From Clostridiales bacterium (GTDB taxonomy: Bacteria; Bacillota; Clostridia; Oscillospirales; CAG-272), in assembly GCA_021202555.1 (NCBI GenBank), contig JAJQCT010000038.1:18383-82382 (forward strand): a stretch of DNA of 64,000 nucleotides. Reading direction: 5' to 3'. The notes under the pieces are model-generated. The model saw nothing but the letters and a program-made list of their open reading frames with translations. It searched no databases and was not told the DNA's origin. This document shows positions 1 to 64,000 of this stretch, piece by piece. Positions within the stretch are counted from its first letter, which is position 1. Each line of letters begins with the position of its first letter. Made by a program: the position numbers and the translations under genes.

Positions 1-1215
1 TCCCCCGCCCTTGAGCCGTCGAAAATCAAGCGTATGCTCACCTCCGACCAGTATAAGCTTTATAATCTCATATGGAACCGCTTCATCGCAAGCCAGATGC
101 AGTCAGCCGAAATCGGCACGGTGACGGCAGTCATAAACGCCGACGGGGAGATTTTCCACGCGACGGGCAGCACCGTGAAATTTCCGGGATTTCTCGCGCT
201 TTATGAGGAAACGGACGACAAAGGCGCAAAGGAGAGCGACTCGGCGTCGGGGCTTTTGCCCGAAATAAACGAGGGCGAGATTATGAACTGCCTCGGTGTT
301 GCCGCGTCTCAGCATTACACGGAGCCGCCGATGAGATATACCGAAGCTTCTCTCATCAAATTTCTCGAGGAGCTCGGAATCGGACGCCCAAGCACATATC
401 TTCTGATAGTCCCCACAATAACGCAGCGCGGGTACGTCGCGCATGAGGGAAAATCTCTTCTGCCGACAGAGCTCGGCGAGGCGACGACGAAGCTCATGAA
501 ACAAAGCTTTCCCGAAATTGTCGATTACGGCTTTACGGCAGAGCTTGAATCGAAGCTTGACATGATTGAGGAAGGAAAAACAGACGCAAAAACAGTCCTT
601 TCCGAGTTTTATGACGGATTTTCAAAGGAGCTTGAGACGGCAACCGAAAACGCCGAAAAGCTTGAGCTTCCCGTTGAGGAGACTGACATCATATGCGATA
701 AGTGCGGCGCCCGAATGATAGTAAAGACAGGACGCTACGGCAAATTTGCGGCGTGTCCGAATTATCCCGAATGCAAAAATACGAAATCGCTTGAGGAGCC
801 CAAAACAAAGGTGACCGTGAGCGAGGATGATCTGAAAAGAGCCGCGGAAATGAAATGTGAGAAGTGCGGCGGCGAGATGACCGTAAAGCAGGGTCCCTAC
901 GGCGCGTTTTTCGCCTGCGTTAATTACCCGAAATGCAAATTCTCGCGCCCCATCACGCACCCGACGGGCGTAAAATGCCCGAAATGCGGCGGCGACATAA
1001 TCCCAAAATGGGGTCGCAAAAAGACGATGTTTTACAGCTGCTCGAATTACCCGACGTGCGATTTTTCGTCGTGGGATGAGCCGCTGTCCGAAAAATGTCC
1101 GACGTGCGGCGGAATGCTTTACCGCAAAAAGGGCAAGGATTATGTAATCTGCAAAACCGAGGGCTGCGGATATAAGCGTGCGGAAAAGCACGAGGATTCC
1201 TCCGACGTCAAATGA
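1..1215 (+). CDS. topA: DNA topoisomerase I, C-terminal portion (5' end outside window)
   Basis: The frame is open from base 1. Type IA core strings LYNLIWNRFIASQM and RYTEASLIKFLEELGIGRPSTY are present, followed by four CxxC...CxxC zinc-ribbon repeats (CDKCG..CPNYPEC, CEKCG..CVNYPKC, CPKCG..CSNYPTC, CPTCG..CKTEGC). Confidence 0.9.
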   Translation, partial: SPALEPSKIKRMLTSDQYKLYNLIWNRFIASQMQSAEIGTVTAVINADGEIFHATGSTVKFPGFLALYEETDDKGAKESDSASGLLPEINEGEIMNCLGVAASQHYTEPPMRYTEASLIKFLEELGIGRPSTYLLIVPTITQRGYVAHEGKSLLPTELGEATTKLMKQSFPEIVDYGFTAELESKLDMIEEGKTDAKTVLSEFYDGFSKELETATENAEKLELPVEETDIICDKCGARMIVKTGRYGKFAACPNYPECKNTKSLEEPKTKVTVSEDDLKRAAEMKCEKCGGEMTVKQGPYGAFFACVNYPKCKFSRPITHPTGVKCPKCGGDIIPKWGRKKTMFYSCSNYPTCDFSSWDEPLSEKCPTCGGMLYRKKGKDYVICKTEGCGYKRAEKHEDSSDVK

Positions 1216-2549
1216 ATTTAAGGATAACAGTCGTAGGCGCGGGGCTTGCGGGCTGCGAGGCGGCTTGGCAGGCGGCAAAGCGTGGAATAGAGGTGACGCT
1301 TTGCGAAATGAAGCCCGAGAAAAAGACGCCAGCACATAAATCAGACGGCTTTGCGGAGCTTGTATGCAGCAATTCGCTGCGCTCGGACGACAAAAATAAC
1401 GCAGTGGGTCTTCTGAAAGAGGAAATGCGCCTCATGGGTTCGCTCATAATCGAGGCAGCTGACAAAACGCGCGTTCCGGCAGGATCCGCGCTCGCCGTTG
1501 ACAGAAACGCCTTTTCGGATTACGTAACGGGAAAGCTTTCCTCGCACCCGAATATAAAAATCGTTTCGCGCGAGGTGTCGTCCGTCGAGCCGGACACGAT
1601 AACGATAATCGCGACGGGACCTCTCACCTCAGAACCGATGGCAAATTATATAAGCGATGTTCTCGGCATAAGCTCGCTTCATTTTTACGACGCGGCAGCG
1701 CCGATTGTGGACGGGGAGAGCATAGATTACGAAAAAACCTATTTCGCGTCGCGCTACGGCAAGGGCGACGCTATGGATTACCTCAACTGCCCTATGGAAA
1801 AGGACGAATATCTCGCCTTTTACGAAGCTCTCCTCGGCGCGCAGACGGCGAAGCTTCACGAATTTGACGACGACGAAAAGATTTCCGTCTTTGAGGGATG
1901 TATGCCCGTCGAGGTGATGGCGTCGCGCGGCGTCGATACTCTGAGATACGGACCGATGAAGCCCGTCGGGCTTCAAAATCCGAAAACCGGTCGCGAGCCT
2001 TACGCCGCCCTCCAGCTTCGCCGTGAAAACGAGGCGGGAACTATGTATAATCTCGTCGGATTTCAGACGCATCTCACTTTTCCCGAGCAAAAGCGCGTCT
2101 TTTCAATGATACCGGGGCTTGAAAATGCCGAATTTCTGCGCTACGGCGTAATGCACAGAAACACATATATAAATTCACCCGGCATACTCGCTCCCGATTA
2201 CTCGCTTATTACATCGCCCGACATATTTTTCGCAGGTCAGATGACAGGTGTTGAAGGGTATGTTGAAAGCGCAGCGTCGGGAATGCTCGCGGGAATTTCC
2301 GCCGCGCGGCGGCTGCGCGGACAATCCCGCATTGATTTCACGAAAAAAACGATGACGGGCGCTTTGGGACACTATGTCTCCGAGGGCGGCGCGTCGGGAA
2401 ATTTTCAGCCGATGAACGCAAGCTACGGAATCGTCGAGCCGCTTGAGGTGCGCGTGAAGGGCGGCAAAAAAATGCGGTACGCGGAGTATTCAAAAAGAGC
2501 GCTTTTGACGCTTTCGGAAATAATCAGAACGGAGGATATACTGAAATGA
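1212..2549 (+). CDS. trmFO: methylenetetrahydrofolate--tRNA-(uracil-5-)-methyltransferase TrmFO/Gid
   Basis: 445-aa ORF with N-terminal FAD fold VVGAGLAGCEAAWQAAKRG and the block FFAGQMTGVEGYVESAASG. ATGA start/stop overlap with topA. Confidence 0.9.
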   Translation: MNLRITVVGAGLAGCEAAWQAAKRGIEVTLCEMKPEKKTPAHKSDGFAELVCSNSLRSDDKNNAVGLLKEEMRLMGSLIIEAADKTRVPAGSALAVDRNAFSDYVTGKLSSHPNIKIVSREVSSVEPDTITIIATGPLTSEPMANYISDVLGISSLHFYDAAAPIVDGESIDYEKTYFASRYGKGDAMDYLNCPMEKDEYLAFYEALLGAQTAKLHEFDDDEKISVFEGCMPVEVMASRGVDTLRYGPMKPVGLQNPKTGREPYAALQLRRENEAGTMYNLVGFQTHLTFPEQKRVFSMIPGLENAEFLRYGVMHRNTYINSPGILAPDYSLITSPDIFFAGQMTGVEGYVESAASGMLAGISAARRLRGQSRIDFTKKTMTGALGHYVSEGGASGNFQPMNASYGIVEPLEVRVKGGKKMRYAEYSKRALLTLSEIIRTEDILK

Positions 2550-3568
2550 GAATCATAATTGACGCGATGGGCGGCGACAACGCCCCCGCAGCCGTTATCG
2601 AGGGCGCGAATATCGCGAAAGCCGAATACGGCGGCAAATTTGAAATGACGCTCGTCGGAGACGAGAGCGCCATAAAAAAAGCCGCGTCCGAGGGCGGTTT
2701 TTCGCTCGACGGAATCGATATTTACCATACGGACGTGAAAATTGAGATGGACGACGACCCGATGAACGCCGTTCGCAAGAAAAAGGAATCGTCAATGGCT
2801 ATAGGTCTTAAAATGCTCTCGCCCGACAACAAATACGGCGTCGTCGGCGACGCGTTTTTGTCTGCCGGCAGCACCGGCGCGCTTCATCTCGCCTCCTCAC
2901 ACTTTGTCGGAAGGCTTATGGGCGTTCGCCGCGCCTGCCTTGCGACGTATCTGCCGTTTCCGAATCCCATTCTGCTTCTTGATTCGGGTGCGAATCCGAC
3001 CGTCACGGCGGATCAGCTCCTCTCATGGGCTTATCTCGGCTCGGTATACGCCGAATCCGTTCTCGGAATGAAAAATCCCCGCGTCGGGCTTATAAACAAC
3101 GGCACGGAGGAATGCAAGGGTACTGAAATGTACATAGAGGCTCATAGGCTTCTTGCCGCCTCTGATCTCAATTTCGCCGGAAACGTCGAATCGCGAGAGA
3201 TTCCGTTCGGCGCCTGTGACGTGCTTGTGTGCGACGGTTTCACGGGCAATATAACCCTGAAGCTTATCGAGGGAATGGCGTCGTTTTTCATGAAATCGCT
3301 GAAGGATATATATAAATCGAGCACCGTCGCGAGCCTTTCATATTTGCCCGTGAGGTCAAAATTCGGAACGCTGAAGAAAAGCTTTGACGCCTCCGAGCAC
3401 GGCGGCGCGCCGATTCTCGGACTTAAAGCGCCCGTCATAAAGGGACACGGAAACTCTAACGGACGCGCAGTGTTTTCGGCGATACGTCAGGCGTACACGT
3501 GCGTCGAATCGGGAATGACGGCGAAAATGAGCGAAAATTTACAAAAAACAGGTAACGGCAATGACTGA
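2546..3568 (+). CDS. plsX: phosphate acyltransferase PlsX
   Basis: 340-aa ORF with the MRIIIDAMGGDNAP N-terminus and the KGHGNS block typical of PlsX. ATGA overlap with trmFO. Confidence 0.9.
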   Translation: MRIIIDAMGGDNAPAAVIEGANIAKAEYGGKFEMTLVGDESAIKKAASEGGFSLDGIDIYHTDVKIEMDDDPMNAVRKKKESSMAIGLKMLSPDNKYGVVGDAFLSAGSTGALHLASSHFVGRLMGVRRACLATYLPFPNPILLLDSGANPTVTADQLLSWAYLGSVYAESVLGMKNPRVGLINNGTEECKGTEMYIEAHRLLAASDLNFAGNVESREIPFGACDVLVCDGFTGNITLKLIEGMASFFMKSLKDIYKSSTVASLSYLPVRSKFGTLKKSFDASEHGGAPILGLKAPVIKGHGNSNGRAVFSAIRQAYTCVESGMTAKMSENLQKTGNGND

Positions 3569-4307
3569 CGACAATTTATCCCAATATCCGCTTCCGATAA
3601 ATATTCTTGAAGAGCGAATAGGCTACGTATTTTCCGACAAAAATCTCATAAAGACGGCGATGACGCATTCCTCATTCGCAAATGAAGCGCACGGCGGTGC
3701 GTCATGCTCGAACGAGAGAATGGAATTTTTCGGCGATTCGGTGCTGTCGCTCGTCGTGAGCGAATATCTCTTTGAAAATTACGAGGAGATGCAGGAGGGC
3801 GAGCTTACGCGAATCCGCTCCCGCCTCGTCTGTGAGGATGCGCTTGCTGAATATGCGGAAAAAATAAGTCTCGGCGACTTTCTCTATCTCGGACACGGAG
3901 AAGAAAAAAATAACGGACGCCGCCGGAAATCGACTGTTTCCGACGCGATGGAGGCGCTTCTTGCCGCCGTTTACATGGACGACGAGGGCGCGGGCGGCGA
4001 CGGCAAATCTGCGGTGTCGCGCATAATTCTCCCCTTTGTGATGGACGAACTTGAAAAGATAAGCGACATAACTGAATATTTCGATTACAAAACGCTACTC
4101 CAGCAGGTGGTGCAGCAGGGCGGAAGCGAGGCACTCGAATACGCGGTAACGGGCGAGTCGGGACCCGACCACGACAAAACCTTCAGCGTCGAGGTCAAGC
4201 TCAACAGCAACATCGTGGGACACGGCACAGGCAGATCAAAGCGCAGTGCCGAGCAGATGGCAGCAAAGGAAGCGCTCGGACTTTTCGGCGTTGATGTCGC
4301 GGGCTGA
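3561..4307 (+). CDS. rnc: ribonuclease III
   Basis: RNase III signature NERMEFFGDSVL and a C-terminal dsRNA-binding region (GPDHDKTFSVEV...SKRSAEQMAAKEAL). Overlaps the plsX stop. Confidence 0.9.
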   Translation: MTDDNLSQYPLPINILEERIGYVFSDKNLIKTAMTHSSFANEAHGGASCSNERMEFFGDSVLSLVVSEYLFENYEEMQEGELTRIRSRLVCEDALAEYAEKISLGDFLYLGHGEEKNNGRRRKSTVSDAMEALLAAVYMDDEGAGGDGKSAVSRIILPFVMDELEKISDITEYFDYKTLLQQVVQQGGSEALEYAVTGESGPDHDKTFSVEVKLNSNIVGHGTGRSKRSAEQMAAKEALGLFGVDVAG

Positions 4308-4316
4308 CGACGGAAA

Positions 4317-5348
4317 ATGAGACACGTCAATATTCCCGTTTTCATTCCGCATCTCGGCTGTCCCCACGACTGCGTATTCTGCAACCAGCGCGTAATATCG
4401 GGACAGCGTGATTTTGATCCCGACAGCCTTGAGGGCATAATTGAAAAGGCGCTTGCGACGGTATCGCAGGGCGATGACGTTGAAGTCGCCTTTTTCGGCG
4501 GCTCCTTCACGGGAATTGACAGGGAGCTTATGATTTCTCTCTTGTCACGCACCGAGCCGTATATAAAAAGCGGACGAGTGTCACGTCTGCGCTGCTCGAC
4601 GCGCCCCGATTATATAAGCGAGGAAATTCTCGATATACTTGCGCGGTACTCCATGGAAACGGTTGAGCTCGGTATGCAGTCACTTTCGGACGATGTGCTT
4701 TCCGCGTCGTTTCGCGGTCACACCGCAGGCGATACGCTGCGCGCGGCAGAGCTGATTTTAAAGCGCGGAATGAGACTTGGCGGGCAGATGATGATAGGAC
4801 TTCCGCTCTCAACCCCAAAGCGCGAGCTTGAAACGGCTCGGGCAATCTGCGATATGGGCTGCTCTGAGGCACGAGTATATCCGACGATAGTTTTTGAGAA
4901 AACTGCGCTTGCCGCTATGATGAGGCGAGGCGAATACACGCCGCTCACAGTTGCCGACGCCGCGAAGCGCTGCGCCGACGTGCTGCGCGTATTTGATGAA
5001 CGCGGCGTTCATGTGCTGCGCGTGGGACTTTGCGACAGTGAGGGACTTCACTCCGCCGAGTGCGTCGGCGGTCCCGTTCATCCCGCGATGGGCGAGCTGT
5101 CCCGCTCGGTGATTTTCCGCGAAAACATCGCATACGAGCTGGAAAAATCAGATATTCACGGCGGCTCTGTCACGGTGCTCGTACCGAGAGGAGCGGTATC
5201 TGCTGCGGTCGGAAACCGCGGCGAAAACAAACGCTTTTTTATGAGCGAATACGACATAAAACATATAAAATTCCGCGAGGACGAAAGCCTTCACGGATAT
5301 GAAGCAAAGGTAACGCGAGAGGTAATTTGTGCGGCTGATTTCACTTGA
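4317..5348 (+). CDS. radical SAM protein (ELP3-like family, no acetyltransferase domain)
   Basis: CxxxCxxC cluster motif GCPHDCVFCNQ near the N-terminus. 343 aa. Sits in the rnc-smc position. Confidence 0.75.
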   Translation: MRHVNIPVFIPHLGCPHDCVFCNQRVISGQRDFDPDSLEGIIEKALATVSQGDDVEVAFFGGSFTGIDRELMISLLSRTEPYIKSGRVSRLRCSTRPDYISEEILDILARYSMETVELGMQSLSDDVLSASFRGHTAGDTLRAAELILKRGMRLGGQMMIGLPLSTPKRELETARAICDMGCSEARVYPTIVFEKTALAAMMRRGEYTPLTVADAAKRCADVLRVFDERGVHVLRVGLCDSEGLHSAECVGGPVHPAMGELSRSVIFRENIAYELEKSDIHGGSVTVLVPRGAVSAAVGNRGENKRFFMSEYDIKHIKFREDESLHGYEAKVTREVICAADFT

Positions 5349-8300
5349 AATGCAGGGGTTCAAATCGTTCCCCGACAGAACAAAAATAAAATTCAACCGC
5401 GGAAGCACGGTGATTGTGGGACCGAACGGAAGCGGCAAATCAAACATCACCGACGCGCTCCGCTGGGTTCTCGGCGAGCTTTCGTCGAAAAATCTGCGCG
5501 GCACGAAGATGGAGGATGTCATTTTCGCGGGAGCTGACGGCAAAAGCCCTATGGGCTATGCCGAGGTTTCCGTGACGTTTGACAATACGGACGAAAGCGG
5601 CAGCGCCAAGATAAATCTCCCATATGACGAGGTGATGGTGACGCGCCGATATTATAAAGCGGGCGAGAGCGAATATTTCATAAACCGCCGCGCCGTGCGC
5701 CTGCGCGACATTAACGAGCTTTTCATGAACACCGGAATCGGGCGCGAGGGCTATTCGATTGTAGGTCAGGGAAGGGTTGCCGAGATAATTTCGCGCAAAA
5801 GCGATGACAGGCGCGCCGTTTTCGAGGACGCAGCGGGAATTGCCAAATACAGATACAAATACCGCGAGACGGAACGCCAGCTCGCCGCGACTGACGGCAA
5901 CATGGAAAGACTGCGCGACATTCTCTCGGAGGTTGAAGGGCGTGTCGGACCGCTCGCTAAGGAAGCCGAAGCGGCAAGACGCTACCTTGAATTATACGAA
6001 AGATGCCGCCGCGCCGACGTTTCGCTTTCGATTTACGACGCAGACCGCCTTGAAGCGGACGGTCGCCGCGCGGACGACGATATTCTCATCACATCTCACG
6101 AGCTTGAAATGATAAACGATACGCTCGCGCGCCTTGAAGCGCAGAGCGACCGCATTTCCGAATCCTTCTCCGAAAACAAGCTCACCTCCGAGCGCGTTTA
6201 CGAGGAAATCAAAGACCAGAACGCAAAAATCCGCGAGCTTGAACGCAGCTATGCCGATATTTCGGCAAAAATCGAGCATTCAAAATCCCGCGCCGACGAA
6301 TACAGAAAAGACGCTGACACAGCAGGCTCACAAAAGGAAAGCGTTGCCACCGAGACGGATGAGCTTTCGGTGAAAATCGACGCGCTTTTGGAAAAGGCGG
6401 AGCTTGGCGGCAAAACGGCAGACGAGCTTAACTCGTCGCTCGCGCTTGCGACAGACGAGTATGACGGGCTTTCGCACGAGGTTGACGAGCTTTTCACTAA
6501 AATACGCGACGCCGAGGGCAGGGCTGTTGACTGCCGCGTCAGAATAAACGTGCTTTCCGAATCCATGAAATCGGACGGCGAAAAGGACGATGGCACGCAG
6601 CTCGAGCTTGAAAAATACAAGCGCGAGGCGGCGCAGCTTTCTCAGTCTTTCGAGAAAGAGGATAAAAATGTCCGCGATTTCGGTCTTGCGGTAGAAAACA
6701 GCGAAAAGAAAATCTCCGAGCTTGAAAAAAAGCTTTCCGATACTGACGCTCTGGTTGCGGAAATCTCAAAGGAGCGCGAGGGCGTCGCTGCGAATGCCGC
6801 CGCAGCCGACGGCAAAATCGACGCGCTCACTCGTCTTGAGGAAAGCTTTGAGGGGTACGGGAAAAGCATAAAATACGTGATGGACGGCGTGGCGCTCGGT
6901 AAAATCATGGGCGGCGTTCACGGACCGATTTCACGCCTCATAACCGTGCCGCCCGAATACGTCACGGCGATTGAAATCGCGCTTGGCGCAAATTTACAGA
7001 ATATTGTCGTTGACGACGAGTCGGCGGCGAAGGAGTGTATATATTATCTCAAAAACGGAGGCGCGGGACGCGCGACCTTTTATCCCTTAACATCTATAAA
7101 AGCGGGATTTGTCGGACGCGAAACCGAAAATGCGGCGAAATTCGGCGGCTACATCGGTCTTGCCTCCGAGCTTGTCAGCTTCGACGAGAAATACGGCGAA
7201 ATTGTCCGCTACACGCTCGGAAGAACGTGCGTCTTTGACACCATTGATTCCGCGTCTGCGGCGGCGAAGGCGAACGGATATAAAATTCGCGCCGTCACGC
7301 TCGACGGACAGCAGATTAACGCGGGCGGCTCTTTTACGGGCGGCTCGGTGAGACGTGACAGCGGTATGCTTACCCGTGCCGGCGAGATACGCTCCCTTCG
7401 GGCGGAGCGCTCGCTTATTTCGCGCGAGCTGAAGCGAATCGACGAAAAGCTCTCCTCGGCAAAAGCGCGCCGAGCAGAGTATTCGGGACAGCTTGCAGAC
7501 GAAAAGAATCGCCGCGACATAACCGACGCCATGATGAGAGCGTCGATGACCTCCCGCGATGCCGCATCCGCAAAAAGAGATGCGGCTCTGACTCTCGCAT
7601 CCGAGCTTGAAGAGGATTTTTTGACAAGGCAGACGCAAAAGGGCAAATCCGAGGAGGATATGAAATCGCTGACCGAAGCGCTCGAATCTGTTATAAAAGA
7701 GGCGGATGAGCTTAAATCGAAAAGAGAAGCTCTCAGCGTGAAGGCGAACGCGGCGGGCGACAAAATGAACGAAATTGCGGAGAAAATCTCCTCACTGGCG
7801 CTTGACATGGCGAAGCTTGAATCGGAAATTTCCGCAAACCGCGCTCTTTTGTCGGAAAAAATCAAGAGACGCGACGAATACGCGGAAAAAAGCGATACAC
7901 TGCTTACAAAAGCGTCGGAGCTTGACGCGGAGGTTGAATTGCTCCTGTCATCAGGAGAGGAAAACCGCAGCGAATATGAGGAGCGGAAGGCGTCGCTTGA
8001 GGAGCTTGAGGCAAGACGCGAATCGCTTGAGGCGGGCAGCCTTGAATACGAGCGCCGTCGGGGCGAAATTTACAAAAAGGTTCGCGAGCGGACTGACGAA
8101 AAGGAAAAAATCGTCCGCGCGCATATGAAAAACGAGGAAAACCGCAGGAAAATCAAGGACGGGTACGACAAAATAATTGCCCATCTCTGGGATGAATACG
8201 AGCTTACATATTCCTCGGCAAAGGAGCTTGATTATCCCAAAACAAACGAGCAGAACAGAGCCGAAACGGCGCGCGAGCTTTCCGAATGCAAAAGCGGGCT

Positions 8301-8943
8301 GAAATCGCTCGGCAGCGTCAATGTCGGCGCCATCGAGGAATACGGCGAGGTTCGCGAGCGCTACGAAAATCTCTCGCGCCAGATGAACGATCTCATCTCC
8401 TCACGCGAGGATTTGAACGACGTCATGGAGGAGCTTCGGCTCGAAATGCAGACAGCATTCTCTGATGCGTTTAACAGCATAAACGAAAAATTCGGAGAGG
8501 TATTCCGCGAGCTTTTCGGAGGCGGCGAGGCGGAGCTTTATCTTTCCGACCCGACGGACGTGCTTTCGAGCGGAATTGAAATCAAAGCCGCGCCTCCGGG
8601 CAAGGTCATTAAAAATCTTTCGCTTCTCTCGGGCGGCGAGCAGGCATTTGTTGGAATAGCGCTGCTTTTCGCGATGATACAGGTGAATCCGACCCCGTTT
8701 TGCGTCTTTGACGAGATTGAGTCTGCGCTCGACGAGGTAAACGTGGCGCGCTTCGCCGATTATCTTTCGCGCTATTCCGACAAAATACAGTTTGTCGTCA
8801 TAACGCACAGACGCGGCACGATGGAGAGAGCCGACACGCTTTACGGCGTGACAATGCCGCGGCGCGGCGTTTCGCGGGTTCTTACGCTTGACCCGGGCAG
8901 CGGTGAATCTGAAAAGTATGTGTCCGAGAATGCCTCGGAGTAA
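5329..8943 (+). CDS. smc: chromosome segregation protein SMC
   Basis: GTG start giving MRLISLEMQGFKSF, Walker A GPNGSGKSN, long coiled-coil arms, a hinge, signature LSGGEQ and Walker B FCVFDEIESALD. 1204 aa. Confidence 0.95.
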   Translation: MRLISLEMQGFKSFPDRTKIKFNRGSTVIVGPNGSGKSNITDALRWVLGELSSKNLRGTKMEDVIFAGADGKSPMGYAEVSVTFDNTDESGSAKINLPYDEVMVTRRYYKAGESEYFINRRAVRLRDINELFMNTGIGREGYSIVGQGRVAEIISRKSDDRRAVFEDAAGIAKYRYKYRETERQLAATDGNMERLRDILSEVEGRVGPLAKEAEAARRYLELYERCRRADVSLSIYDADRLEADGRRADDDILITSHELEMINDTLARLEAQSDRISESFSENKLTSERVYEEIKDQNAKIRELERSYADISAKIEHSKSRADEYRKDADTAGSQKESVATETDELSVKIDALLEKAELGGKTADELNSSLALATDEYDGLSHEVDELFTKIRDAEGRAVDCRVRINVLSESMKSDGEKDDGTQLELEKYKREAAQLSQSFEKEDKNVRDFGLAVENSEKKISELEKKLSDTDALVAEISKEREGVAANAAAADGKIDALTRLEESFEGYGKSIKYVMDGVALGKIMGGVHGPISRLITVPPEYVTAIEIALGANLQNIVVDDESAAKECIYYLKNGGAGRATFYPLTSIKAGFVGRETENAAKFGGYIGLASELVSFDEKYGEIVRYTLGRTCVFDTIDSASAAAKANGYKIRAVTLDGQQINAGGSFTGGSVRRDSGMLTRAGEIRSLRAERSLISRELKRIDEKLSSAKARRAEYSGQLADEKNRRDITDAMMRASMTSRDAASAKRDAALTLASELEEDFLTRQTQKGKSEEDMKSLTEALESVIKEADELKSKREALSVKANAAGDKMNEIAEKISSLALDMAKLESEISANRALLSEKIKRRDEYAEKSDTLLTKASELDAEVELLLSSGEENRSEYEERKASLEELEARRESLEAGSLEYERRRGEIYKKVRERTDEKEKIVRAHMKNEENRRKIKDGYDKIIAHLWDEYELTYSSAKELDYPKTNEQNRAETARELSECKSGLKSLGSVNVGAIEEYGEVRERYENLSRQMNDLISSREDLNDVMEELRLEMQTAFSDAFNSINEKFGEVFRELFGGGEAELYLSDPTDVLSSGIEIKAAPPGKVIKNLSLLSGGEQAFVGIALLFAMIQVNPTPFCVFDEIESALDEVNVARFADYLSRYSDKIQFVVITHRRGTMERADTLYGVTMPRRGVSRVLTLDPGSGESEKYVSENASE

Positions 8944-8971
8944 GTGAAAAATAATTGAGCAAGGAGAAATT

Positions 8972-9889
8972 ATGGGATTTTTTGAAAAGCTCCGCGAGAG
9001 CATGAAAAAGACGCAGGAGGCTGTCGTCGGCAAAATCGACGCCGTGATGCAGAAATTCGTAAAAATCGACGAGGATATGCTCGACGAGCTTGAAGAGACG
9101 CTTATTACCGCCGACGTGGGCGTTGAGACGACCGAAAAAATACTTGATGAGCTTCGCGCAAGAATCAAGGCGGAGCGGCTGACAGATGCTGCGGACGCGA
9201 GGCGCGCACTTCATGAGATAATCGCCGACATGATAGGTGAGGGCGAGCCGCTGAGGCTTGACACAAAGCCCTCTGTTATTCTCGTCATAGGCGTGAACGG
9301 CGTCGGCAAAACGACCTCCATCGGCAAAATCGCGGCTGGTCTTGTGAGAGATGGAAAGAATGTAGTTGTGGCTGCTGCCGATACGTTTCGCGCCGCCGCG
9401 ATTGACCAGCTTGAGGTGTGGTGCGAGCGCGCAGGCGCCTCACTGATTCGCCAGAGCGAGGGGAGCGACCCTGCGGCAGTCGTTTTTGACGCTGCGGCAG
9501 CGGCTAAAAAGCGCGGAGCGGACGTTCTTATTGTCGATACGGCGGGAAGGCTTCACAATAAGAAAAATCTCATGGACGAGCTTGCAAAAATCGACCGTGT
9601 GCTGACGCGCGAGCTTCCCGACACGTCGCGCGAAACACTGCTCGTGCTTGACGCGACGACGGGACAGAACGCCGTTTTACAGGCGAAGGAATTTAAAAAT
9701 TCCGCGCCTATAACGGGGCTGATTCTGACTAAGCTTGACGGAACCGCGAAGGGCGGAATTGTAATTTCCATAAAAGAGGAGCTCGGGATACCCGTGAAAT
9801 ATATAGGCGTCGGCGAGGGAATTGACGATATGGAGCCGTTTTCGTGCGACGATTTTGTGCGCGCGCTTTTTGGAGAGGAGCAGGAATGA
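8972..9889 (+). CDS. ftsY: signal recognition particle receptor FtsY
   Basis: SRP GTPase motifs [14 protein letters not shown] and [10 protein letters not shown]. 305 aa. Confidence 0.9.
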
Positions 9890-10512
9890 CAGTTGTTCTG
9901 GCAAGCAGAAATAGCGCAAAGGTCGCGGAAATGCGCAGGCTTTTCGCCGAATTTAATGCAGATATAAACGTGCTGTCGCTCTCCGACATAGGCTTTGAGG
10001 GTGAAATCGTCGAGGACGGGGAGAGCTTTGAGGAAAACGCTGTAATAAAGGCGTGTGCTCCCGTCTCACTCGGATATATCGGCATTGCCGACGATTCGGG
10101 GCTTTGCGTAGACGCGCTTGGCGGCGCGCCCGGAATTTATTCGGCTCGGTTTTCGGGCGATGACCATACTGACGCGAAAAATCGTGAGCTGCTCAAAGAA
10201 AAGCTTGAAAATGTTCCGGACGGTGAGCGCGGTGCGCATTTTGTATGCGTGACGGCGGCGGTATTTCCGCATAAGTATAATCTCGAACCGATTGTATGCA
10301 GAGGCGAGTGCCGCGGCAAAATAATCCGCGAGGAGCGCGGAGAGGGTGGCTTTGGATATGACTCGCTCTTCTTATATGAAGAGGCTAACAAGACCTTTGC
10401 CGAAATGACAGCCGAGGAAAAGGGGGCGGTGTCGCATCGCGGCAGGGCGATGAGAAAATTCGCCGAAATGCTCTCAAAAGCTGCCGAAAAGGTTGACGGT
10501 TATAACACTTGA
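9886..10512 (+). CDS. rdgB: XTP/dITP diphosphatase (RdgB/HAM1 family)
   Basis: The track ORF starts at 9844, but the Met at 9886 ([13 protein letters not shown]) gives an ATGA overlap with the ftsY stop. The GFGYDSLF block is typical of the family. Confidence 0.85.
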   Translation: MTVVLASRNSAKVAEMRRLFAEFNADINVLSLSDIGFEGEIVEDGESFEENAVIKACAPVSLGYIGIADDSGLCVDALGGAPGIYSARFSGDDHTDAKNRELLKEKLENVPDGERGAHFVCVTAAVFPHKYNLEPIVCRGECRGKIIREERGEGGFGYDSLFLYEEANKTFAEMTAEEKGAVSHRGRAMRKFAEMLSKAAEKVDGYNT

Positions 10513-10603
10513 ATGACGGTTTTGCCGACAATAATGCCCGAAAATCGGCGAAAATCGGCGATTTTTTGCTGATTTTCGGGCAGTCTCGTACCGTTTTTTC
10601 ATC

Positions 10604-10641
10604 AAAAACGCGCGTTTCGCACGCGTTTTTCACGTTTTTTT
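10604..10641 (+). terminator. rho-independent terminator after rdgB
   Basis: Stem AAAAACGCG / CGCGTTTTT with a 9-nt loop, followed by CACGTTTTTTT. Confidence 0.6.
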
Positions 10642-10669
10642 CATGTATAATAAAAGGAGAATTTTCAAA

Positions 10670-10990
10670 ATGAAGCTTGAACTTACAAGCAAAGAGAGGG
10701 CGCAGCTTCGCTCTGAGGCAAACGACTACGCAACCATAATTCAGATAGGAAAGGACGGGATTTCTCCCGAGACAATAAAGGTTGCTGATATGGCGCTTGA
10801 AGCAAGGGAGCTGATTAAGCTGCGCACGCTTGACGGCGCGCCACTCGGCACACGTGAAGCGGCTGATATGATAGCCGAAAGGACAGGCGCCGGCGTTGTT
10901 TCTGTTGTCGGGTCGCGATTTGTACTGTATCGCCCGTCAAAAAAGAACAAAAATATATCCGAAAAGCTCAAATCAAAACAGAAAAAATGA
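10670..10990 (+). CDS. yhbY: YhbY-like CRM-domain RNA-binding protein
   Basis: LTSKERAQLRSEAN...IIQIGKDGISPE...ELIKL pattern typical of YhbY. AAGGAG lies 8 nt upstream of the ATG at 10670. The track start at 10643 lacks an RBS. Confidence 0.75.
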   Translation: MKLELTSKERAQLRSEANDYATIIQIGKDGISPETIKVADMALEARELIKLRTLDGAPLGTREAADMIAERTGAGVVSVVGSRFVLYRPSKKNKNISEKLKSKQKK

Positions 10991-11595
10991 ATATTGCGCT
11001 TTTTGGCGGTACTTTTTCGCCTCCGCATAACGGTCATATTTCTGCCGTCTGGGCGCTGACTTTCGAATTTTCACCCGATTTGTGCCTTGTCGTTCCCGCT
11101 TATTCAACCCCGCCGAAGGCGAGGGAAGACGGAATTGACCCGAGCCTTCGCCTGCAAATGGCAAAAATCGCGTTTTCTGATATACCGAACGTAATTGTTT
11201 CGGATATCGAAATACGCCGAGGCGGCACAAGCTATACATGCGATACAATAAATGAAATAAAAAAAGAGTATAATGACTGCGAAAATATCATGCTTTTGTG
11301 CGGCGAGGATATGTTTCGCTCGCTGCCGCACTGGTATCACGGCACAGATATACTTAAAACGGCAACTGTGATTTACTCCCCGCGAAAAGGCGGTGACGCA
11401 GCGGGGCTTACCTCGCTTGCCACAGAGTACGCTGATTTATACGGCGCCGACTGCCGTATGCTTGAAACGGAAGCGATTGACATTTCCTCTTCTGAAATCC
11501 GAGCCGCTGCGAGACGCGGGGACGATATTTCACAGTATGTGCCGCCCCGTATTTGTGAATTTATTGAAAAGGAGAAGCTTTACCGTGACAACTGA
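10987..11595 (+). CDS. nadD: nicotinate-nucleotide adenylyltransferase
   Basis: Nucleotidyltransferase motif GGTFSPPHNGH. ATGA overlap with yhbY. 202 aa. Confidence 0.85.
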   Translation: MNIALFGGTFSPPHNGHISAVWALTFEFSPDLCLVVPAYSTPPKAREDGIDPSLRLQMAKIAFSDIPNVIVSDIEIRRGGTSYTCDTINEIKKEYNDCENIMLLCGEDMFRSLPHWYHGTDILKTATVIYSPRKGGDAAGLTSLATEYADLYGADCRMLETEAIDISSSEIRAAARRGDDISQYVPPRICEFIEKEKLYRDN

Positions 11596-12226
11596 AATTA
11601 CCGAAAAAGATATTTTTTTGCTTAAAGAGCGAATAAAACCATGGCTTTCCGACAAAAGATACGCACACGTACTGTCTGTTGAGGAAGAGGCTGCATATTA
11701 CGCTGATATATACCTTTGTGACCGCACTCTGAAGGTGCGGGCGGCTGCCTTGCTTCACGATATTGCAAAGGAAATTAGTTCGGAAAAACAGTTGAAATAC
11801 ATAAAAAAATTTGATATAATAAAATGCGCGCCCGAAAACTTGCCGAAAGCGGTGCTTCACGCGGCTGCCGCGCCGGGCGTAATCGTTTCCGAATTTCCCG
11901 AATTTGCCGACGACGAAATCCTTTCGGCTGTGGCTTGGCATACGACCGGAAGACCCGCGATGACTGTTTTTGACGCTTTGATATTTCTTGCCGACGTAAC
12001 TGAGGCTACAAGAAAGCATGAGGGCTGCAAAAAACTGCGCGAATTTTTCAGAAATAATATAGATGCGTGTAAAACCGATGCCGAAAGAGCTGCGCTTCTT
12101 GAAAAAACAGTCGCAAAATCTCTTGAGGATACGATTAAGCACGTAAAGGGAAAAGGAAACGAGCTTTTCCCGATTACCGCGGAAGCGGAAAAATACTTTT
12201 TGGATGGCGGGCATCTTTCCGAATGA
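11585..12226 (+). CDS. yqeK: HD-domain phosphohydrolase YqeK (bis(5'-nucleosyl)-tetraphosphatase-like)
   Basis: HD motif LLHDIAK and the conserved nadD-yqeK-rsfS neighbourhood. The track ORF from 11393 overlaps nadD, so the GTG at 11585 is the proposed start. Confidence 0.7.
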   Translation: MTTEITEKDIFLLKERIKPWLSDKRYAHVLSVEEEAAYYADIYLCDRTLKVRAAALLHDIAKEISSEKQLKYIKKFDIIKCAPENLPKAVLHAAAAPGVIVSEFPEFADDEILSAVAWHTTGRPAMTVFDALIFLADVTEATRKHEGCKKLREFFRNNIDACKTDAERAALLEKTVAKSLEDTIKHVKGKGNELFPITAEAEKYFLDGGHLSE

Positions 12227-12265
12227 CCCGCGGGGATTTATTTTTGCTTTTATGAAAGGGATAAA

Positions 12266-13450
12266 ATGAAATCATCTGACGGCGGTGTTTCCGCATTTGT
12301 TATCGTAGTCATTGTTCTTTGTGTATTTCTCTTTGTTCTTGTCGCCGCTGCGGGCGGATTCCTTGTATTTTACGAGCCTGACACCTCCGGCAACGCGATT
12401 ACCGCATACAAGTATGTTACCGACGAGGAAGGAAACGTCGTGTATGAGACTGACGAGGAGGGCAACAAGGTTTATGCGGTTGACTCGAGCGGAGACCAGA
12501 CGAGCGGAAAATACAATTTTCTTGTTGTCGGGCACGACAAAATATCGCGCAATACCGATATAATCATGATTGTTTCATACGACACCTACGAAGGCTCCAT
12601 TTCGATAGTTCAGATTCCGCGCGACACATATGTCAACGTCGATTTTATGTCGTCTCATAAAATCAACGCGGCGTATACGAAGTATTACAGCCTTGCAAGA
12701 AGCGCCGGCTCCGAAAATCCCGACTATGACGCGCTCATGAGCCTGTCCGCGCTTGTAACCGAAAACTTCGGCGTTAAGATAAACTACGCCGCTGTATTTG
12801 ATATTGAGGGATTCGCGAACGTCATTGATATTCTCGGAGGCGTATGGATAGACGTCCCCTATGACCTTGATTATGAGGATCCCGGACAGAATCTGTATAT
12901 TCACCTCTCGGCAGGGTATCAGCTTCTCGACGGCGACCAGGCAATGCAGTTTGTGCGGTACAGAAAGGGGTACGCGGAGCAGGATCTCGGGCGTCAGGAC
13001 GCGATGAAGATATTCATTTCCGCGCTGCTCTCGCAGCTCAAGGCGAATATGAGCGTTTCAACGGTGTCGGAAATTGCCTCTGAGCTGCTTGACAACATGA
13101 TTTCAAATATCGGGCTTGCGGACTTTATTTATTTTGCGAAGTCGGCGCTTTCGGTCGATCTTTCAAAGGTTTATCTTATGACGCTGCCCGGGGTGAGCAT
13201 GACGGTGAACGGCGCGTCCGTTTACGTGCTTTACAAGGCGGACGTTGCGGAAATTATATCAAATTACCTGAATGTTTACGTCGATGATTTCGATACGGAT
13301 GATTTTGACCCCTACGGGATATTCACATCCGACAGCTCGAGCGTTTCAGAGGTATACAACAGTCCGCTCGGGACGGGAGAATATATCGTCTATAACGCAG
13401 CGGACGTGAACGAAAATTCGATAGACATTCCGACGGGAAGTCTTTACTAA
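12266..13450 (+). CDS. LytR-CpsA-Psr (LCP) family cell-envelope phosphotransferase
   Basis: N-terminal TM helix followed by the LCP block FLVVGHDKISRNTDIIMIVSYD...VQIPRDTYV and YVRYRKG. Confidence 0.8.
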   Translation: MKSSDGGVSAFVIVVIVLCVFLFVLVAAAGGFLVFYEPDTSGNAITAYKYVTDEEGNVVYETDEEGNKVYAVDSSGDQTSGKYNFLVVGHDKISRNTDIIMIVSYDTYEGSISIVQIPRDTYVNVDFMSSHKINAAYTKYYSLARSAGSENPDYDALMSLSALVTENFGVKINYAAVFDIEGFANVIDILGGVWIDVPYDLDYEDPGQNLYIHLSAGYQLLDGDQAMQFVRYRKGYAEQDLGRQDAMKIFISALLSQLKANMSVSTVSEIASELLDNMISNIGLADFIYFAKSALSVDLSKVYLMTLPGVSMTVNGASVYVLYKADVAEIISNYLNVYVDDFDTDDFDPYGIFTSDSSSVSEVYNSPLGTGEYIVYNAADVNENSIDIPTGSLY

Positions 13451-13476
13451 ACAGAAAACAGAAAAGGAGATTTGAA

Positions 13477-13878
13477 ATGGAAGAAGAAATCAACGAGAGC
13501 GGCAAAATTTACGCCGTTTCCTCTCCGAAGGAGCTTGCGCTTTCGATTGCCGAAATACTCGACCGCAAGCTGGCGGAGGATATAAAGGTGCTTCACGTTA
13601 CGGAAAAGACGATAATTGCCGACTATTTCGTCATCGCTACGGGCAGAAGCTCCACGCAGATTCGCGCGCTTGAGGGCGATGTTGAATTTGAAATTGAAAA
13701 AAGCGGGCTGAAGGTCGGTCACATCGAGGGATATTCCGAGGCGAACTGGATATGTATGGATTATCATTCCGTTATAGTACACATATTCAATAAGGAAAAC
13801 CGCGATTTATACCGTATTGAAAAGCTTTGGGACGACGCCGAGGAAATTGACATCTCGGATGTCCTGACGGAAAGATAA
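13477..13878 (+). CDS. rsfS: ribosome silencing factor RsfS (iojap)
   Basis: 133 aa, with DYFVIATGRSSTQIRAL and WICMDYHSVIVHIF blocks typical of RsfS. Confidence 0.85.
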   Translation: MEEEINESGKIYAVSSPKELALSIAEILDRKLAEDIKVLHVTEKTIIADYFVIATGRSSTQIRALEGDVEFEIEKSGLKVGHIEGYSEANWICMDYHSVIVHIFNKENRDLYRIEKLWDDAEEIDISDVLTER

Positions 13879-13905
13879 TTTTTAAGGTTACAGTGGGGTG
13901 AGATT

Positions 13906-16308
13906 ATGAAATATGATTTTTCGGTGTGCGACAAGAAGTGGCAGGACAGGTGGGAGGAGGCTCACGCCTTTGAGGCGAAGGACGACTACTCTCTTCCGAA
14001 GTTTTACGGGCTGATAGAGTTTCCTTATCCTTCAGGCGCGGGGCTTCACGTCGGTCATATCAAGGCGTTTATAAGCATGGAGGTTGTTTCGCGCAAGCGC
14101 AGAATGCAGGGGTATAACGTGCTTTTCCCGATAGGCTTTGATGCATTCGGGCTTAATACCGAAAACTACGCCATTAAGACGAATACTCACCCGCGGATTG
14201 TCACCGACAAAAACATAGAAAATTTTACGCGGCAGCTTAAATCCGTCGGCTACAGCTTCGACTGGTCGCGCGTCGTCGATACGACTGACGAGGATTATTA
14301 CAGGTGGACGCAGTGGATTTTCCTGAAGCTTTTTGAAAACGGGCTTGTATTCCGCGATAAGACGCTCGTAAATTACTGCCCTTCGTGCAAGGTTGTACTT
14401 TCAAACGAGGATTCGCAGGGAGGGAAGTGCGACGTCTGTCATTCGGACGTTATACAAAAATCGAAGGAGGTCTGGTATCTCCGCATTACGGAGTACGCGG
14501 ACAAGCTGCTTGAGGGACTTGATATGGTGGATTATCCCCCGAATATCAAGCAGCAGCAGGTCAACTGGATTGGAAAATCGAGAGGTGCGTTTGTCAACTT
14601 TACAATTTCAGGCACTGACGACAAGCTAAAAATTTACACGACACGCCCCGATACGCTTTTCGGCGTTACGTTCATGGTAATAGCGCCCGAGCATCCGCTC
14701 ATCGAAAAATATGCTGACAAAATCACGAACAGGGACGAGGTGAATGCGTATAAGAGCGAATGCGCAAACAAGACGGAATTTGAGCGCACACAGCTTGTCA
14801 AGGGAAAAACGGGAGTTAAGCTTGAGGGCATTTCCGCGACAAATCCGATAACGAAGAAGGATATTCCGATTTATATCGCCGACTACGTAATGATGGGGTA
14901 CGGTACCGGCGCAATTATGGCTGTTCCTGCGCACGATGAGCGCGACTGGGAGTTTGCAAAGCTTCACGGGATTGACATCATCGAGGTCATAAAGGGCGGC
15001 GATATATCCTCCGGCGCTTACACTGGCGACGGCGAGATGGTTAATTCGGGATTTCTCAACGGATACACGAACAAAAAGGATTCAATCGACCGCATGATAC
15101 GCGAGCTTGAGGCGCTCGGCGTCGGTGAGGCGGGCGTTCAGTACAAGATGAAGGACTGGGCGTTCAACCGTCAGCGTTACTGGGGCGAGCCTATTCCGAT
15201 TGTGCATTGCCCCGACTGCGGAATGGTTCCCGTGCCATATGAGGAGCTGCCGCTGAGACTTCCCGACGTTGAAAATTTCGAGCCGGGCGAGGGCGGGGAA
15301 AGTCCGCTTGCGAAAATTCCCGAATTTGTAAACTGCAAATGCCCGAAGTGCGGCAAGGACGCGAAACGCGAGACGGACACGATGCCGCAGTGGGCGGGTT
15401 CATCGTGGTATTTCCTGCGTTACTGTGATCCGCACAATAGTGACGCGTTCGCGGGGCGCGAGGCGCTCGATTATTGGATGCCCGTCGATTGGTACAACGG
15501 CGGTATGGAGCACGTTACGCGCCATATGATTTATTCGCGCTTCTGGCACCGCTTCCTTTACGACATTGGTGAGGTTTCATGCCCCGAGCCTTACAAAAAG
15601 CGTTCGGCTGTCGGACTTGTTCTTGGTGCCGACGGGCAGAAAATGTCAAAATCAAGCGGGAATGTCGTAGACCCGCTCGACGTTGTTGAGCAGTACGGCG
15701 CTGATACGCTTCGCACATATGTTTCGTTCATGGGTGATTACGGCGCAGCGTCGCCATGGTCGGAGACGGGAATCAAGGGAGTCAAGCGCTTTCTCGAGCG
15801 CGTCGCCGCCATGACGGATATGGTGCGCGGAAGAGGAACGACGCCCGCGCTTGAGACGGCGTTCCACAAGACGATAAAGAAGGTGACGAACGATATTGAA
15901 GAGCTGAAGCTCAATACCGCGATAGCGTCGATGATGTCGCTTCTTAATCTGATTTATGACACGGGAAGCCTTACGAAGGACGAGCTTATAACATTTTTGA
16001 AGCTGCTCTCGCCGTTCGCGCCGCATATTGCGGAGGAGATTAACGAATATCTCGGAGAGCATGAGCTTATCACGCTTTCGGAGTGGCCTTCATACGATGA
16101 GAGCAAAACCATCGATGATGTAATTGAGATTGCGCTTCAGGTGAACGGCAAGCTTCGCGGCACGATGAAAATCGAGGCGGAAGCGCAGCGCGATGCAGTT
16201 ATCGAGGCGGCGCGCAGCTCGCCGAGAATAGCGGAGCTTATCGCAGGGAAGAACGTCGTCAAGGAAATCTACGTTCCCGGGAAAATTGTCAATATTGTCG
16301 TGAAATAA
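13906..16308 (+). CDS. leuS: leucine--tRNA ligase
   Basis: Class I motifs HVGH (PSGAGLHVGH) and KMSKS, plus an editing domain. 800 aa. Confidence 0.95.
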   Translation: MKYDFSVCDKKWQDRWEEAHAFEAKDDYSLPKFYGLIEFPYPSGAGLHVGHIKAFISMEVVSRKRRMQGYNVLFPIGFDAFGLNTENYAIKTNTHPRIVTDKNIENFTRQLKSVGYSFDWSRVVDTTDEDYYRWTQWIFLKLFENGLVFRDKTLVNYCPSCKVVLSNEDSQGGKCDVCHSDVIQKSKEVWYLRITEYADKLLEGLDMVDYPPNIKQQQVNWIGKSRGAFVNFTISGTDDKLKIYTTRPDTLFGVTFMVIAPEHPLIEKYADKITNRDEVNAYKSECANKTEFERTQLVKGKTGVKLEGISATNPITKKDIPIYIADYVMMGYGTGAIMAVPAHDERDWEFAKLHGIDIIEVIKGGDISSGAYTGDGEMVNSGFLNGYTNKKDSIDRMIRELEALGVGEAGVQYKMKDWAFNRQRYWGEPIPIVHCPDCGMVPVPYEELPLRLPDVENFEPGEGGESPLAKIPEFVNCKCPKCGKDAKRETDTMPQWAGSSWYFLRYCDPHNSDAFAGREALDYWMPVDWYNGGMEHVTRHMIYSRFWHRFLYDIGEVSCPEPYKKRSAVGLVLGADGQKMSKSSGNVVDPLDVVEQYGADTLRTYVSFMGDYGAASPWSETGIKGVKRFLERVAAMTDMVRGRGTTPALETAFHKTIKKVTNDIEELKLNTAIASMMSLLNLIYDTGSLTKDELITFLKLLSPFAPHIAEEINEYLGEHELITLSEWPSYDESKTIDDVIEIALQVNGKLRGTMKIEAEAQRDAVIEAARSSPRIAELIAGKNVVKEIYVPGKIVNIVVK

Positions 16309-16332
16309 AGCGTACTGCGAGAAAATCAAAAT

Positions 16333-16366
16333 AAAAAAGGCTGAAGGGGTGCTTTCAGCCTTTTTT
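16333..16366. terminator. bidirectional terminator between leuS and the LOG gene
   Basis: AAAAAAGGCTGAA / TTCAGCCTTTTTT stem flanked by an A-run and a T-run. Confidence 0.8.
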
Positions 16367-16386
16367 GTTGGATTGCTCTGTCTTTC

Positions 16387-16926
16387 TCACCCGCGCTCTA
16401 AATAATTCATCATGTCGTCGGCGTTATCGAAAAAAGCGCATAGCTCGAGATTATGCTCCGGCATGAATCCGCGGTCGGCGGTAACGGTGAGAAGCTTATA
16501 CAGCTCATCATAGCAGCCGTCAACATTAAATACCGCAATCGGTTTTTTTATCTCTCCGACCTGGCTAAGCACGAATACCTCGAAAAATTCCTGGTATGTA
16601 CCGACCCCGCCAGGCAGCACGGCAAATGCGTCGGAGTGCTCGATTAAAAGCGATATGCGCTCGCGCATGGTGTCGGTGAATATAAATTCGTCGCACTCTT
16701 TGAAAAGTATGCCCTCTGTGTCAAAATAGCGCGGAGCGATTCCGAGCGCGTGTCCGTTCGGATTTGATTTCACGCCGCGGACAGCGGCTCCCATAACGCC
16801 CGTGGCGCCGCCGCCGAAAACGAGCGAGTGACCGCGCGACGCGATTGTCTTTCCGAATTTGTGCGCCTTGTCAAGATATTCCTTTGATATTGCGTCGCTT
16901 GACGCACCGAATACGCATATGTTCAT
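16387..16926 (-). CDS. LOG family (TIGR00730) nucleotide hydrolase
   Basis: GGGATGVMG and PGGVGTYQEF motifs characteristic of LOG / lysine-decarboxylase-like proteins. Confidence 0.8.
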   Translation of the reverse strand: MNICVFGASSDAISKEYLDKAHKFGKTIASRGHSLVFGGGATGVMGAAVRGVKSNPNGHALGIAPRYFDTEGILFKECDEFIFTDTMRERISLLIEHSDAFAVLPGGVGTYQEFFEVFVLSQVGEIKKPIAVFNVDGCYDELYKLLTVTADRGFMPEHNLELCAFFDNADDMMNYLERG

Positions 16927-16952
16927 AATAGCCTCCTTTTTATGCTGTTTGT

Positions 16953-18041
16953 TTAATCGAGATAGATGAGCGCGAATATTGTTTTTGCTATAAGCTCGTG
17001 TCCCTTTGCGGTCGGATGAGGGTCAAACGAAAGAAGAGACGTTCCCTCGGCATCCGCAAATACGACGTCGATTTCGTTTGCAAACGCCGCGTTGATGTCG
17101 GCAATCTCATAGCCGTATACGCCCCAGTTTCCTTCGATTATGTCGTTGATTTTCGATATATATACGTCCGCAAGCACCGAAAGAGACACCTCGCCGTTCC
17201 CCGTATCAATCGCAAGGTCAAAATTGCGGAAGGGATTATACACAGTTTGGAATATTATTTCCGCCATGGGCGCGCTTTTGTATATATTTTCGATTATTTC
17301 GGGAAGATCCGCTTCAAACGCTGTGACACCGGCGTCAAGCTCCGATATGAAATCCGTGTAAAGGGAGGCAAGCGCGGCATTTCTCGTTGTGTCGTCCTCA
17401 ATGAGGCTTGCGGCGACGTAATTTATGAAAAACGAGGTCGCGGGGCTTAAAATGTTGTTCGCACCGATGCTGACGGTGACAACATCCGCGTCGGACAGCT
17501 CTGTGATTTCGCCGTTTTTGAGTGTTTCGAGAAGCTCCGAGGATGTCTGACCGTTTACGCCGTAATTGTATTCGTCGCATTCGTAATATTCGTAAGCGTC
17601 GATATAAGAGGCGACGAGCACCGAATACCGCTCCGTTTCGGGGGAGTCAAGCCCGTAGCCGTAGCAGATTGAGTCGCCGAGCGCGACGTATTTTATCGTA
17701 TAGACAGTCATCTCGGAGCCGTCGTCCGAATCGGCAGCCGTTGTGTTGTCGGCTGCCGTATTCGTCGTAACGCTCCCGTCGTCATACGGGTCGCTGTACG
17801 ATTTTGACGAGGTTGTGTCCTCATTTTCTGTTGCCATTACGGACTCGTATGGTTCATCCGTTATGGCGTTCGTCTCGTTATTGTCCGTCGTCACGTCAGT
17901 TTCCGTGACGTCGTCATTTCCGCTCACAGATTCATTCGAGCTGTCATCCGAATCGCCGCCGTTTCCGCTGCATGACACCGCGAAAAGGCACATCGCGGCG
18001 AGAGCTGCCGCAAAAAGAACAGAGAGAATTTTTCTTTTCAT
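16953..18041 (-). CDS. SGNH/GDSL hydrolase lipoprotein
   Basis: Signal peptide with lipobox AVSC, GDS block YVALGDSICYGYG, a GxND-like block IGANN and a C-terminal DPHP(T). The start is either 18041 (MKRKIL) or 18056. Confidence 0.7.
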   Translation of the reverse strand: MKRKILSVLFAAALAAMCLFAVSCSGNGGDSDDSSNESVSGNDDVTETDVTTDNNETNAITDEPYESVMATENEDTTSSKSYSDPYDDGSVTTNTAADNTTAADSDDGSEMTVYTIKYVALGDSICYGYGLDSPETERYSVLVASYIDAYEYYECDEYNYGVNGQTSSELLETLKNGEITELSDADVVTVSIGANNILSPATSFFINYVAASLIEDDTTRNAALASLYTDFISELDAGVTAFEADLPEIIENIYKSAPMAEIIFQTVYNPFRNFDLAIDTGNGEVSLSVLADVYISKINDIIEGNWGVYGYEIADINAAFANEIDVVFADAEGTSLLSFDPHPTAKGHELIAKTIFALIYLD

Positions 18042-18045
18042 GATT

Positions 18046-18957
18046 TTATTCCTCATCGAATTTTATTGTTTCCGCAATTCCGTCATAACCGCAGACGGTT
18101 GGCGGGAAGATTGACCTTGCCTCGGAGAGGTAATGCATGGGGTCGGGCATCGAGGGGCTGTAATGCGTGAGCCAGAAGCGGCGCGGATTCGCGCGCGCAG
18201 CAAGCTCCGCCGCCTCGGAGAATGTCATGTGCTTTGATTTGATGGCACGTGACATTTTTTCGTCGTCGCCGTACATTCCCTCGCAGATGAAAATGTCGGC
18301 GTCGTTTGCCATTTCCGCGATTATCGGCACGGGGCGTGTGTCCGTACAGTATACCGCCGTGATTCCGCGCCTCGGCGCGCCCATGACAAGGCTTTGCGTG
18401 TAGCTTACCCCGTCAAGCTCCGCCGAGCCTGTTTTCTGAAGCTTGCTCCAGACGGCGAGCGGAACACCGTTTGCACGGGCGAGCTCGGGGTCAAATCTGC
18501 CCGCGCGCGGAATGTGAATTTTATAGCCGTAGCACGCGACCGTGTGGTTCACGCGGAACGCGGTTATTTCAAAACCGTCGATTTTTACCGTATCCGTTTT
18601 GCCGAATATGGGGTGATATTTTATCTCGAAGGGAAGCTCGGGCGCGATAATCAAAAGGGATTTCACGTATTTTTCAATATACGAGGGACCTATTATCGTG
18701 ACGGGTTCGGTGCGACCCTCTCCGCCGAGCGAGAGCAGAAGACCCGGAAGTCCTCCTATATGGTCGGCGTGAAAATGCGTTATGCAGATGATTCCTATCG
18801 GTTTGAAGGGGAGCGACGCTTTTTTCATCGCAATCTGCGTTCCCTCTCCGCAGTCTATAAGGACGCATTTTCCCTCGTATCTCATGTGACACGAGGTCAG
18901 CCATCTGTTTTTTAGCGGAATCGTACCGCCGCAGCCCGAAAGTGTGATATCGAACAT
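18046..18957 (-). CDS. rnz: ribonuclease Z / MBL-fold hydrolase
   Basis: Metallo-beta-lactamase motif THFHADHIGG. The N-terminus MFDITLSGCGG at 18957 is preferred over the track start at 19026. Confidence 0.75.
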   Translation of the reverse strand: MFDITLSGCGGTIPLKNRWLTSCHMRYEGKCVLIDCGEGTQIAMKKASLPFKPIGIICITHFHADHIGGLPGLLLSLGGEGRTEPVTIIGPSYIEKYVKSLLIIAPELPFEIKYHPIFGKTDTVKIDGFEITAFRVNHTVACYGYKIHIPRAGRFDPELARANGVPLAVWSKLQKTGSAELDGVSYTQSLVMGAPRRGITAVYCTDTRPVPIIAEMANDADIFICEGMYGDDEKMSRAIKSKHMTFSEAAELAARANPRRFWLTHYSPSMPDPMHYLSEARSIFPPTVCGYDGIAETIKFDEE

Positions 18958-19114
18958 TGAATTTTCCTGCCGCTTCGCCGTTTCTTTTTTGCGCGGAGAA
19001 TGCTCCGCGCGTATAAATAATATCACATCGCAACGATTTTATCAAGCACATATTATGTACAAAAACGAATTTTTTATTCGTCGGCGGATTTCGCGAAAAT
19101 TTTCCGATTGCGTA

Positions 19115-19143
19115 TTGACAACAGTTTTCGGATATAGTATAAT
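19115..19143 (+). promoter_or_regulatory. sigma-A type promoter of the ECF S-component operon
   Basis: TTGACA (19115-19120), a 17-nt spacer, TATAAT (19138-19143). GGAGG lies upstream of the GTG start at 19186. Confidence 0.65.
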
Positions 19144-19185
19144 GCATATGTAAAAAAGAGAACGGAGCATTCGGAGGTTATTATT

Positions 19186-19758
19186 GTGAATGTACGAAAA
19201 GAGGTAAGGAATCTTACGCTTTCGGCTATGTTTCTGGCGATTGGGCTGCTTTTGCCGCTTCTGACAGGGCAGATTCAGACGATAGGAAATATGCTGTGTC
19301 CCATGCATATTCCCGTGCTTCTCTGCGGGCTTATATGCGGCTGGCAGTACGGACTTGGCGTCGGCGCGGTGCTGCCGCTTCTTCGCTGTCTGCTTTTCGG
19401 AATGCCGCCCCTTTACCCCACGGCAATTGCCATGACGTTTGAACTTGCGACATACGGATTTCTTATAGGCTTTCTTTATGAAAATTCGCGCTGGCAGTGT
19501 ATCGTCGCGCTTTACCGCTGCATGATAATTTCAATGGTTGTGGGCAGGATTGTCTCGGGCATCGCGAACTTTATTCTTCTGACGATAAACGGCACCGGCT
19601 ACACCATGACGGCGTTTGTGACGGCGAATTTCATCAATTCGATTCCCGGAATCATCCTTCAGCTTGTCTTAATTCCCGCGCTTATGCTCGCGCTTGACCG
19701 CACGGGGCTTTATAGGTTCAAGAAAAAAACGCCGCCCGAGGCGGAAATCAAAGCCTGA
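19186..19758 (+). CDS. ECF transporter S component (substrate unknown)
   Basis: 190-aa polytopic membrane protein of about six helices with an N-terminal pattern typical of ECF S components. GTG start. Confidence 0.6.
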   Translation: MNVRKEVRNLTLSAMFLAIGLLLPLLTGQIQTIGNMLCPMHIPVLLCGLICGWQYGLGVGAVLPLLRCLLFGMPPLYPTAIAMTFELATYGFLIGFLYENSRWQCIVALYRCMIISMVVGRIVSGIANFILLTINGTGYTMTAFVTANFINSIPGIILQLVLIPALMLALDRTGLYRFKKKTPPEAEIKA

Positions 19759-19767
19759 TACCGACCT

Positions 19768-20352
19768 ATGGAAAGCATTTTCAGAATATTTCTTCTCCGA
19801 AGGATAATAAAAGAAATTTACTCGCTTGAATCGACGGTTCAGCCCGTGATTATCGCGATTGACGGGCGCTCGGCGTCGGGCAAGACGACTCTTGCCGCTC
19901 GAATACAAAAGGAAATCAAATGCGGCGTCATTCACATGGACGACTTTTTCCTGCGCCCAGAGCAGCGCACCGAGAAGCGATATGAGGAGGCGGGAGGAAA
20001 TGTCGATTACGAGAGATTTCTCGACGAGGTGATGATTCCGCTTCGCGGAAACAGAAAATTCGCGTACAGACCGTTTGACTGCTCGACTATGACGTTTTCC
20101 CCACCCATTGAGGTGACGCCCGGAACGGTTACGATAATCGAGGGCGCATACAGCTGCCATCCCGTACTGTGGAATTATTACGACCTGCGCGTTTTCATGA
20201 GCGTAAACCCCGACACACAGAAAAGGCTTATACGTCAGCGAAACGGCGACGGCGGCTATATCGCATTTGAGGAAAAGTGGATTCCCATGGAGGAGAGATA
20301 TTTCGCGGCGTATCATCTGCCCGAAAGATGCGATCTGGCGTTTCATGATTAA
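19768..20352 (+). CDS. uridine kinase-family P-loop nucleoside/vitamin kinase
   Basis: Walker A IDGRSASGKTT, a HMDDFF block and a IIEGAY block. 194 aa. Confidence 0.6.
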   Translation: MESIFRIFLLRRIIKEIYSLESTVQPVIIAIDGRSASGKTTLAARIQKEIKCGVIHMDDFFLRPEQRTEKRYEEAGGNVDYERFLDEVMIPLRGNRKFAYRPFDCSTMTFSPPIEVTPGTVTIIEGAYSCHPVLWNYYDLRVFMSVNPDTQKRLIRQRNGDGGYIAFEEKWIPMEERYFAAYHLPERCDLAFHD

Positions 20353-20355
20353 AAT

Positions 20356-20409
20356 AAAAGACCCTTGGCACCGGCAGATGCCACCGGCAAATGCCATGGG
20401 TCTTTTTTT
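20356..20409. terminator. bidirectional terminator (kinase gene / MATE gene)
   Basis: AAAGACCCTTGGCA ... TGCCATGGGTCTTTTTTT hairpin between convergent genes. Confidence 0.7.
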
Positions 20410-20426
20410 CATAAGCCTGTGCGGTT

Positions 20427-21872
20427 TTATGTGCCCGCGATTGCGGGAATTTTCTTTTCCCAGCCCGAGAATTTATAGTAAAGCAGCATAAGGAGGGAGC
20501 AAAGCACCCATCCTGCGGGATATGCGAAAACTATAACGTAGATTGAGCTTGAAAAATGCGTCAGGATAATCAGGTATATCTGGCGGAAAAGGACGAACGA
20601 GCCGAGCATGATAAACATCGGCGTTTTTGAATTTCCCGCGCCGCGGAGCGTACCCGCGAGAATCTGGTTTATGACGCACATAAGGTAAAACGGTGATATT
20701 GCGCGCAGGAGCATGGCGCCGTATTCTACGACTGCCGGCTCGGAATTAAGAAACGCCACGAGAGGCTCGGCGAATATTATTATCGGCACAATCAAAAGCG
20801 CCGTTACCGCTAAGGAAATCATAATGCCGATAAATGTACCGCGCTTCGCGCGCTCGGGAAGCCCCGCACCGTAATTCTGACCCGTGAAGGTCGTGACGGA
20901 GAGGGAAATCGACTGCATCGGCAGAAGAGCGAAGGCGTCAATTTTGCTGTACGCCGTCCAGCCCGACATGAAATTTTCGCCGAAGGTGTTTATATACGAC
21001 TGTACGAACACGTTTGAAAATGACGTTATTGCCATCTGAAGCGCTGCGGGGAAGCCTATGTAGATTATGCGCTTCAGTATCTCCGGCGCTATTTTAAGCT
21101 TTGTCCACCTGATTTTGTATGCGGTGTCCTTCACCGTCAGCACGGCGAGCAGGAAGAGCGCGGATATTGCCTCGGCAATAATTGTCGCGTAAGCCGCGCC
21201 CGCGACGCCGAAATCAAGAAACAGCACGAAAACGACGTCAAGCACGGTGTTTATTACCGCGGAAATTATGAGCGCCGCCAAGGGCAGGGTGGAATTGCCC
21301 GCCGCACGGAATATTCCCGCCGCCATATTGTAAAGCATCAGCCCGCCAAGCCCGAGAAAGTAAATTTGCAGGTACGAAACGGCATCTGACACAACGCCCT
21401 CGGGCGTCTGCATGAGAGTTATCATTTCGGGGACGAGAAAATACCCCGCGACAGTGAAAAGTACGGCAAGAATAACCGTTACAACTATCGAGGTCTGAAC
21501 GGTATCAGAAACGGAATCGTCGTCCTTTGAGCCGATGAAGTGGCTTATTACGACGCCCGCTCCCGTCGCGAATCCAGAGAAAAAGCCCACGGCGGTGTTT
21601 ATTATCGGTCCCACGCTTCCGACCGCGGCGAATGCCTCGTTGCTTACACGTCCAACGACGTAGGAATCGACGGTATTGTAGAGCTGCTGGAAAAGATTGC
21701 CGACTAAAAGCGGCAGAGCAAACTGTATGAGGAGCTTTACGATGCTCCCCTCTGTCATGTCAATATCATGCTTTCGCCCGCCCTGAGCCTTACCCTCGGC
21801 GGGCGCTTCCTGTGTATTCTTCAAAGCAAGTGTCTCCTTTGCGCGTTTTTCGCGCGGGAATAAGTATACCAC
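20427..21872 (-). CDS. MATE family efflux transporter
   Basis: Twelve-helix-like hydrophobic profile and the N-terminal block LLIQFALPLLVGNLFQQLYNTVDSYVVGR typical of MATE. The true start may be the internal Met at 21758. Confidence 0.8.
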   Translation of the reverse strand: MVYLFPREKRAKETLALKNTQEAPAEGKAQGGRKHDIDMTEGSIVKLLIQFALPLLVGNLFQQLYNTVDSYVVGRVSNEAFAAVGSVGPIINTAVGFFSGFATGAGVVISHFIGSKDDDSVSDTVQTSIVVTVILAVLFTVAGYFLVPEMITLMQTPEGVVSDAVSYLQIYFLGLGGLMLYNMAAGIFRAAGNSTLPLAALIISAVINTVLDVVFVLFLDFGVAGAAYATIIAEAISALFLLAVLTVKDTAYKIRWTKLKIAPEILKRIIYIGFPAALQMAITSFSNVFVQSYINTFGENFMSGWTAYSKIDAFALLPMQSISLSVTTFTGQNYGAGLPERAKRGTFIGIMISLAVTALLIVPIIIFAEPLVAFLNSEPAVVEYGAMLLRAISPFYLMCVINQILAGTLRGAGNSKTPMFIMLGSFVLFRQIYLIILTHFSSSIYVIVFAYPAGWVLCSLLMLLYYKFSGWEKKIPAIAGT

Positions 21873-21952
21873 TAATTTTCCCGATTGTAAAGTGAAAATG
21901 AGAAAAATGTCGTCTGATGCCGGAATTTTTTCGATAAATGCAAAATCGGCTC

Positions 21953-21981
21953 TTGCAAATCGGGAAGATTTATATTATAAT
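21953..21981 (+). promoter_or_regulatory. sigma-A type promoter of the large surface-protein gene
   Basis: TTGCAA (21953-21958), 17-nt spacer, TATAAT (21976-21981). Confidence 0.55.
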
Positions 21982-22021
21982 GGTAATATCATTATATCCT
22001 GATTCCGAAAAGGAGAAAAAC

Positions 22022-24949
22022 ATGAAGTCAGCATCAAAAATTATCGTGCTTCTGCTCGCGTTCGCGCTGCTTTTGCCGAGCATTGCGTCCTGCGCGTCGG
22101 AGGGCACGGGGGAAGACACGACGGCATCCGTTTCCGTCGGCACAACGGACGGCAAGACGACAACAGCCGCCTCTGCGGCGTCAGTCACTGCGGCTGAAAC
22201 GACGGCATACGTCGTAGACGGCGACCTCGCGTACACAGAGCTTGAAATCACGGAGGACATGATTACAAGCTCAACGCCGTGGAACAACGGTTCGGACGTA
22301 GCAGCGAATGCGTTCGACGGCGACACCTCGACATTTTTCGACGGAGTTGAGGAGGGCTGGATCAAAATTGACCTCGGAGCCGAGTATCTCATCGGCAAAA
22401 TCGGATACGCGCCCCGCTCCGGATATGAGTCGCGCCTGACCGGCACGTTCTATGGAAGCCTTGACGGCAAAACGTGGTATGAAATTTACACCGTTTCTGC
22501 GGTGTATAAGCTCACGACAGTCGAATACACCGATTTTACGACGGTGGCATTTTTCAGGTACATAAAGTACGAGAATTTAAACGACTGCGCGAACATTTCG
22601 GAAATCGAGATTTATTCGGCTGTCAATATTCCCGAAACATATGTTGCGACAATTGAGCGCGACACCTACGAGGACGGCTCTTACGAGACGCTTTCGGAAT
22701 ACGCGGAGGACCGCGGAATGACGGAAATCACGACGGCGACATCCGACTACAGCGCGATTTTCGACAATAATCCCTCGACCGCGGCAGTTTCCGAGACGGG
22801 AGAAATTCTCGTAGACCTCGGCGACACGTATATTATCGGCGATATTGAATATATGCCCGGCACGACGGACGGCGCATCTCTCACCGACGTTGTTGGCGGC
22901 GAATTTTACGGGTCTGCCGACGGGGAGAGCTGGGATTTGCTCTATACGATTTCGGAGGCTACGGATTCCGTCGTGACGACGCAGCTTTTCTACGGGACAA
23001 TTTACACGACGGGCGAATACAGGTATATCAAATACGTAAACGACGGGGTGTGCAGCCTCTCGGAGCTTCGTCTTTATTCAATGGACGTGAGCATGAACAT
23101 CTCGCTCACAACGCTCGCCTTCGCGCTTGAAACCGATTCGGACGTGAACTGCGTCGCGCTCAACTGGGCAAGCGATCTTGACGCGGACGGCTTCGAGCTT
23201 TACCGCGCGGCAAGCGGCTGTATCTACCAGCTCGTTTACTCGGGCACGGGCGCGTCATGGCATGATTATGAGCTTCCGCTCGGAGATTACACGTACATGA
23301 TACGAGTGCGCTACGGCGACACTCTCGTTGGAATGGCGACGTCGGATGTGACGTGCTACGAGCAGCCCGACGACGTTAAGCTTTATAAGCTTAACAACCA
23401 GAAGGGCTCGACGCTCCGCTCACAGAGCAGTATATGCAGCGATGGCGTATATTACAGCTATTCCGTCAATGTTTCAAATAACGCGGTGACTGTCACCGAA
23501 TCGACATCGGAGGACGGATATTCGTTCTCGAATACGCGCACGATTATCGATTCGAGCGCAAATTCCTCGCTTTCCTACTGCAAAATCGAAAGCGTCAAGA
23601 CGGCGTACATTGAATCGGCGAACACAGTCATCATCGCGGCTCACTGGGAGCTTCCGAGCGGATATTCAGACGGAAAGCTGTTCCTTGTGACGGGAACCCC
23701 GGGCGGAGAGTTTACCTGTCAGGGAGTGTTCAATCCGAAAAATATCGAGGTTCGCGACCTTTCGATATTTGTAGACGACGATGATACGGCGTATCTGCTT
23801 GCAGCGGCGAATCCCGCGGGCGGCAGCGCGAACGAGACGCTTTATATTTTCCAGTTTACCGATGACTACACCGGTATAAAGAAGGTTGTGACGACGCTCT
23901 TTGAATATCAGTACCGCGAGATGCCGAACATGGTCAAGATTAACGGTTGGTATTACCTGTTCACCTCAGCCGCCGCAGGGTGGTATCCGAGCAACGGTCA
24001 GTATGCATCATCACAGTCAATTGAGGATGGATGGAGCGATTTGCGCGATATAGGCAACACCTCGACCTTCTCCTCACAGTCGAGCTGGATTGCTGTTCTC
24101 GGCAGCGGTGACGACGCAAATTATCTCATGTACGCTTATCGCTGGATTGCCGGAACTGGAACGAGCGGCACGATGATTGCGCCGATTACGTTTGACAGCG
24201 GGTATGCGTATTACGATTATTTCCCGACGATTCTTTACAATTCCGAGACGGGCGACATGATACCCGTATCGGGCGGCAAAATTCTCTCACAGGATGCGGA
24301 AATCACCTCGTCGCTTTCGTCAGCCGACGGGTACGGCGCGGAGCTTGCGGTTGACGGCGACTATTTCACCTCATATACGGCGAGTGAGGCGTTCAAGTGG
24401 CCGGTGACGATGACAATTGACCTTGGCGAGGAGTGCGAGCTGACGTATATTCAGATTTCGTGGTACATCTGCAAGGGCTCCGAGGGATATTACACCTATT
24501 ACGTTGAGGGGAGCCTTGACGGGGAGAGCTGGGAGACGCTGTACGACAATACGGACACGTCCGATTCAAAGGTCTATAATACATACGGGTTCAATTCAAA
24601 CGTGCTTGAAGGGACAGCGCGCTATGTGAGGCTTGTCGTGACGGGCGCTGTACTTCAGAACAATCCGACATACAACTGGTACACGCCGACGATTTATGAA
24701 ATCAAGGTGTTCGGATATGACAGCACGGAAGGACCGGCGACGCCCGTTGACTATACGGCTGCGAGCTCAGAGACCGAAGAGGATACGACCGCGGATGATA
24801 CAGATGCGGAAAGCACTGATGCCGATACGTCTGACGGCAGCACCTCGTCGGGATGCGGCTCGGTGATTGCGGCGCTGCCTATAGTCTTTGTTTTGGCTGT
24901 GACAACGACAGTGAGTACAGTCAGCGTTACAAAACGCCGTAAAAGGTGA
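22022..24949 (+). CDS. large surface protein with three F5/8 type C (discoidin)-like modules, lipoprotein signal and C-terminal anchor-like signal
   Basis: The start at 22022 (MKSASKIIVLLLAFALLLPSIASC) has AAGGAG upstream. Discoidin-like blocks include NAFDGDTSTFFDG...IDLG..., IFDNNPSTA...VDLG... and LAVDGDYFTSY...IDLG... The C-terminus is SSGCGS plus a hydrophobic helix plus KRRKR. Confidence 0.7.
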   Translation: MKSASKIIVLLLAFALLLPSIASCASEGTGEDTTASVSVGTTDGKTTTAASAASVTAAETTAYVVDGDLAYTELEITEDMITSSTPWNNGSDVAANAFDGDTSTFFDGVEEGWIKIDLGAEYLIGKIGYAPRSGYESRLTGTFYGSLDGKTWYEIYTVSAVYKLTTVEYTDFTTVAFFRYIKYENLNDCANISEIEIYSAVNIPETYVATIERDTYEDGSYETLSEYAEDRGMTEITTATSDYSAIFDNNPSTAAVSETGEILVDLGDTYIIGDIEYMPGTTDGASLTDVVGGEFYGSADGESWDLLYTISEATDSVVTTQLFYGTIYTTGEYRYIKYVNDGVCSLSELRLYSMDVSMNISLTTLAFALETDSDVNCVALNWASDLDADGFELYRAASGCIYQLVYSGTGASWHDYELPLGDYTYMIRVRYGDTLVGMATSDVTCYEQPDDVKLYKLNNQKGSTLRSQSSICSDGVYYSYSVNVSNNAVTVTESTSEDGYSFSNTRTIIDSSANSSLSYCKIESVKTAYIESANTVIIAAHWELPSGYSDGKLFLVTGTPGGEFTCQGVFNPKNIEVRDLSIFVDDDDTAYLLAAANPAGGSANETLYIFQFTDDYTGIKKVVTTLFEYQYREMPNMVKINGWYYLFTSAAAGWYPSNGQYASSQSIEDGWSDLRDIGNTSTFSSQSSWIAVLGSGDDANYLMYAYRWIAGTGTSGTMIAPITFDSGYAYYDYFPTILYNSETGDMIPVSGGKILSQDAEITSSLSSADGYGAELAVDGDYFTSYTASEAFKWPVTMTIDLGEECELTYIQISWYICKGSEGYYTYYVEGSLDGESWETLYDNTDTSDSKVYNTYGFNSNVLEGTARYVRLVVTGAVLQNNPTYNWYTPTIYEIKVFGYDSTEGPATPVDYTAASSETEEDTTADDTDAESTDADTSDGSTSSGCGSVIAALPIVFVLAVTTTVSTVSVTKRRKR

Positions 24950-24964
24950 TAACTCTAAGTTATT

Positions 24965-24996
24965 CAAAAAACAGCCTCCGAAAGGGGGCTGTTTTT
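24965..24996 (+). terminator. rho-independent terminator
   Basis: ACAGCCTCC gaaa GGGGGCTGT stem followed by TTTTT. Confidence 0.8.
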
Positions 24997-25131
24997 GAAA
25001 GATGGACAGCGATTCAACCTATAGTTGAGCGGATTTTCAACCGATGATTGTGAAGCTTCAACCGTCGGTATCTTTATTTCAGCGTTCGCGCGGATTATAA
25101 TATACCCATCAGACTGAAAGGAGTCAGCATT

Positions 25132-25653
25132 ATGACTGAAGAAACACTCGGTTCGCGAATCGCGGACGCAAGAAAAAAATGCAAACTGACGCAGGAGGAT
25201 TTGGCGGCACACCTCGGCGTGACGGCACAGGCGGTGAGCAAATGGGAAAACGACATTTCGTGTCCCGACATCACGCTTTTGCCGAAGCTTTCATCGATTT
25301 TCGGGATTTCGATTGACGAGCTTTTGTCGGGCAGAAAAATTGAAATCGTTGAAGGTCATGACGAAGAAAATCGAAAACCATTTGAAAAGCTAATTCTTTA
25401 CGTGCGCTTTTTCGGCTCGGACGGGATTCGGATTGCGGCAAAAATTCCGATGCCGCTTGTGAAAATTGCGATTGAGGACGGTAATTCCAAGGGGTACATC
25501 AATATCTCGGACGAAAAGTCGGGCAAAAAAGAGGCATTCGGGAGCAGAGTAGACCTGAGGGGTGTGCTGGAGCTTGTGGAGGCAGGCAAGCTCGGAAAGC
25601 TTCTCGAATTTGAAAGCTCTGACGGAGACAGGGCGGAGGTATATGTTGAATGA
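25132..25653 (+). CDS. XRE-family HTH transcriptional regulator with uncharacterised C-terminal domain
   Basis: N-terminal HTH_3 pattern LGSRIADARKKCKLTQEDLAAHLGVTAQAVSKWEND. The C-terminal ~100 aa has no motif I recognise. Confidence 0.7.
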   Translation: MTEETLGSRIADARKKCKLTQEDLAAHLGVTAQAVSKWENDISCPDITLLPKLSSIFGISIDELLSGRKIEIVEGHDEENRKPFEKLILYVRFFGSDGIRIAAKIPMPLVKIAIEDGNSKGYINISDEKSGKKEAFGSRVDLRGVLELVEAGKLGKLLEFESSDGDRAEVYVE

Positions 25654-25952
25654 AAATAGAAATTGAGAGAGGGCGGCATTCCACATCTATTACGGTTCCG
25701 AACGGACTTATGTTTTCGCGGGGATTTTACAGCTTCGCGCGTCTTTTTGGTGTGGGTATCAGATTTGACGGGGATTTTAAAATAAAATTCGGCAAGGACG
25801 TTACAGTATCATTCGGCGTGGACGTTAAAATTTCAAAGGATGCATGGTACGCGATGGGAAGGGAGATGAAAAAAATCAAAGAAGAATACGGAGAATGGGA
25901 ATTTATAATGCTTGAGATGGCGCACGACAAAAGTGTAAGGGTATCCTTATAG
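25650..25952 (+). CDS. hypothetical protein (100 aa), translationally coupled to the XRE gene
   Basis: ATGA overlap with the upstream stop. No motif I recognise. Confidence 0.4.
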   Translation: MKIEIERGRHSTSITVPNGLMFSRGFYSFARLFGVGIRFDGDFKIKFGKDVTVSFGVDVKISKDAWYAMGREMKKIKEEYGEWEFIMLEMAHDKSVRVSL

Positions 25953-26035
25953 GCGAAACCTCGGATTTTGTCTTTTGCGGCTTTTTCACAAAAGGTTAAT
26001 TTAGCATGAATTTCTTCCAAAGCCTCGTTTCGCGC

Positions 26036-26064
26036 TTGACAAGCGAGGCTTTTTCCATTATAAT
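26036..26064 (+). promoter_or_regulatory. sigma-A type promoter of the M16 peptidase gene
   Basis: TTGACA (26036-26041), 17-nt spacer, TATAAT (26059-26064). The -35 sits in the loop of an AGCCTCG/CGAGGCT hairpin that may terminate the upstream operon. Confidence 0.6.
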
Positions 26065-26147
26065 ATGCATAGGCTGATAAGACGAGAGCGTCTTATCTGA
26101 CAGCATATTTTGTATCTTAAATTTTTTTATTTCGCAAAGGAGACGAA

Positions 26148-29087
26148 ATGTCAAAAAGCATCAAATCATCGGCTGAGCTTTCCGCACTGCCCGCATATGA
26201 GCTTGTGCATGAGGAATATCTCGACGATATCAAGAGCTGCGGACTTGTATTCCGCCACAAAAAGAGCGGCGCGCGCGTCTGCGTCATCTCAAACGACGAT
26301 GACAACAAGGTGTTCTGCGCCGGATTCCGCACGACGCCGACGGACAGCACGGGCGTACCTCACATAACGGAGCATTCCGTTTTGAACGGATCGAAGAATT
26401 TTCCGTCGCGCGACCCGTTCATGTCGCTTGTAAAGGGTTCGCTCAACACGTTTTTGAACGCGATGACGTACCCCGACAAGACGATTTATCCCGTCGCGAG
26501 CTGCAACGACAAGGATTTCAAGAATCTCATGCACGTTTATATCGACGCCGTGTTCCATCCGCTGACATACTCCCGCCCCGAGATTATGCAGCAGGAGGGC
26601 TGGCACTATGAGCTTGAGTCGCCGGACGACGAGCTTAAGATAAACGGCGTTGTATACAGCGAGATGAAGGGCGCGCTTTCGTCCGCCGACTCGCTTATGT
26701 ATGAGGGAATACAGCACGCGCTTTATCCCGACAACACATACGGCGTAAATTCGGGCGGCGACCCCGACTTCATTCCCGACCTTACATATGAAAATTTCCT
26801 TGATTTCCACAGACGCTACTATCATCCCGTCAACTCGTATATTTATCTTTACGGCGACGTTGATATTGAGGAGCGTCTTACATGGATGGATGAGAATTAT
26901 CTTTCGGAGTTCGATATAATAGAGCTTGATTCTCATATCGAGCCGCAGGGTGAGTGGGACGGAATACGCGAGGAGTACGGAAAGTATTCTGTCGGAGCTG
27001 ACGACAAAACGGAAGGAAAGACTTATTTCGGCTATGCTACGCTTGCCGGCGAGGCAAACGTATATAATACGTGCGCATGGAGAGCTCTCGGCTCCGCGCT
27101 TCTCGATACGGGTGCGCCGCTTCTTCAGGCTTTGCAGGATGCGGGAATCGGCAATCAGGTTTACGGAGGATATGAGGGCGGAATACTCCAGCCTATGTTC
27201 ACAGTAATCGCAAAGGAGGCTAAGGCTGAGAACAAGGACAAATTCTTCGAGATTATCGACAAGGTTCTTCGCGAGCAGGTCAAAAACGGCATTAACAAGA
27301 ATGCGCTTCTCTCGGCAATCAACTCGGATGAATTCAGTTGGCGTGAGGCTGATTTCGGAGGCGCTCCAAAGGGACTTCTTTACATAATTACCTCATTTGA
27401 AAGCTGGCTTTACGATGATTCGAAGCCGTTCGATTTCCTGAAGCGCAATGAGATATATGAGGATCTGCGAAAGAAAATCGACGAGGGCTATTTTGAGGGG
27501 CTTATCGAGCAGTATCTTCTCACGCCGAAGCACGAGCTTCACTATGTGCTTGAGCCCGAACGCGGACTTCTTGACCGCAAAAATGAGGCGCTGCGCGAAA
27601 AGCTGGCTGCATATAAGGCATCGCTTTCAAAGGAAGAGGTTGAGGCTATAGTCGCATCGACCAAGCATCTGCGCGAATATCAGTCGGCACCCCCGACAGA
27701 GGAGGAAATAAACTGCATTCCTTCGATTACGCGCGAGGACATCGACAAAAAATCAAAAGCGTATACGAATGAGGAAAAAACGCTCGCGGGCATTCCCGCC
27801 GTATATCACGACGTGAACACAAACGGCATTACATACTGTGAGCTTATGTTCCGCACGGAGAGTATACCTACAGAGCTTATACCGTTTGTAGGGCTTTTGA
27901 GAAATGTGCTCGGCTCGGTCGATACGTCGAAGCATTCATATTTCGAGCTTTCAAACGATATAGGAATCAACACGGGCGGAATTTCATATTCATGCGGCGC
28001 TATTCACCTCTTCGGTCATCACGACGAGTTTGTGCCTTATACAAATGTAAGCTTCAGTGCGCTTTCAAGCAAGGTTTCATACGCAATGGAGCTTGTCGGT
28101 GAGGTTCTCTCCTCGTCCAAAATTCACGACAAAAAGCGCCTTTACGACATTATCACAGAGCATCTTTCGGGCACGCTCACGAGATTTGGTTCAAGCGGCA
28201 ACCGCTTTGCGCTTGAGCGCGCGAAATCATATATCATGCGCACATCTCTCTTTGAGGAAAAGGAAACGGGAATTGACGCATATATGACGCTGAAAGCTCT
28301 CATGGAGGACTACGACAAAAACTACGAGTACATTGCCGACAGCCTTGAAAAGGCGCTTCAGTATATGTACAGACCCGAAAATCTCATAGTTTCATATGCA
28401 TCCGACGCCGAAGGCGAGGCAGAGCTTGAAAAATCGCTCCCGCAGCTTGTCGCATCGCTCCATACGTGCGAAAAAGCATCGGGCGAGATGACGCTTGAGC
28501 CCACGGTCAGGAATGAAGGACTCATGATGCCGATTCAGGTTCAGTATGTTGCGCGCGCAGGTGATTTTGAAAAGAAGGGCTTTAAGTATTCTGGTGCTCT
28601 CGACGTTTTGAGATCGTCACTCAACATCGATTATCTCTATCAGGAGATTCGCGTTAAGGGCGGCGCATACGGTCAGGGATGCTCGTTCAATCAAAACGAC
28701 GGAATCCTCGGCTTCAGTTCATATCGTGACCCTCAGCTCAAAAATACGGATGAGGTTTACAAGAGAACGCCGGAGTTTATCCGTTCGATTTCCCTCTCAA
28801 ATGAGGAGCTTACAAAGCTCATAATCGGCACAATATCCGATGTTGACCAGCCGCGCACGCCCCGCACACAGAAGAGCATATCGTTCTCGGCATATCTTCG
28901 CGGCATGACAACAGAGGATTTGCAGAAAACGAGGGACGAAATTCTCAATGTAACGACATTAGAGCTTGTGGATGCGGCGGAGCTTGTCGAAAAGACGCTT
29001 GAGGACAGCGTTCTCTGCGTTATCGGAAACGACACGAAGCTTCGTGAAAACAAGGATATGTTCGGCTCGCTCGTATCGCTTTCGTAA
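26148..29087 (+). CDS. M16-family insulinase-like zinc metallopeptidase (PreP/CYM1-like, ~980 aa)
   Basis: Inverted zinc motif HxxEH (GVPHITEHSVLNGS) followed by YPDKTIYPVAS. The length and four-domain size are typical of the M16C subfamily. Confidence 0.85.
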   Translation: MSKSIKSSAELSALPAYELVHEEYLDDIKSCGLVFRHKKSGARVCVISNDDDNKVFCAGFRTTPTDSTGVPHITEHSVLNGSKNFPSRDPFMSLVKGSLNTFLNAMTYPDKTIYPVASCNDKDFKNLMHVYIDAVFHPLTYSRPEIMQQEGWHYELESPDDELKINGVVYSEMKGALSSADSLMYEGIQHALYPDNTYGVNSGGDPDFIPDLTYENFLDFHRRYYHPVNSYIYLYGDVDIEERLTWMDENYLSEFDIIELDSHIEPQGEWDGIREEYGKYSVGADDKTEGKTYFGYATLAGEANVYNTCAWRALGSALLDTGAPLLQALQDAGIGNQVYGGYEGGILQPMFTVIAKEAKAENKDKFFEIIDKVLREQVKNGINKNALLSAINSDEFSWREADFGGAPKGLLYIITSFESWLYDDSKPFDFLKRNEIYEDLRKKIDEGYFEGLIEQYLLTPKHELHYVLEPERGLLDRKNEALREKLAAYKASLSKEEVEAIVASTKHLREYQSAPPTEEEINCIPSITREDIDKKSKAYTNEEKTLAGIPAVYHDVNTNGITYCELMFRTESIPTELIPFVGLLRNVLGSVDTSKHSYFELSNDIGINTGGISYSCGAIHLFGHHDEFVPYTNVSFSALSSKVSYAMELVGEVLSSSKIHDKKRLYDIITEHLSGTLTRFGSSGNRFALERAKSYIMRTSLFEEKETGIDAYMTLKALMEDYDKNYEYIADSLEKALQYMYRPENLIVSYASDAEGEAELEKSLPQLVASLHTCEKASGEMTLEPTVRNEGLMMPIQVQYVARAGDFEKKGFKYSGALDVLRSSLNIDYLYQEIRVKGGAYGQGCSFNQNDGILGFSSYRDPQLKNTDEVYKRTPEFIRSISLSNEELTKLIIGTISDVDQPRTPRTQKSISFSAYLRGMTTEDLQKTRDEILNVTTLELVDAAELVEKTLEDSVLCVIGNDTKLRENKDMFGSLVSLS

Positions 29088-29120
29088 GAGTATCCGAAGA
29101 AAAAACCGAAAAGCAAACAG

Positions 29121-29161
29121 GAGAGGAAGCCGCGTTCGTTTCACGAATGCGGCTTTCTCTC
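29121..29161. terminator. long hairpin downstream of the peptidase gene (possible terminator, no U-tract)
   Basis: About 18-bp stem GAGAGGAAGCCGCGTTCG / CGAATGCGGCTTTCTCTC including two G-U pairs. Confidence 0.4.
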
Positions 29162-29215
29162 GTAGAAAAAACACAATATTCTTCCGAAAATCATCAATTT
29201 GTCACGAGAAAACCC

Positions 29216-29244
29216 TTGACTTTACATGAATTTTATAATATAAT
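29216..29244 (+). promoter_or_regulatory. sigma-A type promoter of the VTC/DUF4956 operon
   Basis: TTGACT (29216-29221), 17-nt spacer, TATAAT (29239-29244). Confidence 0.55.
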
Positions 29245-29295
29245 TATCATCGTGAAATTCCGCAGGGCATTGTGGCATGAAAGCGAGGGTGTCAA

Positions 29296-30039
29296 GTGGC
29301 GTTCAAGGAAGTATTTAAGCGCGTTGAAAAGAAGTATATGCTCACCTCCGAGCAGTACGAAAGCTTTTTGCCTGCGCTCAACGAGCATATGCAGGCGGAT
29401 GAATACGGCGACAGCCTGATTATGAACATTTATTACGATTCGCCGAATTATTCCTTAATACGCCGCTCGATTGACAAGCCCGTATACAAGGAAAAAATCA
29501 GACTGCGCTGCTACGGGGTACCGAAGGACGATACAGTCACCTTTGTGGAGCTGAAAAAGAAGTATAAGGGCGTTGTTTTCAAGCGCAGAATCAGCATGAA
29601 ATATGCGGATGCGCTGAAATTTCTTGCGGGAGAAAAGCCGCCGAAGGATTCGCAGATTGCGCGGGAAATCAAGTGGTCGCTCGATTATTACGCAAATCTT
29701 AAGCCTGCCGTCGTGCTTTCATACAGGCGCGTCGCGTATTTCGGGCGCGAGGATCCGGACTTCAGAATGACCTTCGACAGGGAAATTTTATGGCGCGATA
29801 CGGACGTTGATCTGTCGCTCGGACCATACGGAGAGGCTCTTTTGCCCGAGGGAACGAGATTGATGGAGGTTAAATTTGCGGATGCGGCTCCGCTCTGGCT
29901 TGTGGATGAGATGGGAAGGCTCAATATGTACCCGACCTCCTTCAGCAAGTACGGAACCGCCTACAAATCGATTTTTATGTCGGCGCACGGCACCGACGAA
30001 AAAAATAAAATTTCCATAGGAGAAAAAGCAGATGTTTGA
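29296..30039 (+). CDS. VTC-domain (polyphosphate polymerase-like, triphosphate tunnel) protein
   Basis: GTG start. Basic/acidic tunnel-strand strings VEKKYML, KEKIRLRCYG, FVELKKKYKGVVFKRRI and RLMEVKF match the VTC/CYTH-like pattern. Confidence 0.75.
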   Translation: MAFKEVFKRVEKKYMLTSEQYESFLPALNEHMQADEYGDSLIMNIYYDSPNYSLIRRSIDKPVYKEKIRLRCYGVPKDDTVTFVELKKKYKGVVFKRRISMKYADALKFLAGEKPPKDSQIAREIKWSLDYYANLKPAVVLSYRRVAYFGREDPDFRMTFDREILWRDTDVDLSLGPYGEALLPEGTRLMEVKFADAAPLWLVDEMGRLNMYPTSFSKYGTAYKSIFMSAHGTDEKNKISIGEKADV

Positions 30040-30718
30040 AGAAACATTCAAATCGCTCATTGAGCAGAGCGAGATTACGATAGGCGATTTTGCCGTCTGT
30101 TCTCTCGTGTCAATCGGAATCGGAATCATAATTTCCGTTATCATGCTTTTCATATCGAAGAACAAGTCGAAGAGCATGATACTTACAACGGCGCTTTTGC
30201 CTTTTGTCGTTCAGGTCATTATTATGATGGTGAACGGGAACATAGGCATAGGGCTTGCCGTCGCGGGAACATTCGGGCTTATACGATTCCGTTCATATCC
30301 CGGAAGCGCGGACGACCTTATTGTGATTTTCATTTCCATGGCTGTCGGTCTTATTAACGGCGTCGGCTACATATGGGTTGCCATTATTTTCGCTGTCGTC
30401 GCGCTCGTAATTTATATTATTTACAGTCTTCTCGGCGTTGGCGGCGATCCCGTTTATTCAAAGGAGCTGCACGTGACGATTCCCGAGAATCTCAACTACG
30501 CGCATGAGTTTGACGATATATTCGGAAAATACGCGAAGCGCTATAATCTTTACCGCGTAAAGACGACAAACTTTGGCAGTATGTACACGCTTTATTATAA
30601 TCTCGATCTCATCGACGACGCGAAGGAAAAGGACATGATTGACGAGATTCGCTGCCGCAACGGCAACCTCGATATTATCTGCGGGCTTGCTTCAACTGAT
30701 CCGAAGGAGCTTCTCTGA
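30032..30718 (+). CDS. DUF4956-family membrane protein
   Basis: Overlaps the VTC gene by 8 nt. Several TM helices, the characteristic GTFGLIRFRS block and a soluble C-terminal domain. Confidence 0.7.
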   Translation: MFEETFKSLIEQSEITIGDFAVCSLVSIGIGIIISVIMLFISKNKSKSMILTTALLPFVVQVIIMMVNGNIGIGLAVAGTFGLIRFRSYPGSADDLIVIFISMAVGLINGVGYIWVAIIFAVVALVIYIIYSLLGVGGDPVYSKELHVTIPENLNYAHEFDDIFGKYAKRYNLYRVKTTNFGSMYTLYYNLDLIDDAKEKDMIDEIRCRNGNLDIICGLASTDPKELL

Positions 30719-30723
30719 CACGA

Positions 30724-31470
30724 ATGAACCGAACAGCACGAAATATCATTGTCGCACTTCTTATTGGAGCGTTCCTTGTTGCCGCGGCGTATGTCGTATT
30801 CATAATTTACGTATTCATAACGCCGGTATCGGACACGCTGAAAAACGAGAGCTATTCGTTTGATGCAGATGATGTATTTACTGTGAATATCGACGCGCCC
30901 GTCGGGTATGTGACGATTTCCGGTGCCGGTGAGGGCGACGAGATTTCTGTCGTGGTATTCGAAGACGGCGACGAAATTGAGTATACGGCGGAGCTTTCCG
31001 AGGAAGGTGTGCTTACGATAGCGCAGTCTCCCCTCACATGGTATAATGAAATCAGGTATAGCGGCAGCACGCTTTACGGAATTACGGTGACGCTGCCTAT
31101 ATCCGTCGAATGTAATGTTATCGTTATGGGCGGCACGGGCGACGTGACGCTGACAAGCCTCTCGCTTGGCGGACTGTCTGTTGATGTCACATCCGGCGCG
31201 GTTTTGCTCGATGACGTAACCCCGACGGTGGGATGTCAGATAAGTGTGTCAACGACAAGCGGGGCAATTTCATGCTCGTTTTCGGACGGCGTATCTCCGA
31301 ATGACTACACGTTTGACGTGGAGACGCAGTATGGGAGCGCCGTATTGCCGCAAAAGCTGACGTACAGTGTCGATTCCTCAACGACGGAGGACGGGGTCAC
31401 TGCCGATTACACGCTGAGGAGCAAAAACGGCGGCATTGAGGTGACATTTGCCGCATCGGAGGGAGAATGA
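30724..31470 (+). CDS. membrane-anchored DUF4097-like beta-repeat protein
   Basis: N-terminal TM helix, then repeated short strands such as GDVTLTSLSLGGLSVDVTSGAVLLDDV and VSTTSGAISCSF, as in DUF4097 'putative adhesin' domains. Confidence 0.55.
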   Translation: MNRTARNIIVALLIGAFLVAAAYVVFIIYVFITPVSDTLKNESYSFDADDVFTVNIDAPVGYVTISGAGEGDEISVVVFEDGDEIEYTAELSEEGVLTIAQSPLTWYNEIRYSGSTLYGITVTLPISVECNVIVMGGTGDVTLTSLSLGGLSVDVTSGAVLLDDVTPTVGCQISVSTTSGAISCSFSDGVSPNDYTFDVETQYGSAVLPQKLTYSVDSSTTEDGVTADYTLRSKNGGIEVTFAASEGE

Positions 31471-32015
31471 GAGAGAACAGGATTCAAATATTGCCGTATG
31501 TTGCCTGCGTTTTGATTTTTATGCTGTGCGCCTCGCTTTTGCCGACCGCAGAGGTAGATGCGGTTAATGCCGAAAATGTTGTTGTCGGTATCACGACGAC
31601 AACGCAGCTCGAAACGCCGACGGGAGTTCACTGGGACGAGAGCGAAAAGTTTCTCGCGAGATGGGACGCCGTTGAGGGGGCGGATTCGTATACTGTTGTG
31701 CTTTACGATGACGGCAGCATACAGGGTTACGTCGAGACGACAGAAACAAGCTATAGCTGGAAGGCGGGAATTACAGATAACTTCGGCTCGGGAACGTATA
31801 CCTTTACTGTAATCGCGACGTCGGAGGATGAGTCGTACACGTCAAGCGAAGAATCGGAAATGTCGGACGAGTTCAAGTATTGGCAAATGCCCGAAATCAG
31901 CTCGACCGCATGGAAGGTGATTATAATTGTCGTTGTTGTCGGTGTCTGCATTCTGATTGCCGCATGGCCTGACAAGAACATAAAGAAAAGAGAGAAGATT
32001 ATACATAAGAAATAA
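31467..32015 (+). CDS. secreted Fn3-like protein with C-terminal TM anchor
   Basis: ATGA overlap with the upstream gene. Signal peptide, Fn3-like WDAVEGADSYTVVLY block, C-terminal hydrophobic helix and a Lys-rich tail. Confidence 0.5.
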   Translation: MRENRIQILPYVACVLIFMLCASLLPTAEVDAVNAENVVVGITTTTQLETPTGVHWDESEKFLARWDAVEGADSYTVVLYDDGSIQGYVETTETSYSWKAGITDNFGSGTYTFTVIATSEDESYTSSEESEMSDEFKYWQMPEISSTAWKVIIIVVVVGVCILIAAWPDKNIKKREKIIHKK

Positions 32016-32043
32016 AAATACAGCAAACTATAGAATACACACA

Positions 32044-32072
32044 AAAAATCCGACCGGCGGTCGGATTTTTTT
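32044..32072 (+). terminator. rho-independent terminator of the VTC operon
   Basis: ATCCGACC ggc GGTCGGAT stem followed by TTTTTTT. Confidence 0.85.
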
Positions 32073-32100
32073 GTGGAAAATTTCGACGAAAAAATTTGAT

Positions 32101-32165
32101 TTTGACCTTGACTTTCTTTGACTTTAGGAGTATAATATCAATAGTCAAAGAAAGTCAAAGTCAAA
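32101..32165 (+). promoter_or_regulatory. ctsR operon promoter with CtsR operators on both sides of the -10
   Basis: TTGACT (32108-32113), 17 nt, TATAAT (32131-32136). Downstream is AGTCAAAGAAAGTCAAAGTCAAA (32143-32165). Upstream, on the opposite strand, the same heptads read TTTGACCTTGACTTTCTTTGACTTT (32101-32125). The published CtsR box is (A/G)GTCAAA-NAN-(A/G)GTCAAA. Confidence 0.85.
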
Positions 32166-32179
32166 CGGAGGCGAATAAA

Positions 32180-32632
32180 ATGACAATGTCGGAAAAGATT
32201 GCGCTTATGATTGAGGATATGCTGAACGAGGGCGGCGGTGCCGTCATGGTACAGCGGAACGTGCTCGCAGAAAGGCTTGGATGCGTACCGAGCCAGATAA
32301 ACTACGTGATAACGTCAAGGTTTACCCCCGAGCGCGGTTACGTTATCGAAAGCAGGCGCGGCGGCGGCGGATATATACGAATTGTGAAAAAGCAGATGGG
32401 ACGAAACGATTACCTGATGCATTTCTTTCACGCCGTCGGAAACGAGCTGACCGCTGACGACGCGATTGCTTACACTGAGAATCTTTACGGCAGCGGGATA
32501 ATTGACGAGCGAGAGGCGCACATTATTGAAAGCGCTGTATCGACGAGCGCGCTGTCGGGGGTTGAGCCGGAGGCAAGAAATTCACTTCGCGCCGATATTT
32601 ACAGGCACATCATTTTGTCGCTTATGAATTAA
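32180..32632 (+). CDS. ctsR: class III stress-gene repressor CtsR
   Basis: MSEKIALMIEDML...LGCVPSQINYVITSRFTPERGYVIESRRGGGGYIRI is the conserved CtsR N-terminal domain. The track ORF start at 32096 lies inside the promoter. Confidence 0.9.
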   Translation: MTMSEKIALMIEDMLNEGGGAVMVQRNVLAERLGCVPSQINYVITSRFTPERGYVIESRRGGGGYIRIVKKQMGRNDYLMHFFHAVGNELTADDAIAYTENLYGSGIIDEREAHIIESAVSTSALSGVEPEARNSLRADIYRHIILSLMN

Positions 32633-32680
32633 GCGGCAGAGATGCAAATATATTTTTTGTGATTTGAGGAGGTAGAAATC

Positions 32681-33223
32681 ATGTTATGCGAAAAATGCGG
32701 AAAGAATGAGGCGACCGTTTACTATACCGAAACGGTAAACGGCAAAACGACAAAGTATATGCTTTGTCACGACTGTGCAGAGGAAATGAAATCAAAGTCG
32801 GGGATTTTCCCCGCGGGCGGCTTCGGCGGGCTTATGTCTGAGATGTTTTCAGATATGTTCGCGCCGTTTTCGCCAAAGGTCAGACGGCTTCGCGGAGATG
32901 CACCGTCCGCGGACGAGAAAAAATGCCCTGTGTGCGGCGCTACGATGAGCGACATCGCACACGAGCGCAAGGTAGGATGTCCCGAATGCTACCGAACCTT
33001 CAAAAGTGAGCTTGCTTACACGATTGAGAGAGTTCACGGCGGTCAAAAATATAAAGGTGACGGCGGTACGGAAGATAGGGGAGCTGAAAAAGCCGGCGGC
33101 GAGGCTGCTGCGCTTAAGCGCGAGCTTGACGAAGCTGTAAAGAGCGAAAACTTCGAGCTTGCGGCAGAGCTTCGTGACAAAATTCGCGAGCTTTCGCAAA
33201 ACGAAAAAAAGGAGGAGAACTGA
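32681..33223 (+). CDS. mcsA: protein arginine kinase activator McsA
   Basis: N-terminal CxxC zinc motifs (CEKCG, CHDC, CPVCG, CPECY) and a C-terminal UVR motif FELAAELRDKIRELS. Confidence 0.85.
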   Translation: MLCEKCGKNEATVYYTETVNGKTTKYMLCHDCAEEMKSKSGIFPAGGFGGLMSEMFSDMFAPFSPKVRRLRGDAPSADEKKCPVCGATMSDIAHERKVGCPECYRTFKSELAYTIERVHGGQKYKGDGGTEDRGAEKAGGEAAALKRELDEAVKSENFELAAELRDKIRELSQNEKKEEN

Positions 33224-33224
33224 T

Positions 33225-34250
33225 ATGGCTTGGTATTGCGGAAACGGTGAGGCGAGGGATGTAATCGTATCCTCGCGTGTGAGATTTGCGAGAAATGTTG
33301 AAAGGATTCCGTTTGGCAAAAGGCTTTCGGACGAAGATGCCGAAAAGCTTATTTCGGGCGCAGGCGAGGCGCTCGGGGAGAAATACACAAGAGTGAATTT
33401 TGACGAGCTTTCACCTGTTACGGCGCAGGCTTACGTTGAGGAGCATATCGTATCGTCCGAATTTGCTTCGGGCGAGGGGAAGCGAGCGCTTTACAAAAAC
33501 GACAGTGACGAGATTTACGTCATGGTTTGCGAGGAGGATCACTTCCGCGTTCAGTCGATAAAATCGGGTCTTTCACTTGAATCGGCTTACAGCGCTGCAA
33601 AGGAGGCTGCGGGCAGGCTTTCTGAAAAATTTGAAATCGCATTCGATCCCGAGCTTGGTTATCTTACGCACTGTCCGACAAATCTCGGAACTGCGATGCG
33701 AGCGTCTGTCATGGTATTTTTGCCCGCTATAACAAAGTGTAACGGAATCCCCTCACTGACGCGTCAGCTTTCAAAGCTCGGATTTACAGTGCGTGGAATG
33801 TACGGAGAAGGCTCCGACGCGCTCGGGACGCTTTATCAGATTTCAAATCAGGAAACGCTCGGTATCACCGAGGAAGAGACCGTCAAGCGGTTTTCCGAGG
33901 TTGCGAATTCCGTCGTAAATGAGGAACGCAGGCTTCGCCGCGAGCTTATGTCGGGCGATGCAGGGGATGAGACTGCGGATCGCTGTATGCGCGCCTACGG
34001 AATATTGAAGCATTCGCGCGCAATATCAAACCGTGAATTTCTCTCCCTCTGGATAGAGGCAAGGCTCGGAGCTGCGATTTCGGATGACGGCGGGGAGAGA
34101 CTGATTCCCAAAAACGTCACCTACGACGTGCTTGACGCACTTATGATAGAGGTACAGCCCGCTGTGCTTACACTGCTTTCGGGCGGCGGCGAGCTTTCGC
34201 CTCACGACAGAGACCTGCGCCGCGCGAAAATTCTCGCGGAAAGGCTCTGA
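33225..34250 (+). CDS. mcsB: protein arginine kinase McsB
   Basis: The start at 33225 lies 1 nt after the mcsA stop. Phosphagen-kinase-like blocks EEDHFRVQS and CPTNLGTAMRASV are present. Confidence 0.85.
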   Translation: MAWYCGNGEARDVIVSSRVRFARNVERIPFGKRLSDEDAEKLISGAGEALGEKYTRVNFDELSPVTAQAYVEEHIVSSEFASGEGKRALYKNDSDEIYVMVCEEDHFRVQSIKSGLSLESAYSAAKEAAGRLSEKFEIAFDPELGYLTHCPTNLGTAMRASVMVFLPAITKCNGIPSLTRQLSKLGFTVRGMYGEGSDALGTLYQISNQETLGITEEETVKRFSEVANSVVNEERRLRRELMSGDAGDETADRCMRAYGILKHSRAISNREFLSLWIEARLGAAISDDGGERLIPKNVTYDVLDALMIEVQPAVLTLLSGGGELSPHDRDLRRAKILAERL

Positions 34251-34276
34251 AAAAAACATTTAAGGGGGATGGGATT

Positions 34277-36742
34277 ATGGCAAGCAGATTTACCGAAAAG
34301 GCGGAGGGCGCGATTAACCGCGCTCTCGCCTATGCGTCCGATATGGGACATAACTATATAGGGTCGGAGCACATTCTTCTCGGTCTTATGTCGGAGGAGA
34401 ACAGCGCCGGCGAGAAGCTTCTTTCCGCTCGCGGAGCGGAGCTTAACAGCATTCTCGGAGTTGTCGAGCAGATGTCGGGAACGGGCGACAAGAGCATTCT
34501 TTCGGCAAACGATATGACGCCGAGAACGAAGAAAATAATACAGAACTCGGCGCTGACTGCGGCGAACTGCGGGCATGGATATATCGGCACGGAGCATTTG
34601 CTCTATGCGCTTTTAATCGAAAGCTCATGCGTCGCGCTGCGTGTGCTGGAGTCGACGGGTGTATCGGTCGATGCGCTGCGGGGAGATGTCGAGAGCTTTC
34701 TTTCAGGCAGCGGAGCCTCGGGCGGAGAATTTGCCGAGGCAGGCGCCGGTGTGTCGGGAATCAATCGTCAGGGGTCCACGTCAATCAAAAATGCGCCCAC
34801 GCTTTCGTCATACGGACGCGACCTGTGCGCTATGGCGAGGGATGGGAAGCTTGACCCCATCATCGGGCGCAGGAGCGAGACGGAGCGCGTAATTCAGATT
34901 CTGTCGCGCCGCACAAAGAATAATCCCTGCCTCATAGGCGAGCCGGGCGTAGGCAAAACAGCCGTCGTTGAGGGTCTTGCACAAAAAATTGTTGACGGCG
35001 AGGTTCCCGAAAATCTTCGCGGCAAGACGATTGTGACGCTCGACGTTTCGGGAATGGTCGCAGGCGCGAAATATCGCGGCGAATTTGAGGAGAGAATTAA
35101 AAACGTCATGAGCGAGGTCAAGAAAAACCCCGATATAATCCTCTTTATTGATGAAATTCACACGATTATTGGCGCGGGAGCGGCAGAAGGTGCCATTGAC
35201 GCCGCAAATATATTAAAGCCCGCTCTGGCAAGAGGCGAGCTTCAGGTAATAGGAGCGACGACAATCGAGGAGTACAGACGGCACATAGAGCATGACGCGG
35301 CGCTTGAACGCAGATTTCAGTCAGTTTTGGTAGGTGAGCCGACGGAGGAAGAGGCGATACAGATTCTTTTCGGGCTTCGCGACAAATACGAGGCGCATCA
35401 CAAGCTCAAAATCTCGGATGAGGCGATTACGGCGGCGGTCAAGCTTTCGTCGCGCTATATTAACGACCGTTATCTTCCCGATAAGGCTATTGACCTTGTA
35501 GACGAGGCGGCGTCAAGGCTGCGCATCATGAATGCGACACCGACAGCGGAAATTTCAAAGCTTGAGGATGAGCTGAAAGCCGCATCAAAGGAAAAGGAAG
35601 AGGCTGTTCGGGCGCAGGATTTTGAGGGAGCCGCGAAGTGCCGCGACCGCGAGCATGAGATTAAGGAAAAGTACGATGCCGAGGTCGCGAAGTGGAAAAA
35701 TGAGAACGATGGTCATTCACTTGTCGTCGGTGAGGACGAAATCGCGAATATCGTGACGCAGTGGACGGGAATCCCCGTATCGAGGCTTGCGGAGGAGGAA
35801 AATGAACGTCTGCTTCATCTGGAGGAGCTTTTGCATGAAAGGGTAATCGGTCAGGATGCTGCCGTATCCGCCGTCGCGCGTGCGATAAGGCGCGGGAGAA
35901 TGGGGCTTAAGGATCCGACGCGCCCTGTCGGCTCGTTCATCTTCTTGGGACCGACGGGTGTCGGCAAGACGGAGCTTTCAAAGGCGCTCGCGGACGTGAT
36001 GTTCGGGTCTGAAAATTCGATGATAAGAATCGATATGTCCGAATACATGGAAAGCCACAGCACCTCGAAGCTCATAGGATCGCCTCCCGGATATGTCGGG
36101 TACGACGAGGGCGGACAGCTTACGGAAAAAATACGCCGTCATCCGTATTCCGTCGTGCTTTTTGACGAAATCGAAAAGGCGCATCCCGACGTATTCAATA
36201 TTCTGCTTCAGATACTCGACGACGGAATTCTGACAGACGCGCAGGGAAGGCGCGTTGACTTCAAAAACGCGATAATCATCATGACGTCAAACGTCGGCGC
36301 AGAGGGGATAACGTCGCCCGCAAAGCATCTCGGATTTACCGCCGCGACAGATCCCGCAGCGGATTACGACAGTATGCGCGCATATGTCACGGATTCGCTG
36401 AAGCACACCTTCAAGCCGGAGTTTCTCAACCGCGTCGATGAGATTATAGTGTTTGACAAGCTCGGTGAGGATTCGGTAAGGCGCATTGCGGATATGATGC
36501 TCTCGCGCGTCAAAAAGAGAATCGAGGAGCAGGGAATAAGCGTTGATTTCGGAGATGATGTTTCCTCGCTCGTTGTCAAAGAGGGATTTGACGAGGCATA
36601 CGGCGCGCGTCCGATACATCGAGCTGTCGTCAGGCTTGTCGAGGACACTTTCTCGGAGGCAATGCTGGAGGGCGGATTCAAGTCGGGTGACCGCATATCC
36701 GCTCACGTGGAGAACGGAAAGACTGTTTATGAAAAGCTGTGA
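34277..36742 (+). CDS. clpC: ATP-dependent Clp protease ATP-binding subunit ClpC
   Basis: Clp N-repeats, two AAA+ modules ([18 protein letters not shown]), a UVR linker ([11 protein letters not shown]) and the ClpP-binding loop region. 821 aa. Confidence 0.95.
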
Positions 36743-36790
36743 AGTATTCCTCGCTGACGAATAGCTTCAAATGAACAGAAAAAATGCTAT

Positions 36791-36821
36791 TCAGCCCTCG
36801 GTGTCAGGCACCGAGGGCTGA
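36791..36821. terminator. 13-bp hairpin between convergent clpC and histidine-kinase genes
   Basis: TCAGCCCTCGGTG tcagg CACCGAGGGCTGA. A T-run follows only on the minus strand (ATAGCATTTTTT). Confidence 0.6.
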
Positions 36822-36845
36822 ATAAGCTTGTGACATTATATTATA

Positions 36846-36936
36846 TCGTGCAGCGTACCCGTGAATATTGCGCTGCGCGCAATATTCACCAACTTGAAAG
36901 ACAAGGCATAGCCTTGTCTTTCAATGTTATATAATT
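36846..36936 (+). repeat. two-hairpin intergenic repeat element, copy A
   Basis: GTGAATATTGCGC tgc GCGCAATATTCAC (36861-36889), then TTGAAAGACAAGGC ata GCCTTGTCTTTCAA (36894-36924). The architecture and flanks recur at 44918-45019. Confidence 0.85.
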
Positions 36937-39422
36937 GGAAATTTTACTGTCGCCTTGAATAAATCGCCGTCGGTTGATACGGTGAGGCTGCCTCCCATCA
37001 GCTCGCAGAATGACTGCGCGATTGAAAGTCCAAGTCCGCTTCCTTCAGTCGTTCTGCTCGCGTCACCTCTTACAAATCTTTCCGTCAGATCCCTTGCGGA
37101 AACGGTGAGCGGCGTGCCGGAAATGTTCTTCATTGTCACGGCGACCGTACCGTCGCCCGACAGGCGCTCAATATCGAGATAAACGCGAGTTTTCGGAAGA
37201 GAATATTTGACGACATTTGAAAGCAGGTTGTCAAATACACGCCAGAGAAGCTTTCCGTCCGCCATTACGGTAATTTCGCTCTCGGGAAAATTACGTACAA
37301 TCGTAAGCCCCGCGGATTCAAGCAAATCCGAATATTCGCCTATCGCCTGCTCGGCGAGCTGGCAAAGCCCGACGGGCGTCGGCTCATAGTGAATATTCCC
37401 CGACTGCGCCTTTGACGCCTCGACCAGATCCTCCGTCAGGCGCTTGAGGCGCTGACTTTTGCGGTCTAAAACGTCAATATATTCACGCGCAGTCTCGCTT
37501 TCAATATTTTCGGATTTCAGTAAATCCACATAATTTATAATCGAGGTGAGCGGTGTTTTCAGGTCGTGCGATACGTTTGTTATAAGCTCCACCTTGAGCC
37601 GCTCGCTGCGCACCTTTTCATCAGCCGCGGCGCTTACAGCTCGGTCAAGCTCATTTAACGATTCCGCGAGCGGGCGAAGCGTCGGCGACATGAGCTTTGT
37701 CTCGATTTTCACGTCATGTCCGCCCGAAACGATTGTTTTTGTCGCGTCTGTGAGCTTTCTGAACTGGTATGCGGTGAGGCACACGTATGCCGCTGAGGCA
37801 ACAGTTACGGCAGCCCATATGAACATGAAAAGGAAGCACAGTCCACCGTCGGAAAACGCGAATATAAAGGTGAGGACGGCGCTTATTACTGCGAGCGCTG
37901 AGACAAGAGCGACCCTCCATATGAGCGGCACCGAATTTAATATTTTGCCGGCGCCCTTCCTTGCCGTGCGGCAGGTAAATGTCACAAGCATCACGCAGGC
38001 GTTGTTTTTGAGAAGATTTCTGTTTCTCACGTGGGCGATTATTGAAACAATCACCCCCTCGGTGACGGCGGCAACGACGAATATGCATAAAAATGAGACA
38101 GTGTAAACAAGCGGCGCGTTGCCTGAGATATATATAAGCGTTGCCGTCGGATAGATTTCTCCGTCTGCCGCCATAATAATCGGTACAAGCCCTATGCATG
38201 AGACAGCGGCAGAGAGTACTAAAAATACGTCAAACGGTATTCTGTTTATCCATGCGGGACGAATACACTTCACGCGGCGCTTTGTGCCGTCCTCGTCCCG
38301 TATACAGTCCTCCGCCATTCCCGACACCGCGGCAGAGTATATGAAAAGCAAAATCGAGATGACAAGACATGAGATAATAACCGGCAGCGCCGAGTTTTCG
38401 GCAAAGCTTTCAATCGGACTTAAAATGTCTCTGTAAATATAGAAGTAGTCGTCACGGGCAGAAAGATTTTCATCAAGCCAGACGTAAAGGTATTCGCCGT
38501 CTGAAAGCCCGTAGTACGCCGGCGCGACGCTTTCATAATTCCATGTGTTTGTCGAGGTGCTGTAGGTGAAAACATAACCTTCAATCTCCATAGGGTTTAA
38601 CACAGTGTCGATTGTCGGTACATAATATGCAGTAGTGTCGCCTTCGTCGATTACGAGAACAGATGTGTACCCGTTTTCGTCAGCGAAGGGGACTACAGTG
38701 TCAAAGCTCCATTCATCGTAACTGTCAATGTAGAAATCGAGATATTCAAGAGGGTAGTACCAGTTATCAAATCCGGCAAGGTAAGCCTCGTATGCATAGG
38801 ACTCGGTATAGCTGCCGTATTCGTCAATCCCTTCGGGATTACCTTCGGGATTACCTTCGGGCAGCACGTAATCATCATACGAATATGCGGTTACCTCTTC
38901 CTCCGTTGGTACCGAAGGAAAATAATATTTGCGTGCAGCATAACAGCTGATGTAGTCATCGTCATCGAGGCTGTCGATGAGCTCGTCAATATTCATCACC
39001 TTGATTTCAAAGCTGAGAGTATATGAAAAATTGCTCATTGTGATAACGTAGGATTCATAAAAGTTTGGAAGGGAGTCTGTATTGCCGTTAGTGACAGTTG
39101 TGTTGTCCTCACCTGTCACAATCCATCTGACGTTTGTGCTGTCCGCGTCAGCGTATGCTTCGCACAGGCGCTCATAGTACTGCTCATTTTCCGCCGACAG
39201 TACCGCTCCGTCGTCAATCTCCGATTTTATATTGAGCATTTCGGAGATTAAATTTGCGTCGTTTCGCAGCGCGTACAGTATCACGTCCGAATATTCGGAG
39301 TCGTAATACGGGTCGATGAAATCCGAATAAAGAGCCGTCACGACAAACATCAGAATCGCCGCCGTGAGCGCCGCCGCCGCGAGAATGAACGCTATGGTCT
39401 TTGTAACCGCACTGTATTTCAT
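36927..39422 (-). CDS. sensor histidine kinase with ~300-aa extracytoplasmic domain and multi-helix membrane block
   Basis: H-box NVSHDLKTPLTSI and HATPase blocks (DNLLSNVVKYS, GSGLGLSIAQ). N-terminal TM helix followed by a Tyr/Asp/Glu-rich extracellular region. Confidence 0.85.
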   Translation of the reverse strand: MKYSAVTKTIAFILAAAALTAAILMFVVTALYSDFIDPYYDSEYSDVILYALRNDANLISEMLNIKSEIDDGAVLSAENEQYYERLCEAYADADSTNVRWIVTGEDNTTVTNGNTDSLPNFYESYVITMSNFSYTLSFEIKVMNIDELIDSLDDDDYISCYAARKYYFPSVPTEEEVTAYSYDDYVLPEGNPEGNPEGIDEYGSYTESYAYEAYLAGFDNWYYPLEYLDFYIDSYDEWSFDTVVPFADENGYTSVLVIDEGDTTAYYVPTIDTVLNPMEIEGYVFTYSTSTNTWNYESVAPAYYGLSDGEYLYVWLDENLSARDDYFYIYRDILSPIESFAENSALPVIISCLVISILLFIYSAAVSGMAEDCIRDEDGTKRRVKCIRPAWINRIPFDVFLVLSAAVSCIGLVPIIMAADGEIYPTATLIYISGNAPLVYTVSFLCIFVVAAVTEGVIVSIIAHVRNRNLLKNNACVMLVTFTCRTARKGAGKILNSVPLIWRVALVSALAVISAVLTFIFAFSDGGLCFLFMFIWAAVTVASAAYVCLTAYQFRKLTDATKTIVSGGHDVKIETKLMSPTLRPLAESLNELDRAVSAAADEKVRSERLKVELITNVSHDLKTPLTSIINYVDLLKSENIESETAREYIDVLDRKSQRLKRLTEDLVEASKAQSGNIHYEPTPVGLCQLAEQAIGEYSDLLESAGLTIVRNFPESEITVMADGKLLWRVFDNLLSNVVKYSLPKTRVYLDIERLSGDGTVAVTMKNISGTPLTVSARDLTERFVRGDASRTTEGSGLGLSIAQSFCELMGGSLTVSTDGDLFKATVKFPII
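38830..38861 (-). repeat. 12-bp in-frame tandem repeat (2.7 copies) inside the kinase sensor domain
   Basis: CCTTCGGGATTA CCTTCGGGATTA CCTTCGGG on the plus strand, encoding PEGNPEGNPEG. Confidence 0.8.
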
Positions 39423-39448
39423 GTAGAAATTTCCTCCTTAATATATTT

Positions 39449-40162
39449 TTATTCTCCGAGCTTGTAGCCGTGTCCCCAGACAGCTTTTATGTAGCGCGGT
39501 CTTTCGGGCGTTATTTCAAGCTTTTCGCGAAGATGTCTTATGTGAACGGGAACTGTCCCGTCGCCTCCGTAAAGGGAAGAGCCCGTCGGCTCGTTCCATA
39601 CCCTTGAGTATATATCCGACGTTGAGAATACGCGCCCGGGATTTTTTAAGAAAAGAAGCAAAATGCTGTACTCTATCGGTGTGAGACTCACGACCTCGCC
39701 GTCAACCTTAACTGTTTTCGTGCGGTCGTCAAGCTCGATTCCGCCGAATGTATAAACGTCAGTATCGCTTTTGCTTTGATTTAATTCTCTGCCGCCGAGG
39801 GTATTGTATCGGCGAAGCTGGCTTCTCACACGTGCCAGCACCTCCATCGGCGAAAACGGCTTTGTAATGTAGTCGTCGGCTCCGACGTTCAGCCCCAGCA
39901 CCTTGTCGCTGTCCTCGCTTTTGGCGGTAATTAAAATTATCGGTATATTCTCAAATTCGCGCACGGTGCGCGTCGCGGTAATTCCGTCCATTTCGGGCAT
40001 CATAATGTCAAGAAGAGCGAGGTCGATTTGTTCCTTTTTCACGGCGTCAACAGCCTCGCGTCCGCTGTAGGCGGGTATAACCTTATATCCGTCCCCCTCA
40101 AGATAAATTTTCAGTGCGTTTACAATATCCTTGTCGTCGTCGCATACGAGAATTGTGTACAT
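39449..40162 (-). CDS. OmpR/PhoB-family response regulator
   Basis: Receiver domain (ILVCDDD...DLALLDIMMPEMDG...K) and a winged-helix C-terminus (LTPIEYSILLLFLKNPGRVFS...YIKAVWGHGYKL). Confidence 0.9.
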   Translation of the reverse strand: MYTILVCDDDKDIVNALKIYLEGDGYKVIPAYSGREAVDAVKKEQIDLALLDIMMPEMDGITATRTVREFENIPIILITAKSEDSDKVLGLNVGADDYITKPFSPMEVLARVRSQLRRYNTLGGRELNQSKSDTDVYTFGGIELDDRTKTVKVDGEVVSLTPIEYSILLLFLKNPGRVFSTSDIYSRVWNEPTGSSLYGGDGTVPVHIRHLREKLEITPERPRYIKAVWGHGYKLGE

Positions 40163-40227
40163 AAAACAGTCTCCTTTGCCGGTACGGTGCTTTTTTCGTT
40201 CGGCGTATATATTTTACACCATTAAAT

Positions 40228-40269
40228 CTTAAGATACAAGCGCGAAAATTCTTAAGATTTGATTAAGAT
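40228..40269. promoter_or_regulatory. three direct repeats (C/A)TTAAGAT in the regulator/abfA divergent region
   Basis: CTTAAGAT at 40228-40235 and 40251-40258, ATTAAGAT at 40262-40269. Spacings are 23 and 11 nt. Confidence 0.45.
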
Positions 40270-40289
40270 AAAATTTTTTCTTTTTCGGG

Positions 40290-40318
40290 TTGACAATCGG
40301 ACTTCGTAAATATATAAT
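40290..40318 (+). promoter_or_regulatory. consensus sigma-A promoter of the GH51 gene
   Basis: TTGACA (40290-40295), 17-nt spacer, TATAAT (40313-40318). Confidence 0.65.
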
Positions 40319-40368
40319 ATAAGCGTAGCACTGTGGCTACAGTATTTTTTGCTTTGAAAGGAATCACT

Positions 40369-41843
40369 ATGAGCAAGCTTGTCATCAACACCTATGACAA
40401 AAAGAGCCGTATCGATAAAAACATATACGGTAATTTCTCCGAGCATCTCGGACGCTGCATTTATAACGGCGTTTATGTCGGAGAGGGGTCGCCCATTCCG
40501 AACGAAAACGGAATGCGCACCGATATTGTGAACGCTCTTCGCGAAATGAAGCTTCCCGTGCTTCGCTGGCCGGGCGGATGCTTTGCGGACGAGTATCACT
40601 GGCGTGACGGAATCGGACCGAAGGAGTCGCGCAAGAAGATGGTAAATACGAACTGGGGCGGCGTCACCGAGGACAACAGCTTCGGAACTCACGAGTTTAT
40701 GGAGCTTTGTCGTCAGATCGGCTGCGAGCCTTACGTAAACGCTAACGTCGGGTCGGGCTCCGTGCAGGAAATGTCCGAGTGGATCGAGTACATGAATTTC
40801 GACGGCACCTCTCCTATGGCGGAGCTTCGCGAGAAAAACGGACATCCCGAGCCGTGGCATCTCAAATATCTCGGAATCGGAAACGAGAGCTGGGGATGCG
40901 GCGGAAACATGACGCCCGAATATTACGCAAACGAATTTAAGCGCTACAGCACATTCTGCCGCAATTACCCGGGCGGAAGGCTTTTCCGCATCGCCTGCGG
41001 TCCGAACGCGGAGGATTACAGATGGACAGAGGTTCTCATGCGCGAGGCGGGGCGCCACATGGACGGGCTTACGCTTCACTATTACACCGTTCCGAACGGC
41101 TGGGGTCTAAAGGCTCCGCGACGGGCTTTGACGAGAAGGAATGGTACAAAACGCTTCACACGGCGCTTCGCATGGAGGAAATCGTGACGGGTCACGAGGA
41201 AATCATGAATCGCTATGACCCGAGCAGGAGAGTAGCTCTCATCGTAGACGAATGGGGCACATGGTTCGATGTCGAGCCGGGAACAAACCCCGGATTCCTC
41301 TATCAGCAGTCAACGATGCGCGACGCGCTTGTCGCGGGCGTGACGCTCAATATCTTCAACGAGCACAGCGCGCGCGTCAGAATGGCGAATATCGCGCAGC
41401 TTATCAACGTGCTTCAGGCTGTCATTCTGACGGACGGCGAAAAGATGATTCTCACGCCTACATATCACGTTATGAAGATGTATTCGTGCCATCAGGACGC
41501 GAGACTCGTCGGCTCGTTTGTTGAAAAGCATCGCACGGGAGTTGAGGAAAGAGAATCCGTTCCCGACCTGCACCAGTCGGCGTCGATGACGGAGGATGGA
41601 ACGCTCAATATCACCGTCTGCAACCTTTCATGCAGCGAGGCGCGTGAGATTGAAGGTACTATCGTTGGCATGAAGCCGTCGGAGGTCAGCGCCGAAATCC
41701 TCACAAACAAGATGGATGCGTTCAATACATTTGAAAATCCGGATGTCGTTAAGACGGAGGCGTTTGACGGCGTGAAAATCACGGACGAGGGAATTTCATT
41801 CACGCTCCCGCCGTGCAGCGTCGCACATATCGCGCTGAAGTGA
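40369..41843 (+). pseudogene. abfA: GH51 alpha-L-arabinofuranosidase interrupted by a 1-nt frameshift
   Basis: Two overlapping ORFs (40333-41187 and 41022-41843) together read as one GH51 enzyme ([29 protein letters not shown], catalytic [11 protein letters not shown], then IVDEWGTW). The frame changes at GGGG 41102-41105. Confidence 0.85.
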
Positions 41844-42133
41844 GCGAGAACGTCGGCGGGACGGAAAGCCGCAGAATAATATGCCGCCGATGTCTTATTT
41901 CCGATATGGAGGACGACGAGCATAAAGCGGAGCTTTTCGCGTCGGTTTCGGATTATATTCGCTCGATTCCCGACGAGACAAGGTGCGAGGAGAGCCTTTA
42001 CCGGCAGCGGCTTGATATATGCCGCTCATGCGACGAGCTTTTCGACGGAATGTGCCGACTTTGCGGATGCTTTGCAGAGGTGAGAGCCGTGAAAAGGACG
42101 GGATTTTGCCCTCACACGGCGCATAAATGGTAA
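41840..42133 (+). CDS. small Cys-rich protein (DUF6171-like)
   Basis: The GTG at 41840 overlaps the abfA stop (GTGA). Cys pattern CRRC...CRSC...CRLCGC...CPH. Confidence 0.5.
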   Translation: MSENVGGTESRRIICRRCLISDMEDDEHKAELFASVSDYIRSIPDETRCEESLYRQRLDICRSCDELFDGMCRLCGCFAEVRAVKRTGFCPHTAHKW

Positions 42134-42165
42134 AGCACCCGAAAATGACGAATAATGCGCCCGAC

Positions 42166-42213
42166 TTGTGGGCAGGATACGTTTGCAGCGTATCCTGCCC
42201 ACAAAATTTTTTT
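42166..42213 (+). terminator. rho-independent terminator
   Basis: 16-bp stem TTGTGGGCAGGATACG / CGTATCCTGCCCACAA followed by AATTTTTTT. Confidence 0.85.
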
Positions 42214-42234
42214 GCACTTTTTTTCGTTTACCCC

Positions 42235-42286
42235 TTGACAAAAGGGTTAGCTTGTGCTAACATATACATAGTTAGCGATGGCTAAT
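42235..42286 (+). promoter_or_regulatory. promoter with two GTTAGC-N4-GCTAA(C/T) palindromes
   Basis: TTGACA 42235-42240, 17 nt, TAACAT 42258-42263. Palindromes GTTAGCttgtGCTAAC (42246-42261) and GTTAGCgatgGCTAAT (42271-42286). Confidence 0.5.
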
Positions 42287-42312
42287 CACTTTTTGAGGGC
42301 AAGGTGACAGGA

Positions 42313-42939
42313 ATGAATGCAAATAAATCAAAAAAGAAAACGACGAAATACTCGTGCTGCCGGTGTCCGTGCCGCAGGCTGACCGAAAGGCTTGTAATAT
42401 GTCACGGCTCGCCCACTCTCGCGGGAATAAAGACGGCAAATCTTTTCAGATGTCCGCGCGGGAACGAAAAAAGGCTCAGATTTGAAATATCGGAGCTTGA
42501 CCGCAGGCTTTCGCCGAAGGGGGTACGCGCCGTTTTGCTTCGCGCAAGGGACGGCAGCTCGCTCGTCTATATCTATAGGGAGAATAGGCTTTTTCGCGAC
42601 CTTGAGGACGAAACGGCATCAAGTCTTTTGTCGTCGCTTGGGTACGATGTGAGCAGCTCGCACGGGTGCGTGGCGGAGCTGTTCCGTCGAATCAACGAAT
42701 GCAGGTGTTCGCACGAATTTCCGCATGAGGTCGGCTTCTTTCTCGGGTATCCGCCGTGCGACGTCGTCGGATTTATTGAAAATAATGCCGAATGCTCGAA
42801 ATGTGTTGGCTGCTGGAAGGTCTACGGAGACGAGCGCGAGGCGAAAAAGACATTTGAAAGATACAAAAAATGCTCCGCTTTGTATTATACGCTGTGGGAG
42901 CGCGGAAAAAGCATCGAACGGCTCACTGTAGCCGATTGA
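42313..42939 (+). CDS. DUF3793-family protein
   Basis: TLAGIKTANLF and GYPPCDVVGFIENN...CVGCWKVYGDE blocks typical of DUF3793. The start is ATG 42313 or GTG 42304. Confidence 0.6.
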   Translation: MNANKSKKKTTKYSCCRCPCRRLTERLVICHGSPTLAGIKTANLFRCPRGNEKRLRFEISELDRRLSPKGVRAVLLRARDGSSLVYIYRENRLFRDLEDETASSLLSSLGYDVSSSHGCVAELFRRINECRCSHEFPHEVGFFLGYPPCDVVGFIENNAECSKCVGCWKVYGDEREAKKTFERYKKCSALYYTLWERGKSIERLTVAD

Positions 42940-42968
42940 TAATATATTTTACATGGAGGAATGCAGCA

Positions 42969-43397
42969 ATGAGTAAGGTTGCGGTAGTTTATTGGAGCGG
43001 CACCGGAAACACGGAGGTGATGGCAAACGCGGTGCTTGAGGGCGCGAAGGAGGCAGGCGCGGAAGCGGAGCTTTTCACGTCGGCGGAATTCTCGGAGAGC
43101 ATGGTAGGCAGTTACGACGCGATAGCGTTCGGATGCCCCGCTATGGGCGCTGAGGAGCTTGAAGAGGACGAATTTGCGCCGATGTACGAGGCGTGCAAGG
43201 AGAGTCTCTCGGGCAAAAAAATAGCGCTTTTCGGCTCTTACGGCTGGGGAGACGGCGAATGGATGAGAAGCTGGGAGGCGTCGGCGACCGGTGCGGGCGC
43301 ACTTCTTGCCGCCGGCAGCGTAATCTGCAACGATGCGCCCGACGATGAGGGCGTTACATCGTGCAAAGCGCTCGGCGCGGCGCTTGCGTCGGCGTAA
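42969..43397 (+). CDS. short-chain flavodoxin
   Basis: MSKVAVVYWSGTGNTEVMA FMN-phosphate loop and a GSYGWGDGEWM block. The track ORF start at 42870 overlaps the upstream gene. Confidence 0.85.
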   Translation: MSKVAVVYWSGTGNTEVMANAVLEGAKEAGAEAELFTSAEFSESMVGSYDAIAFGCPAMGAEELEEDEFAPMYEACKESLSGKKIALFGSYGWGDGEWMRSWEASATGAGALLAAGSVICNDAPDDEGVTSCKALGAALASA

Positions 43398-43411
43398 ATG
43401 CAGAAGACAGC

Positions 43412-43455
43412 AAAAAATCCCGAGGATGAGGTCTGACCCCATCCTCGGGATTTTT
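43412..43455. terminator. bidirectional terminator (flavodoxin / pepD)
   Basis: ATCCCGAGGAT / ATCCTCGGGAT stem flanked by AAAAAA and TTTTT. Confidence 0.8.
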
Positions 43456-43475
43456 CATTTATGCGCTTTCAATCC

Positions 43476-44885
43476 TCACCGACTGCAAGCCATTTTCTTT
43501 ACCACCTCGTAAACGCGCGAAAGCGAGGCGATTTCCATTCTCTCACGCGGCGTATGCTCGTCGAGCGTGACCACGCCCGTTGAGATGATGTCCATGTCGG
43601 GGACTGCGTTCTTTATTATCCCGCATTCAAGACCCGCGTGTATTCCCATCACTTCAAGCTCGCGCCCCGTCACCTCGCGGTACGCCGTGATGTATTCGTC
43701 GCGGACGGGAGAGTTCGGCGCGTATTCCCATCCGCTGTACGCGGCTCCCGACTTGCATGAAAATCCGCATTCGTCCGCAAGCGAGGTGATTTCCTCCGAC
43801 AGAGAATCGAGCCTTCCGTCAACTGATGACCTTGAAGAGAGCGCAAGCGTGAATCCGTCGGCGGTGACATCGATAACTGCGTAATTCAGCGAGGTCTCGA
43901 CCATTCCGACATCCTCATTATACGATATTACGCCGACCGGTACACGGCTCGTGAATTTTAACAGCCGCTTTGTAAAATCAGCCTCGGGCGCCCTCGCGGT
44001 GCCCGTGCGCTTTGATATTGAAAGCTTCATTCCGCAGTCGCCCGTGACGAGAGAATCCCTGATTTCCGCCTCCGCCTCCGTAATCGCCGAGATAGCGTAC
44101 ACGGCGTCCTCAACGTAAATTTCCGCACGGCACGACGACGGTATCGCGTTTTCCTTGCTCCCGCCGTGAAGCGAGATAATGCGCCCGTCAGCGGCTTCTA
44201 TGAGCTTCAGCATCAAAAGATTTGCGTTTGCGTGATTTTTGTCTATATCGATGCCCGAATGTCCGCCGGACAGCCCCGTAATTTCAAGCGTGAGAATATT
44301 GCCCGAAACGTCGCCGCATTTCGGCGTGTCGGAAATAAATTCGCGAAGTCCGCCCGCGCACGAGACGATTACGACCTCGCCGCCCGAATCGAGATTCAGC
44401 ATTCTTCTCGATTTTATCCTCCCGTAATCAAATCCCGAAGCGCCGGTCATTCCGGTTTCCTCATCCGTCGTAAAAAGGCATTCGAGCATGGGTGCGCGGA
44501 GATTCTCGTCGTCGAGCAGCGCGAGCATAATCGCAACCGCCGCGCCGTCGTCGGCGCCGAGCGTAGTTCCTTTTGCAAAAAGCCAGCCGTCACGCTCGCA
44601 AAGCGTCAATCCTTCCGTTTCCATGTCGATTTTGACGTCGGGATCATGCTCGCACACCATGTCGATGTGTCCCTGAATTAAAAGCGGCGCTTTATCCTCA
44701 TATCCCGCGCACGCCTCTCGGCGAATTAACAGCGTGTCATTTTCGTCGCGATAGCATGAAAGCCCGCGCTCGACTGCGAAATTTTCGATGTAATCAGCAA
44801 TTTTTCTGACGTTGCCCGACCCATGCGGAATTTTGCATATCTCTTTGAAAAATTCAAGCGGCGTTTTGCCTGTTTTGTGTTCCAT
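43476..44885 (-). CDS. pepD: aminoacyl-histidine dipeptidase (M20 family, PepD)
   Basis: FFKEICKIPHGSGN, QGHIDMVCE and TTLGADDGAAVA blocks typical of PepD. 469 aa. Confidence 0.85.
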   Translation of the reverse strand: MEHKTGKTPLEFFKEICKIPHGSGNVRKIADYIENFAVERGLSCYRDENDTLLIRREACAGYEDKAPLLIQGHIDMVCEHDPDVKIDMETEGLTLCERDGWLFAKGTTLGADDGAAVAIMLALLDDENLRAPMLECLFTTDEETGMTGASGFDYGRIKSRRMLNLDSGGEVVIVSCAGGLREFISDTPKCGDVSGNILTLEITGLSGGHSGIDIDKNHANANLLMLKLIEAADGRIISLHGGSKENAIPSSCRAEIYVEDAVYAISAITEAEAEIRDSLVTGDCGMKLSISKRTGTARAPEADFTKRLLKFTSRVPVGVISYNEDVGMVETSLNYAVIDVTADGFTLALSSRSSVDGRLDSLSEEITSLADECGFSCKSGAAYSGWEYAPNSPVRDEYITAYREVTGRELEVMGIHAGLECGIIKNAVPDMDIISTGVVTLDEHTPRERMEIASLSRVYEVVKKMACSR

Positions 44886-44917
44886 ATAAACCCTCCGATG
44901 TATCAGAAATTTTATGC

Positions 44918-45044
44918 ATCATAAATTGAGCACTGTACCGTGAATATTGCGCTATGCGCAATATTCATCAGACTTGAAGAACAAAGCATAGCTTTGTTCT
45001 TCAATGTCATATTATATCATATTGAGCGCAGAACCGCAAATATT
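44918..45044 (+). repeat. two-hairpin repeat element, copy B (full unit plus a second 5' module)
   Basis: Hairpin 1 at 44940-44968, hairpin 2 at 44974-45004. The 5' module ATCATA(A)ATTGAGC..ACCG..AATATT occurs at 44918 and again at 45016. Confidence 0.85.
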
Positions 45045-45147
45045 TTTGTTTGAGCTGCCTTGAGCTTTGCGGCTTGGCAATTATGCACAAAATTTAAACT
45101 GGACATTTATATATAACGCCGAAAATAGTTTATTTTCAAAAATTGTC

Positions 45148-45176
45148 TTGACTATATATTCCAAACGATGTATAAT
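45148..45176 (+). promoter_or_regulatory. sigma-A type promoter of the HTH/helical-repeat regulator
   Basis: TTGACT (45148-45153), 17-nt spacer, TATAAT (45171-45176). Confidence 0.6.
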
Positions 45177-45250
45177 GATGACACAATATAATCATGACAG
45201 CGGACTGTGATTCACGGTATGGAGCATTATTATGTGCGGGAGATTTAATT

Positions 45251-46165
45251 ATGACAAAATGCGAAATCGGAAAAATAATAAAAAATCGGCGTGTTGAGCT
45301 GGGAATAAAGCAAAGTGAGCTTTGCTGCGGCATCTGCGATGAATCCGTTCTTTCGAGAATTGAAGCGGGAAGAAACTCCGGCAGCTACGAAATAAGAGCC
45401 CAGCTTATCGAGCGTCTCGGAATGTCAAGCGCAATTCTCGGCGAGCAAATTGACGAAAAGAATTACCTTGTGCGTCAGAAAATTCGTGAAGCAAATCTTG
45501 TATACTGCGATAACAAGCTGACGGAAGCGCTTGAAATGCTGAATGCGCTCAAAGCCGATTACGACAATTTTTCGACCGCAAACAAGCAGCGCTTTTGCAC
45601 TCTTTACACGCTTGTCTCGTATGATAACGGGGACATTTCAGATGAAGAGAGACTCTCTTCTTTTGAAGAGAGCCTCAAAATGACAGTTCCAAACTACAGT
45701 CTCGAAAATCTGCCGCCTTTAATGTCTAAAGCGGAACTCTACACTCTCGGACGTATTGCAACTACATACATTGTGTTCGATGAACACAAAAAAGCCGCCG
45801 GAATTTTGAGTCATACGAAAAAATTCGTCGAGGACTACTATGATGACAAATTGGCGGCGGCGGATTCACTGTCTTTAACGTGTTATAATCTTTCGCTGTG
45901 CCTCGGTCAGCTTAAGCAATACGATGAATGCATCGAGGTTGCACGACAGGGCATCGAATACAGTAGAAAAGCAGAAGACATGGCGGATTTTGCATGGTGT
46001 ATGTATAACTGTGCGTGGTCGCTTCTTTATCGGGGAGACCCGAGAGACAGATCGGAAGCCAAGAAACTGCTCGACAGCGCGGAACCAATAAGCTTAATCA
46101 AGGAAATAGACACAGAAAATTTGTCGAATTTAATCAAAGGTCTGCGTAAGAAATTTTCCCTCTAA
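45251..46165 (+). CDS. XRE-type HTH regulator with C-terminal TPR-like helical-repeat domain (Rgg/RNPP-like architecture)
   Basis: N-terminal HTH IGKIIKNRRVELGIKQSELCCGICDESVLSRIEAGR, then ~240 aa of predicted helical repeats. ATG 45251 has GGGAG upstream. The track start at 45194 lies too close to the promoter. Confidence 0.65.
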   Translation: MTKCEIGKIIKNRRVELGIKQSELCCGICDESVLSRIEAGRNSGSYEIRAQLIERLGMSSAILGEQIDEKNYLVRQKIREANLVYCDNKLTEALEMLNALKADYDNFSTANKQRFCTLYTLVSYDNGDISDEERLSSFEESLKMTVPNYSLENLPPLMSKAELYTLGRIATTYIVFDEHKKAAGILSHTKKFVEDYYDDKLAAADSLSLTCYNLSLCLGQLKQYDECIEVARQGIEYSRKAEDMADFAWCMYNCAWSLLYRGDPRDRSEAKKLLDSAEPISLIKEIDTENLSNLIKGLRKKFSL

Positions 46166-46496
46166 AGCTCCGTTTTCTTTTTGTCACGCTCGTCACCATC
46201 ACAGTCAGGTCTGCATTCACCGCCGCCTTCATTGCTGTTGTCATCTTCATCAACGGTGATGTCGTCTGCTGTTTCAATTTCATCATCCGTCATATCAGAG
46301 GAAATTGCAAGCGGCATTACTGTGACCGAAACAACAATTGCTGACGCACTTGCACTTGCGCCAAGTGCAAGCGGAGATATTGACAGCTAAAAATTCATGC
46401 TGTATAATAAATATACATAAATATTTTTGCATTCATGCTTTAGAAATATGAAAATGAGACACTGATAATTTTATATAATATTCGGAGGATATGGTC

Positions 46497-47672
46497 ATGA
46501 GAAAAGTTCGTATGCTCGGCATTTCACTGGCGCTTATGCTTTTGCTTGACGCGATGCTTTTCACGTCATGCAGTGAAGGCGTTCCATCGGACGGCATGGT
46601 TTCTGCGGACTATGAACCTAAGGCTCTTATCGGCAGAATGATGATACCTTATGTCTACGGCGAATATCTTTTCTGTTCCGCGTCCGATTCGGGCGATATA
46701 GTATATCAGCTTCTTGACGATGTACAGGATGTCGCGCTGAATATATATACGGATCCGCTTGCGACGGGAGACGACAACCCGTTCGGATATGCCACATACA
46801 GCTTTTATCTCGTAGACGAGGAGGCGACGATTGCAAACGGAGGCAGTCCCGTTCTTTTGTTTGCGCACAAAAATTTGCGCTCGGCAGATTGCTGCTATAA
46901 TATTTTCTCCTATGACCTTGCCACGAATGAGATAACCATGATAAAAGAGGGAATAAACGAGAACATACAGTCCCTTTGCCTTTACGGGGATTACATAATC
47001 TATACGACTAACGAGGGAGACAACGGGTATAACATTCACCGCGTAATGAAGGACGGCACGGGATATTTGAAGCTTGACAATCCCGACTGCGAAACTTACA
47101 GGGTCGCGGACGTTTACGGCGATCGAGTGTATTTTTGCGACGGTGCGTATCAAATTTATTCAATGTCGCTTGATTTTGACGACGTTCAATATGTGCTGAC
47201 CTATGCAGGTTTGGCTGACGTTTTTGTCCGCGACGGCTATATTTATTATCCTCAGTATGTTGAGACGGTTGTATATACGGATGAGGAAACGGGTAAGGAG
47301 AGCTATTACCCGTCGTGTAATTTGTGCCGGTCGCCCGTTGATGACCCTGAAGTGAGCGAGATTCTGATAAACAATTTCTATGTCGGAATGAGCAGCGAGA
47401 CAACGCTTTATTATTTCGCCGTGGATCCGAGCGACAGCTCGGTTTTAAGCAGCACGCTTTATTCATATTCGCTCAATACGGGGGATATAGGCGTGGTTTA
47501 CGACGATTTGCCGTCGAACGTGTATAGATCCATCGATTTCGCGGGCGACGAATATATTGTGTTTTCCGATGTGTACATGAATGAGAGCGGTGCATACGGC
47601 ACCGCAACGTATACCGCACTGAATTTGGCGACGGGCGAGGAATTTACCGTTTCAAACAAAACAGCGAATTAG
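46497..47672 (+). CDS. lipoprotein paralog 1, six-blade beta-propeller-like (DUF5050-like)
   Basis: GGAGGA lies 7 nt before ATG 46497. Lipobox LFTSC. A recurring strand motif appears about six times (YGEYLFC, YGDYIIYT, YGDRVYFC, DGYIYYP, DEYIVFS). Confidence 0.7.
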   Translation: MRKVRMLGISLALMLLLDAMLFTSCSEGVPSDGMVSADYEPKALIGRMMIPYVYGEYLFCSASDSGDIVYQLLDDVQDVALNIYTDPLATGDDNPFGYATYSFYLVDEEATIANGGSPVLLFAHKNLRSADCCYNIFSYDLATNEITMIKEGINENIQSLCLYGDYIIYTTNEGDNGYNIHRVMKDGTGYLKLDNPDCETYRVADVYGDRVYFCDGAYQIYSMSLDFDDVQYVLTYAGLADVFVRDGYIYYPQYVETVVYTDEETGKESYYPSCNLCRSPVDDPEVSEILINNFYVGMSSETTLYYFAVDPSDSSVLSSTLYSYSLNTGDIGVVYDDLPSNVYRSIDFAGDEYIVFSDVYMNESGAYGTATYTALNLATGEEFTVSNKTAN

Positions 47673-47704
47673 TTTTGACGCATGATGAAAGGAGTAAAAA
47701 AGTT

Positions 47705-48973
47705 ATGAAAAAACACATTTTGAAGATTGTCGCGCTTGCGCTTGGAGCGGCACAGCTTTTACTGCTTTGCGCCTGCACGGGCGGGGATGAGAACAACGAA
47801 ACCGACAAGGGCGGCGAGAGCGTCGGCGTGACGGAAACCGGAACGGAAACGGCGGAGGAAACGACGGATTATCTCTCCATGCTGCCCGAAAATCCTGAGA
47901 TTCTATTTGACGGGGAAGGCGACGACACCGCTTGTCTTAAAGCGGGTCAACAGTATATCTACGGCGACTATATCTTTTATTACGATACGGACACATACAC
48001 CATAGATTATCGTTTCATCTCGTCACTTGATACTGAAGCCGTCACCGTTCCGCTTAATGGCGGGGAAAGCATATATAATCTGCTTTTCCTTGTTGATGAG
48101 GAGACGTCAGAGGAATACGGAACACCCGTGATTATCGCAAAATACAGCGTGACGGGCGAGGACGGAACGTATTATAAAATCGTTTCGATTGACCTTGCAT
48201 CCGGCACTGAATCTGTTATACTTGACAGCCTTACATATGCATATATCGAGTACCTTTATCTTTACGGCGACGACATCTTTTTTACATCATGCGACGAATA
48301 TCTCGACAACAGCCGCCTTCACCATGTGACGACGGCGGGTGACAACTACGCTGTGCTTGAACCGCCCGAAGAAGAGACAGGCTCGTACTTTGTCGAGACA
48401 GTATATGACGGACGGATTTATTACGGAATCGGTAACAATAGATATCGTCAGGTTTATTCGGCAACGCCAGAGTTTGAAGATACGGAATATGTTTTCGGCG
48501 CAAATCCCATGAACGAAAGCAATGTAACCGTCCAAAACGGATATATCATATATCCGAAAAACGGCTCTGAAATATATTTTTACGCTGACGACACGGAAGA
48601 AGCGGTAGTATATACTCTATATTATTCAGGAGAGCTTGTATGCAGCCCGCTCGATGACACGTCAACGGTATATACGCTTGCTTACGGAGTATATTCCTTT
48701 TACTGCGGCGGGGACTATATTTTTTACACGAGAACGACACCGCGGAATGCAACATCTCTACTTGCTGATTCGGGAACAAACGTAATGTATGCGTATTCGC
48801 AAAAAACGGGGATAACGACCGAGATTTATAATCTGGGCGACGCAGAGTACGTAAGATATGTGAGGATGATAACGGATAAATATATTTTGTTTGAGGATTG
48901 GTACAGCATAGAAAAATCCGATTATATTCTCTATGATATTGAAACAGGCGAGGAAACGGAAATACCGTACTGA
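47705..48973 (+). CDS. lipoprotein paralog 2, six-blade beta-propeller-like (DUF5050-like)
   Basis: AAAGGAG before ATG 47705. Lipobox LLCAC, an acidic linker, and motifs YGDYIFYY, YGDDIFFT, YDGRIYYG, NGYIIYP, GGDYIFYT, DKYILFE. The protein ends TGEETEIPY. Confidence 0.7.
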   Translation: MKKHILKIVALALGAAQLLLLCACTGGDENNETDKGGESVGVTETGTETAEETTDYLSMLPENPEILFDGEGDDTACLKAGQQYIYGDYIFYYDTDTYTIDYRFISSLDTEAVTVPLNGGESIYNLLFLVDEETSEEYGTPVIIAKYSVTGEDGTYYKIVSIDLASGTESVILDSLTYAYIEYLYLYGDDIFFTSCDEYLDNSRLHHVTTAGDNYAVLEPPEEETGSYFVETVYDGRIYYGIGNNRYRQVYSATPEFEDTEYVFGANPMNESNVTVQNGYIIYPKNGSEIYFYADDTEEAVVYTLYYSGELVCSPLDDTSTVYTLAYGVYSFYCGGDYIFYTRTTPRNATSLLADSGTNVMYAYSQKTGITTEIYNLGDAEYVRYVRMITDKYILFEDWYSIEKSDYILYDIETGEETEIPY

Positions 48974-49010
48974 CGATTTGCGCTATTTTATATCTGCGGA
49001 GGACGAATAA

Positions 49011-50141
49011 ATGAAAAAAATCGTATCTTTATTTTTGGCTATGCTGCTTGCGGTTGTCGCACCATGTGCGTTTTCTTCCTGTGAAAACGACGCTGACATA
49101 TCAGAGGCGATATATATAGATACATCGTCAAGACAGCCGTGTGTATACGATGATTATGTGTTTTATTTTGACACCGATACTCAAGAGGTGAATTATCAGA
49201 TTGTAACGAATGTTCAGCAGACGGGAATTTCAATAATTACCGACCCGCTGTCGGAGGGAGAGGATAACCCGCTGAATCAGATGCTTGTTTACTATTTTCT
49301 CGTTGACATTATCTCTTCCGACAAGAACGGACATTCGCCTGTTTTGCTGCTCGGGTGCATGGACTACAGCGATCCTTATGCGGAATCGGATTATAAGGTT
49401 ATTTCATATGATCTTGCGACAAATTCGCTCACTGTTCTTGCAAGCGGACTGTATAGTCCATTTCAGTCGTTTGCGGTATACGGCGAATATGTAATATTCA
49501 CAACACAGGACGGAGACGAGGGGTACAACGTACACTGTGTGAAAACTGACGGGACTGAATATGTTACGCTTGATAATCCCGAATGCAGCCTTTATCGCGT
49601 AAGATATGCATATGAGGATAAAATTTATTTTACCGATGCCGCATATCGGCTTTATTCCGCGCCATTTGACCTTTCCGAAAAGGAATATTTGTGCGATTTG
49701 CCCGCGTCATATGTTTCGCCGTTTATAAAGGACGATTACCTGATATTCTGCGGGGAATCCGAAAATATTCCCTTGGAGCTTGAGGATTCCGAAATGGAGT
49801 ATACATTGATTTCCGCCGACCTTTGCCGCCTACCGCTTTCCGATTTATCGGGAGATGCGGAGACGCTTGTTTCGGGCGTGAACGTCGGCAGATGCTACCG
49901 CGACAAATTTTACTATTACATCGCGGAAAACAGGGAAGGGACATATTATCTCAACACAGATACGCTTCATGTTTATTCGTTTGACACGATGACATCGGAG
50001 GTCGTATGGGAAAAGGACGGCGTCGGATATTACGCGGCGTTCTCCGACGAGTACATCATATACGAGGACACATACCCCGGTACAGCCTGCTATATTGCTT
50101 ACAATATAAATACAGGCGAGGAAACTGAAATACCGTACTGA
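49011..50141 (+). CDS. lipoprotein paralog 3, six-blade beta-propeller-like (DUF5050-like)
   Basis: Lipobox AFSSC. Motifs YDDYVFYF, YGEYVIFT, YEDKIYFT, KDDYLIFC, YRDKFYYY, SDEYIIYE. The protein ends TGEETEIPY. Confidence 0.7.
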   Translation: MKKIVSLFLAMLLAVVAPCAFSSCENDADISEAIYIDTSSRQPCVYDDYVFYFDTDTQEVNYQIVTNVQQTGISIITDPLSEGEDNPLNQMLVYYFLVDIISSDKNGHSPVLLLGCMDYSDPYAESDYKVISYDLATNSLTVLASGLYSPFQSFAVYGEYVIFTTQDGDEGYNVHCVKTDGTEYVTLDNPECSLYRVRYAYEDKIYFTDAAYRLYSAPFDLSEKEYLCDLPASYVSPFIKDDYLIFCGESENIPLELEDSEMEYTLISADLCRLPLSDLSGDAETLVSGVNVGRCYRDKFYYYIAENREGTYYLNTDTLHVYSFDTMTSEVVWEKDGVGYYAAFSDEYIIYEDTYPGTACYIAYNINTGEETEIPY

Positions 50142-50155
50142 CAAAAAATATCATG

Positions 50156-50190
50156 AAAAGCACGCCACCGACGCGGCGTGTTTTTTCTTT
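50156..50190 (+). terminator. rho-independent terminator of the lipoprotein operon
   Basis: CACGCC accgacgc GGCGTG stem preceded by AAAAG and followed by TTTTTTCTTTT. Confidence 0.75.
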
Positions 50191-50299
50191 TGAGTCTCAA
50201 AATTAAAAAATTTCATTGCGGGCGTTGCAGGCAAACAAATATTAAAAAGACGTTTTTCAAATATTTTTGTCAAATACGCTGATTCAGATGACGCACACC

Positions 50300-50328
50300 T
50301 TGATTTTTGCGCTGATTTGTGATAAAAT
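50300..50328 (+). promoter_or_regulatory. extended -10 promoter of ispD-ispF
   Basis: TTGATT (50300-50305), 17 nt, TGaTAAAAT (50320-50328). Confidence 0.55.
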
Positions 50329-50363
50329 ACTTTTGTAAAAGAAGTATTTCCGAGGTGACGAGA

Positions 50364-51107
50364 TTGAAGGAAGAAAGGGCATTGAAAAAGAAATCAAAAA
50401 TCGAGCTTTCAGCCGTAATTCTCGCCGCGGGAAGCTCGGAGAGATTCTGCGGAGATAAGCTGTCGGCGAATATCGGGGGAGTATCTGTCCTTGAAAGAAC
50501 GCTGTCGGTATTTGAGGAATCGCCCGAGGTCGATGAGATAATTCTCGTCGCAAGATCCGCGCATATAAATGAGGTGAAGGAAATCACCTCGAAAATGAAG
50601 CTTACAAAGCTTGAAAAAATCGTCGCGGGCGGAAATACACGTCAGCAGTCGGCTTACATAGGGCTTGAAGCGACATCACCGACGTCGAAATATATCGCAA
50701 TACATGATGCCGCGCGCTGCCTTGTGACACCGGAAATCATACGGGCGGTGCTGTGCGATGCGAAGCGCAGTCGCGCCGCCGCAGCCGCTCATCATGTCAC
50801 CGATACGGTGAAATACGCGAATATACGCGGATATATTCAAAATACAATCAACCGCGATTTTGTGTGGCTTGTCTCAACCCCGCAGATTTTCCTGACAAAT
50901 CTCTACCGAGCCGCTGCATATACGGCTGTGAAGGATGGATTTGAGGGGACGGACGACTGCTCGCTTGCCGAAAGGCTCGGATTTGAGGTGAGGCTGACGG
51001 AAGTCGGAGCCGATAACATCAAAATCACGTTTCAGGACGATATATTGCGCGCGGAGGAAATCCTTCGCAGAAGAGAAAATAAGCCTTCGATATGCGAGGG
51101 CGGATGA
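50364..51107 (+). CDS. ispD: 2-C-methyl-D-erythritol 4-phosphate cytidylyltransferase
   Basis: AVILAAGSSERF P-loop-like motif and an IHDAARC block. TTG 50364 follows GAGGTGA. The track start at 50319 lies inside the promoter. Confidence 0.85.
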   Translation: MKEERALKKKSKIELSAVILAAGSSERFCGDKLSANIGGVSVLERTLSVFEESPEVDEIILVARSAHINEVKEITSKMKLTKLEKIVAGGNTRQQSAYIGLEATSPTSKYIAIHDAARCLVTPEIIRAVLCDAKRSRAAAAAHHVTDTVKYANIRGYIQNTINRDFVWLVSTPQIFLTNLYRAAAYTAVKDGFEGTDDCSLAERLGFEVRLTEVGADNIKITFQDDILRAEEILRRRENKPSICEGG

Positions 51108-51131
51108 TAATCAAAGCAAAGGCGGGCAGAA

Positions 51132-51632
51132 ATGGAATTTGAAAGTGAGCTTTTCAGACTGCGAATAGGGCACGGCTACGACGTGCACAGATTCTGCGAG
51201 GGCAGACCGCTCATTCTTGGCGGCGTGTCGATTCCGTCAGACCGCGGACTTCTCGGTCATTCGGATGCGGATGTACTTCTTCACGCGTTGACGGATTCGC
51301 TTCTTGGCGCTGCGGGACTGCGCGATATTGGCTTTTATTTCCCCGACAGCAGCGATAAATACGAAAACGCTGACAGCGGCGAGCTTCTTGTAACGTCGCT
51401 TAAAATGATAAACGAGCAAGGCTTTGATGTTATATCGGCAGACGTGACGATTATAGCCGAGACGCCGAAGCTCTCGCCTCATATCGGCAAAATACGCACC
51501 TCCCTATCCTCGCTTCTGAGTGTAGGCGAGGATAGGGTAAACGTCAAAGCAACGACCGAGGAAGGGCTGGGGTTCACGGGCGCCCGTCTCGGAATTGCGG
51601 CTCACGCCGTCTCTTTGCTTTATAAAAGATAA
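51132..51632 (+). CDS. ispF: 2-C-methyl-D-erythritol 2,4-cyclodiphosphate synthase
   Basis: RIGHGYDVHRF and LLGHSDADVLLHAL zinc-ligand blocks. 166 aa. Confidence 0.9.
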   Translation: MEFESELFRLRIGHGYDVHRFCEGRPLILGGVSIPSDRGLLGHSDADVLLHALTDSLLGAAGLRDIGFYFPDSSDKYENADSGELLVTSLKMINEQGFDVISADVTIIAETPKLSPHIGKIRTSLSSLLSVGEDRVNVKATTEEGLGFTGARLGIAAHAVSLLYKR

Positions 51633-51891
51633 AAGCGCGCTCTCCGTGACCCTTTTGTTATACGTCCTTCAGTTTTGACTTCCTTCACGGAAAGTAGCGC
51701 CGGATTTTCACCCTTGATATATTCGGAGCACGAAATGTTCTCCGTTTATATAATATGGCGGCAGGGTCGGTCATGTCACCGATAAAACCTCCGCGCAAAT
51801 TCCGCAAAACGTAAAAAAACGACGAAAAAAGCCTGCGAAAGCGCCGCTTTCCCGTGCTTTTGCGTCGAAAAATATAATTGAGGTCTTATCT

Positions 51892-52716
51892 ATGCTTTTA
51901 ATTGCACCGTCGATTTTAGCCGGAAATTTTGTAACTTTGGGCGATCAGGTCTCCGCCGTTCAGGCGGGAGGCGCGGATCTTTTGCATTTTGACGTCATGG
52001 ACGGAATCTTTGTGCCGAACATAAGCTTCGGATTCCCCGTCCTGAAATCGCTCAGCCTGCATTTCAGCATTCCGCTCGATGTTCACCTGATGATAGAAAA
52101 TCCCGATATGTATATCGAGCGTTTCGCAGCCTGCGGCGCGGATTACATAACGATTCATATCGAAAATGAGGGCGATACGGCGGCGATGCTCCGCAAGATA
52201 AGAAAATGCGGCGCGCATCCGTCAGTCGCACTCAAGCCGAATACGCCGATTGAAAAGGTTTTCCCGCTTATCGACGAGGCAGACATGATCCTCGTCATGA
52301 CTGTCGAGCCGGGCTTCGGCGGGCAAGCCTTCATGCGCGAAACTCTTGACAAAGTAAGGCGCCTTCGCGAGGAAACGCAAAGGCGCGGATATGACGGATA
52401 CAGAATAGAGGTTGACGGCGGTCTGCGCATTGACAATATCGCAGATGCCTATGACGCGGGAGCAAATGTTATTGTCATGGGGAGCGCAGTTTTCGGCTGC
52501 CACGACATTCCCTACGCGATAAAATGTCTGCGCGCGGCGGCGCTTCGCTTGCCGATTCCCGAGCCGACTGAGCCTATAATCGAGGAAGCAGAACCGATGC
52601 CGGAGGACGACGCCGACCAGATTGAAATGCCTGAGATTGAAGCAGATAATGCCGAGCAGATTTTGATTGAAGAGGAAACGACCGAGGAAACCGAATGCAC
52701 GTCAGACGGCGAATGA
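51892..52716 (+). CDS. rpe: ribulose-phosphate 3-epimerase with ~55-aa acidic C-terminal extension
   Basis: IAPSILAGNF, HFDVMDGIFVPNISFG, DVHLM and MTVEPGFGGQ blocks. The extra tail is PEPTEPIIEEAEPMPEDDADQIEMPEIEADN... Confidence 0.85.
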   Translation: MLLIAPSILAGNFVTLGDQVSAVQAGGADLLHFDVMDGIFVPNISFGFPVLKSLSLHFSIPLDVHLMIENPDMYIERFAACGADYITIHIENEGDTAAMLRKIRKCGAHPSVALKPNTPIEKVFPLIDEADMILVMTVEPGFGGQAFMRETLDKVRRLREETQRRGYDGYRIEVDGGLRIDNIADAYDAGANVIVMGSAVFGCHDIPYAIKCLRAAALRLPIPEPTEPIIEEAEPMPEDDADQIEMPEIEADNAEQILIEEETTEETECTSDGE

Positions 52717-53847
52717 TTACTTTTTGTCGCGCCGCTTGAAAAACTGATAATACCCGCAGGGAATCATCCCGTTATAAAGTTTTTTTATCTTGTCGGGACG
52801 CTGACCGTAAAGGCGCGGGAAATCCTCGCATGATGATATTATGTAAATCTGCCAATTGTCGAGCGTTCTGAAATGACGTCCCATCTGACGGTAAAGCTCC
52901 GCGACCTCGCTCTTTGTCCCCATTCGCTCGCCGTAGGGCGGATTTGTGGCAATCGTTCCGCGGCGTCCCTCCGTTTCAATTGTGAGCGCGTCGCGCACGA
53001 ATACCTTGATATTCTCGGAAACGCCCGCGCGCTTTGCGTTTTCAAGCGTCAGCGATGCGCACTGCTCGTCGATGTCGGATGCGTATACCTCAAAGTCTGT
53101 CGGCGTTATGAGGTCACGCGCCTCGCTGCGCGCGCTTTTGAAGACTTTGCGGTCAATGAATGAAAAACGCTCCGCCGCGAATCGACGCATCATTCCGGGT
53201 GCGCGATTCTGCATTTTCATCGCAGCTTCGATTGCGATGGTTCCCGAGCCGCACATAGGGTCCCAAAAAAGCACGTCCTCGCGAGGACGCGAAATTTTAA
53301 CCATCTCGGCGGCAAGAGTTTCACGCAGCGGCGCGATATTTGATTCGGGGCGGTATCCGCGCTTATGAAGCGCCGCGCCGCTTGTATCAATCATCAGCGC
53401 GGCTCTGTCTTTCAGAATAAAGAATACTATCTGGCAGAGCGCGCCCGTTTCGGGAAGCGTGCTGACGCCGTATTTTGATGAAAGCCTGTCCGCGACGGCT
53501 TTATTTATTATGCGCTGACAGTCGGGAACGGAGAAAAGCGCGCTTTTTACGGAATGTCCCTTGACGGGGAATTTGTCGTCGCAGCCTATGAAAAGCTCCC
53601 ACGGGAGCGATTTTGTTCCCTCGAAAAGCTCGTCGAATGTCAAGAAGGCATCAAATTTTCCGACGACAATCATTACGCGCTCCGCGAAGCGCGAAAACAC
53701 ATTCATCCTTGCTACAGCCGTCTCGTCGCCGGTAAAATAAACTCTGCCGTCAATTGTTTCCGTGCGCGTATATCCGAGCGCGTCGATTTCCTCGCCGAGC
53801 GAATGCTCAAGCCCGAAAAGGCACGTTGCGACAAGTTCCAGCTTCAT
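52717..53847 (-). CDS. THUMP-domain class I SAM-dependent RNA methyltransferase (RlmL/YpsC-like)
   Basis: N-terminal THUMP-like region, SAM motif DPMCGSGTIAIEA and catalytic NPPYG. GGAGGA lies 7 nt before ATG 53847. Confidence 0.8.
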   Translation of the reverse strand: MKLELVATCLFGLEHSLGEEIDALGYTRTETIDGRVYFTGDETAVARMNVFSRFAERVMIVVGKFDAFLTFDELFEGTKSLPWELFIGCDDKFPVKGHSVKSALFSVPDCQRIINKAVADRLSSKYGVSTLPETGALCQIVFFILKDRAALMIDTSGAALHKRGYRPESNIAPLRETLAAEMVKISRPREDVLFWDPMCGSGTIAIEAAMKMQNRAPGMMRRFAAERFSFIDRKVFKSARSEARDLITPTDFEVYASDIDEQCASLTLENAKRAGVSENIKVFVRDALTIETEGRRGTIATNPPYGERMGTKSEVAELYRQMGRHFRTLDNWQIYIISSCEDFPRLYGQRPDKIKKLYNGMIPCGYYQFFKRRDKK

Positions 53848-53869
53848 ATAAGAATCCTCCACTTAAGTA

Positions 53870-53903
53870 AATAAAGGCGAAAGGATTTCTCCCCTCGCCT
53901 TTA
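53870..53903 (-). terminator. hairpin terminator downstream of the DUF4830-like gene
   Basis: AAAGGCGA / TCGCCTTT stem, followed on the minus strand by ATTTACTT. Confidence 0.45.
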
Positions 53904-53951
53904 GTATACACGCTTTTTCGGAAAATTTCAAGCAAATATATCCGCGCTTGC

Positions 53952-54572
53952 TCACTTTCCAGAAAGTCCCGAAATAAACCCGTTTACGTCGGATGAGCAA
54001 ATGTCGGCGGCGACAACGCGGTTTTTATAAATCAGGAGATTCGCGTATACGGTTCCCGTGTAATCGGTTCCTGTATTCTCCGCATAATTTGTTATGCGGT
54101 ACGTGTAGCGCGTCATGCTGCGGTTACGGTATTTTGAAAGGTCAAAGCCCTGCTGGCGCTGAATCGCGTTGTAGCTTTCCATAACGCGGTCAAATTCCGC
54201 CGGAATCGTAATCTCCGCCTCCTCGACCGGCTCCGAATCAACCTCCCATCCGTAGCTTGCAAGAAGCGCGATTCTGTCGTCGTTAGTCTTGATTTTCTCA
54301 AAGCTGACCGAAACAGCGCCGTCGGCGTCCGCGACCTCTGCACCCGCCTCGCTTTCTGCGTTTGCGTCATCCGCAGCATCTTCGACGCCCTCGGCGCTGC
54401 TCGTCATGACGGATCCGTCAGACGATGATTTTGACGATGTGTCGGTATAATCCCCGCTGCTCGGCGAAAGCACAAGCAGAAGAGAAAGGGTAATGACCGA
54501 AAGCGCGACGATTCCGAAAAATTTCACGGTGCTTCCGTGAATTGAACATATAAACACAGCGGTAACCTCCAT
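53952..54572 (-). CDS. membrane-anchored DUF4830-like protein
   Basis: N-terminal TM helix, low-complexity linker, and the C-terminal block LLASYGWEVDSEPVEEAEITIPAEFDRVMESYNAIQRQQGFDLSKY. The start codon is uncertain. Confidence 0.55.
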   Translation of the reverse strand: MEVTAVFICSIHGSTVKFFGIVALSVITLSLLLVLSPSSGDYTDTSSKSSSDGSVMTSSAEGVEDAADDANAESEAGAEVADADGAVSVSFEKIKTNDDRIALLASYGWEVDSEPVEEAEITIPAEFDRVMESYNAIQRQQGFDLSKYRNRSMTRYTYRITNYAENTGTDYTGTVYANLLIYKNRVVAADICSSDVNGFISGLSGK

Positions 54573-54640
54573 ACGAGTGTAATCTACACTTGAATCTTAC
54601 GAGGGCGCTGCTGATTTTATGACAAAGAGGTATGTATTTT

Positions 54641-55909
54641 ATGCAAAATCGAGTAAAAGAAATCGCCGAACGCTGTTCGTGCGGCGAAAAACACCGGCTT
54701 GACACGTATGTTATCGAAACGTCCGCAGGTGCCGTGGAGGAGCTATGCGCCTATGTGTCCGATAATTTTGCCGCAAACAGCGCGCTTATTGTATGCGACG
54801 AAAATACAAAGATTTATTCAGACGGAATAGCCGCGTCGCTCGGCTGCGGCGTATATGTCTGTCCAAAGGACGCTCACGCGAATGAAATTGAAACGGGAAA
54901 GCTTTCAAGCTTCATAAAAGGAAAGAATGCTTCCGTTATGATTGCCGTCGGAACGGGGTCGGTACACGATATAACGCGATACGTCGCGTATGACATCAGC
55001 GCTCCGTTTGTTTCATGTCCGACGGGAGCGAGCGTTGACGGATTTGTCTCGGGTGTTGCCGCCATGACATGGCATGGGCAAAAGCTCACGTTCCCGTCGG
55101 CGTCCCCTGTGGCGATATTCGCCGATCCGAATATATACAAAACCGCGCCGCGCCGACTTCTGGCGTCCGGCGTCGGCGACATGATAGGGAAGATAACCTC
55201 GCTTTTCGACTGGGAGGTCTCGAATCTTTTAACGGGAGAGCATCTTTGCCCGGAGATTTATTCGCTTACGAAGGAGGCACTCGACGCGATAATTTCCGCA
55301 TCAGGCGACGTGAAGTCGGACAATTTTGCGGAATCTGTGATGAACGGGCTTATTCTTTCGGGACTCGCAATGCAGCTCATGGGCAATTCGCGACCCGCAT
55401 CGGGATCTGAGCATCATATGTCGCATCTATGGGAGATGCACGTGATAAATGAACCGACGGATGCCCTTCACGGCGAAAAGGTTGGCGTCGGAACGATAAA
55501 CATTATAAAAATGCTGAAGAAATCAAGGGACAAAATCGCCGGAGGAGTTGATTTTGACCTTTCGGCAGTGTTTGACAAAAGCCGTCTTGAACCGATTTTC
55601 GGCAGTCTCACGGACGGCATTTTGAAGGAAAACGTCAAAAACGGTCAACTGTCATCATCTGCACTTGCAAAAGTAGACAAATGCACAATTGAGACGTGTG
55701 CCGAAAGAATTGCAAAAATGATTGATTTGCTCCCGGACGCGTCGGATGTCGAGCGCCTTCTTGCCTCATGCGGCGCGCCTGTAACGACAGGCGAGCTGTC
55801 GCTTCCGGCAGAGGACGGGTTTATGCAAAAATCGCTGATTTATTCTCCGTATGTGCGAAATCGACTGACGCTCGCGAAAATATTGTCGGCGGCTGAAATA
55901 AGCGGATGA
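54641..55909 (+). CDS. iron-containing alcohol dehydrogenase-fold enzyme, sn-glycerol-1-phosphate dehydrogenase (AraM/EgsA)-like
   Basis: IAVGTGSVHDITRY, ASVDGF, GVGDMIGK and SGSEHHMSHLWE blocks. AAGAGG is better spaced for ATG 54641 than for 54632. Confidence 0.65.
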   Translation: MQNRVKEIAERCSCGEKHRLDTYVIETSAGAVEELCAYVSDNFAANSALIVCDENTKIYSDGIAASLGCGVYVCPKDAHANEIETGKLSSFIKGKNASVMIAVGTGSVHDITRYVAYDISAPFVSCPTGASVDGFVSGVAAMTWHGQKLTFPSASPVAIFADPNIYKTAPRRLLASGVGDMIGKITSLFDWEVSNLLTGEHLCPEIYSLTKEALDAIISASGDVKSDNFAESVMNGLILSGLAMQLMGNSRPASGSEHHMSHLWEMHVINEPTDALHGEKVGVGTINIIKMLKKSRDKIAGGVDFDLSAVFDKSRLEPIFGSLTDGILKENVKNGQLSSSALAKVDKCTIETCAERIAKMIDLLPDASDVERLLASCGAPVTTGELSLPAEDGFMQKSLIYSPYVRNRLTLAKILSAAEISG

Positions 55910-56104
55910 ACAGTGACGTGATTTGCAGACTTTCTTTCGGTCAAAAAGGAAAATTACGTGGATTTTTAACGCCGAAAAAAATTTTTTGAAAAAATGCGAT
56001 TTGAGGTGAGACTTTTTCGGATTTTTTGCGACTATATAGTATAACGGTCATGTGCGAAGTACAAGACCGCTATACTATAACTTATTTCAAAGGAGGGTTT
56101 TATT

Positions 56105-56761
56105 ATGAAAACCACAGGAAGAATGCTTGCAGCGCTCATATTGGCGCTGTGTGCGGTCGCAGTGTTTGCCGCATCATGTGCGGATGACTTGCCTCTCACA
56201 ATCACAACCGACGTCGGTACTGTCGCAATCAAATCCGTCGAAAATTCCGCAGACGGCTCGGATGAAACGGAAACGGTTGAGCTTTGCGACGTCGGAGACA
56301 CGCTTGAAATCGTGACGGGACAGTTTATACCGTATATGAGTACACTTGAGGGCATTGGCATGAAGCTTTCCGTTACCGCTTCGGGTGACACCGTTAAATT
56401 TTCTGCGTCAAGCGGTAGATTTTTGCTTGTAACCGAGACAGGCGACGGGACGGGAACATATCAGGTTTCGGATGTCGGCACCACTTACGATATGTCGCTT
56501 TCGTCTGATGCCATGATTTACTGGTCGCTTGAGGAAAATTCCGGCGAAGATGCCGACGGGGATGTTGTTGACAAAATTGAGATAATCGTATATGAAAACG
56601 ACAACATTATCGGCGCGGCTCTGCTGACCGTCTCATGTGTGGACAGCGTTTACACGGCGACGCTCGCGGAAACAGTTAATTTTCCGAAGATTGACGGCGA
56701 ATATCAAAATATCACCGAGGAATTGGTTGCCGAACATTTCGAGGGAATCGAAGCTGAGTAA
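56105..56761 (+). CDS. hypothetical lipoprotein
   Basis: Signal peptide with lipobox FAASC. GGAGGG upstream. No other motif I recognise. Confidence 0.5.
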   Translation: MKTTGRMLAALILALCAVAVFAASCADDLPLTITTDVGTVAIKSVENSADGSDETETVELCDVGDTLEIVTGQFIPYMSTLEGIGMKLSVTASGDTVKFSASSGRFLLVTETGDGTGTYQVSDVGTTYDMSLSSDAMIYWSLEENSGEDADGDVVDKIEIIVYENDNIIGAALLTVSCVDSVYTATLAETVNFPKIDGEYQNITEELVAEHFEGIEAE

Positions 56762-56775
56762 AATTCTTATCACGC

Positions 56776-56819
56776 AAAATGATTCGCCCCTTTTTTTAAA
56801 ATGGGCGAATCATTTTTTT
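56776..56819. terminator. bidirectional terminator
   Basis: ATGATTCGCCC / GGGCGAATCAT stem flanked by AAAA and TTTTTTT. Confidence 0.8.
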
Positions 56820-56842
56820 GCGGAGACTAAATTTTATTGTAT

Positions 56843-57850
56843 TTATCGGCGGGGACTCTCACCCGCAATCTCGTCTATCAAGCATAGCTCCTCATCCGTA
56901 AACGGCGAAGCTTTTACTATTTCTGCGTTTTCGCGTATTTGTTCGGGCGATGAAGCGCCGATAAGCACACTTGTCACCTCCCCGTCCTTCATAACCCATG
57001 AAAGAGCCATTTGAGCGAGGGTCTGACCGCGCGACTTGGCGATTTCGTTGAGCTTTTTCGCCTGTAACACCCGTTCGGGTGTTACGCTTTCACGACGAAG
57101 AAATACACTCCCTCCTGCGGCGCGGCTCCCTTCGGGAATACCGTTCAAATATCGATTTGTCAAAAGCCCCTGAGCGAGCGGGCTGAATACAATCAGACCC
57201 ACGCCTTCCTCCTTTGCGGCTGCTTTAAGACCGTTTCTCTCAATTGTGCGGTTTATGATTGAGTATGAATTTTGATTTATCACAAACGGACACCTCATTT
57301 CCCGAAGAATCGCCGCCGCCTTTTTCATCTCCTCGCCGCTGTAATTTGAAAGACCCACGTAAAGCGCTCTGCCGCTCTTTACCGCAGTGTCAAGCGCAGA
57401 CATTGTCTCCTCGAGCGGCGTTTCACGGTCGGGGCGGTGATGATAAAAAATATCGACGTAGGGAAGTCCGAGGCGCTCAAGACTCCGGTCAAGGCTTGCG
57501 AGCAGATATTTGCGGCTGCCGCCGTCCCCGTAAGGTCCGCCCCACATTCCGTATCCCGCCTTTGTGCTGATTATAAGCTCATCACGGTAACGTGAAAGCT
57601 CCTCTTTGATAATCCTTCCGAAATTGCGCTCTGCGTCGCCCGGCTCGGGTCCGTAGTTGTTCGCTATGTCAAAATGCGTTATGCCGCAGTCAAACGCGGC
57701 AAAGCACATAGCCTTCATGTTTTCATATGATGAATCGCGACCGAAATTGTGCCAAAGCCCCAGAGAAACCGTGGGCAGCTTCAGCCCGCTCCTGCCGCTT
57801 TTGTTATATTTCATCTTTTCGTATCTTTTTTCGTCTGCCGTATATGACAT
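56843..57850 (-). CDS. aldo/keto reductase (L-glyceraldehyde-3-phosphate reductase YghZ-like)
   Basis: MKYNKSGRSGLKLPTVSLGLWHNFG N-terminus, plus FDIANNYG and DIFYHHRPD blocks. Confidence 0.8.
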   Translation of the reverse strand: MSYTADEKRYEKMKYNKSGRSGLKLPTVSLGLWHNFGRDSSYENMKAMCFAAFDCGITHFDIANNYGPEPGDAERNFGRIIKEELSRYRDELIISTKAGYGMWGGPYGDGGSRKYLLASLDRSLERLGLPYVDIFYHHRPDRETPLEETMSALDTAVKSGRALYVGLSNYSGEEMKKAAAILREMRCPFVINQNSYSIINRTIERNGLKAAAKEEGVGLIVFSPLAQGLLTNRYLNGIPEGSRAAGGSVFLRRESVTPERVLQAKKLNEIAKSRGQTLAQMALSWVMKDGEVTSVLIGASSPEQIRENAEIVKASPFTDEELCLIDEIAGESPRR

Positions 57851-57873
57851 AAATATCTCCCCGTGAATAAAAG

Positions 57874-59031
57874 TTATTTTATTTTGTTGTATTCCTCTGT
57901 AAGCTCGTCTGAAAGTCCGTCAACGTACAGCAGCTCACCGCGCTCGCGGATTTTATCGGCGGGAAAGCTTTCTATCGGGAAATTTTCGCCTATTTCGTTA
58001 ATCAGGCGCGTATGCTCCGATGCCGCTTTTATGCCGCAGACGACATCCGCGCCTGCCTTTCCGTTTCGCGTATCGACGGCGTTATATAGCTTGCGTTCCA
58101 CTTTGTAAAACGGATCGCCGTAATCGTGGAGAACACCGAATTTGTCAGTTCCCATGATGTGACCGACCGTGTAGTCGTCCTTGCCGTTGATTTTGTCGGT
58201 GAGAGCGTCCTCCGTGTACGTTACGCGCCCCTCGGTAAATTTGTAGTCAAAGAGTGGATTCTGCGCGCGGTCGATTGTATGTGAGGCAATGAATACGCAT
58301 CTGCCGCCGCATGACAGACCGAACTTTATTATCGCGGTGTCAAAATTTTCGATGCTGTTGACGCGGTAAAGCTCAACTGAGATATTTTCGGCGTGAGAGG
58401 AGTCGTTGATCTCGCTGCCCGTAACGTAAAGCATATTGTGAAGATAATGCGCCGCCGCGTTATTCGCCACGCTGTCGTATATGAGAGTGCCGTCGGACGC
58501 GCGGATTTTGCCAGCCCAGCCTGTTCCCCGCGTGAAGTATTTTTTGTCGCGAGGCCAGAGAATAAGCGTTTTTAATATGTCGGGCTTGCCGTAAAGCCCT
58601 GCCATAATGTCGCGCTTGAGACTTAAAATAGCCTCGCTGTGCGACCACTGATAGCCTATGTGAACATGACATCCCGACGAAGCCTCGGCGTCAAGCAGCG
58701 TTTCAATGTCGCGCACGTCGCCTGAAAGCGGTTTTTCGCAAAGAACGTCCGAGCCGTGAGAAAGCGCTGCGAGGATTCCCTCGCGGTGAAACTGTATAGG
58801 CGTAGATATTACGGCGAGGTCTGCCATATGCTCACTGTAAAACTCCTCAATTGTTCGATACGGCTGACCCGACATGGCGACAATTTCGTCAAGCCTTCCG
58901 CATGAGGCGGGGTAGGGATCTACCGTGCCGACAAGGTTTAAGGTTTCGCGGTTTTCGGGCTTCAGAAGCTCATTTACGTAAAGGGAACCGTAGCCGCCGA
59001 TTCCGACAAGAAGAATATCCGTTTTTTTCAT
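57874..59031 (-). CDS. Gfo/Idh/MocA-family oxidoreductase
   Basis: Rossmann N-terminus ILLVGIGGYGSLYV and an EKPL block. GGAG lies 8 nt before ATG 59031. The track start at 59139 has no RBS. Confidence 0.75.
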   Translation of the reverse strand: MKKTDILLVGIGGYGSLYVNELLKPENRETLNLVGTVDPYPASCGRLDEIVAMSGQPYRTIEEFYSEHMADLAVISTPIQFHREGILAALSHGSDVLCEKPLSGDVRDIETLLDAEASSGCHVHIGYQWSHSEAILSLKRDIMAGLYGKPDILKTLILWPRDKKYFTRGTGWAGKIRASDGTLIYDSVANNAAAHYLHNMLYVTGSEINDSSHAENISVELYRVNSIENFDTAIIKFGLSCGGRCVFIASHTIDRAQNPLFDYKFTEGRVTYTEDALTDKINGKDDYTVGHIMGTDKFGVLHDYGDPFYKVERKLYNAVDTRNGKAGADVVCGIKAASEHTRLINEIGENFPIESFPADKIRERGELLYVDGLSDELTEEYNKIK

Positions 59032-59126
59032 AAGTAATGCTCCAATCTCTTTGATTTCGCGTAACAGTATACAACAATATCGCCGATTTTGCAAGAGATG
59101 CAACGGCTTTTTTTGAATTGACCGAA

Positions 59127-59215
59127 GATTGCGATACACTGTACCTTGTGAATTTTAGCAATACATTGGTATAGATTGCACAATATTCTCATTTCATTTT
59201 TTTGAAATTCATTCA
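59127..59215 (+). repeat. degenerate copy (D) of the two-hairpin element
   Basis: ATTGCGATACACTGTACCTTGTGAATTTTAGC...GCACAATATTCTC...TTGAAATTCATTCAAT shares the ordered blocks ATTG..CACTGTACC..GTGAAT..GC(A/G)CAATATTC..TTGAA..TTCAAT with copy B. Confidence 0.4.
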
Positions 59216-59288
59216 ATCTGCGAATTGAAAAGTTTTCGCCGCCGCGATATAATATTGACGTCGGAAGGAATGTTTCGGCAAATACATA

Positions 59289-59591
59289 ATGAAAGGAATG
59301 GCTCACGCTATGCTCAAAAGAAAAATCGAACTGCACGACGTAGATATCACAGATTTTATCCATGCGCTTGATTCTTGTACGGGGGATGTTTACCTTGAGA
59401 CGGAAGAGGGCGACTGCATAAACCTGAAATCACGTCTTTCCCAGCTTCTCGGCATTGCGACCATAATAAAGGGCGGAAGCGTTACAAATGCTTCGCTGCG
59501 CTGTGAAAACGCCGAGGATGAGTCCAAGCTGTTCCGCTTCAATCTTTTCGGAGAGGTTTCCGAAAAGGGTGATGACGAAAACAAGGCTTGA
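59289..59591 (+). CDS. small hypothetical protein (93-100 aa, start uncertain)
   Basis: ORF with codon usage similar to its neighbours, followed by a strong terminator. No motif I can name. Confidence 0.45.
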   Translation: MKGMAHAMLKRKIELHDVDITDFIHALDSCTGDVYLETEEGDCINLKSRLSQLLGIATIIKGGSVTNASLRCENAEDESKLFRFNLFGEVSEKGDDENKA

Positions 59592-59612
59592 ATTAAAATT
59601 TGATATTTTCTG

Positions 59613-59667
59613 AAAAAAAGCGCAATCTGCGCTTTTTTTCGTAAAGGCGCGGTATGCGCTTTTTTTC
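59613..59667 (+). terminator. tandemly duplicated rho-independent terminator
   Basis: AAAAAAAGCGCAatcTGCGCTTTTTTTCGTAA followed by GGCGCggtatGCGCTTTTTTTCGTAA. The string GCGCTTTTTTTCGTAA is repeated exactly. Confidence 0.75.
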
Positions 59668-59740
59668 GTAATACGGCGCGATTTGCAAGCTTTGTCGGCT
59701 CAATGTTTATTTATGCGTGCTTGATTAAAACGTATCTTTA

Positions 59741-59810
59741 TGGTATAATAACATTGAGCGACGAAGCACAGATTCGCGTAAAATATTCACAGTACATCGC
59801 TCAATATGAT
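59741..59810 (-). repeat. short copy (C) of the repeat element, inverted orientation
   Basis: The reverse complement reads ATCATATTGAGCGATGTACTGTGAATATT...TCAATGTTATTATACC, matching the 5' and 3' modules of copies A and B. Internal 9-bp inverted repeat ATTGAGCGA/TCGCTCAAT. Confidence 0.5.
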
Positions 59811-59859
59811 TTACTGAATATGAGGTCGGAAATACAAAAAAACAAACGGAGAAAATGAG

Positions 59860-61440
59860 ATGGCGACATACTTGAATCCCGGGAACGAATCGTTCAGGGT
59901 AATACGAAACGGGAAATATGTGGATAAAACCGGTCTTGTCGATTACATCAACGGCACGATTGACACGCCGTTCAAGATGACGTGCTTCTCGCGCGCGAGA
60001 CGCTTTGGAAAATCTTTTGCCGCTAAAATGCTCTGCTCGTATTATGATAAAACGTGCGATTCTCACGAGCTGTTCGACGATCTTGAAGTCGCAAAGTGCT
60101 TATCATATGAAAAGCATATCAACAAATACGATGTCATTTACCTTGACATGACGTGGTTTATTTCGACAACAGAGGATATAAAGCACATAGTCGGGGACAT
60201 CCAGAAGAGCGTAATCGACGAGCTCAATGAATGCTATCCGAACGCACGGGTTGGTGGTGAAACGTCGCTCCCTCGCGCGCTTTTGAAAGCGGTTAGTTAT
60301 ACGGGCGACAAATTTATCGTAATTATTGACGAATGGGATGCACTTTTCCGCGAGGCGAAGGATGACGACGCGCTTCAGCGGGAATACGTGCAGCTTCTGC
60401 GCGGGCTTTTCAAGGGCGGTGCCGCCACGGACAAATCAATCGCCGCCGCTTATATGACGGGGATTCTGCCCATCAAAAAGTATGGCACACAGTCAGCGCT
60501 TACGGATTTCAAGGAATATACGATGGTTGAGCCGCTCGCCCTTTCTGAATACGTGGGATTTACCGAGGACGAGGTGAAATCGCTGTGCAAAGAATACAAC
60601 ATGGATTTTGACGAGATGAAAAAATGGTACGATGGGTACGCATTCTCGGAAATAAAATCTGTATACAACCCTAATTCCGTGATGAACGCCATCAAATTCA
60701 GAAAATTCCGCAGCTACTGGACGTCGTCGGAGACATACGAATCGCTCAAAAGCTATATCGGTATGAATTTCAACGGGCTGAAGGATGCGATAGTCTCAAT
60801 GCTGGGCGGGGAAAAGATTCGTGTGAACACCGTGCGCTTTCAAAACGATGTGACATCATTTGAAAGCAGGGACGATGTGCTGACGCTTCTCGTTCACTTG
60901 GGGTATCTTGCATACGACGAAATAGAAAGGGGAACGTATATTCCGAATCTTGAGGTATCGGATTCGTTTGAAGCCGCAGTCGAGGGACGGGAATGGGGAA
61001 TCGTAGAAAAAGCCATTGCCGACTCGGATAAGCTTTTGGATGCAACAATCAAAGGCGACGCTGATGCGGTGGCAGCGGCACTTGAAAAAATACATGAGTC
61101 GAATTTCTCGATTCTCAAGTATAACGACGAAAATTCGCTTTCATGTGCAGTAACAATCGCGTACTATACTGCACGCAGCCATTACCGGATAATACGCGAA
61201 TTTCCCTCCGGGCGCGGTTTTGCGGACATCGCATTCCTTCCCTATAAAAGCACGGACAAGCCCGCGATGATAGTCGAGCTGAAATACAACAAAGACGCGG
61301 ATACGGCGATACGCCAGATAAAAGAAAAGCGCTATGATGGAAAAATGCGCGAATACTGCGGAAGCGACAATCTTATCCTTGTTGGAATCAACTACGACCG
61401 TGAGACAAAAAAACATTCCTGTTTGATTGAAAGAATATAA
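59860..61440 (+). CDS. predicted AAA-ATPase fused to PD-(D/E)XK nuclease-like domain (AAA-ATPase_like + PDDEXK_9 architecture)
   Basis: N-terminal FRVIRNGKYVDKTGLVDYIN...FSRARRFGKSF (Walker-A-like RRFGKS), a IIDEWD Walker-B-like block, and C-terminal GRGFADIAF...MIVELKYN resembling D..(D/E)xK nuclease motifs. Confidence 0.7.
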   Translation: MATYLNPGNESFRVIRNGKYVDKTGLVDYINGTIDTPFKMTCFSRARRFGKSFAAKMLCSYYDKTCDSHELFDDLEVAKCLSYEKHINKYDVIYLDMTWFISTTEDIKHIVGDIQKSVIDELNECYPNARVGGETSLPRALLKAVSYTGDKFIVIIDEWDALFREAKDDDALQREYVQLLRGLFKGGAATDKSIAAAYMTGILPIKKYGTQSALTDFKEYTMVEPLALSEYVGFTEDEVKSLCKEYNMDFDEMKKWYDGYAFSEIKSVYNPNSVMNAIKFRKFRSYWTSSETYESLKSYIGMNFNGLKDAIVSMLGGEKIRVNTVRFQNDVTSFESRDDVLTLLVHLGYLAYDEIERGTYIPNLEVSDSFEAAVEGREWGIVEKAIADSDKLLDATIKGDADAVAAALEKIHESNFSILKYNDENSLSCAVTIAYYTARSHYRIIREFPSGRGFADIAFLPYKSTDKPAMIVELKYNKDADTAIRQIKEKRYDGKMREYCGSDNLILVGINYDRETKKHSCLIERI

Positions 61441-61463
61441 TACGCAGACGGAGTTGTCATTTG

Positions 61464-61506
61464 TTTTCCCCCGAAGAAAAATCGGGGGACATTTTTGCGC
61501 TTTTTA
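61464..61506 (+). terminator. rho-independent terminator
   Basis: TCCCCCGA agaaaaa TCGGGGGA stem followed by CATTTTTGCGCTTTTT. Confidence 0.75.
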
Positions 61507-61587
61507 ATTTTCTGTCACGCAATTCACGCATATTTTCCCGCACTCACGATAAAATCTTCATTTCAAAAAATTTTTTCAAATAGCTAC

Positions 61588-61616
61588 TTGACAATACATA
61601 GTAGACTGTGTATAAT
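61588..61616 (+). promoter_or_regulatory. consensus sigma-A promoter of the padR operon
   Basis: TTGACA (61588-61593), 17 nt, TATAAT (61611-61616). The imperfect inverted repeat ATACATA-N6-TGTGTAT (61594-61613) spans the spacer and the -10. Confidence 0.6.
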
Positions 61617-61637
61617 ATAAAACGGCAAAGGGAATGG

Positions 61638-62018
61638 ATGACCGTGTACGGAGGTGACTTTTTGGGAGACACACAGCTGACAAAGGGAATACTTGAGGGG
61701 TGCGTTTTGGCGATTGTGTCGCGCGGTGAGACATATGGCTACAAAATTCTCTCCGAGCTTGAAGCGCACGGATTCAGTAACGTGCTTGAAGGGACGCTTT
61801 ATCCCGTTCTGACGAGACTTGAGGAAAAGGGCTGCATTTCATGCAGACGCGGGAAATCGCCCTACGGACCGGTTCGCAAATATTATACCGTTACCGACTT
61901 CGGACGGAAATATCTTTCGGAATTTGAAAGGAGCTATAAATCGATTACGGCGGCAGCCGATTCGATACTTGACGACATGAATAATACGGATAAATTTGAA
62001 GGAGTAAACAAAACATGA
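61638..62018 (+). CDS. PadR-family transcriptional regulator
   Basis: GILEGCVLAIVSRGETYGYKILSEL...GTLYPVLTRLEEKG winged-helix pattern. Alternative start TTG 61662 is preceded by GGAGGTG. Confidence 0.85.
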   Translation: MTVYGGDFLGDTQLTKGILEGCVLAIVSRGETYGYKILSELEAHGFSNVLEGTLYPVLTRLEEKGCISCRRGKSPYGPVRKYYTVTDFGRKYLSEFERSYKSITAAADSILDDMNNTDKFEGVNKT

Positions 62019-63142
62019 AGTATATTGACGCAAAAAGTATGCTCGATGGTGAATACCTTGAAGCGTTCAGCACGGCGGAGGCATACGGTCTTATGATGAA
62101 CATCGATTCGCGTGAGCTTGACGATAAGCTTATGAATCTCATCGACCTTTTCACAACGGCAAAAAAGCGCGGGCGTCCTGTCGATAAGGTCATCGGAACC
62201 AACACAGAAAGCTTTTGCCGCGAATATTTCGAGACGTCGCTCTCGCCGGCGCAAAAGGCAAAAAGAGCTGCTGCTGTGATATTCAGGTACTGCGCCTTCG
62301 CTTTCGCATTTGAGACGCTGATTCTTCTTTTCTCATGGGAGGAATCATACACCGCTGCCGATATTATGTCGATTAAAACCGATGTCACGGGGTATATCGT
62401 CGGCATCGTTATTGCGTGTATTTATACGCTTATTTTGAGATACGTCATTCGACCGCTTTTCTCAAAGCACAGATTTATCTCGCTCAAATCGTCTTACACA
62501 GTGTGCGGAATTTTTATTGCCGTCGTCGTGGCTGTGAGCTTGCTTTTTCCGTATGACGAGACATCATTAAGCGTTCCCGCGGCGGCTCTTATCGGAATCA
62601 CGGGGGTATACCTTTTTACATACGAGGCGGCGAAGCTCATTATAAGATACAGAAAGACGGGAAGCGTCTCAAATCCCGAACGCCGCGAGGAAAAGTGCAT
62701 TGAGATTGAGCTGTGCGACAGACGCGCGGTGACAATAGTTGCGGGTGCATATCGAAAAAGAAACGACAGGCTCATTATGAAGGGCAAGGCTCCGCTGACG
62801 CCCGACGAGGTGATGAAAAAAATCCGCAGATCAAACCTCATCTCCCGAGCGGTAACTGTCGCTGCCGCCGCATATATCGCATATTCTTGCGTTTCATACA
62901 CTGTCCGAACGACGCTCGAGGAGGGAATTATGTCGGGGCTTTTGTTTCTTGCCGCGCTCGCCGTCATTGAGGGCGCGATTATGTGGTTTTTCTTCTTTTC
63001 GCCGAAGTCGTCAGTTCGGAGCGAGACGCGGATTCTGAAAAAATGCAGGGATCTTGGGGTTGATATTTTCAAATACGAAAAAATGCTTGACGAATCCGGT
63101 TACGATGATGAGGAAAAACTCGAAAACGACGATATTCTCTAA
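62015..63142 (+). CDS. PadR-associated polytopic membrane protein
   Basis: ATGA overlap with padR. Soluble helical N-terminus, then about six hydrophobic helices. No catalytic motif I recognise. Confidence 0.5.
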   Translation: MKYIDAKSMLDGEYLEAFSTAEAYGLMMNIDSRELDDKLMNLIDLFTTAKKRGRPVDKVIGTNTESFCREYFETSLSPAQKAKRAAAVIFRYCAFAFAFETLILLFSWEESYTAADIMSIKTDVTGYIVGIVIACIYTLILRYVIRPLFSKHRFISLKSSYTVCGIFIAVVVAVSLLFPYDETSLSVPAAALIGITGVYLFTYEAAKLIIRYRKTGSVSNPERREEKCIEIELCDRRAVTIVAGAYRKRNDRLIMKGKAPLTPDEVMKKIRRSNLISRAVTVAAAAYIAYSCVSYTVRTTLEEGIMSGLLFLAALAVIEGAIMWFFFFSPKSSVRSETRILKKCRDLGVDIFKYEKMLDESGYDDEEKLENDDIL

Positions 63143-63326
63143 GCATATAATCAAAGCGCAGCCGTTTTTTGGCGTTTAACTGACGATTCCTTCGCCTGCG
63201 CTTCAATTAATTCACGCATGATGAATAAAATCTCCATATCGGGCAAAAATAAGTCTGCACGATTTATTCTGCGGCGGCATACTCTGCCACCGATGAGGAA
63301 ATTTGAAGCAAAGGAGCTTTTACATC

Positions 63327-64000
63327 ATGCAGACAAAGAAAACAAATGAAGCCAAGGTCGTTTACGCCGTTCTTTTGGCGGTAATCGCGGCGCTTTCCGT
63401 ACTCGTTATCGTGACGGGAATCATGTCGCGAAGGAGCAAGGATGACGATGACACGTCAGCCTCATCTGACATCACGTCGGCGCTCGACGTTTTTGCGGGC
63501 AGTGAAAAAGAGGATGAAACGTCAAGGTCTGATTCAGCCTCGTGGGAGACGGACGCGGCGACAAGCAATACGGAGGCGGCGGATCTTACCGAACCGTCGG
63601 AAACAGACGATATTTCTGTTTCATCGGAGCCGACGCTTCCCGAATTTATCGCACCGGTTGACGGCGTAGTCTCAAAGGAACACAGCGACACCGTGCTTGT
63701 TTATTCGCTGACGATGAACGATTACAGGACGCACACTGGAGTTGATATTGCATCGACTGACGGCGCGGAGGTCGTCGCTGCCGCTGACGGCGTTGTCCTC
63801 TCCGTCTGGAGTGACCCGATGTGGGGCTACTGCATCTCAATTTCACACGAGGGCGATGCGGTAACTGTATACCGCAACCTGACGGAAAGCAGCATCAAGG
63901 GAATCGCCTCGGGCGATATAGTTTACAAGGGCGAGGTAATTGGTGCCGTAGGTGAATCCGCAATATATGAGCTTGCGGACGAGCCGCACCTGCATTTTGA
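63327..64000 (+). CDS. M23-family (LytM-type) metallopeptidase, 3' end outside window
   Basis: Not in the ORF track because it has no stop within the window. AAGGAG precedes ATG 63327. TM helix, acidic linker, then HTGVDI and PHLHF zinc-ligand motifs. Confidence 0.8.
   Translation, partial: MQTKKTNEAKVVYAVLLAVIAALSVLVIVTGIMSRRSKDDDDTSASSDITSALDVFAGSEKEDETSRSDSASWETDAATSNTEAADLTEPSETDDISVSSEPTLPEFIAPVDGVVSKEHSDTVLVYSLTMNDYRTHTGVDIASTDGAEVVAAADGVVLSVWSDPMWGYCISISHEGDAVTVYRNLTESSIKGIASGDIVYKGEVIGAVGESAIYELADEPHLHF

What the first reader, a model, noticed from the sequence alone, without database searches (positions are those of the whole stretch)
29216..32072. Four translationally coupled genes: VTC polyphosphate-polymerase-like domain, DUF4956 membrane protein, DUF4097-like protein and Fn3-like membrane protein
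A consensus promoter (29216-29244) and a strong terminator (32044-32072) bracket four genes. The genes are joined by an 8-nt overlap, a 5-nt gap and an ATGA overlap. Gene 1 carries the alternating basic/acidic strand motifs of the VTC/triphosphate-tunnel catalytic domain (VEKKY, KIRLR, VELKKK, VFKRR, MEVKF). In eukaryotes, VTC couples polyphosphate synthesis to membrane translocation through a transmembrane module. Here the soluble catalytic domain is followed by the polytopic DUF4956 protein (GLIRFR block), which could supply that membrane module as a split system. Two further envelope-exposed proteins are co-translated. To my knowledge the bacterial VTC/DUF4956 pair has no experimentally defined function.
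Basis: partly seen in the sequence, partly recalled or inferred. Interest (0 to 1): 0.6.

Follow-up and report, generated by a model that had tools for sequence, protein, structure and literature searches.

The report
VTC-DUF4956 operon with toastrack partner
A gut Clostridia genome carries a tightly packed four-gene operon whose first two genes (a yeast-like polyphosphate-polymerase enzyme and a small membrane protein) form a widespread, inseparable and still untested bacterial pair. Here the pair belongs to a branch that normally partners with an exported beta-helix protein instead of the CotH kinase, and in this genus that partner is a membrane-anchored toastrack protein.

Summary
Four + strand ORFs (29296-32015) are joined by an 8-nt overlap, a 5-nt gap and an ATGA overlap, between an 11/12 sigma-70-like promoter and a hairpin terminator.

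- **Gene families.** Gene 1 is a VTC domain (Pfam E 1.7e-40), gene 2 is DUF4956 and gene 3 is a signal-anchored toastrack (DUF4097) protein. Gene 4 matches no family, so "Fn3-like" is unverified.
- **Catalytic residues.** Six Vtc4 triphosphate-binding residues align by profile and are all but invariant in 170 bacterial homologues. Three more are inferred.
- **Co-conservation.** VTC and DUF4956 occur in the same 45 of 301 sampled genomes. They are co-oriented in 158 of 158 loci (median spacing -8 nt) and their trees give the same deep split. The four genes are not co-conserved: gene 3 stays within this genus, and gene 4 has only two homologues in 5.8 billion proteins.
- **New here.** The phylum has two paralogous lineages of the pair. 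One is CotH-linked. The other, which holds this window, typically reads RR-HK / VTC-DUF4956 / Cthe_2159 beta-helix lipoprotein, and the toastrack clade is nested inside it.
- **Limits.** DUF4956 shows no likeness to the yeast VTC channel. It looks MgtC-like, with five helices and an ACT-like domain. Polyphosphate export remains a minority hypothesis.

This scan has already recorded the VTC-DUF4956-CotH triad many times on other DNA.

The parts
29216..29244 (+). Sigma-70-like promoter: TTGACT, 17-nt spacer, TATAAT
   Evidence: 11 of 12 matches. This is a consensus match only (14 such sites in the region against 5.3 expected in shuffles).
29296..30039 (+). g1: cytoplasmic stand-alone VTC-domain (triphosphate tunnel) protein, 247 aa, GTG start
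   Evidence: Pfam VTC E 1.7e-40 over the whole model. The profile hits Vtc4 at E 8e-17 and the tunnel residues align. R9 E11 K13 K67 R69 R71 E85 K87 K96 R145 R157 D161 E191 K193 S217 K218 are invariant or nearly so in 170 homologues. There is no TM segment. It is the only copy in the genome.
30032..30718 (+). g2: DUF4956 membrane protein, 228 aa, start overlapping the g1 stop by 8 nt
   Evidence: Pfam DUF4956 E 9.3e-16. The AlphaFold2 model (pLDDT 76) has five helices at 17-134 and a C-terminal beta-alpha-beta-beta-alpha-beta domain at 144-219. Only weak ACT/PII-like fold hits were found. 7 of 32 homologues also hit Pfam MgtC. G79, R85, R87 and G106 are invariant in 159 homologues.
30724..31470 (+). 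g3: N-terminally anchored toastrack (DUF4097) protein, 248 aa, 5 nt after the g2 stop
   Evidence: Pfam DUF4097 at residues 138-240, 27.7 bits against a cut-off of 22.9. The NCBIfam LiaG match is far below its cut-off (32.8 against 285). Homologues occur only in the same genus. All 15 start with a basic N-terminus (net +2 or +3; MKK or MKR in 13), then about 22 or more hydrophobic residues, then an acidic or neutral flank. This predicts N-in/C-out topology.
31467..32015 (+). g4: lineage-specific small type-I membrane protein, 182 aa (signal peptide, beta-rich ectodomain, C-terminal TM helix, basic tail), sharing ATGA with g3
   Evidence: It has two homologues in 5.8 billion proteins (97% and 55% identity). 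The 55% homologue sits in the same four-gene order with an 8-nt overlap, a 6-nt gap and a 4-nt overlap. It matches no Pfam family. The AlphaFold2 model has pLDDT 44.
32043..32071 (.). Palindromic intrinsic-terminator-like hairpin (AAAAAATCCGACCG / CGGTCGGATTTTTT) separating the operon from the ctsR promoter
   Evidence: The arms are 14 nt long and 100% complementary, with an A-run and a T-run on either side, so it could terminate in both directions.

Best explanation
The operon is built on an obligate two-protein module.

**Core (g1 and g2).** g1 is a cytoplasmic Vtc4-type triphosphate-tunnel enzyme. It keeps the full set of residues that bind and polymerise phosphate in yeast Vtc4. It is co-translated with g2, a DUF4956 protein made of a five-helix MgtC-like membrane domain and a cytoplasmic ACT-like domain. 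An invariant Arg-x-Arg motif lies at the predicted cytoplasmic end of helix 3.

**Most likely mechanism.** g2 tethers g1 to the membrane, and perhaps gates it. g1 makes a phosphoanhydride polymer (polyphosphate) from nucleoside triphosphate at the membrane. The activity or the product is coupled to a protein on the outer face of the membrane.

**Outer partner.** In the lineage that holds this window the partner is normally a Cthe_2159-type beta-helix lipoprotein, and the cassette usually sits beside its own two-component system. In this genus the beta-helix gene has been replaced by g3, a signal-anchored toastrack beta-helix protein. In this species group a small type-I membrane protein (g4) has been added.

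**Shown:**
- gene structure and family membership
- conservation of the tunnel residues
- strict pairing and co-divergence of g1 and g2
- the pattern of partners across lineages

**Inferred:**
- enzyme activity
- physical contact between g1 and g2
- topology of g3
- any passage of product across the membrane, which I put at about 0.15
For: **Family and catalytic residues**
- Pfam VTC E 1.7e-40.
- The profile hits Vtc4 at E 8e-17, with K13=K200, R69=R264, R71=R266, K87=K281, Y143=Y359 and R145=R361.
- These residues are required for polyP synthesis in yeast, and K458 is what separates active Vtc4 from inactive Vtc2/3.
- The bacterial E191-x-K193 and S217-K218 are conserved in 168-169 of 170 homologues and have the right spacing to be E426/K428 and S457/K458.

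**Pairing of VTC and DUF4956**
- In 301 genomes sampled from the phylum, VTC occurs in 45. DUF4956 occurs in the same 45, with equal copy numbers.
- In 169 loci, 158 have DUF4956 in the fetched stretch. All 158 are on the same strand, and the median spacing is -8 nt.
- The DUF4956 tree reproduces the deep A/B split of the VTC tree, with SH-aLRT 100.
- R85 and R87 of DUF4956 are invariant in 159 sequences.

**Partners**
- The next gene is CotH in 25 of 51 phylum-sample loci.
- It is Cthe_2159 in 41 of 78 clade-B loci, and RR-HK lies beside the pair in 36 of those 78.
- It is toastrack only in this genus.
- Every CotH and Cthe_2159 neighbour whose sequence was read (10 of them) starts with a signal- or lipoprotein-like N-terminus.
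- g3 has an N-in/C-out charge pattern in 15 of 15 homologues.

**Genome context**
- The genome already has a ppk1-ppx pair on contig 22 for ordinary cytoplasmic polyphosphate.
Against: - No bacterial VTC-domain protein has been assayed. None was found in the paper library.
- In S. intermedius, deleting the VTC gene gave no reported change, while deleting DUF4956 or CotH did.
- Every bacterial homologue has Glu at position 11, where Vtc4 has Thr198. This is the position of the second Glu of the ExExK motif of hydrolytic and cyclase tunnel enzymes (my own knowledge of the CYTH family). A hydrolase or another reaction is therefore not excluded.
- The C-terminal third of g1 could not be aligned to Vtc4 by sequence. 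E426, S457 and K458 are therefore inferred.
- DUF4956 has no likeness to the yeast channel. Its nearest relatives, MgtC and ACT domains, are regulatory and not transporters.
- g3 is missing in two genus loci (L044, L055) and g4 is almost an orphan, so neither can be essential to the core.
- Ravi et al. argue that toastrack domains are generally intracellular, which conflicts with my topology call for g3.
- An earlier check in this scan priced "VTC makes the chain and DUF4956 passes it" at 5 in 100.
Confidence: 0.4

Rival explanations
1. **Signalling or regulated-synthesis model.** DUF4956 is a membrane-bound regulator, MgtC-like with an ACT ligand-binding domain. It switches the tunnel enzyme on or off inside the cell in response to an envelope or metabolite cue. 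The exported partner (toastrack, beta-helix or CotH) is the sensor or an independent output. Nothing crosses the membrane, and the product (polyphosphate or a small phosphoanhydride signal) acts in the cytoplasm.
For: - The model shows five helices and an ACT/PII-like domain, and 7 of 32 homologues hit Pfam MgtC.
- A dedicated OmpR-type two-component system lies beside the pair in 36 of 78 clade-B loci and in about 10 clade-A loci.
- Toastrack domains are typical of Lia/Psp envelope-stress signalling.
- In the genus the operon sits beside ctsR-mcsAB-clpC.
Against: - CotH is an enzyme, not a plausible sensor.
- The partner proteins differ in fold class between lineages, while the core stays constant.
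- The genome already has PPK1 and PPX for cytoplasmic polyphosphate.
- The ctsR neighbourhood holds only within the genus, and a terminator separates it from the operon.
Confidence: 0.3
2. **Different chemistry.** The tunnel enzyme is not a polymerase. It is a triphosphatase, polyphosphatase or nucleotide cyclase of the wider triphosphate-tunnel superfamily, anchored at the membrane by DUF4956.
For: - Glu11 is invariant where Vtc4 has Thr198.
- Hydrolysis and cyclisation are the commoner activities in this superfamily (my own knowledge of the CYTH and CyaB families).
- A weak profile hit to E. coli inorganic triphosphatase (5a60) was seen at E 0.22.
Against: - The match is to Pfam VTC over the whole model, with no CYTH hit.
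- Vtc4 is the best solved relative, about 16 orders of magnitude ahead of the triphosphatase.
- The Ser-Lys pair that I equate with Vtc4 S457-K458, whose Lys marks the active subunit, is conserved in 168-169 of 170 sequences.
Confidence: 0.2
3. **Passenger model for genes 3 and 4.** Only g1 and g2 form a functional unit. The toastrack gene and the small membrane protein gene landed downstream in this genus and use the operon's promoter, with no functional link to the core.
For: - g3 is restricted to one genus and is absent from L044 and L055.
- g4 occurs in this species group only.
- No similarity was found between g3 and the Cthe_2159 family it replaces (hhalign probability 4.7%).
- An internal promoter-like site lies at 30573-30601.
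Against: - The 5-nt gap and the ATGA overlap are kept in a relative whose g4 is only 55% identical (as a 6-nt gap and a 4-nt overlap).
- g3 occupies the same slot, immediately after DUF4956, that an exported partner takes in other lineages.
- 15 of the 17 genus loci that include the downstream flank (the window counted) keep it.
Confidence: 0.3

Closest known systems
cotH / 'polyphosphate polymerase' (VTC) / DUF4956 (/ DUF4832) accessory genes of Gram-positive pel loci (Whitfield et al., bioRxiv 10.1101/768473; S. intermedius SIR_1594-1592, PMC12345266)
   Same: It has the same two core families, adjacent and co-oriented. DUF4956 is described there too as a multi-helix MgtC-like membrane domain with an ACT domain. 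No biochemical function is known.
   Different: This operon has no CotH gene and no pel genes beside it; the flanks are an M16 peptidase gene and ctsR. The pair belongs to a different deep paralogous clade from the CotH-linked pairs. The partner here is a toastrack protein.
Eukaryotic VTC complex (yeast Vtc4/Vtc3/Vtc1; PDB 3G3Q, 7YTJ, 8I6V)
   Same: The catalytic tunnel domain belongs to the same Pfam family, and the triphosphate-binding residues are conserved. The enzyme is tied to a membrane protein.
   Different: There is no SPX domain and no fused TM domain. No DUF202/Vtc1-type subunit occurs in the operon or the genome. DUF4956 is unrelated in sequence and fold to the VTC channel. Glu11 replaces Thr198.
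MgtC family (PF02308): membrane domain with a C-terminal ACT-like domain
   Same: The architecture is the same, with five predicted helices and a beta-alpha-beta-beta-alpha-beta domain. 7 of 32 DUF4956 homologues cross-hit the MgtC model (best E 2.5e-5).
   Different: g2 itself does not hit MgtC at E <= 0.1. MgtC proteins are not encoded next to VTC enzymes and are known as regulators of other membrane proteins (as cited in PMC12345266).
LiaG / toastrack proteins of Lia-Psp envelope-stress systems (Ravi et al., 10.1101/2020.09.24.301986)
   Same: g3 has a single N-terminal TM helix followed by a DUF4097 toastrack beta-helix.
   Different: It falls far below the LiaG equivalog cut-off (32.8 against 285 bits). 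No liaF, liaI, pspA or pspC gene lies beside it. It is predicted to face outwards, whereas that paper argues toastrack is intracellular.
Cthe_2159 beta-helix family (PF14262; binds cellulose and polygalacturonate, as cited in 10.1101/401869)
   Same: It occupies the same operon slot in the sister lineages (41 of 78 clade-B loci). It is an exported right-handed beta-helix.
   Different: It has no detectable sequence relationship to g3. In this genome the two Cthe_2159 genes lie elsewhere (contig 25: 3139-5064 and contig 36: 89937-90929).

Membership tests
VTC domain / Vtc4-type triphosphate tunnel (PF09359) | Match to the family model above the curated cut-off, over the full length | tested here: met
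   139.5 bits against a cut-off of 23, covering model positions 2-235 of 235.
VTC domain / Vtc4-type triphosphate tunnel (PF09359) | Triphosphate-binding residues K200, R264, R266, K281, Y359 and R361 of Vtc4 | tested here: met
   The profile alignment to Vtc4 pairs them with K13, R69, R71, K87, Y143 and R145. These are conserved in 166-170 of 170 homologues.
VTC domain / Vtc4-type triphosphate tunnel (PF09359) | Metal ligand E426 and the S457-K458 pair (K458 marks the active subunit) | tested here: inconclusive
   E191-x-K193 and S217-K218 are conserved in 168-169 of 170 homologues and are suitably spaced. However, the C-terminal part did not align to Vtc4 by sequence, and no residue-level structural alignment was available.
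VTC domain / Vtc4-type triphosphate tunnel (PF09359) | Polyphosphate polymerase activity | not testable with these tools
   This needs an enzyme assay.
Eukaryotic VTC complex | SPX domain and C-terminal TM domain on the catalytic subunit; Vtc1-type (DUF202) channel subunits | tested here: not met
   g1 is 247 aa with the VTC domain only. g2 has no DUF202 hit. No DUF202 was found in the genome, which is 97.8% complete. Foldseek of the g2 model gave no hit at E <= 0.001 and no VTC entry among the 50 best matches listed.
VTC-DUF4956-CotH triad of pel loci | VTC and DUF4956 genes adjacent and co-oriented | tested here: met
   The same holds in 158 of 158 loci where both genes are present.
VTC-DUF4956-CotH triad of pel loci | CotH gene in the same operon, next to pel genes | tested here: not met
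   The operon has no CotH gene. The genome's CotH genes lie on contigs 36, 30 and 10. The flanks are an M16 peptidase gene and ctsR. The pair falls in the non-CotH clade B.
DUF4956 (PF16316) | Match above the curated cut-off | tested here: met
   58.4 bits against a cut-off of 30.6. All 32 aligned homologues match.
MgtC family (PF02308) | Match to the MgtC model; multi-helix membrane domain with a C-terminal ACT-like domain | tested here: inconclusive
   g2 has no MgtC hit at E <= 0.1. 7 of 32 homologues do, with best E 2.5e-5. The architecture fits. Fold hits to ACT/PII domains are weak, with E 0.02-0.09.
Toastrack / DUF4097 (PF13349) | Match above the curated cut-off | tested here: met
   27.7 bits against a cut-off of 22.9, at residues 138-240. 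The ectodomain alone gives 28.8 bits.
LiaG (NCBIfam NF049997) | Equivalog cut-off; lia operon context | tested here: not met
   32.8 bits against a cut-off of 285. No lia or psp genes are adjacent.
Fibronectin type III domain (gene 4) | Match to an fn3-type model or a confident beta-sandwich model | tested here: not met
   No Pfam family matched at E <= 10 on the ectodomain. The AlphaFold2 model has mean pLDDT 44, which is too poor for a fold search.

The most novel reading that the evidence does not exclude
The VTC-DUF4956 pair is a bacterial polyphosphate synthase-translocase. The tunnel enzyme feeds the growing chain to an oligomer of DUF4956, whose invariant Arg-x-Arg motif receives it. 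The chain emerges at the cell surface and is captured or used by the lineage-specific exported partner. That partner is a polyanion-binding beta-helix (Cthe_2159 type, or toastrack in this genus) in one paralogous lineage and a CotH kinase in the other. This would be a route for making extracellular or wall-bound polyphosphate in Gram-positive gut bacteria.
Probability: 0.12. Interest if true: 0.8.

Novelty: new variant of a known kind. Interest (0 to 1): 0.4.

Why it matters
Bacterial polyphosphate is thought to come from PPK1 and PPK2. A second, yeast-type enzyme that is always wired to a membrane protein, and nearly always to an exported partner, would point to polyphosphate or phosphoryl chemistry at the cell surface. 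No source of energy-rich phosphate is known there.

This window adds three points to what is already known about the VTC-DUF4956-CotH triad:
- The phylum holds two ancient, co-diverging paralogous pairs.
- The non-CotH pair has its own canonical cassette (two-component system, VTC, DUF4956, Cthe_2159 beta-helix lipoprotein). It is common in gut and rumen Clostridia, including cultured strains such as Roseburia inulinivorans DSM 16841.
- The outer partner is exchangeable, with a toastrack protein taking its place here.

Any model therefore has to work without CotH. The named cultured carriers also offer organisms in which the module might be tested genetically.

Tried and rejected
- **g3 as a diverged Cthe_2159 protein.** Profile-profile comparison of 15 g3 homologues with 9 Cthe_2159 neighbours gave probability 4.7% over 5 columns. 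I rejected the homology. Any likeness would be in fold class only.
- **Aligning the C-terminal third of g1 to Vtc4 by sequence.** A 25-sequence profile found no Vtc4 chain at E <= 10.
- **Fold of g4.** The three-sequence alignment gave pLDDT 44, so I did not run a fold search.
- **Fold search of g2 against the PDB.** Nothing reached E <= 0.001 and no transporter or VTC channel appeared among the 50 best matches. Only weak ACT/PII/S6-like hits to the C-terminal domain were found.
- **Paralogues in the own genome.** None of the four proteins has one.
- **Named equivalogs for the associated two-component system.** All NCBIfam hits were below their cut-offs. It is not PhoPR.
- **Rfam scan of the window.** No family was found, so there is no riboswitch or leader upstream of g1.
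- **Wider sampling.** The genome-contig scan with the VTC profile returned only close clade-B relatives. The HlyD/TolC association that earlier scan notes report for double-membraned bacteria was therefore not tested here.
- **Literature.** Searches for any assayed bacterial VTC-domain protein found none.

Full report
**1. What is in the sequence**

The region holds four + strand ORFs:
- g1: 29296-30039 (GTG start, 247 aa)
- g2: 30032-30718 (228 aa)
- g3: 30724-31470 (248 aa)
- g4: 31467-32015 (182 aa)

g1 and g2 overlap by 8 nt (ATGTTTGA). g2 and g3 are 5 nt apart. g3 and g4 share ATGA. A TTGACT-17-TATAAT site lies at 29216-29244 (11 of 12 matches). A perfect 14-nt-arm hairpin flanked by A and T runs lies at 32043-32071.

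Upstream is an M16-family peptidase gene (26148-29087). Downstream, after the hairpin, is the ctsR-mcsA-mcsB-clpC operon. No Rfam family is found anywhere in the window.

**2. What the four proteins are**

*g1.* It matches Pfam VTC over the whole model (E 1.7e-40), has no TM segment, and is the only copy in a 1.97-Mb, 97.8%-complete genome. A profile of 30 homologues finds yeast Vtc4 at E 8e-17. That alignment gives these pairs:

| g1 | Vtc4 |
|---|---|
| R9 | R196 |
| K13 | K200 |
| R69 | R264 |
| R71 | R266 |
| K87 | K281 |
| K96 | K294 |
| Y143 | Y359 |
| R145 | R361 |
| R157 | R373 |

The cryo-EM paper lists K200, R264, R266, K281, R361, K458, S457 and Y359 as the triphosphate ligands and E426 as the Mn2+ ligand. 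All are needed for polyP in vivo, and K458 is the one residue that differs in the inactive Vtc2 and Vtc3.

The last third of g1 could not be aligned to Vtc4 by sequence. Even so, E191-x-K193 and S217-K218 are conserved in 168-169 of 170 bacterial homologues, like the rest of the tunnel set. I infer that they are E426/K428 and S457/K458.

One consistent difference stands out. Glu11 is invariant where Vtc4 has Thr198. This is the position of the second Glu of the ExExK motif of hydrolytic tunnel enzymes (my own knowledge), so a non-polymerase chemistry is not excluded.

*g2.* It is DUF4956 (E 9.3e-16). The AlphaFold2 model (32 sequences, pLDDT 76) has five helices between residues 17 and 134, then a beta-alpha-beta-beta-alpha-beta domain at 144-219. 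Foldseek against the PDB gives nothing at E <= 0.001. It finds only weak ACT, PII and S6-like hits for the C-terminal domain, and no transporter or VTC channel among the 50 best matches. Seven of 32 homologues also hit the Pfam MgtC model, in line with the description of S. intermedius SIR_1592. G79, R85, R87 and G106 are invariant in 159 sequences. By the positive-inside rule, the R-x-R motif lies at the cytoplasmic end of helix 3 (inference).

*g3.* It has a DUF4097 toastrack domain in its C-terminal half, above the Pfam cut-off. It is not a LiaG equivalog. All 15 homologues begin with a basic N-terminus (net +2 or +3; MKK or MKR in 13), then about 22 or more hydrophobic residues, then an acidic or neutral flank. 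This predicts that the domain faces outwards. Ravi et al. argue that toastrack is generally intracellular, so the topology needs an experiment.

*g4.* It has a signal-peptide-like start, a beta-rich ectodomain, a C-terminal TM helix and a basic tail. It matches no Pfam family even at E <= 10, and its model is unusable (pLDDT 44). "Fn3-like" is unverified.

**3. Which genes travel together**

*Close relatives.* In 60 relatives the VTC gene is found in 17 of 18 genomes of the genus and 32 of 36 of the family. I fetched 12 kb around 40 of these copies and searched them with the window's proteins.
- DUF4956 follows VTC in 37 of 40 loci. One exception is a contig end.
- g3 homologues occur only in the same genus, in 14 of the 16 relatives' loci that include the downstream flank. 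They are absent in L044 and L055.
- g4 has no homologue in any of them.

*g4 in the large database.* Across 5.8 billion proteins, g4 has two homologues (97% and 55% identity). The 55% one lies on a contig with the same four genes, joined by an 8-nt overlap, a 6-nt gap and a 4-nt overlap. The four-gene form therefore exists, but only in a narrow species group.

*Even sample of 301 genomes of the phylum.* VTC is present in 45. DUF4956 is present in the same 45, with matching copy numbers, plus one sub-threshold hit elsewhere.

*All 169 loci with a VTC gene* (some genomes appear twice, through different tools). 158 have DUF4956 in the fetched stretch, always on the same strand, and VTC comes first in 148. 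The estimated median spacing is -8 nt. Most of the 11 loci without DUF4956 are contig ends.

**4. Two lineages and an exchangeable partner**

Pfam showed that the gene after DUF4956 in other genera is either a CotH kinase or a Cthe_2159-type beta-helix lipoprotein. I built local profiles from those examples and scored all loci with them.

| Sample | Partner found |
|---|---|
| 51 phylum-sample loci | CotH 25, Cthe_2159 6, toastrack 0 |
| 78 loci from named genomes (all close to g1) | Cthe_2159 in 41; OmpR-type RR and HK beside VTC in 36; both in 22; toastrack in 2 (same genus as the window); CotH in 1 |

A maximum-likelihood tree of 92 VTC proteins has a deep split, with SH-aLRT 100 on both sides.
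- **Clade A** (41 rows): 25 CotH-linked, none linked to Cthe_2159 or toastrack.
- **Clade B** (51 rows): 15 Cthe_2159-linked, 15 toastrack-linked, 3 CotH-linked.

The toastrack rows form one supported group (18 rows, SH-aLRT 98) nested among Cthe_2159-linked rows. The DUF4956 tree gives exactly the same A/B bipartition (one change, SH-aLRT 100). The two proteins have therefore diverged together without swapping. Genomes with two or three pairs, where both copies were placed on the tree, have copies in both clades.

In the window's own genome the other pieces are present but unlinked:
- two Cthe_2159 genes, on contigs 25 and 36
- three CotH loci
- the best candidate orthologue of the associated two-component system, on contig 28

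g3 shows no detectable sequence relationship to Cthe_2159. The swap is therefore a replacement, not divergence.

**5. How it most likely works**

*What is shown.* The tunnel enzyme is under strong constraint on every residue that Vtc4 uses to hold triphosphate. It is never separated from DUF4956. The two are usually translationally coupled. They are nearly always accompanied by an exported protein, and often by a dedicated two-component system.

*Genome background.* The genome has a ppk1-ppx pair for ordinary polyphosphate. It has no PPK2, no DUF202 and no canonical MgtC.

*My best reading (confidence 0.4).* It is a membrane-tethered Vtc4-type polymerase whose activity or product is coupled to the outer face of the membrane through DUF4956. 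The beta-helix partner (toastrack here) acts outside.

*Sub-claims.*

| Claim | My probability |
|---|---|
| g1 is catalytically active on triphosphate substrates | about 0.7 |
| g1 makes polyphosphate | about 0.4 |
| The product crosses the membrane through DUF4956 | about 0.15 |

*Evidence against export.*
- DUF4956 is MgtC/ACT-like.
- It has no likeness to the yeast channel.
- The S. intermedius VTC deletion had no reported phenotype.
- No bacterial VTC-domain protein has ever been assayed.

*Rivals.* These are a cytoplasmic signalling or regulated-synthesis model (0.3), a different chemistry for the enzyme (0.2), and, independently of those, g3 and g4 as mere passengers (0.3).

**6. Comparison with what is known, and novelty**

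The VTC-DUF4956 pair with CotH has been described as accessory genes of Gram-positive pel loci. It has been partly tested by deletion in S. intermedius. It is also visible in C. perfringens NELoc-2.

This scan has recorded the triad many times on other DNA: 749 findings hold the search words. A later check there priced the synthesis-and-translocation reading at 5 in 100. None of those notes holds toastrack or Cthe_2159 together with VTC and DUF4956.

The core is therefore known but uncharacterised. Three things are new here: the split into two co-diverging paralogous lineages, the canonical RR-HK / VTC-DUF4956 / Cthe_2159 cassette of the non-CotH lineage, and its toastrack-bearing variant in this genus. 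I class it as a new variant of a known kind, with moderate interest (0.4).

The association with HlyD/TolC in double-membraned bacteria, reported in earlier notes, would bear on the export model. I did not test it.

Noticed in passing
window 32101-32165: A 23-nt inverted repeat (TTTGACCTTGACTTTCTTTGACT / AGTCAAAGAAAGTCAAAGTCAAA) flanks the -10 region of a TTGACT-17-TATAAT promoter (32108-32136) just upstream of ctsR. The arms look like tandem CtsR operator heptads (GTCAAA repeats), so this is probably ctsR autoregulation.
   Followed up: partly
window 30573-30601: A second 11/12 promoter-like site (TTGGCA-17-TATAAT) lies inside the 3' end of g2, about 120 nt upstream of g3. It could give g3-g4 their own transcript.
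   Followed up: no
L152 (Roseburia inulinivorans DSM 16841), L182 (Ruminococcaceae bacterium P7), L204 (Lachnoclostridium sp. MSJ-17); VTC match at 7001-7681 in L152: L152 and L182 carry an OmpR-type RR-HK pair beside VTC-DUF4956, and L152 and L204 carry a Cthe_2159 gene after it; only L152 has the whole cassette. They appear to be cultured, named isolates, so they are candidates for genetic tests. The cassette does not appear in the papers or earlier scan notes I searched.
   Followed up: partly
own genome: contig 25: 3139-5064 (-), contig 36: 89937-90929 (+), contig 28: 76104-78218 (+), contig 22: 66689-68488 (-): The genome keeps two Cthe_2159-family genes, a likely orthologue of the cassette's RR-HK pair, and a ppk1-ppx pair. 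All are unlinked to the VTC operon. Three CotH loci (contigs 36, 30, 10) exist without any clade-A VTC-DUF4956 pair.
   Followed up: partly
L057 (G050:C23) and L076 (G055:C23): These are two exceptions to the pairing. In G050 the VTC gene is followed by a 589-aa cytoplasmic protein, and the genome's DUF4956 gene is on another contig (C16). In G055 the VTC ORF is truncated (181 aa) and runs into a histidine-kinase-like fragment, so it is probably decaying.
   Followed up: no
L039-L055 (same-genus loci): Across the genus the operon keeps its position just upstream of ctsR-mcsA-mcsB-clpC, or of clpC alone. Sometimes one to three opposite-strand genes, including multi-TM proteins, are inserted between them. 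This is conserved synteny with no evident functional link.
   Followed up: no
L072 7699-8787, L074 5577-6257, L059 4685-5902: In some clade-B loci that lack a Cthe_2159 gene, the neighbouring gene encodes another exported protein. Examples are a BspA-type leucine-rich-repeat lipoprotein, a membrane-anchored cyclophilin, and a PpiC/PrsA-like lipoprotein.
   Followed up: partly

Follow-up and report, generated by a model that had tools for sequence, protein, structure and literature searches.

Analysis of a 64-kb stretch of DNA (the window, that is, the whole stretch analysed) revealed a repeat family that is real, recurrent and previously uncatalogued, and that belongs to one uncultured gut-type Clostridia lineage; repeats of this kind are already known in bacteria. 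The family exists as tandem arrays, the number of units and the type of hairpin vary by strain, and identical variants are found at unrelated loci. We interpret it, with a probability of roughly 0.55, as a lineage-specific, multi-copy, modular, promoter-bearing intergenic DNA repeat resembling the BOX, BIME and Correia elements. An earlier note on this DNA had described a two-hairpin intergenic element; its account of the hairpins stands, but it had recognised neither the promoter box nor the tandem arrays, nor the order that emerges on the minus strand.

Structure of the unit and its promoter-like box

The unit is approximately 100 nt long and reads, on the minus strand in copies A and B, in the order extended -10 box, hairpin 2 (hp2), hairpin 1 (hp1), linker and usually a second -10 box (Table 1). 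Hairpin 2 begins 4-6 nt past the -10 box and hp1 5-6 nt past hp2, while 3' of hp1 lies the conserved linker GGT(G/A)CAG(C/T)GCT, the unit linker being GGTGCAGCGCT. Inspection of copies A and B confirmed the layouts, stems and loops reported for both (hp1 of copy B at 44941-44967), as well as the three differences between their hp2 arms, each of which is matched by a change in the partner arm. The flanks that had been noted as conserved are real: 'CAATGTYAT..TATA' is the reverse complement of TATGATATAAT and 'TGTACC(C)G' is the conserved linker. The 14-bp stem given for hp2 is correct as far as it goes, but three to four more pairs follow past a bulged A, so that the hairpin reads (T)AAC-A-stem-GTT(G) in copy A (outer pairs TAAC/GTTG, bulged A at 36925) and GAC-A-stem-GTC in copy B (outer pairs GAC/GTC, bulged A at 45005). 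Across the units hp2 is prolonged by 3-4 bp beyond a bulged A or G, and the TAAC/GTTA of some units covaries with the AGAC/GTCT of others.

Table 1. Positions of the repeat copies and of the adjoining terminator in the window
Feature	Position	Strand	Sequence or remark
Copy A, leading -10-like box, degenerate	36926..36936	-	minus-strand AATTATATAAC
Copy A, hp2, whole	36890..36929	-	inner perfect 14-bp stem 36894-36924; minus-strand loop TAT (plus strand ATA)
Copy A, hp1, type I	36861..36889	-	perfect 13-bp stem GTGAATATTGCGC; minus-strand loop GCA (plus strand TGC)
Copy A, linker and trailing -10-like box	36835..36860	-	linker GGGTACGCTGCAC; box GATATAATATAAT
Intrinsic terminator with T-tract, end of kinase operon	36787..36825	-	
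Copy B, leftover of preceding unit	45022..45045	-	AAATATTTGCGGTTCTGCGCTCAA (hp1 right foot and linker)
Copy B, extended -10 box	45011..45021	-	TATGATATAAT (TGnTATAAT)
Copy B, hp2, whole	44971..45008	-	inner perfect 14-bp stem 44974-45004; minus-strand loop TAT
Copy B, hp1, type I	44941..44967	-	perfect 12-bp stem and terminal G-T; minus-strand loop ATA (plus strand TAT)
Copy B, linker and trailing -10-like box, degenerate	44909..44940	-	linker CGGTACAGTGCTC; box TATGATGCATAAAAT
Copy C, degenerate, internally deleted	59736..59815	+	profile search over all fetched sequence, E = 4e-6

Copy A is located between convergent genes and begins at the stop codon of a histidine kinase gene of 831 aa on the minus strand. 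Its leading box holds the TAA stop codon of this gene (36927-36929), and since the stop codon lies inside the degenerate -10-like box, insertion of the element may have reshaped the 3' end of the kinase gene. The kinase (36927-39422, minus strand), which adjoins copy A, is 831, 825, 835 or 677 aa long in different strains (orthologues in L147, L148 and L150). A strong T-tract terminator lies 3' of copy A on the minus strand and places copy A within the 3' UTR of the kinase operon.

Copy B lies on the minus strand directly 5' of an M20 dipeptidase gene, its trailing box approximately 25 nt 5' of the ribosome binding site and the ATG (44885). The remnant of a preceding unit supplies a -35-like TTGCGG (45034-45039) located 17 nt 5' of the -10 box. 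In addition to the two copies already described, a degenerate third one, copy C, had been overlooked; a -35-like TTGATT (59721-59726) lies just 5' of it and its box TATGGTATAAT (59739-59749) is intact. The left arm of hp2, TTGAGCGACGAAGC (59754-59767), is followed by the loop ACA and then by a jump to the right arm of hp1 (59771-59790), so that the internal deletion spans from the hp2 loop to the hp1 loop, and the copy ends with the linker and a trailing box. Copy C is approximately 45 nt upstream of the co-oriented ORF 59860-61440 (AAA-ATPase/PDDEXK_9). The remaining part of the window is core chromosome, carrying topA, trmFO, plsX, rnc, ftsY, clpC, ispDF and others.

Degenerate pattern searches of the window allowing up to three mismatches returned copies A and B only, and dinucleotide-shuffled sequence gave no matches to the hairpin patterns. 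Fold z-scores of the copies against shuffles ranged from -6.7 to -8.7 (RNA) and from -5.7 to -8.9 (DNA) on either strand. A census of hairpins in the window showed that all other long hairpins are ordinary terminators with A/T tracts, and the true terminators of the window carry clean T-tracts; a 17-bp hairpin at 42166-42204 (+), upstream of a DUF3793 gene, is such an ordinary terminator and is followed by AAAATTTTTTT. No U-run follows hp1 on either strand, while hp2 read on the plus strand is followed by an interrupted YGUUAUUAUAU that was flagged as terminator-like for copy A only. The earlier conclusion that the hairpins are not ordinary terminators is supported, although the claim that they lack any U-tract holds only roughly, hp2 of copy A on the plus strand being followed by TGTTATATAA and scored terminator-like by a simple scan.

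The box TATG(A/G)TATAAT, which reads TGATATAAT or TGGTATAAT, is retained in most of the leading and internal positions examined, and its sole common variation (A to G) falls on the free 'n' of TGnTATAAT. In first units, locus-specific -35-like hexamers were found 17-18 nt upstream, namely TTGACA (L026), TTGCTA (L011), TTGCGA (L008), TTGCGG (copy B) and TTGATT (copy C), while in internal units a weak -35 (TTGCGG, TTCACG or TTACGG) is supplied by the 3' foot of hp1. The features of a sigma-70/SigA extended -10 promoter are thus present by sequence: TGnTATAAT with its free n, a -35-like hexamer at 17-18 nt and a co-oriented gene. We infer that the box of the element is a promoter, and its sequence predicts a strong one. 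A simple -35/-10 promoter scan of the window did not call the promoter of the element, which was missed because the -35 is weak.

Seven of the eight loci are co-oriented with the adjacent downstream gene, an orientation bias that is not significant at this number of loci (p = 0.07, n = 8). The downstream genes are unrelated to one another and comprise the M20 dipeptidase, tilS, hicAB, the AAA-ATPase and ORFs at L008, L012 and L018, the first residues of the last being hydrophobic. The hicAB case is a two-unit array at L026 6864-7542 (-) in the metagenome-assembled genome (MAG) U.5_11, directly 5' of a small two-gene operon whose translations resemble a hicA-hicB toxin-antitoxin. The exception among the eight loci is copy A, which is not upstream of any gene and is decaying. 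Copy C has lost its hairpins and kept the box, while in copy A, located in a 3' UTR, the box is degenerate.

Distribution and strain-to-strain turnover

An hp1-pattern scan of one genome per GTDB species gave 26 hits, of which the real matches were five loci in two MAGs, four contigs of 'Bacillota bacterium U.5_11' and one contig of 'Lachnospiraceae bacterium MI.11_2'; the remaining hits were chance palindromes. Contigs L011, L012 and L026 of U.5_11 carry tandem pairs of units and a further copy is present at L018. The second units of U.5_11 have another, longer hp1 (type II) which shares only the AATATT foot. Relatives of the element were seen only in sister MAGs of approximately 95% nucleotide identity and in these two other MAGs, in arrays of one or two units. 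In the 64 kb the element occupies three loci, and MAG U.5_11 has at least four; a further stretch of approximately 7 kb, read in sister strains beyond the end of the window, contained none. The third copy in the window and the copies in relatives bear out the claim that the intergenic element is recurrent, and the copies sought in GTDB and in the sister genomes differ in their stems by changes that are overwhelmingly compensatory.

A blastn search against plasmid and phage collections gave no match to the element, nor is it present 5' of the M20 peptidase orthologues with 71% and 58% protein identity, whose upstream regions are ordinary. Two scans with the generic unit pattern returned chance matches, a single giant-virus gene in IMG/VR and 108 of 108 stretches without stem complementarity in the JGI metagenomes.

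The type I hp1 is near-invariant between loci, including L018, which belongs to a MAG deposited under a different taxon label. Near-invariance of hp1, together with its overlap with the -35 of the next promoter, would also suit palindromes that serve as operators of a dimeric transcription factor with a regulon of unrelated genes. We regard operators as highly improbable, given that arms of 12-18 bp far exceed the length of a half-site, that the variants of hp2 and of type II hp1 are wholly different in sequence while pairing is kept, and that the units are tandem and variable in number.

Five sister MAGs, reached via protein-cluster members and showing approximately 95% DNA identity over the region, allowed the three loci to be compared between strains. 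At locus B the flanks are conserved while the array differs by strain, with one or two units and different hp2 types. The window has one unit with the hp2 type AGAACAAAGC; in L148 this unit comes second in an array of two, L145 and L150 carry a recombinant of the two L148 units, and L147 has two units with other hp2 types. Locus C consists of one intact unit in L152, two in L154 and the deleted unit in the window. At locus A, hp2 is present in all strains, with single mismatches in two, whereas hp1 has an A-A mismatch in one strain and is missing from three of five sister loci, the deletions having left two distinct junction sequences. Identical hp2 arms occur at unrelated loci of different genomes: the arms of L011b equal those of the first unit at locus B of L147 (B_L147_1), and those of L012a equal the first unit at locus B of L148 (B_L148_1).

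The big differences in hairpins between strains at one locus are thus whole-unit gain, loss and exchange, not evolution in place. Hypermutation of hp2 at locus B was ruled out, as L148 shows that the strain differences are whole-unit loss and recombination. The turnover of units, the shared variants and the absence from distant relatives show a repeat family with turnover, not a conserved leader.

Four breaks in independent Logan assemblies fall inside hp1, and k=31 Logan contigs stop exactly within hp1 (…AATATTGCGC…) at loci A, B and C (both ends of L142, the starts of L149 and L153). Contig L142 (8.1 kb) is exactly the segment between copies B and A. The breaks inside hp1 are consistent with repetition; the cause of the fragmentation of short-read assemblies by the element would be either repetition or mixed loop orientations.

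Some further observations concern other parts of the window. The alpha-L-arabinofuranosidase gene at 40333-41843 (+) is divided between two ORFs that overlap (284 and 273 aa) in the window and in a Logan assembly of the same sample, and is a single ORF of 491 aa in the sister genomes; the split gene is probably a frameshift or a pseudogene. Divergent from the M20 gene, positions 45194-46165 (+) encode a 323-aa protein with a weak RNPP-family match at the C-terminus, followed 3', up to approximately 49000, by several unannotated ORFs with a faint DUF5050 match. The gene content of this RNPP-like locus varies in the sister strains (304, 247 or 364 aa), and the region from 45194 to approximately 49000 may be a variable quorum-sensing-type regulator locus. 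A direct repeat of 52 nt (48923-48974 and 50091-50142, 83% identity, 1168 nt apart) lies at the 3' ends of adjacent ORFs and suggests tandemly duplicated paralogous genes.

Covariation and loop inversion in the hairpins

Alignment of 18 hp2 copies revealed that 97.6% of 248 pair cells are Watson-Crick, and that two or more pair types are found at eight of the 14 inner positions. Among the 13 distinct sequences, 96.6% of the cells are paired as compared with 84% in shuffles, and both sides have changed in nine of 18 pairs. The covariation score was 0.442 against 0.188 and was reached by none of 500 shuffles, while slid controls were paired in 27-48%. Covariation is strong in hp2 and at the base of hp1, and the structure of hp2 is clearly constrained; the covarying helices looked for in a generic structured RNA are found in hp2.

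The non-Watson-Crick cells of hp2 number six in 248, with one G-T on the promoter-sense strand against two A-C, and the extended hp2 set contains three independent A-C or C-A cells, which would be G-U on the opposite strand. No excess of G-U was found among approximately 250 hp2 pair cells on either strand, and an RNA helix would be expected to tolerate wobble pairs more than either strand does. The loops and the linkers between the stems vary, with no conserved unpaired nucleotides and no conserved loop sequence. Three further marks of a structured RNA were absent among the copies compared: G-U tolerance on the sense strand, conservation of unpaired nucleotides, and a link to a single gene family or pathway.

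The sense-strand loops are purine-N-A in 37 of 43 hairpins. All three T-N-Y exceptions are TAT, the inverse of the commonest loop ATA, and two of the three are the hp2 loops of the window, for which the sister orthologues, where the unit is present, have ATA (four at locus A, one at locus B). Logan data from the same sample, assembled independently, show the loop flip of locus A as well. In hp2 the bulged base is always on the same (5') arm. Template switching at hairpins is documented, and produces multi-base compensatory changes and loop inversions in one step (PMC8794818); at 5% divergence, one event is a far more likely source of an inverted 3-nt loop than three substitutions. Taken together, the lack of wobble tolerance, the loop flips and the documented template switching argue that perfect pairing in the palindromes is probably maintained, at least in part, by processes at the DNA level. 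The conserved class of loop and the bulge indicate that some strand-specific selection is superimposed. The strand asymmetry (37 of 43 loops and the same-arm bulge) points to selection on a single strand, RNA or ssDNA, and would be left unexplained by a pure duplex-DNA process.

These data bear on the reading preferred in the earlier note, in which the covariation had been taken as evidence of selection on RNA or ssDNA: the covariation itself holds, and the conclusion drawn from it is weakened by the scarcity of wobble pairs, the loop inversions and the exchange of whole units. The corresponding explanation is a structured cis-acting RNA, whose hairpins would be selected in the 5' UTR (the 3' UTR for copy A) as a protein platform, as a control point for RNase III or RNase J, or as a leader, the compensatory changes representing purifying selection on RNA pairing. 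Such an RNA would account for the strong covariation in hp2 and at the hp1 base, the very stable folds, the purine-N-A loops of the sense strand with the bulge on the 5' arm, the start of hp2 at the predicted +1 and the orientation of seven of eight loci with the downstream gene. We consider it unlikely, however, because the downstream genes are functionally unrelated, neither unpaired nucleotides nor loop sequence are conserved, and the sense strand is not enriched in G-U, with one G-U against A-C or C-A at three independent sites. Moreover, the promoter box outlasts the hairpins, which have disappeared from three of the five sister copies of locus A and from locus C of the window, the orthologous 5' UTRs of relatives are without the element, and no Rfam family was found at threshold.

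Comparison with known families and proposed behaviour of the units

A search of the window and seven loci with all 4227 Rfam families gave no hit at the gathering threshold, in agreement with the earlier statement that the element matches no curated RNA family. The best sub-threshold hit, obtained on the antisense strand of two independent copies, was ctRNA_pND324 (RF00238), which scored 33.9 and 35.9 bits where 45 would be required; the alignment spans the whole model, comprising two hairpins and the tail UUAUUAUAUCA, and in L011 the tail matches exactly over 11 nt. The family is a plasmid antisense copy-control RNA (PMC5812246). The ctRNA of lactococcal theta plasmids and the antisense strand of the element both have two hairpins of similar size and spacing and the AU-rich tail UUAUUAUAUCA, but the element is chromosomal and multi-copy, with no rep gene and no plasmid blastn match, and the likeness is mostly structural. 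The hit is a lead for a minor alternative, not evidence of membership.

According to this alternative, the reverse strand (the plus strand of the window for copies A and B) would encode a countertranscript-like small RNA that runs from hp1 to hp2 and is the complement of the sense leader; its transcription would be driven from the next AT-rich -10 box, read in reverse, and would end at a weak terminator made of hp2 and the tail UUAUUAUAUCA. Besides the two full-length ctRNA_pND324 matches, the terminator-like score of copy A hp2 on the plus strand would agree with it. A sense/antisense cassette is nevertheless very unlikely: both scores are below the 45-bit gathering threshold, the E-value of approximately 1e-3 is valid for a 0.2-kb search only, the U-tract is interrupted, and neither a convincing antisense promoter nor a rep gene, plasmid context or plasmid blastn match was found.

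The BOX elements of Streptococcus pneumoniae are modular intergenic repeats of Firmicutes (boxA-boxB(n)-boxC) that form stable stem-loops and vary in the number of the internal module; they are often located beside gene starts, are able to alter expression and have no transposase of their own. The element described here is likewise a short modular intergenic Firmicutes repeat that forms stem-loops near gene starts. In contrast, BOX modules are not perfect palindromes and carry no consensus extended -10 box per unit, whereas here the whole unit of promoter and two palindromes is repeated; no sequence similarity was noticed by eye.

With REP and BIME sequences the element shares extragenic palindromes, tandem mosaics, conserved linkers, changes of copy number between strains and 3'-UTR copies that may act as mRNA stem-loops. 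REPs are palindromes of 20-40 nt with imperfect stems and a conserved GTAG-like tetranucleotide on the 5' side; they number tens to hundreds of extragenic copies per genome, often flank a RAYT gene, switch orientation from one to the next within BIMEs and are mostly located downstream of genes, while the element has two different perfect palindromes in direct order and a promoter box, and lies mostly upstream of genes. The GT(A/G)G tetranucleotide is not conserved at the 5' feet of the element, which read ...GTTAGAT(G/A)AATATT and ...AAC(A/G)TTGA, and the stems are perfect. Hairpins 1 and 2 of type I units share no arm sequence, unlike the similar end hairpins of IS200/IS605-type elements.

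A non-autonomous ssDNA transposable element, of the REP/REPIN and RAYT type or of the palindrome-associated IS200/IS605 type, would be served by a Y1 HUH transposase encoded elsewhere, and the box would be incidental or a target or cleavage site. The perfect Watson-Crick-only stems with a conserved base and a variable apex, the bulged base on one arm, the BIME-like tandem arrays, the identical variants at unrelated loci and the restriction to one lineage would all fit. Such a transposable element seems doubtful in view of the lack of a conserved GTAG-type tetranucleotide at the 5' foot and of the unlike hp1 and hp2, the left- and right-end hairpins of IS608-type elements resembling each other. 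In addition, orientation follows the downstream gene and not replication, copies A and B being on the minus and copy C on the plus strand of one uniformly skewed window. No Y1 transposase or RAYT was found among the ORFs scanned in the window (approximately 30 of approximately 60 genes) or among the Pfam-annotated neighbours at the sister loci, a result that has little bearing on the rest of the genome.

Small repeats that supply unrelated genes with strong outward promoters and form hairpins in transcripts, as proposed here, have precedents in the neisserial Correia elements (CREE) and in 'putative mobile promoters'; as a class, mobile repeats with promoters have been described before (PMC3575422). 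A Correia element has a TA target duplication, an IHF site and inverted repeats at its two ends that pair with each other; the element described here lacks such terminal repeats, its hairpins being local palindromes within tandem units. At its ends the -10 box region is repeated in direct orientation, unlike the ends of MITEs with terminal inverted repeats (Correia, RUP). Three other candidates were discarded. A switch in which the hp1 right arm would pair with the linker (GCGC...GCGC) is not borne out by type II units, where this pairing is not conserved; an attC/integron origin, suggested by the resemblance of GTTAGAT to GTTRRRY, lacks a complementary inverse core, cassettes and an integrase; and an invertible promoter would need a pair of repeats flanking the promoter, while the palindromes are each local.

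Under the favoured reading as a promoter-bearing repeat, each unit would consist, in the direction of the gene, of the extended -10 box (TGnTATAAT), hp2 with its base at the transcription start, hp1 and the linker GGTGCAGCGCT. The hp1 3' foot and the linker would provide a weak -35 for the next -10 box, so that units could stack head to tail and each array would end in a gene-facing promoter. Units are proposed to spread through transposition or gene conversion and to change in number by unequal recombination, and thus to behave as portable promoters. Neither a target-site duplication nor a clean empty site was seen in the 64-kb window and the approximately 70 kb of sister loci read, nor a transposase among the ORFs scanned there, so the proposed mobility is deduced from distribution only.

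In Firmicutes, a 5'-terminal stem-loop protects mRNA against 5'-end-dependent RNases. Transcripts of the arrays would start with such a stem-loop at the hp2 base, which may stabilise the mRNA, while the hairpins of copy A would act as 3'-UTR stem-loops. The Watson-Crick-perfect stems would be kept largely by template switching at the hairpins, in which one arm is copied onto the other and the loop can be inverted, with additional selection for hairpin formation accounting for the conserved purine-N-A loops and the bulge. RNase III is encoded in the window (3561-4307, plus strand), and long perfect stems such as hp2 (18-19 bp with the bulge) could be processed if transcribed.

A bolder version, which we hold to be rather improbable, is a self-propagating 'promoter cassette' in which tandem copy number and hairpin content would vary between strains rapidly enough to serve as a contingency mechanism for tuning the expression of neighbouring genes. 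The palindromes would be actively processed as hairpin DNA, with arm copying and flipping, possibly by an unrecognised hairpin-specific enzyme and not through passive replication errors. Such machinery would then have left its mark in the strict Watson-Crick pairing, the purine-N-A triloops of one strand, the constant bulge and the loop flips of both window copies.

A practical consequence is that short-read assemblies of these genomes are interrupted at the element. The repeat is also a clean natural case in which textbook 'compensatory substitutions' may stem from palindrome-specific mutation, by template switching and loop inversion, and not from selection at the RNA level, a caution for the discovery of RNAs based on covariation. 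If the promoter reading is true, the repeat rewires housekeeping genes of this uncultured gut-type Clostridia lineage and sets the dose of their transcription, and the differences between strains that are approximately 95% identical would be a compact natural example of promoter mobility.

Follow-up and report, generated by a model that had tools for sequence, protein, structure and literature searches.

The 5-kb segment between pepD and ispD is an inserted accessory element that encodes an RRNPP-type receptor, and this receptor is probably an orphan: its gene is intact, while the adjacent gene for its putative propeptide has lost its 5' part. The explanation that we favor for the whole, an inserted and degenerate PlcR-like RRNPP module with an operator-controlled lipoprotein cargo and an orphan receptor, seems reasonably probable, though far from assured. 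The cassette apparently belongs to an undescribed RRNPP (PlcR-like) subfamily of uncultured Oscillospiraceae.

Peptide quorum sensing in Firmicutes relies chiefly on RRNPP systems, which, to our knowledge, have been described almost exclusively in Bacilli and in a small number of cultured clostridia. The present loci add a coherent family from uncultured Oscillospiraceae with a recognizable propeptide motif, predicted subfamily-specific operators and identifiable cargo, features that supply directly testable receptor/peptide/operator triplets. They also offer a natural case in which a defined deletion deprived a receptor of its own peptide gene, and a first, predicted, regulatory handle on DUF5050 proteins. 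For the window (the whole 64-kb stretch of DNA analyzed) the gain is more modest, namely a known kind of regulator that is predicted to control DUF5050 lipoproteins.

Composition and insertion of the cassette

The cassette (positions 45148-50190, ~5 kb; Table 1) comprises the gene of an HTH/TPR regulator of 304 aa and, in tandem, those of three paralogous lipoproteins, along with two promoters close to the consensus and a strong terminator. In three relatives (L040, L041 and L042) pepD and ispD are directly adjacent and the site is empty; the segment is therefore an insertion, as the initial annotation had supposed in calling it accessory. Its further impressions of a lower GC content and of autonomous transcription signals are also borne out: GC is 0.446 in the cassette versus 0.501 in the whole window and 0.511 and 0.492 in the 10-kb flanks, the two promoters match the consensus at 11/12 and 12/12 positions, and the terminator is a hairpin followed by a T-run.

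Table 1. Features of the cassette (window coordinates)
Feature	Position	Strand	Evidence
Regulator promoter TTGACT-17-TATAAT	45148..45176	+	11/12 consensus matches
Regulator, 304 aa, RRNPP-type (PlcR-like) receptor/transcription factor	45251..46165	+	Homologs, profile, AlphaFold2 model
5'-truncated remnant of putative propeptide gene	46162..46346	-	Homology to L027/L030 genes, alignment A5
Candidate operator, perfect palindrome CTTGCACTTG-CGC-CAAGTGCAAG	46349..46371	.	8 nt upstream of -35 hexamer
Lipoprotein operon promoter TTGACA-17-TATAAT	46380..46408	+	12/12 consensus matches
lipA, 391-aa DUF5050 lipoprotein	46497..47672	+	Pfam DUF5050 28.6 bits, lipobox LFTSC
lipB, 422-aa divergent paralog	47705..48973	+	Lipobox LLCAC, paralogy to lipA/lipC
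lipC, 376-aa DUF5050 lipoprotein	49011..50141	+	Pfam 32 bits, AlphaFold2 model, lipobox AFSSC
Intrinsic terminator closing the operon	50155..50186	+	12-pair stem, then TTTTTTCTTTT

A PlcR-like regulator

The regulator is of the RRNPP type, and PlcR is its best match both by sequence profile and by AlphaFold2 model, in agreement with the Rgg/RNPP-type architecture that had been assigned to it. In the model (pLDDT 91.2), whose prediction the initial annotation had proposed as a check, five short helices (residues 3-63) make up the XRE-type HTH found as the N-terminal DNA-binding domain of RRNPP receptors; a linker helix follows, and five TPR-like helix pairs (residues 90-302) make up the C-terminal superhelical domain of the peptide-binding type. 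Foldseek places PlcR (3u3w/2qfc), ComR and Rgg2 at the top over ~300 columns, with E-values of 1e-7 to 6e-4 for the full-length matches to PlcR, ComR, Rgg2 and Rap. Searched against the PDB, the profile of the regulator family retrieves PlcR as the best match (E=9e-9), then PrgX, Rgg and ComR, with residues 1-79 aligned on PlcR and 5-59 on PrgX. The Pfam matches of the window regulator are weak: RNPP_C scores 22.9 bits (E=6.9e-5), under its gathering cut-off of 26.5, HTH_3 scores 13.3 bits, and the TPR match is weak too. Among 21 members of the regulator family, 10 match RNPP_C and 13 match HTH_3.

Two starts are possible for the reading frame, 45194 and 45251, of which the latter is supported because the homologs are also 304 aa long. 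The sequence of the regulator promoter is kept in L027, L031 and L032. Since no copy of the operator palindrome was found near this promoter (45148-45176), it is probably constitutive. The regulator is under purifying selection, with dN/dS of 0.15-0.33 and, between the window and L032, both of which are devoid of the peptide gene, 0.148; its reading frame is intact in all five relatives.

Putative propeptide gene in relatives and its remnant in the window

A small ORF that is convergent with the regulator gene and overlaps its 3' end was found at 17 of 26 loci of distant genomes as well as in the close relatives L027 and L030; it was not seen at ~8 loci, mostly of the 312-aa subfamily (L009, L013, L015, L017, L019, L025). 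The product, 52-80 aa long in relatives and 79-80 aa in the intact genes of L027 and L030, consists of a Sec-type signal peptide, an acidic linker or pro-region and a conserved core, EPDCxPNC(D/E), which reads family-wide as (E/K)P(D/E)C-x-P-(N/D)-C-(D/E). Because either cysteine of the motif is replaced by tyrosine in some members, a disulfide is not obligatory. The dN/dS values of 0.15-0.37 at dS of 0.5-1.2 demonstrate that the ORF is a real coding gene. It co-varies with the receptor subfamilies, and a search against Pfam and NCBIfam gave no match. Judged from these sequence features, its product fits a cognate propeptide.

The initial annotation had overlooked the contents of the 330-bp spacer between the regulator gene and lipA, which are a minus-strand remnant of the propeptide gene and the palindromic candidate operator. 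The remnant is convergent with the regulator gene and overlaps its stop codon by 4 nt; the translation, ...SVTVMPLAISSDMTDDEIE...GECRPDCDGDERDKKKTEL*, is homologous to the intact genes of L027 and L030. Alignment A5 shows that ~155 nt are deleted in the window; gone with them are the promoter of the peptide gene, its ribosome-binding site (GGAGG) and the first ~17 codons, which include those of the signal peptide. A fortuitous upstream ATG (46400) is soon stopped by a TAG at 46391-46389, its fourth codon, and the first usable start, the ATG at 46317, gives a product without signal peptide. Of the adjacent small gene for a putative secreted propeptide, which is intact at many loci of the wider family, the window thus keeps only a remnant that has neither promoter, ribosome-binding site nor signal peptide; in L032 the remnant region is frameshifted. 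No intact paralogous system was found within the 64-kb window. The remnant may nevertheless retain some function, since its ORF is open over ~55 codons in three lineages (dN/dS 0.32-0.73) and since L029 has an ATG with a signal-peptide-like extension.

Candidate operator and divergent promoters

The palindrome at 46349-46371 is a predicted receptor box. It has a 10-3-10 layout with 10-nt arms that are 100% complementary, and it occurs in a single copy in the 64-kb window, with 0 expected by chance. L027 carries the same palindrome at the same position (GCTTGCACTTGCGGCAAGTGCAAGC). In the paralogous systems this place, between two divergent promoters of which one faces the peptide gene and the other the cargo, is taken by palindromes or direct repeats particular to each subfamily. 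The operator sequence varies between subfamilies while this promoter-operator architecture, including the position of the cargo promoter beside the operator, is constant. In intact modules ~2-10 bp separate the operator from either -35 hexamer, and in L027 both gaps are 8 bp. The operator center in the window is at about -55 relative to the cargo promoter, which is not the classical position of a class II activator, and this promoter may fire without an activator because of its 12/12 match to the consensus.

Lipoprotein operon

All three lipoprotein genes have ribosome-binding sites, that of lipA being a GGAGG 8 nt upstream. Each product starts with a signal peptide in which an n-region containing K/R and a hydrophobic h-region are followed by a lipobox with a +1 Cys (LFTS-C25 in LipA, LLCA-C24 in LipB and AFSS-C24 in LipC), as expected of Lgt/Lsp substrates, and the lipobox Cys is invariant across 16 homologs. 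The proteins are 33-36% (lipA/lipC, E 1e-62), 30% (lipA/lipB, E 1e-24) and 31% identical (lipB/lipC, E 1e-27), with E-values of lipB against the other two spanning 1e-24 to 1e-28. Against the DUF5050 (PF16472) gathering cut-off of 27 bits, lipA scores 28.6 and lipC 32.0 bits; lipB, which has an acidic Gly/Thr/Glu-rich linker, found no match in Pfam, and 7 of 16 members of the lipoprotein subfamily match the HMM. The earlier description of three tandem DUF5050-like lipoproteins with lipoboxes is thus upheld by Pfam for lipA and lipC and by paralogy for lipB; of the Pfam searches suggested along with it, that for DUF5050 succeeded for lipA and lipC and left lipB unmatched, and those for TPR and HTH_3 gave weak matches to the regulator.

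LipC, the one lipoprotein that was modeled, is all-beta (AlphaFold2, pLDDT 83.6). Its top Foldseek match is 3S25, a 7-bladed beta-propeller-like structure (E=4.5e-9, TM-scores 0.49/0.59); LRP6, through its YWTD propellers, and TolB come next, in accordance with the propeller fold proposed previously. The HMM matches, paralogy and model together suggest that the lipoproteins are propeller-like proteins of the DUF5050 type, a family on which the literature is nearly empty. The roughly six strand motifs per protein that had been counted by eye are not recovered in the strict form (G/D)(D/E)x(I/V/L)(Y/F)(Y/F), of which lipA has 1 copy, lipB 3 and lipC 1; when the motif is relaxed to an acidic/Gly pair and then a hydrophobic-aromatic strand, the counts rise to 4, 8 and 6, versus ~0.7-1.0 in shuffled sequences. 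The dN/dS values are 0.11 for lipA (versus L032), 0.17 for lipB and 0.08-0.11 for lipC. lipC is the most conserved member of the array, 96-98% identical in L027, L029 and L032; in L029 it is frameshifted, and the make-up of the array varies between strains.

Distribution of the regulator family

The linkage between regulator and DUF5050 lipoproteins is kept only among very close relatives with the same insertion (L027, L029 and L032). None of 26 more distant regulator loci has a homolog of lipA, lipB or lipC, the loci sampled carrying other cargo instead, and the regulator is absent from all three lipoprotein-homolog loci of other genomes; the conserved linkage that the initial annotation had made a test of its claim did not emerge from this neighborhood survey beyond the close clade. 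The regulator family comprises ~240 clusters at E<=1e-30, and among its cargo are small bacteriocin-like proteins accompanied by ABC/FtsX transporters, C39/C70-like peptidases that are secreted, and DUF5050 lipoproteins.

Proposed mechanism and alternatives

In an intact module, a plus-strand receptor gene would be paired with a convergent propeptide gene overlapping its 3' end; one of the divergent promoters would drive the propeptide gene and thereby feedback, and the other a variable cargo of secreted or surface proteins. The window would then represent a module whose receptor, operator and cargo promoter are intact and whose propeptide gene lost its 5' part by deletion. Presumably, a receptor dimer binds the palindrome and adjusts lipoprotein operon transcription to a peptide taken up by the cell; in RRNPP systems the mature peptide re-enters through Opp and switches the receptor by binding in its TPR groove. 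Here that peptide would have to be supplied by a paralogous locus or a neighboring cell, making the protein an 'eavesdropping' receptor. An orphan receptor is probable because the regulator is still under purifying selection though the propeptide gene is truncated. The lipoproteins would act as binding modules tethered to the outside of the cell membrane; the variable-surface or ligand-capture role that the initial annotation had suggested for them is a guess. A bolder generalization, which we offer tentatively and would not expect to hold in full, is a subfamily characterized by an antisense overlapping precursor with a perhaps modified Cys-x-Pro-x-Cys core, a bidirectional operator, and eavesdropping receptors that control variable surface lipoproteins. 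The core might be disulfide-cyclized or otherwise modified, and pheromone-less receptors might persist, putting a strain-variable surface beta-propeller array under the signals of paralogous loci or neighboring cells.

The same parts could also work with the opposite sign, the regulator being a PrgX/Rgg3-like repressor between divergent promoters and the peptide relieving repression, so that the lipoprotein operon of the window, for want of a local peptide, would stay silent until a foreign one came in. PrgX and Rgg3 are indeed RRNPP members that act as repressors, PrgX is among the PDB profile matches, and the perfect TTGACA -35 of the cargo promoters, joined in the window by a perfect -10, is unusual for activator-dependent promoters. 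However, PlcR and ComR, the closest relatives by structure and sequence, are activators, and an operator upstream of both -35 hexamers without overlap is a poor spot for steric repression; we consider repression rather doubtful. The 12/12 cargo promoter would equally suit a decaying module, in which the regulator, once the peptide gene was gone, became an irrelevant relic and lipABC expression is constitutive. The 155-bp deletion, nonsense codon and frameshift in the peptide gene, the lipC frameshift of L029 and the strain differences in array composition all point in this direction, but a reading frame intact in every one of the five relatives, the low dN/dS even between the two peptide-less loci and a palindrome that is still perfect make decay unlikely.

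It could further be asked whether the small convergent ORF is a pheromone gene at all, or whether it encodes an acidic secreted protein under shared regulation or acts as an antisense element, with the HTH-TPR protein sensing something else or nothing. Its product is longer (52-80 aa) than most known RRNPP propeptides, and in its strong acidity and the cysteines of its conserved core it departs from classical peptides (Phr, PapR and SHP). Neither Pfam nor NCBIfam recognizes it, and antisense effects would be possible through the overlap of its gene with the 3' end of the regulator gene. On the other hand, its co-variation with receptor subfamilies, its purifying selection and its promoter, which shares the operator with the cargo promoter in a typical autoinduction layout, all favor a propeptide, and the pairing seen here, of an HTH-TPR receptor and a neighboring small ORF with a signal peptide, is the criterion by which RRNPP systems are defined (PMC10075063). 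A role other than that of propeptide thus appears quite improbable.

Comparison with known systems

The degenerate PlcR-like module that we favor resembles PlcR/PapR of the Bacillus cereus group in its receptor (~290-300 aa, XRE HTH, linker helix and five TPR-like repeats), in a palindromic box, here predicted, upstream of target promoters, in a gene for a secreted propeptide, here putative, beside the receptor gene and in a regulon of exported proteins. It differs in that papR is downstream and co-directional, whereas the propeptide gene here is convergent and overlaps the receptor 3' end; in its acidic propeptide of 52-80 aa with an EPDCxPNC core, truncated in the window; in having one operator for two divergent promoters; and in an identity to PlcR of only ~20%. 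The streptococcal Rgg/SHP and ComR/XIP systems are neighbors in the HTH-TPR fold and also have a receptor-controlled promoter of a small peptide gene and adjacent targets, but the SHP/XIP precursors are hydrophobic, ~17-25 aa long and without Sec signal peptide, and gene orientation and operator position are unlike those of the present module. QsrR/QssR of solventogenic Clostridium (PMC7376267, PMC7206700) are likewise clostridial RRNPP-type HTH-TPR regulators with adjacent small peptide ORFs and multiple paralogs per genome, a likeness in described architecture; their peptide genes lie downstream in the same orientation, and the processes under their control are solvent formation and sporulation.

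As for the cargo, 3S25 (EUBREC_1955 of Eubacterium rectale; DUF5050) is the best PDB match of lipC, and lipA and lipC pass the cut-off of its family. The window proteins, 376-422 aa long, differ from it in being lipoproteins and in having additional N-terminal strands as well as acidic linkers; the two TM-scores are modest, and lipB is below the HMM threshold.

Orphan Rap proteins differ from the window regulator as phosphatases or anti-activators without HTH, and the cross-talk that we infer here has a documented counterpart among them in RapB of Bacillus subtilis, an orphan RRNPP receptor that uses PhrC, the peptide of another locus (PMC9765709). The likeness lies in a receptor kept without its own propeptide gene, which fits the presence of an intact paralogous system (L030) together with a truncated one (L032) in a single genome, GCA_965297575.1.

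Regulator and propeptide gene

The regulator of the cassette is predicted from profile and structural comparisons to be an RRNPP-type receptor. Against Pfam it matches RNPP_C at 22.9 bits (E=6.9e-5), under the cut-off of 26.5, together with weak TPR and HTH_3 matches; among 21 members of its family, RNPP_C is found in 10 and HTH_3 in 13. When the family profile was compared with PDB sequences, PlcR was the top match (E=9e-9, two stretches), followed by PrgX, Rgg2 and ComR. The AlphaFold2 model (pLDDT 91.2, pTM 0.86) consists of an HTH of five helices, a linker helix and five helix pairs, and its nearest PDB folds are PlcR (3u3w, 2qfc), ComR and Rgg2, with ~300 columns aligned. The HTH and TPR-like repeat architecture of Rgg/RNPP type, proposed in the initial annotation, is thus borne out by both profile and predicted fold. 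The dN/dS values, 0.148 between the window and L032 (a locus from a close relative) and 0.15-0.33 overall, indicate purifying selection. An exhaustive profile search yielded 241 representative clusters of relatives at E<=1e-30 and 2175 at E<=1e-10. No second regulator copy was found within the 64-kb window. Many of the profile matches (P0057, P0059, P0064 and others) are proteins of ~600-650 aa with two matched stretches, which look like tandem-fused double HTH-TPR receptors. The RRNPP surveys that we searched mention neither Oscillospiraceae nor Ruminococcaceae.

The defining signature of RRNPP systems is an HTH-TPR receptor with an adjoining small secreted-peptide gene (PMC10075063). Gene calls in close relatives place a minus-strand ORF of 78-80 aa across the regulator stop codon. 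Its translation in two of these relatives, L027 and L030, reads MNKNFSVRLFSALAAILTASAIAVSVTVMPLAIFS followed by DMTDDEIE...E(C/Y)RPDCDGDPR..., in which an acidic linker joins a signal peptide to a conserved core at the C-terminus. An equivalent convergent ORF in the same layout was found in 17 of 26 distant loci sampled from Oscillospiraceae MAGs, whose regulators are 26-44% identical. These ORFs encode 52-87 aa as listed, or 52-79 aa with the start codons of alignment A4, and share the core (E/K)P(D/E)C-x-P-(N/D)-C-(D/E), usually with a D(D/E)Y ending. Because dN/dS is 0.15-0.37 at dS 0.5-1.2, the convergent small ORFs are real genes, and they matched nothing meaningful in Pfam and NCBIfam. 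As read from its sequence, the convergent ORF is the putative propeptide gene, which had been overlooked in the initial annotation.

Operator, promoters and the truncated copy

The ORF map and promoter scan confirm the earlier description of a regulator and three tandem genes with their own promoters and terminator, and the GC content (0.446 in the cassette vs 0.501 across the window) agrees with the segment having been called more A/T-rich. The intergenic gaps among the lip genes are 32-37 nt.

Features of the cassette in window coordinates
Feature	Position	Strand	Basis or remark
Regulator promoter TTGACT-17-TATAAT	45148	+	promoter scan
Regulator	45251-46165	+	ORF map; 304-aa start set by equally long homologs
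Perfect palindrome CTTGCACTTG-CGC-CAAGTGCAAG, candidate operator	46349-46371		8 nt before -35 hexamer
lipA promoter, perfect TTGACA-17-TATAAT	46380	+	promoter scan
lipA	46497-47672	+	ORF map; GGAGG/AGGAG ribosome-binding site
lipB	47705-48973	+	ORF map; GGAGG/AGGAG ribosome-binding site
lipC	49011-50141	+	ORF map; GGAGG/AGGAG ribosome-binding site
Terminator, hairpin of 12 pairs and T-run	50155-50186		promoter/terminator scan

At each intact locus, the spacer past the peptide gene contains, in this order, a minus-strand promoter (T(G/A)GACA-17-TAnnnT) directed into the peptide gene, a subfamily-specific palindrome or direct repeat 8-10 nt beyond it, and, roughly 2-9 nt past the repeat, a plus-strand promoter (TTGACA-17-TAnnnT) toward the cargo. 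The repeats vary by subfamily: CGTTGCG-N5-CGCAACG, ATTGTGAGTA-T-TACTCACAAT, AATTTGCATATCATGCAAATT twice, or direct repeats of CTTGCACGATYGGAAAGTT. The palindrome of the window occurs once in the 64 kb, where the chance expectation is 0, and in L027 the same palindrome has a promoter on each side. The window search gave no second copy of this operator, so there is no support for autoregulation by way of the same box.

Alignment A5, which compares the window with close relatives at the peptide gene region, demonstrates that ~155 nt present in L027 and L030 are missing from the window, L032 and L029. Within the missing stretch lie the promoter of the peptide gene, its GGAGG ribosome-binding site and its first ~17 codons, and the deletion junction directly abuts the palindrome. 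The fortuitous reading frame thereby seen in the window (MNF*LSISP..., with TAG at 46391-46389) is frameshifted in L031 and L032. The first usable start of the remnant is the ATG at 46317, whose product has no signal peptide, and the dN/dS of the remnant is 0.32-0.73 over 55 codons. The system is apparently a new subfamily of the known RRNPP kind, and the copy in the window is degenerate and probably an orphan. In one genome, GCA_965297575.1, an intact paralogous system (L030) coexists with the truncated one (L032), a combination that fits an orphan receptor served from elsewhere, as documented for RapB, which is served by the PhrC peptide of another locus (PMC9765709).

Most likely, the receptor would bind the palindrome and control lipABC on sensing a peptide that is produced elsewhere and imported. 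Activation is favoured because of the analogy with PlcR and ComR and the feedback layout around a shared operator, and the receptor would then switch lipABC on. Repression of lipABC by the receptor is also plausible, as the promoter in the window is a consensus one.

The lipA 5'UTR (46393-46445) contains a direct repeat, ATTCATGCTGTATAA / ATTCATGCTTTAGAA, with the -10 region duplicated 38 nt downstream; close by are two AT-rich palindromes (46413-46432 and 46467-46482). In distant paralogous systems outside the window, the cargo promoter is separated from the ribosome-binding site by a conserved leader of ~65 nt (L004:3262-3345, L006:11308-11391, L008:11283-11366 and L011:2643-2726, with equivalents in L012, L014, L016, L018, L020, L021, L022 and L024). 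Its pattern is ...ACAGNC...CGAGACTTTCYGC...TTAGCGGRAWGGGTCG...GCTGAA, and RNAalifold predicts 21 pairs, 6 with compensatory changes; the leader may represent a cis-regulatory RNA not yet described. Rfam at gathering thresholds, searched with the window and 11 loci, returned no family for the window 5'UTR or for this leader.

Cargo genes

The linkage between regulator and lipoproteins suggested in the initial annotation holds in the close clade but not in the 26 distant regulator loci, where tblastn gave no match to lipA, lipB or lipC; linkage of the regulator with DUF5050 past the close clade is thus rejected. The distant loci whose downstream genes were sampled carry other cargo: secreted peptidases resembling C39/C70, a secreted protein containing fn3, lipoproteins of other kinds, and small Cys-rich secreted proteins accompanied by FtsX-type permeases and ABC ATPases. 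What is conserved as a unit is therefore the set of receptor, propeptide, operator and promoters, and the cargo is interchangeable and, in the sampled loci, always exported.

Paralogous receptor-propeptide modules lie upstream of a Cys-rich secreted protein of 63-117 aa, 1-2 FtsX-type permeases (800-890 aa) and an ABC ATPase in L001:1568-7347, L004:3341-6186, L012:11358-14910, L016 and L022. This cargo looks like a quorum-controlled bacteriocin with an export or immunity unit. Secreted papain-like peptidases (Peptidase_C39_2 / C70) under the control of other paralogous modules (L006:11811-12404, L008:11436-12353, L024:11366-12556) are candidates for propeptide processing.

Lipoproteins

The three lipoproteins are 30-36% identical to one another (E 1e-24 to 1e-63), and the lipobox Cys is invariant in 16 homologs. 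DUF5050, a family essentially uncharacterised in the literature, is matched above the gathering cut-off by lipA and lipC, and by 7 of 16 members of the subfamily. Only lipC was modelled; the model is all-beta (pLDDT 83.6), and its top PDB match is 3S25, a 7-bladed beta-propeller-like protein of E. rectale, followed by LRP6 YWTD propellers and TolB. To this extent the DUF5050-like propeller assignment stands. The ~six blade motifs per protein counted earlier were not reproduced, as lipA and lipC each have just 1 copy of the strict motif and lipB has 3; with a relaxed motif the count is 4-8 per lipoprotein vs ~1 in shuffles. The lipoprotein profile gave only noise against PDB sequences (e.g. colicin M immunity, E=0.39), and by word-index search the subfamily comprised only 13 proteins.

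Orthologs display dN/dS of 0.08-0.17, and lipC is 96-98% conserved across strains, while array composition is strain-variable: A-B-C in the window and L032; a 165-aa gene, a different paralog (42-45% identical) and C in L027; and that same paralog with a frameshifted C in L029. The only reading that we offer is that the lipoproteins may be membrane-anchored propeller binding modules with paralog-specific ligands.

In other genomes, lipoprotein homologs form repeated pairs with a ~160-aa secreted protein (L034:7392-9215, L035:3-5586, L036:369-6529), followed by a 779-aa polytopic membrane protein and an ABC ATPase, with no RRNPP regulator adjoining. Homologs of these three partners are absent from the window; L027 keeps a single 165-aa partner gene (L027:9568-10065) preceded by a long conserved leader.

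Insertion site

Presence or absence of the cassette was judged from PepD homologs in genomes. In three relatives (PepD 71%, 58% and 54% identical), pepD and ispD are immediate neighbours in divergent orientation, with only 95-316 bp between them. Judged from this gene order, the cassette is an insertion between pepD and ispD. One of the three empty-site genomes has lipoprotein homologs at other sites. In a metagenome scan with PepD, all relatives recovered were just 31-38% identical.

A REP-like intergenic double-hairpin repeat, CCGTGAATATTGCGC-N3-GCGCAATATTCA then TTGAAG...CTTCAATGT, shows compensatory changes in its second hairpin. One window copy (36859-36925) separates two convergent genes; the other (44938-45010) is at the cassette's left edge, in the spacer that parts pepD from the regulator. 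Further copies are at L027:7690-7760 and, as two tandem copies, L031:7560-7830, and the L030 contig ends inside a copy.
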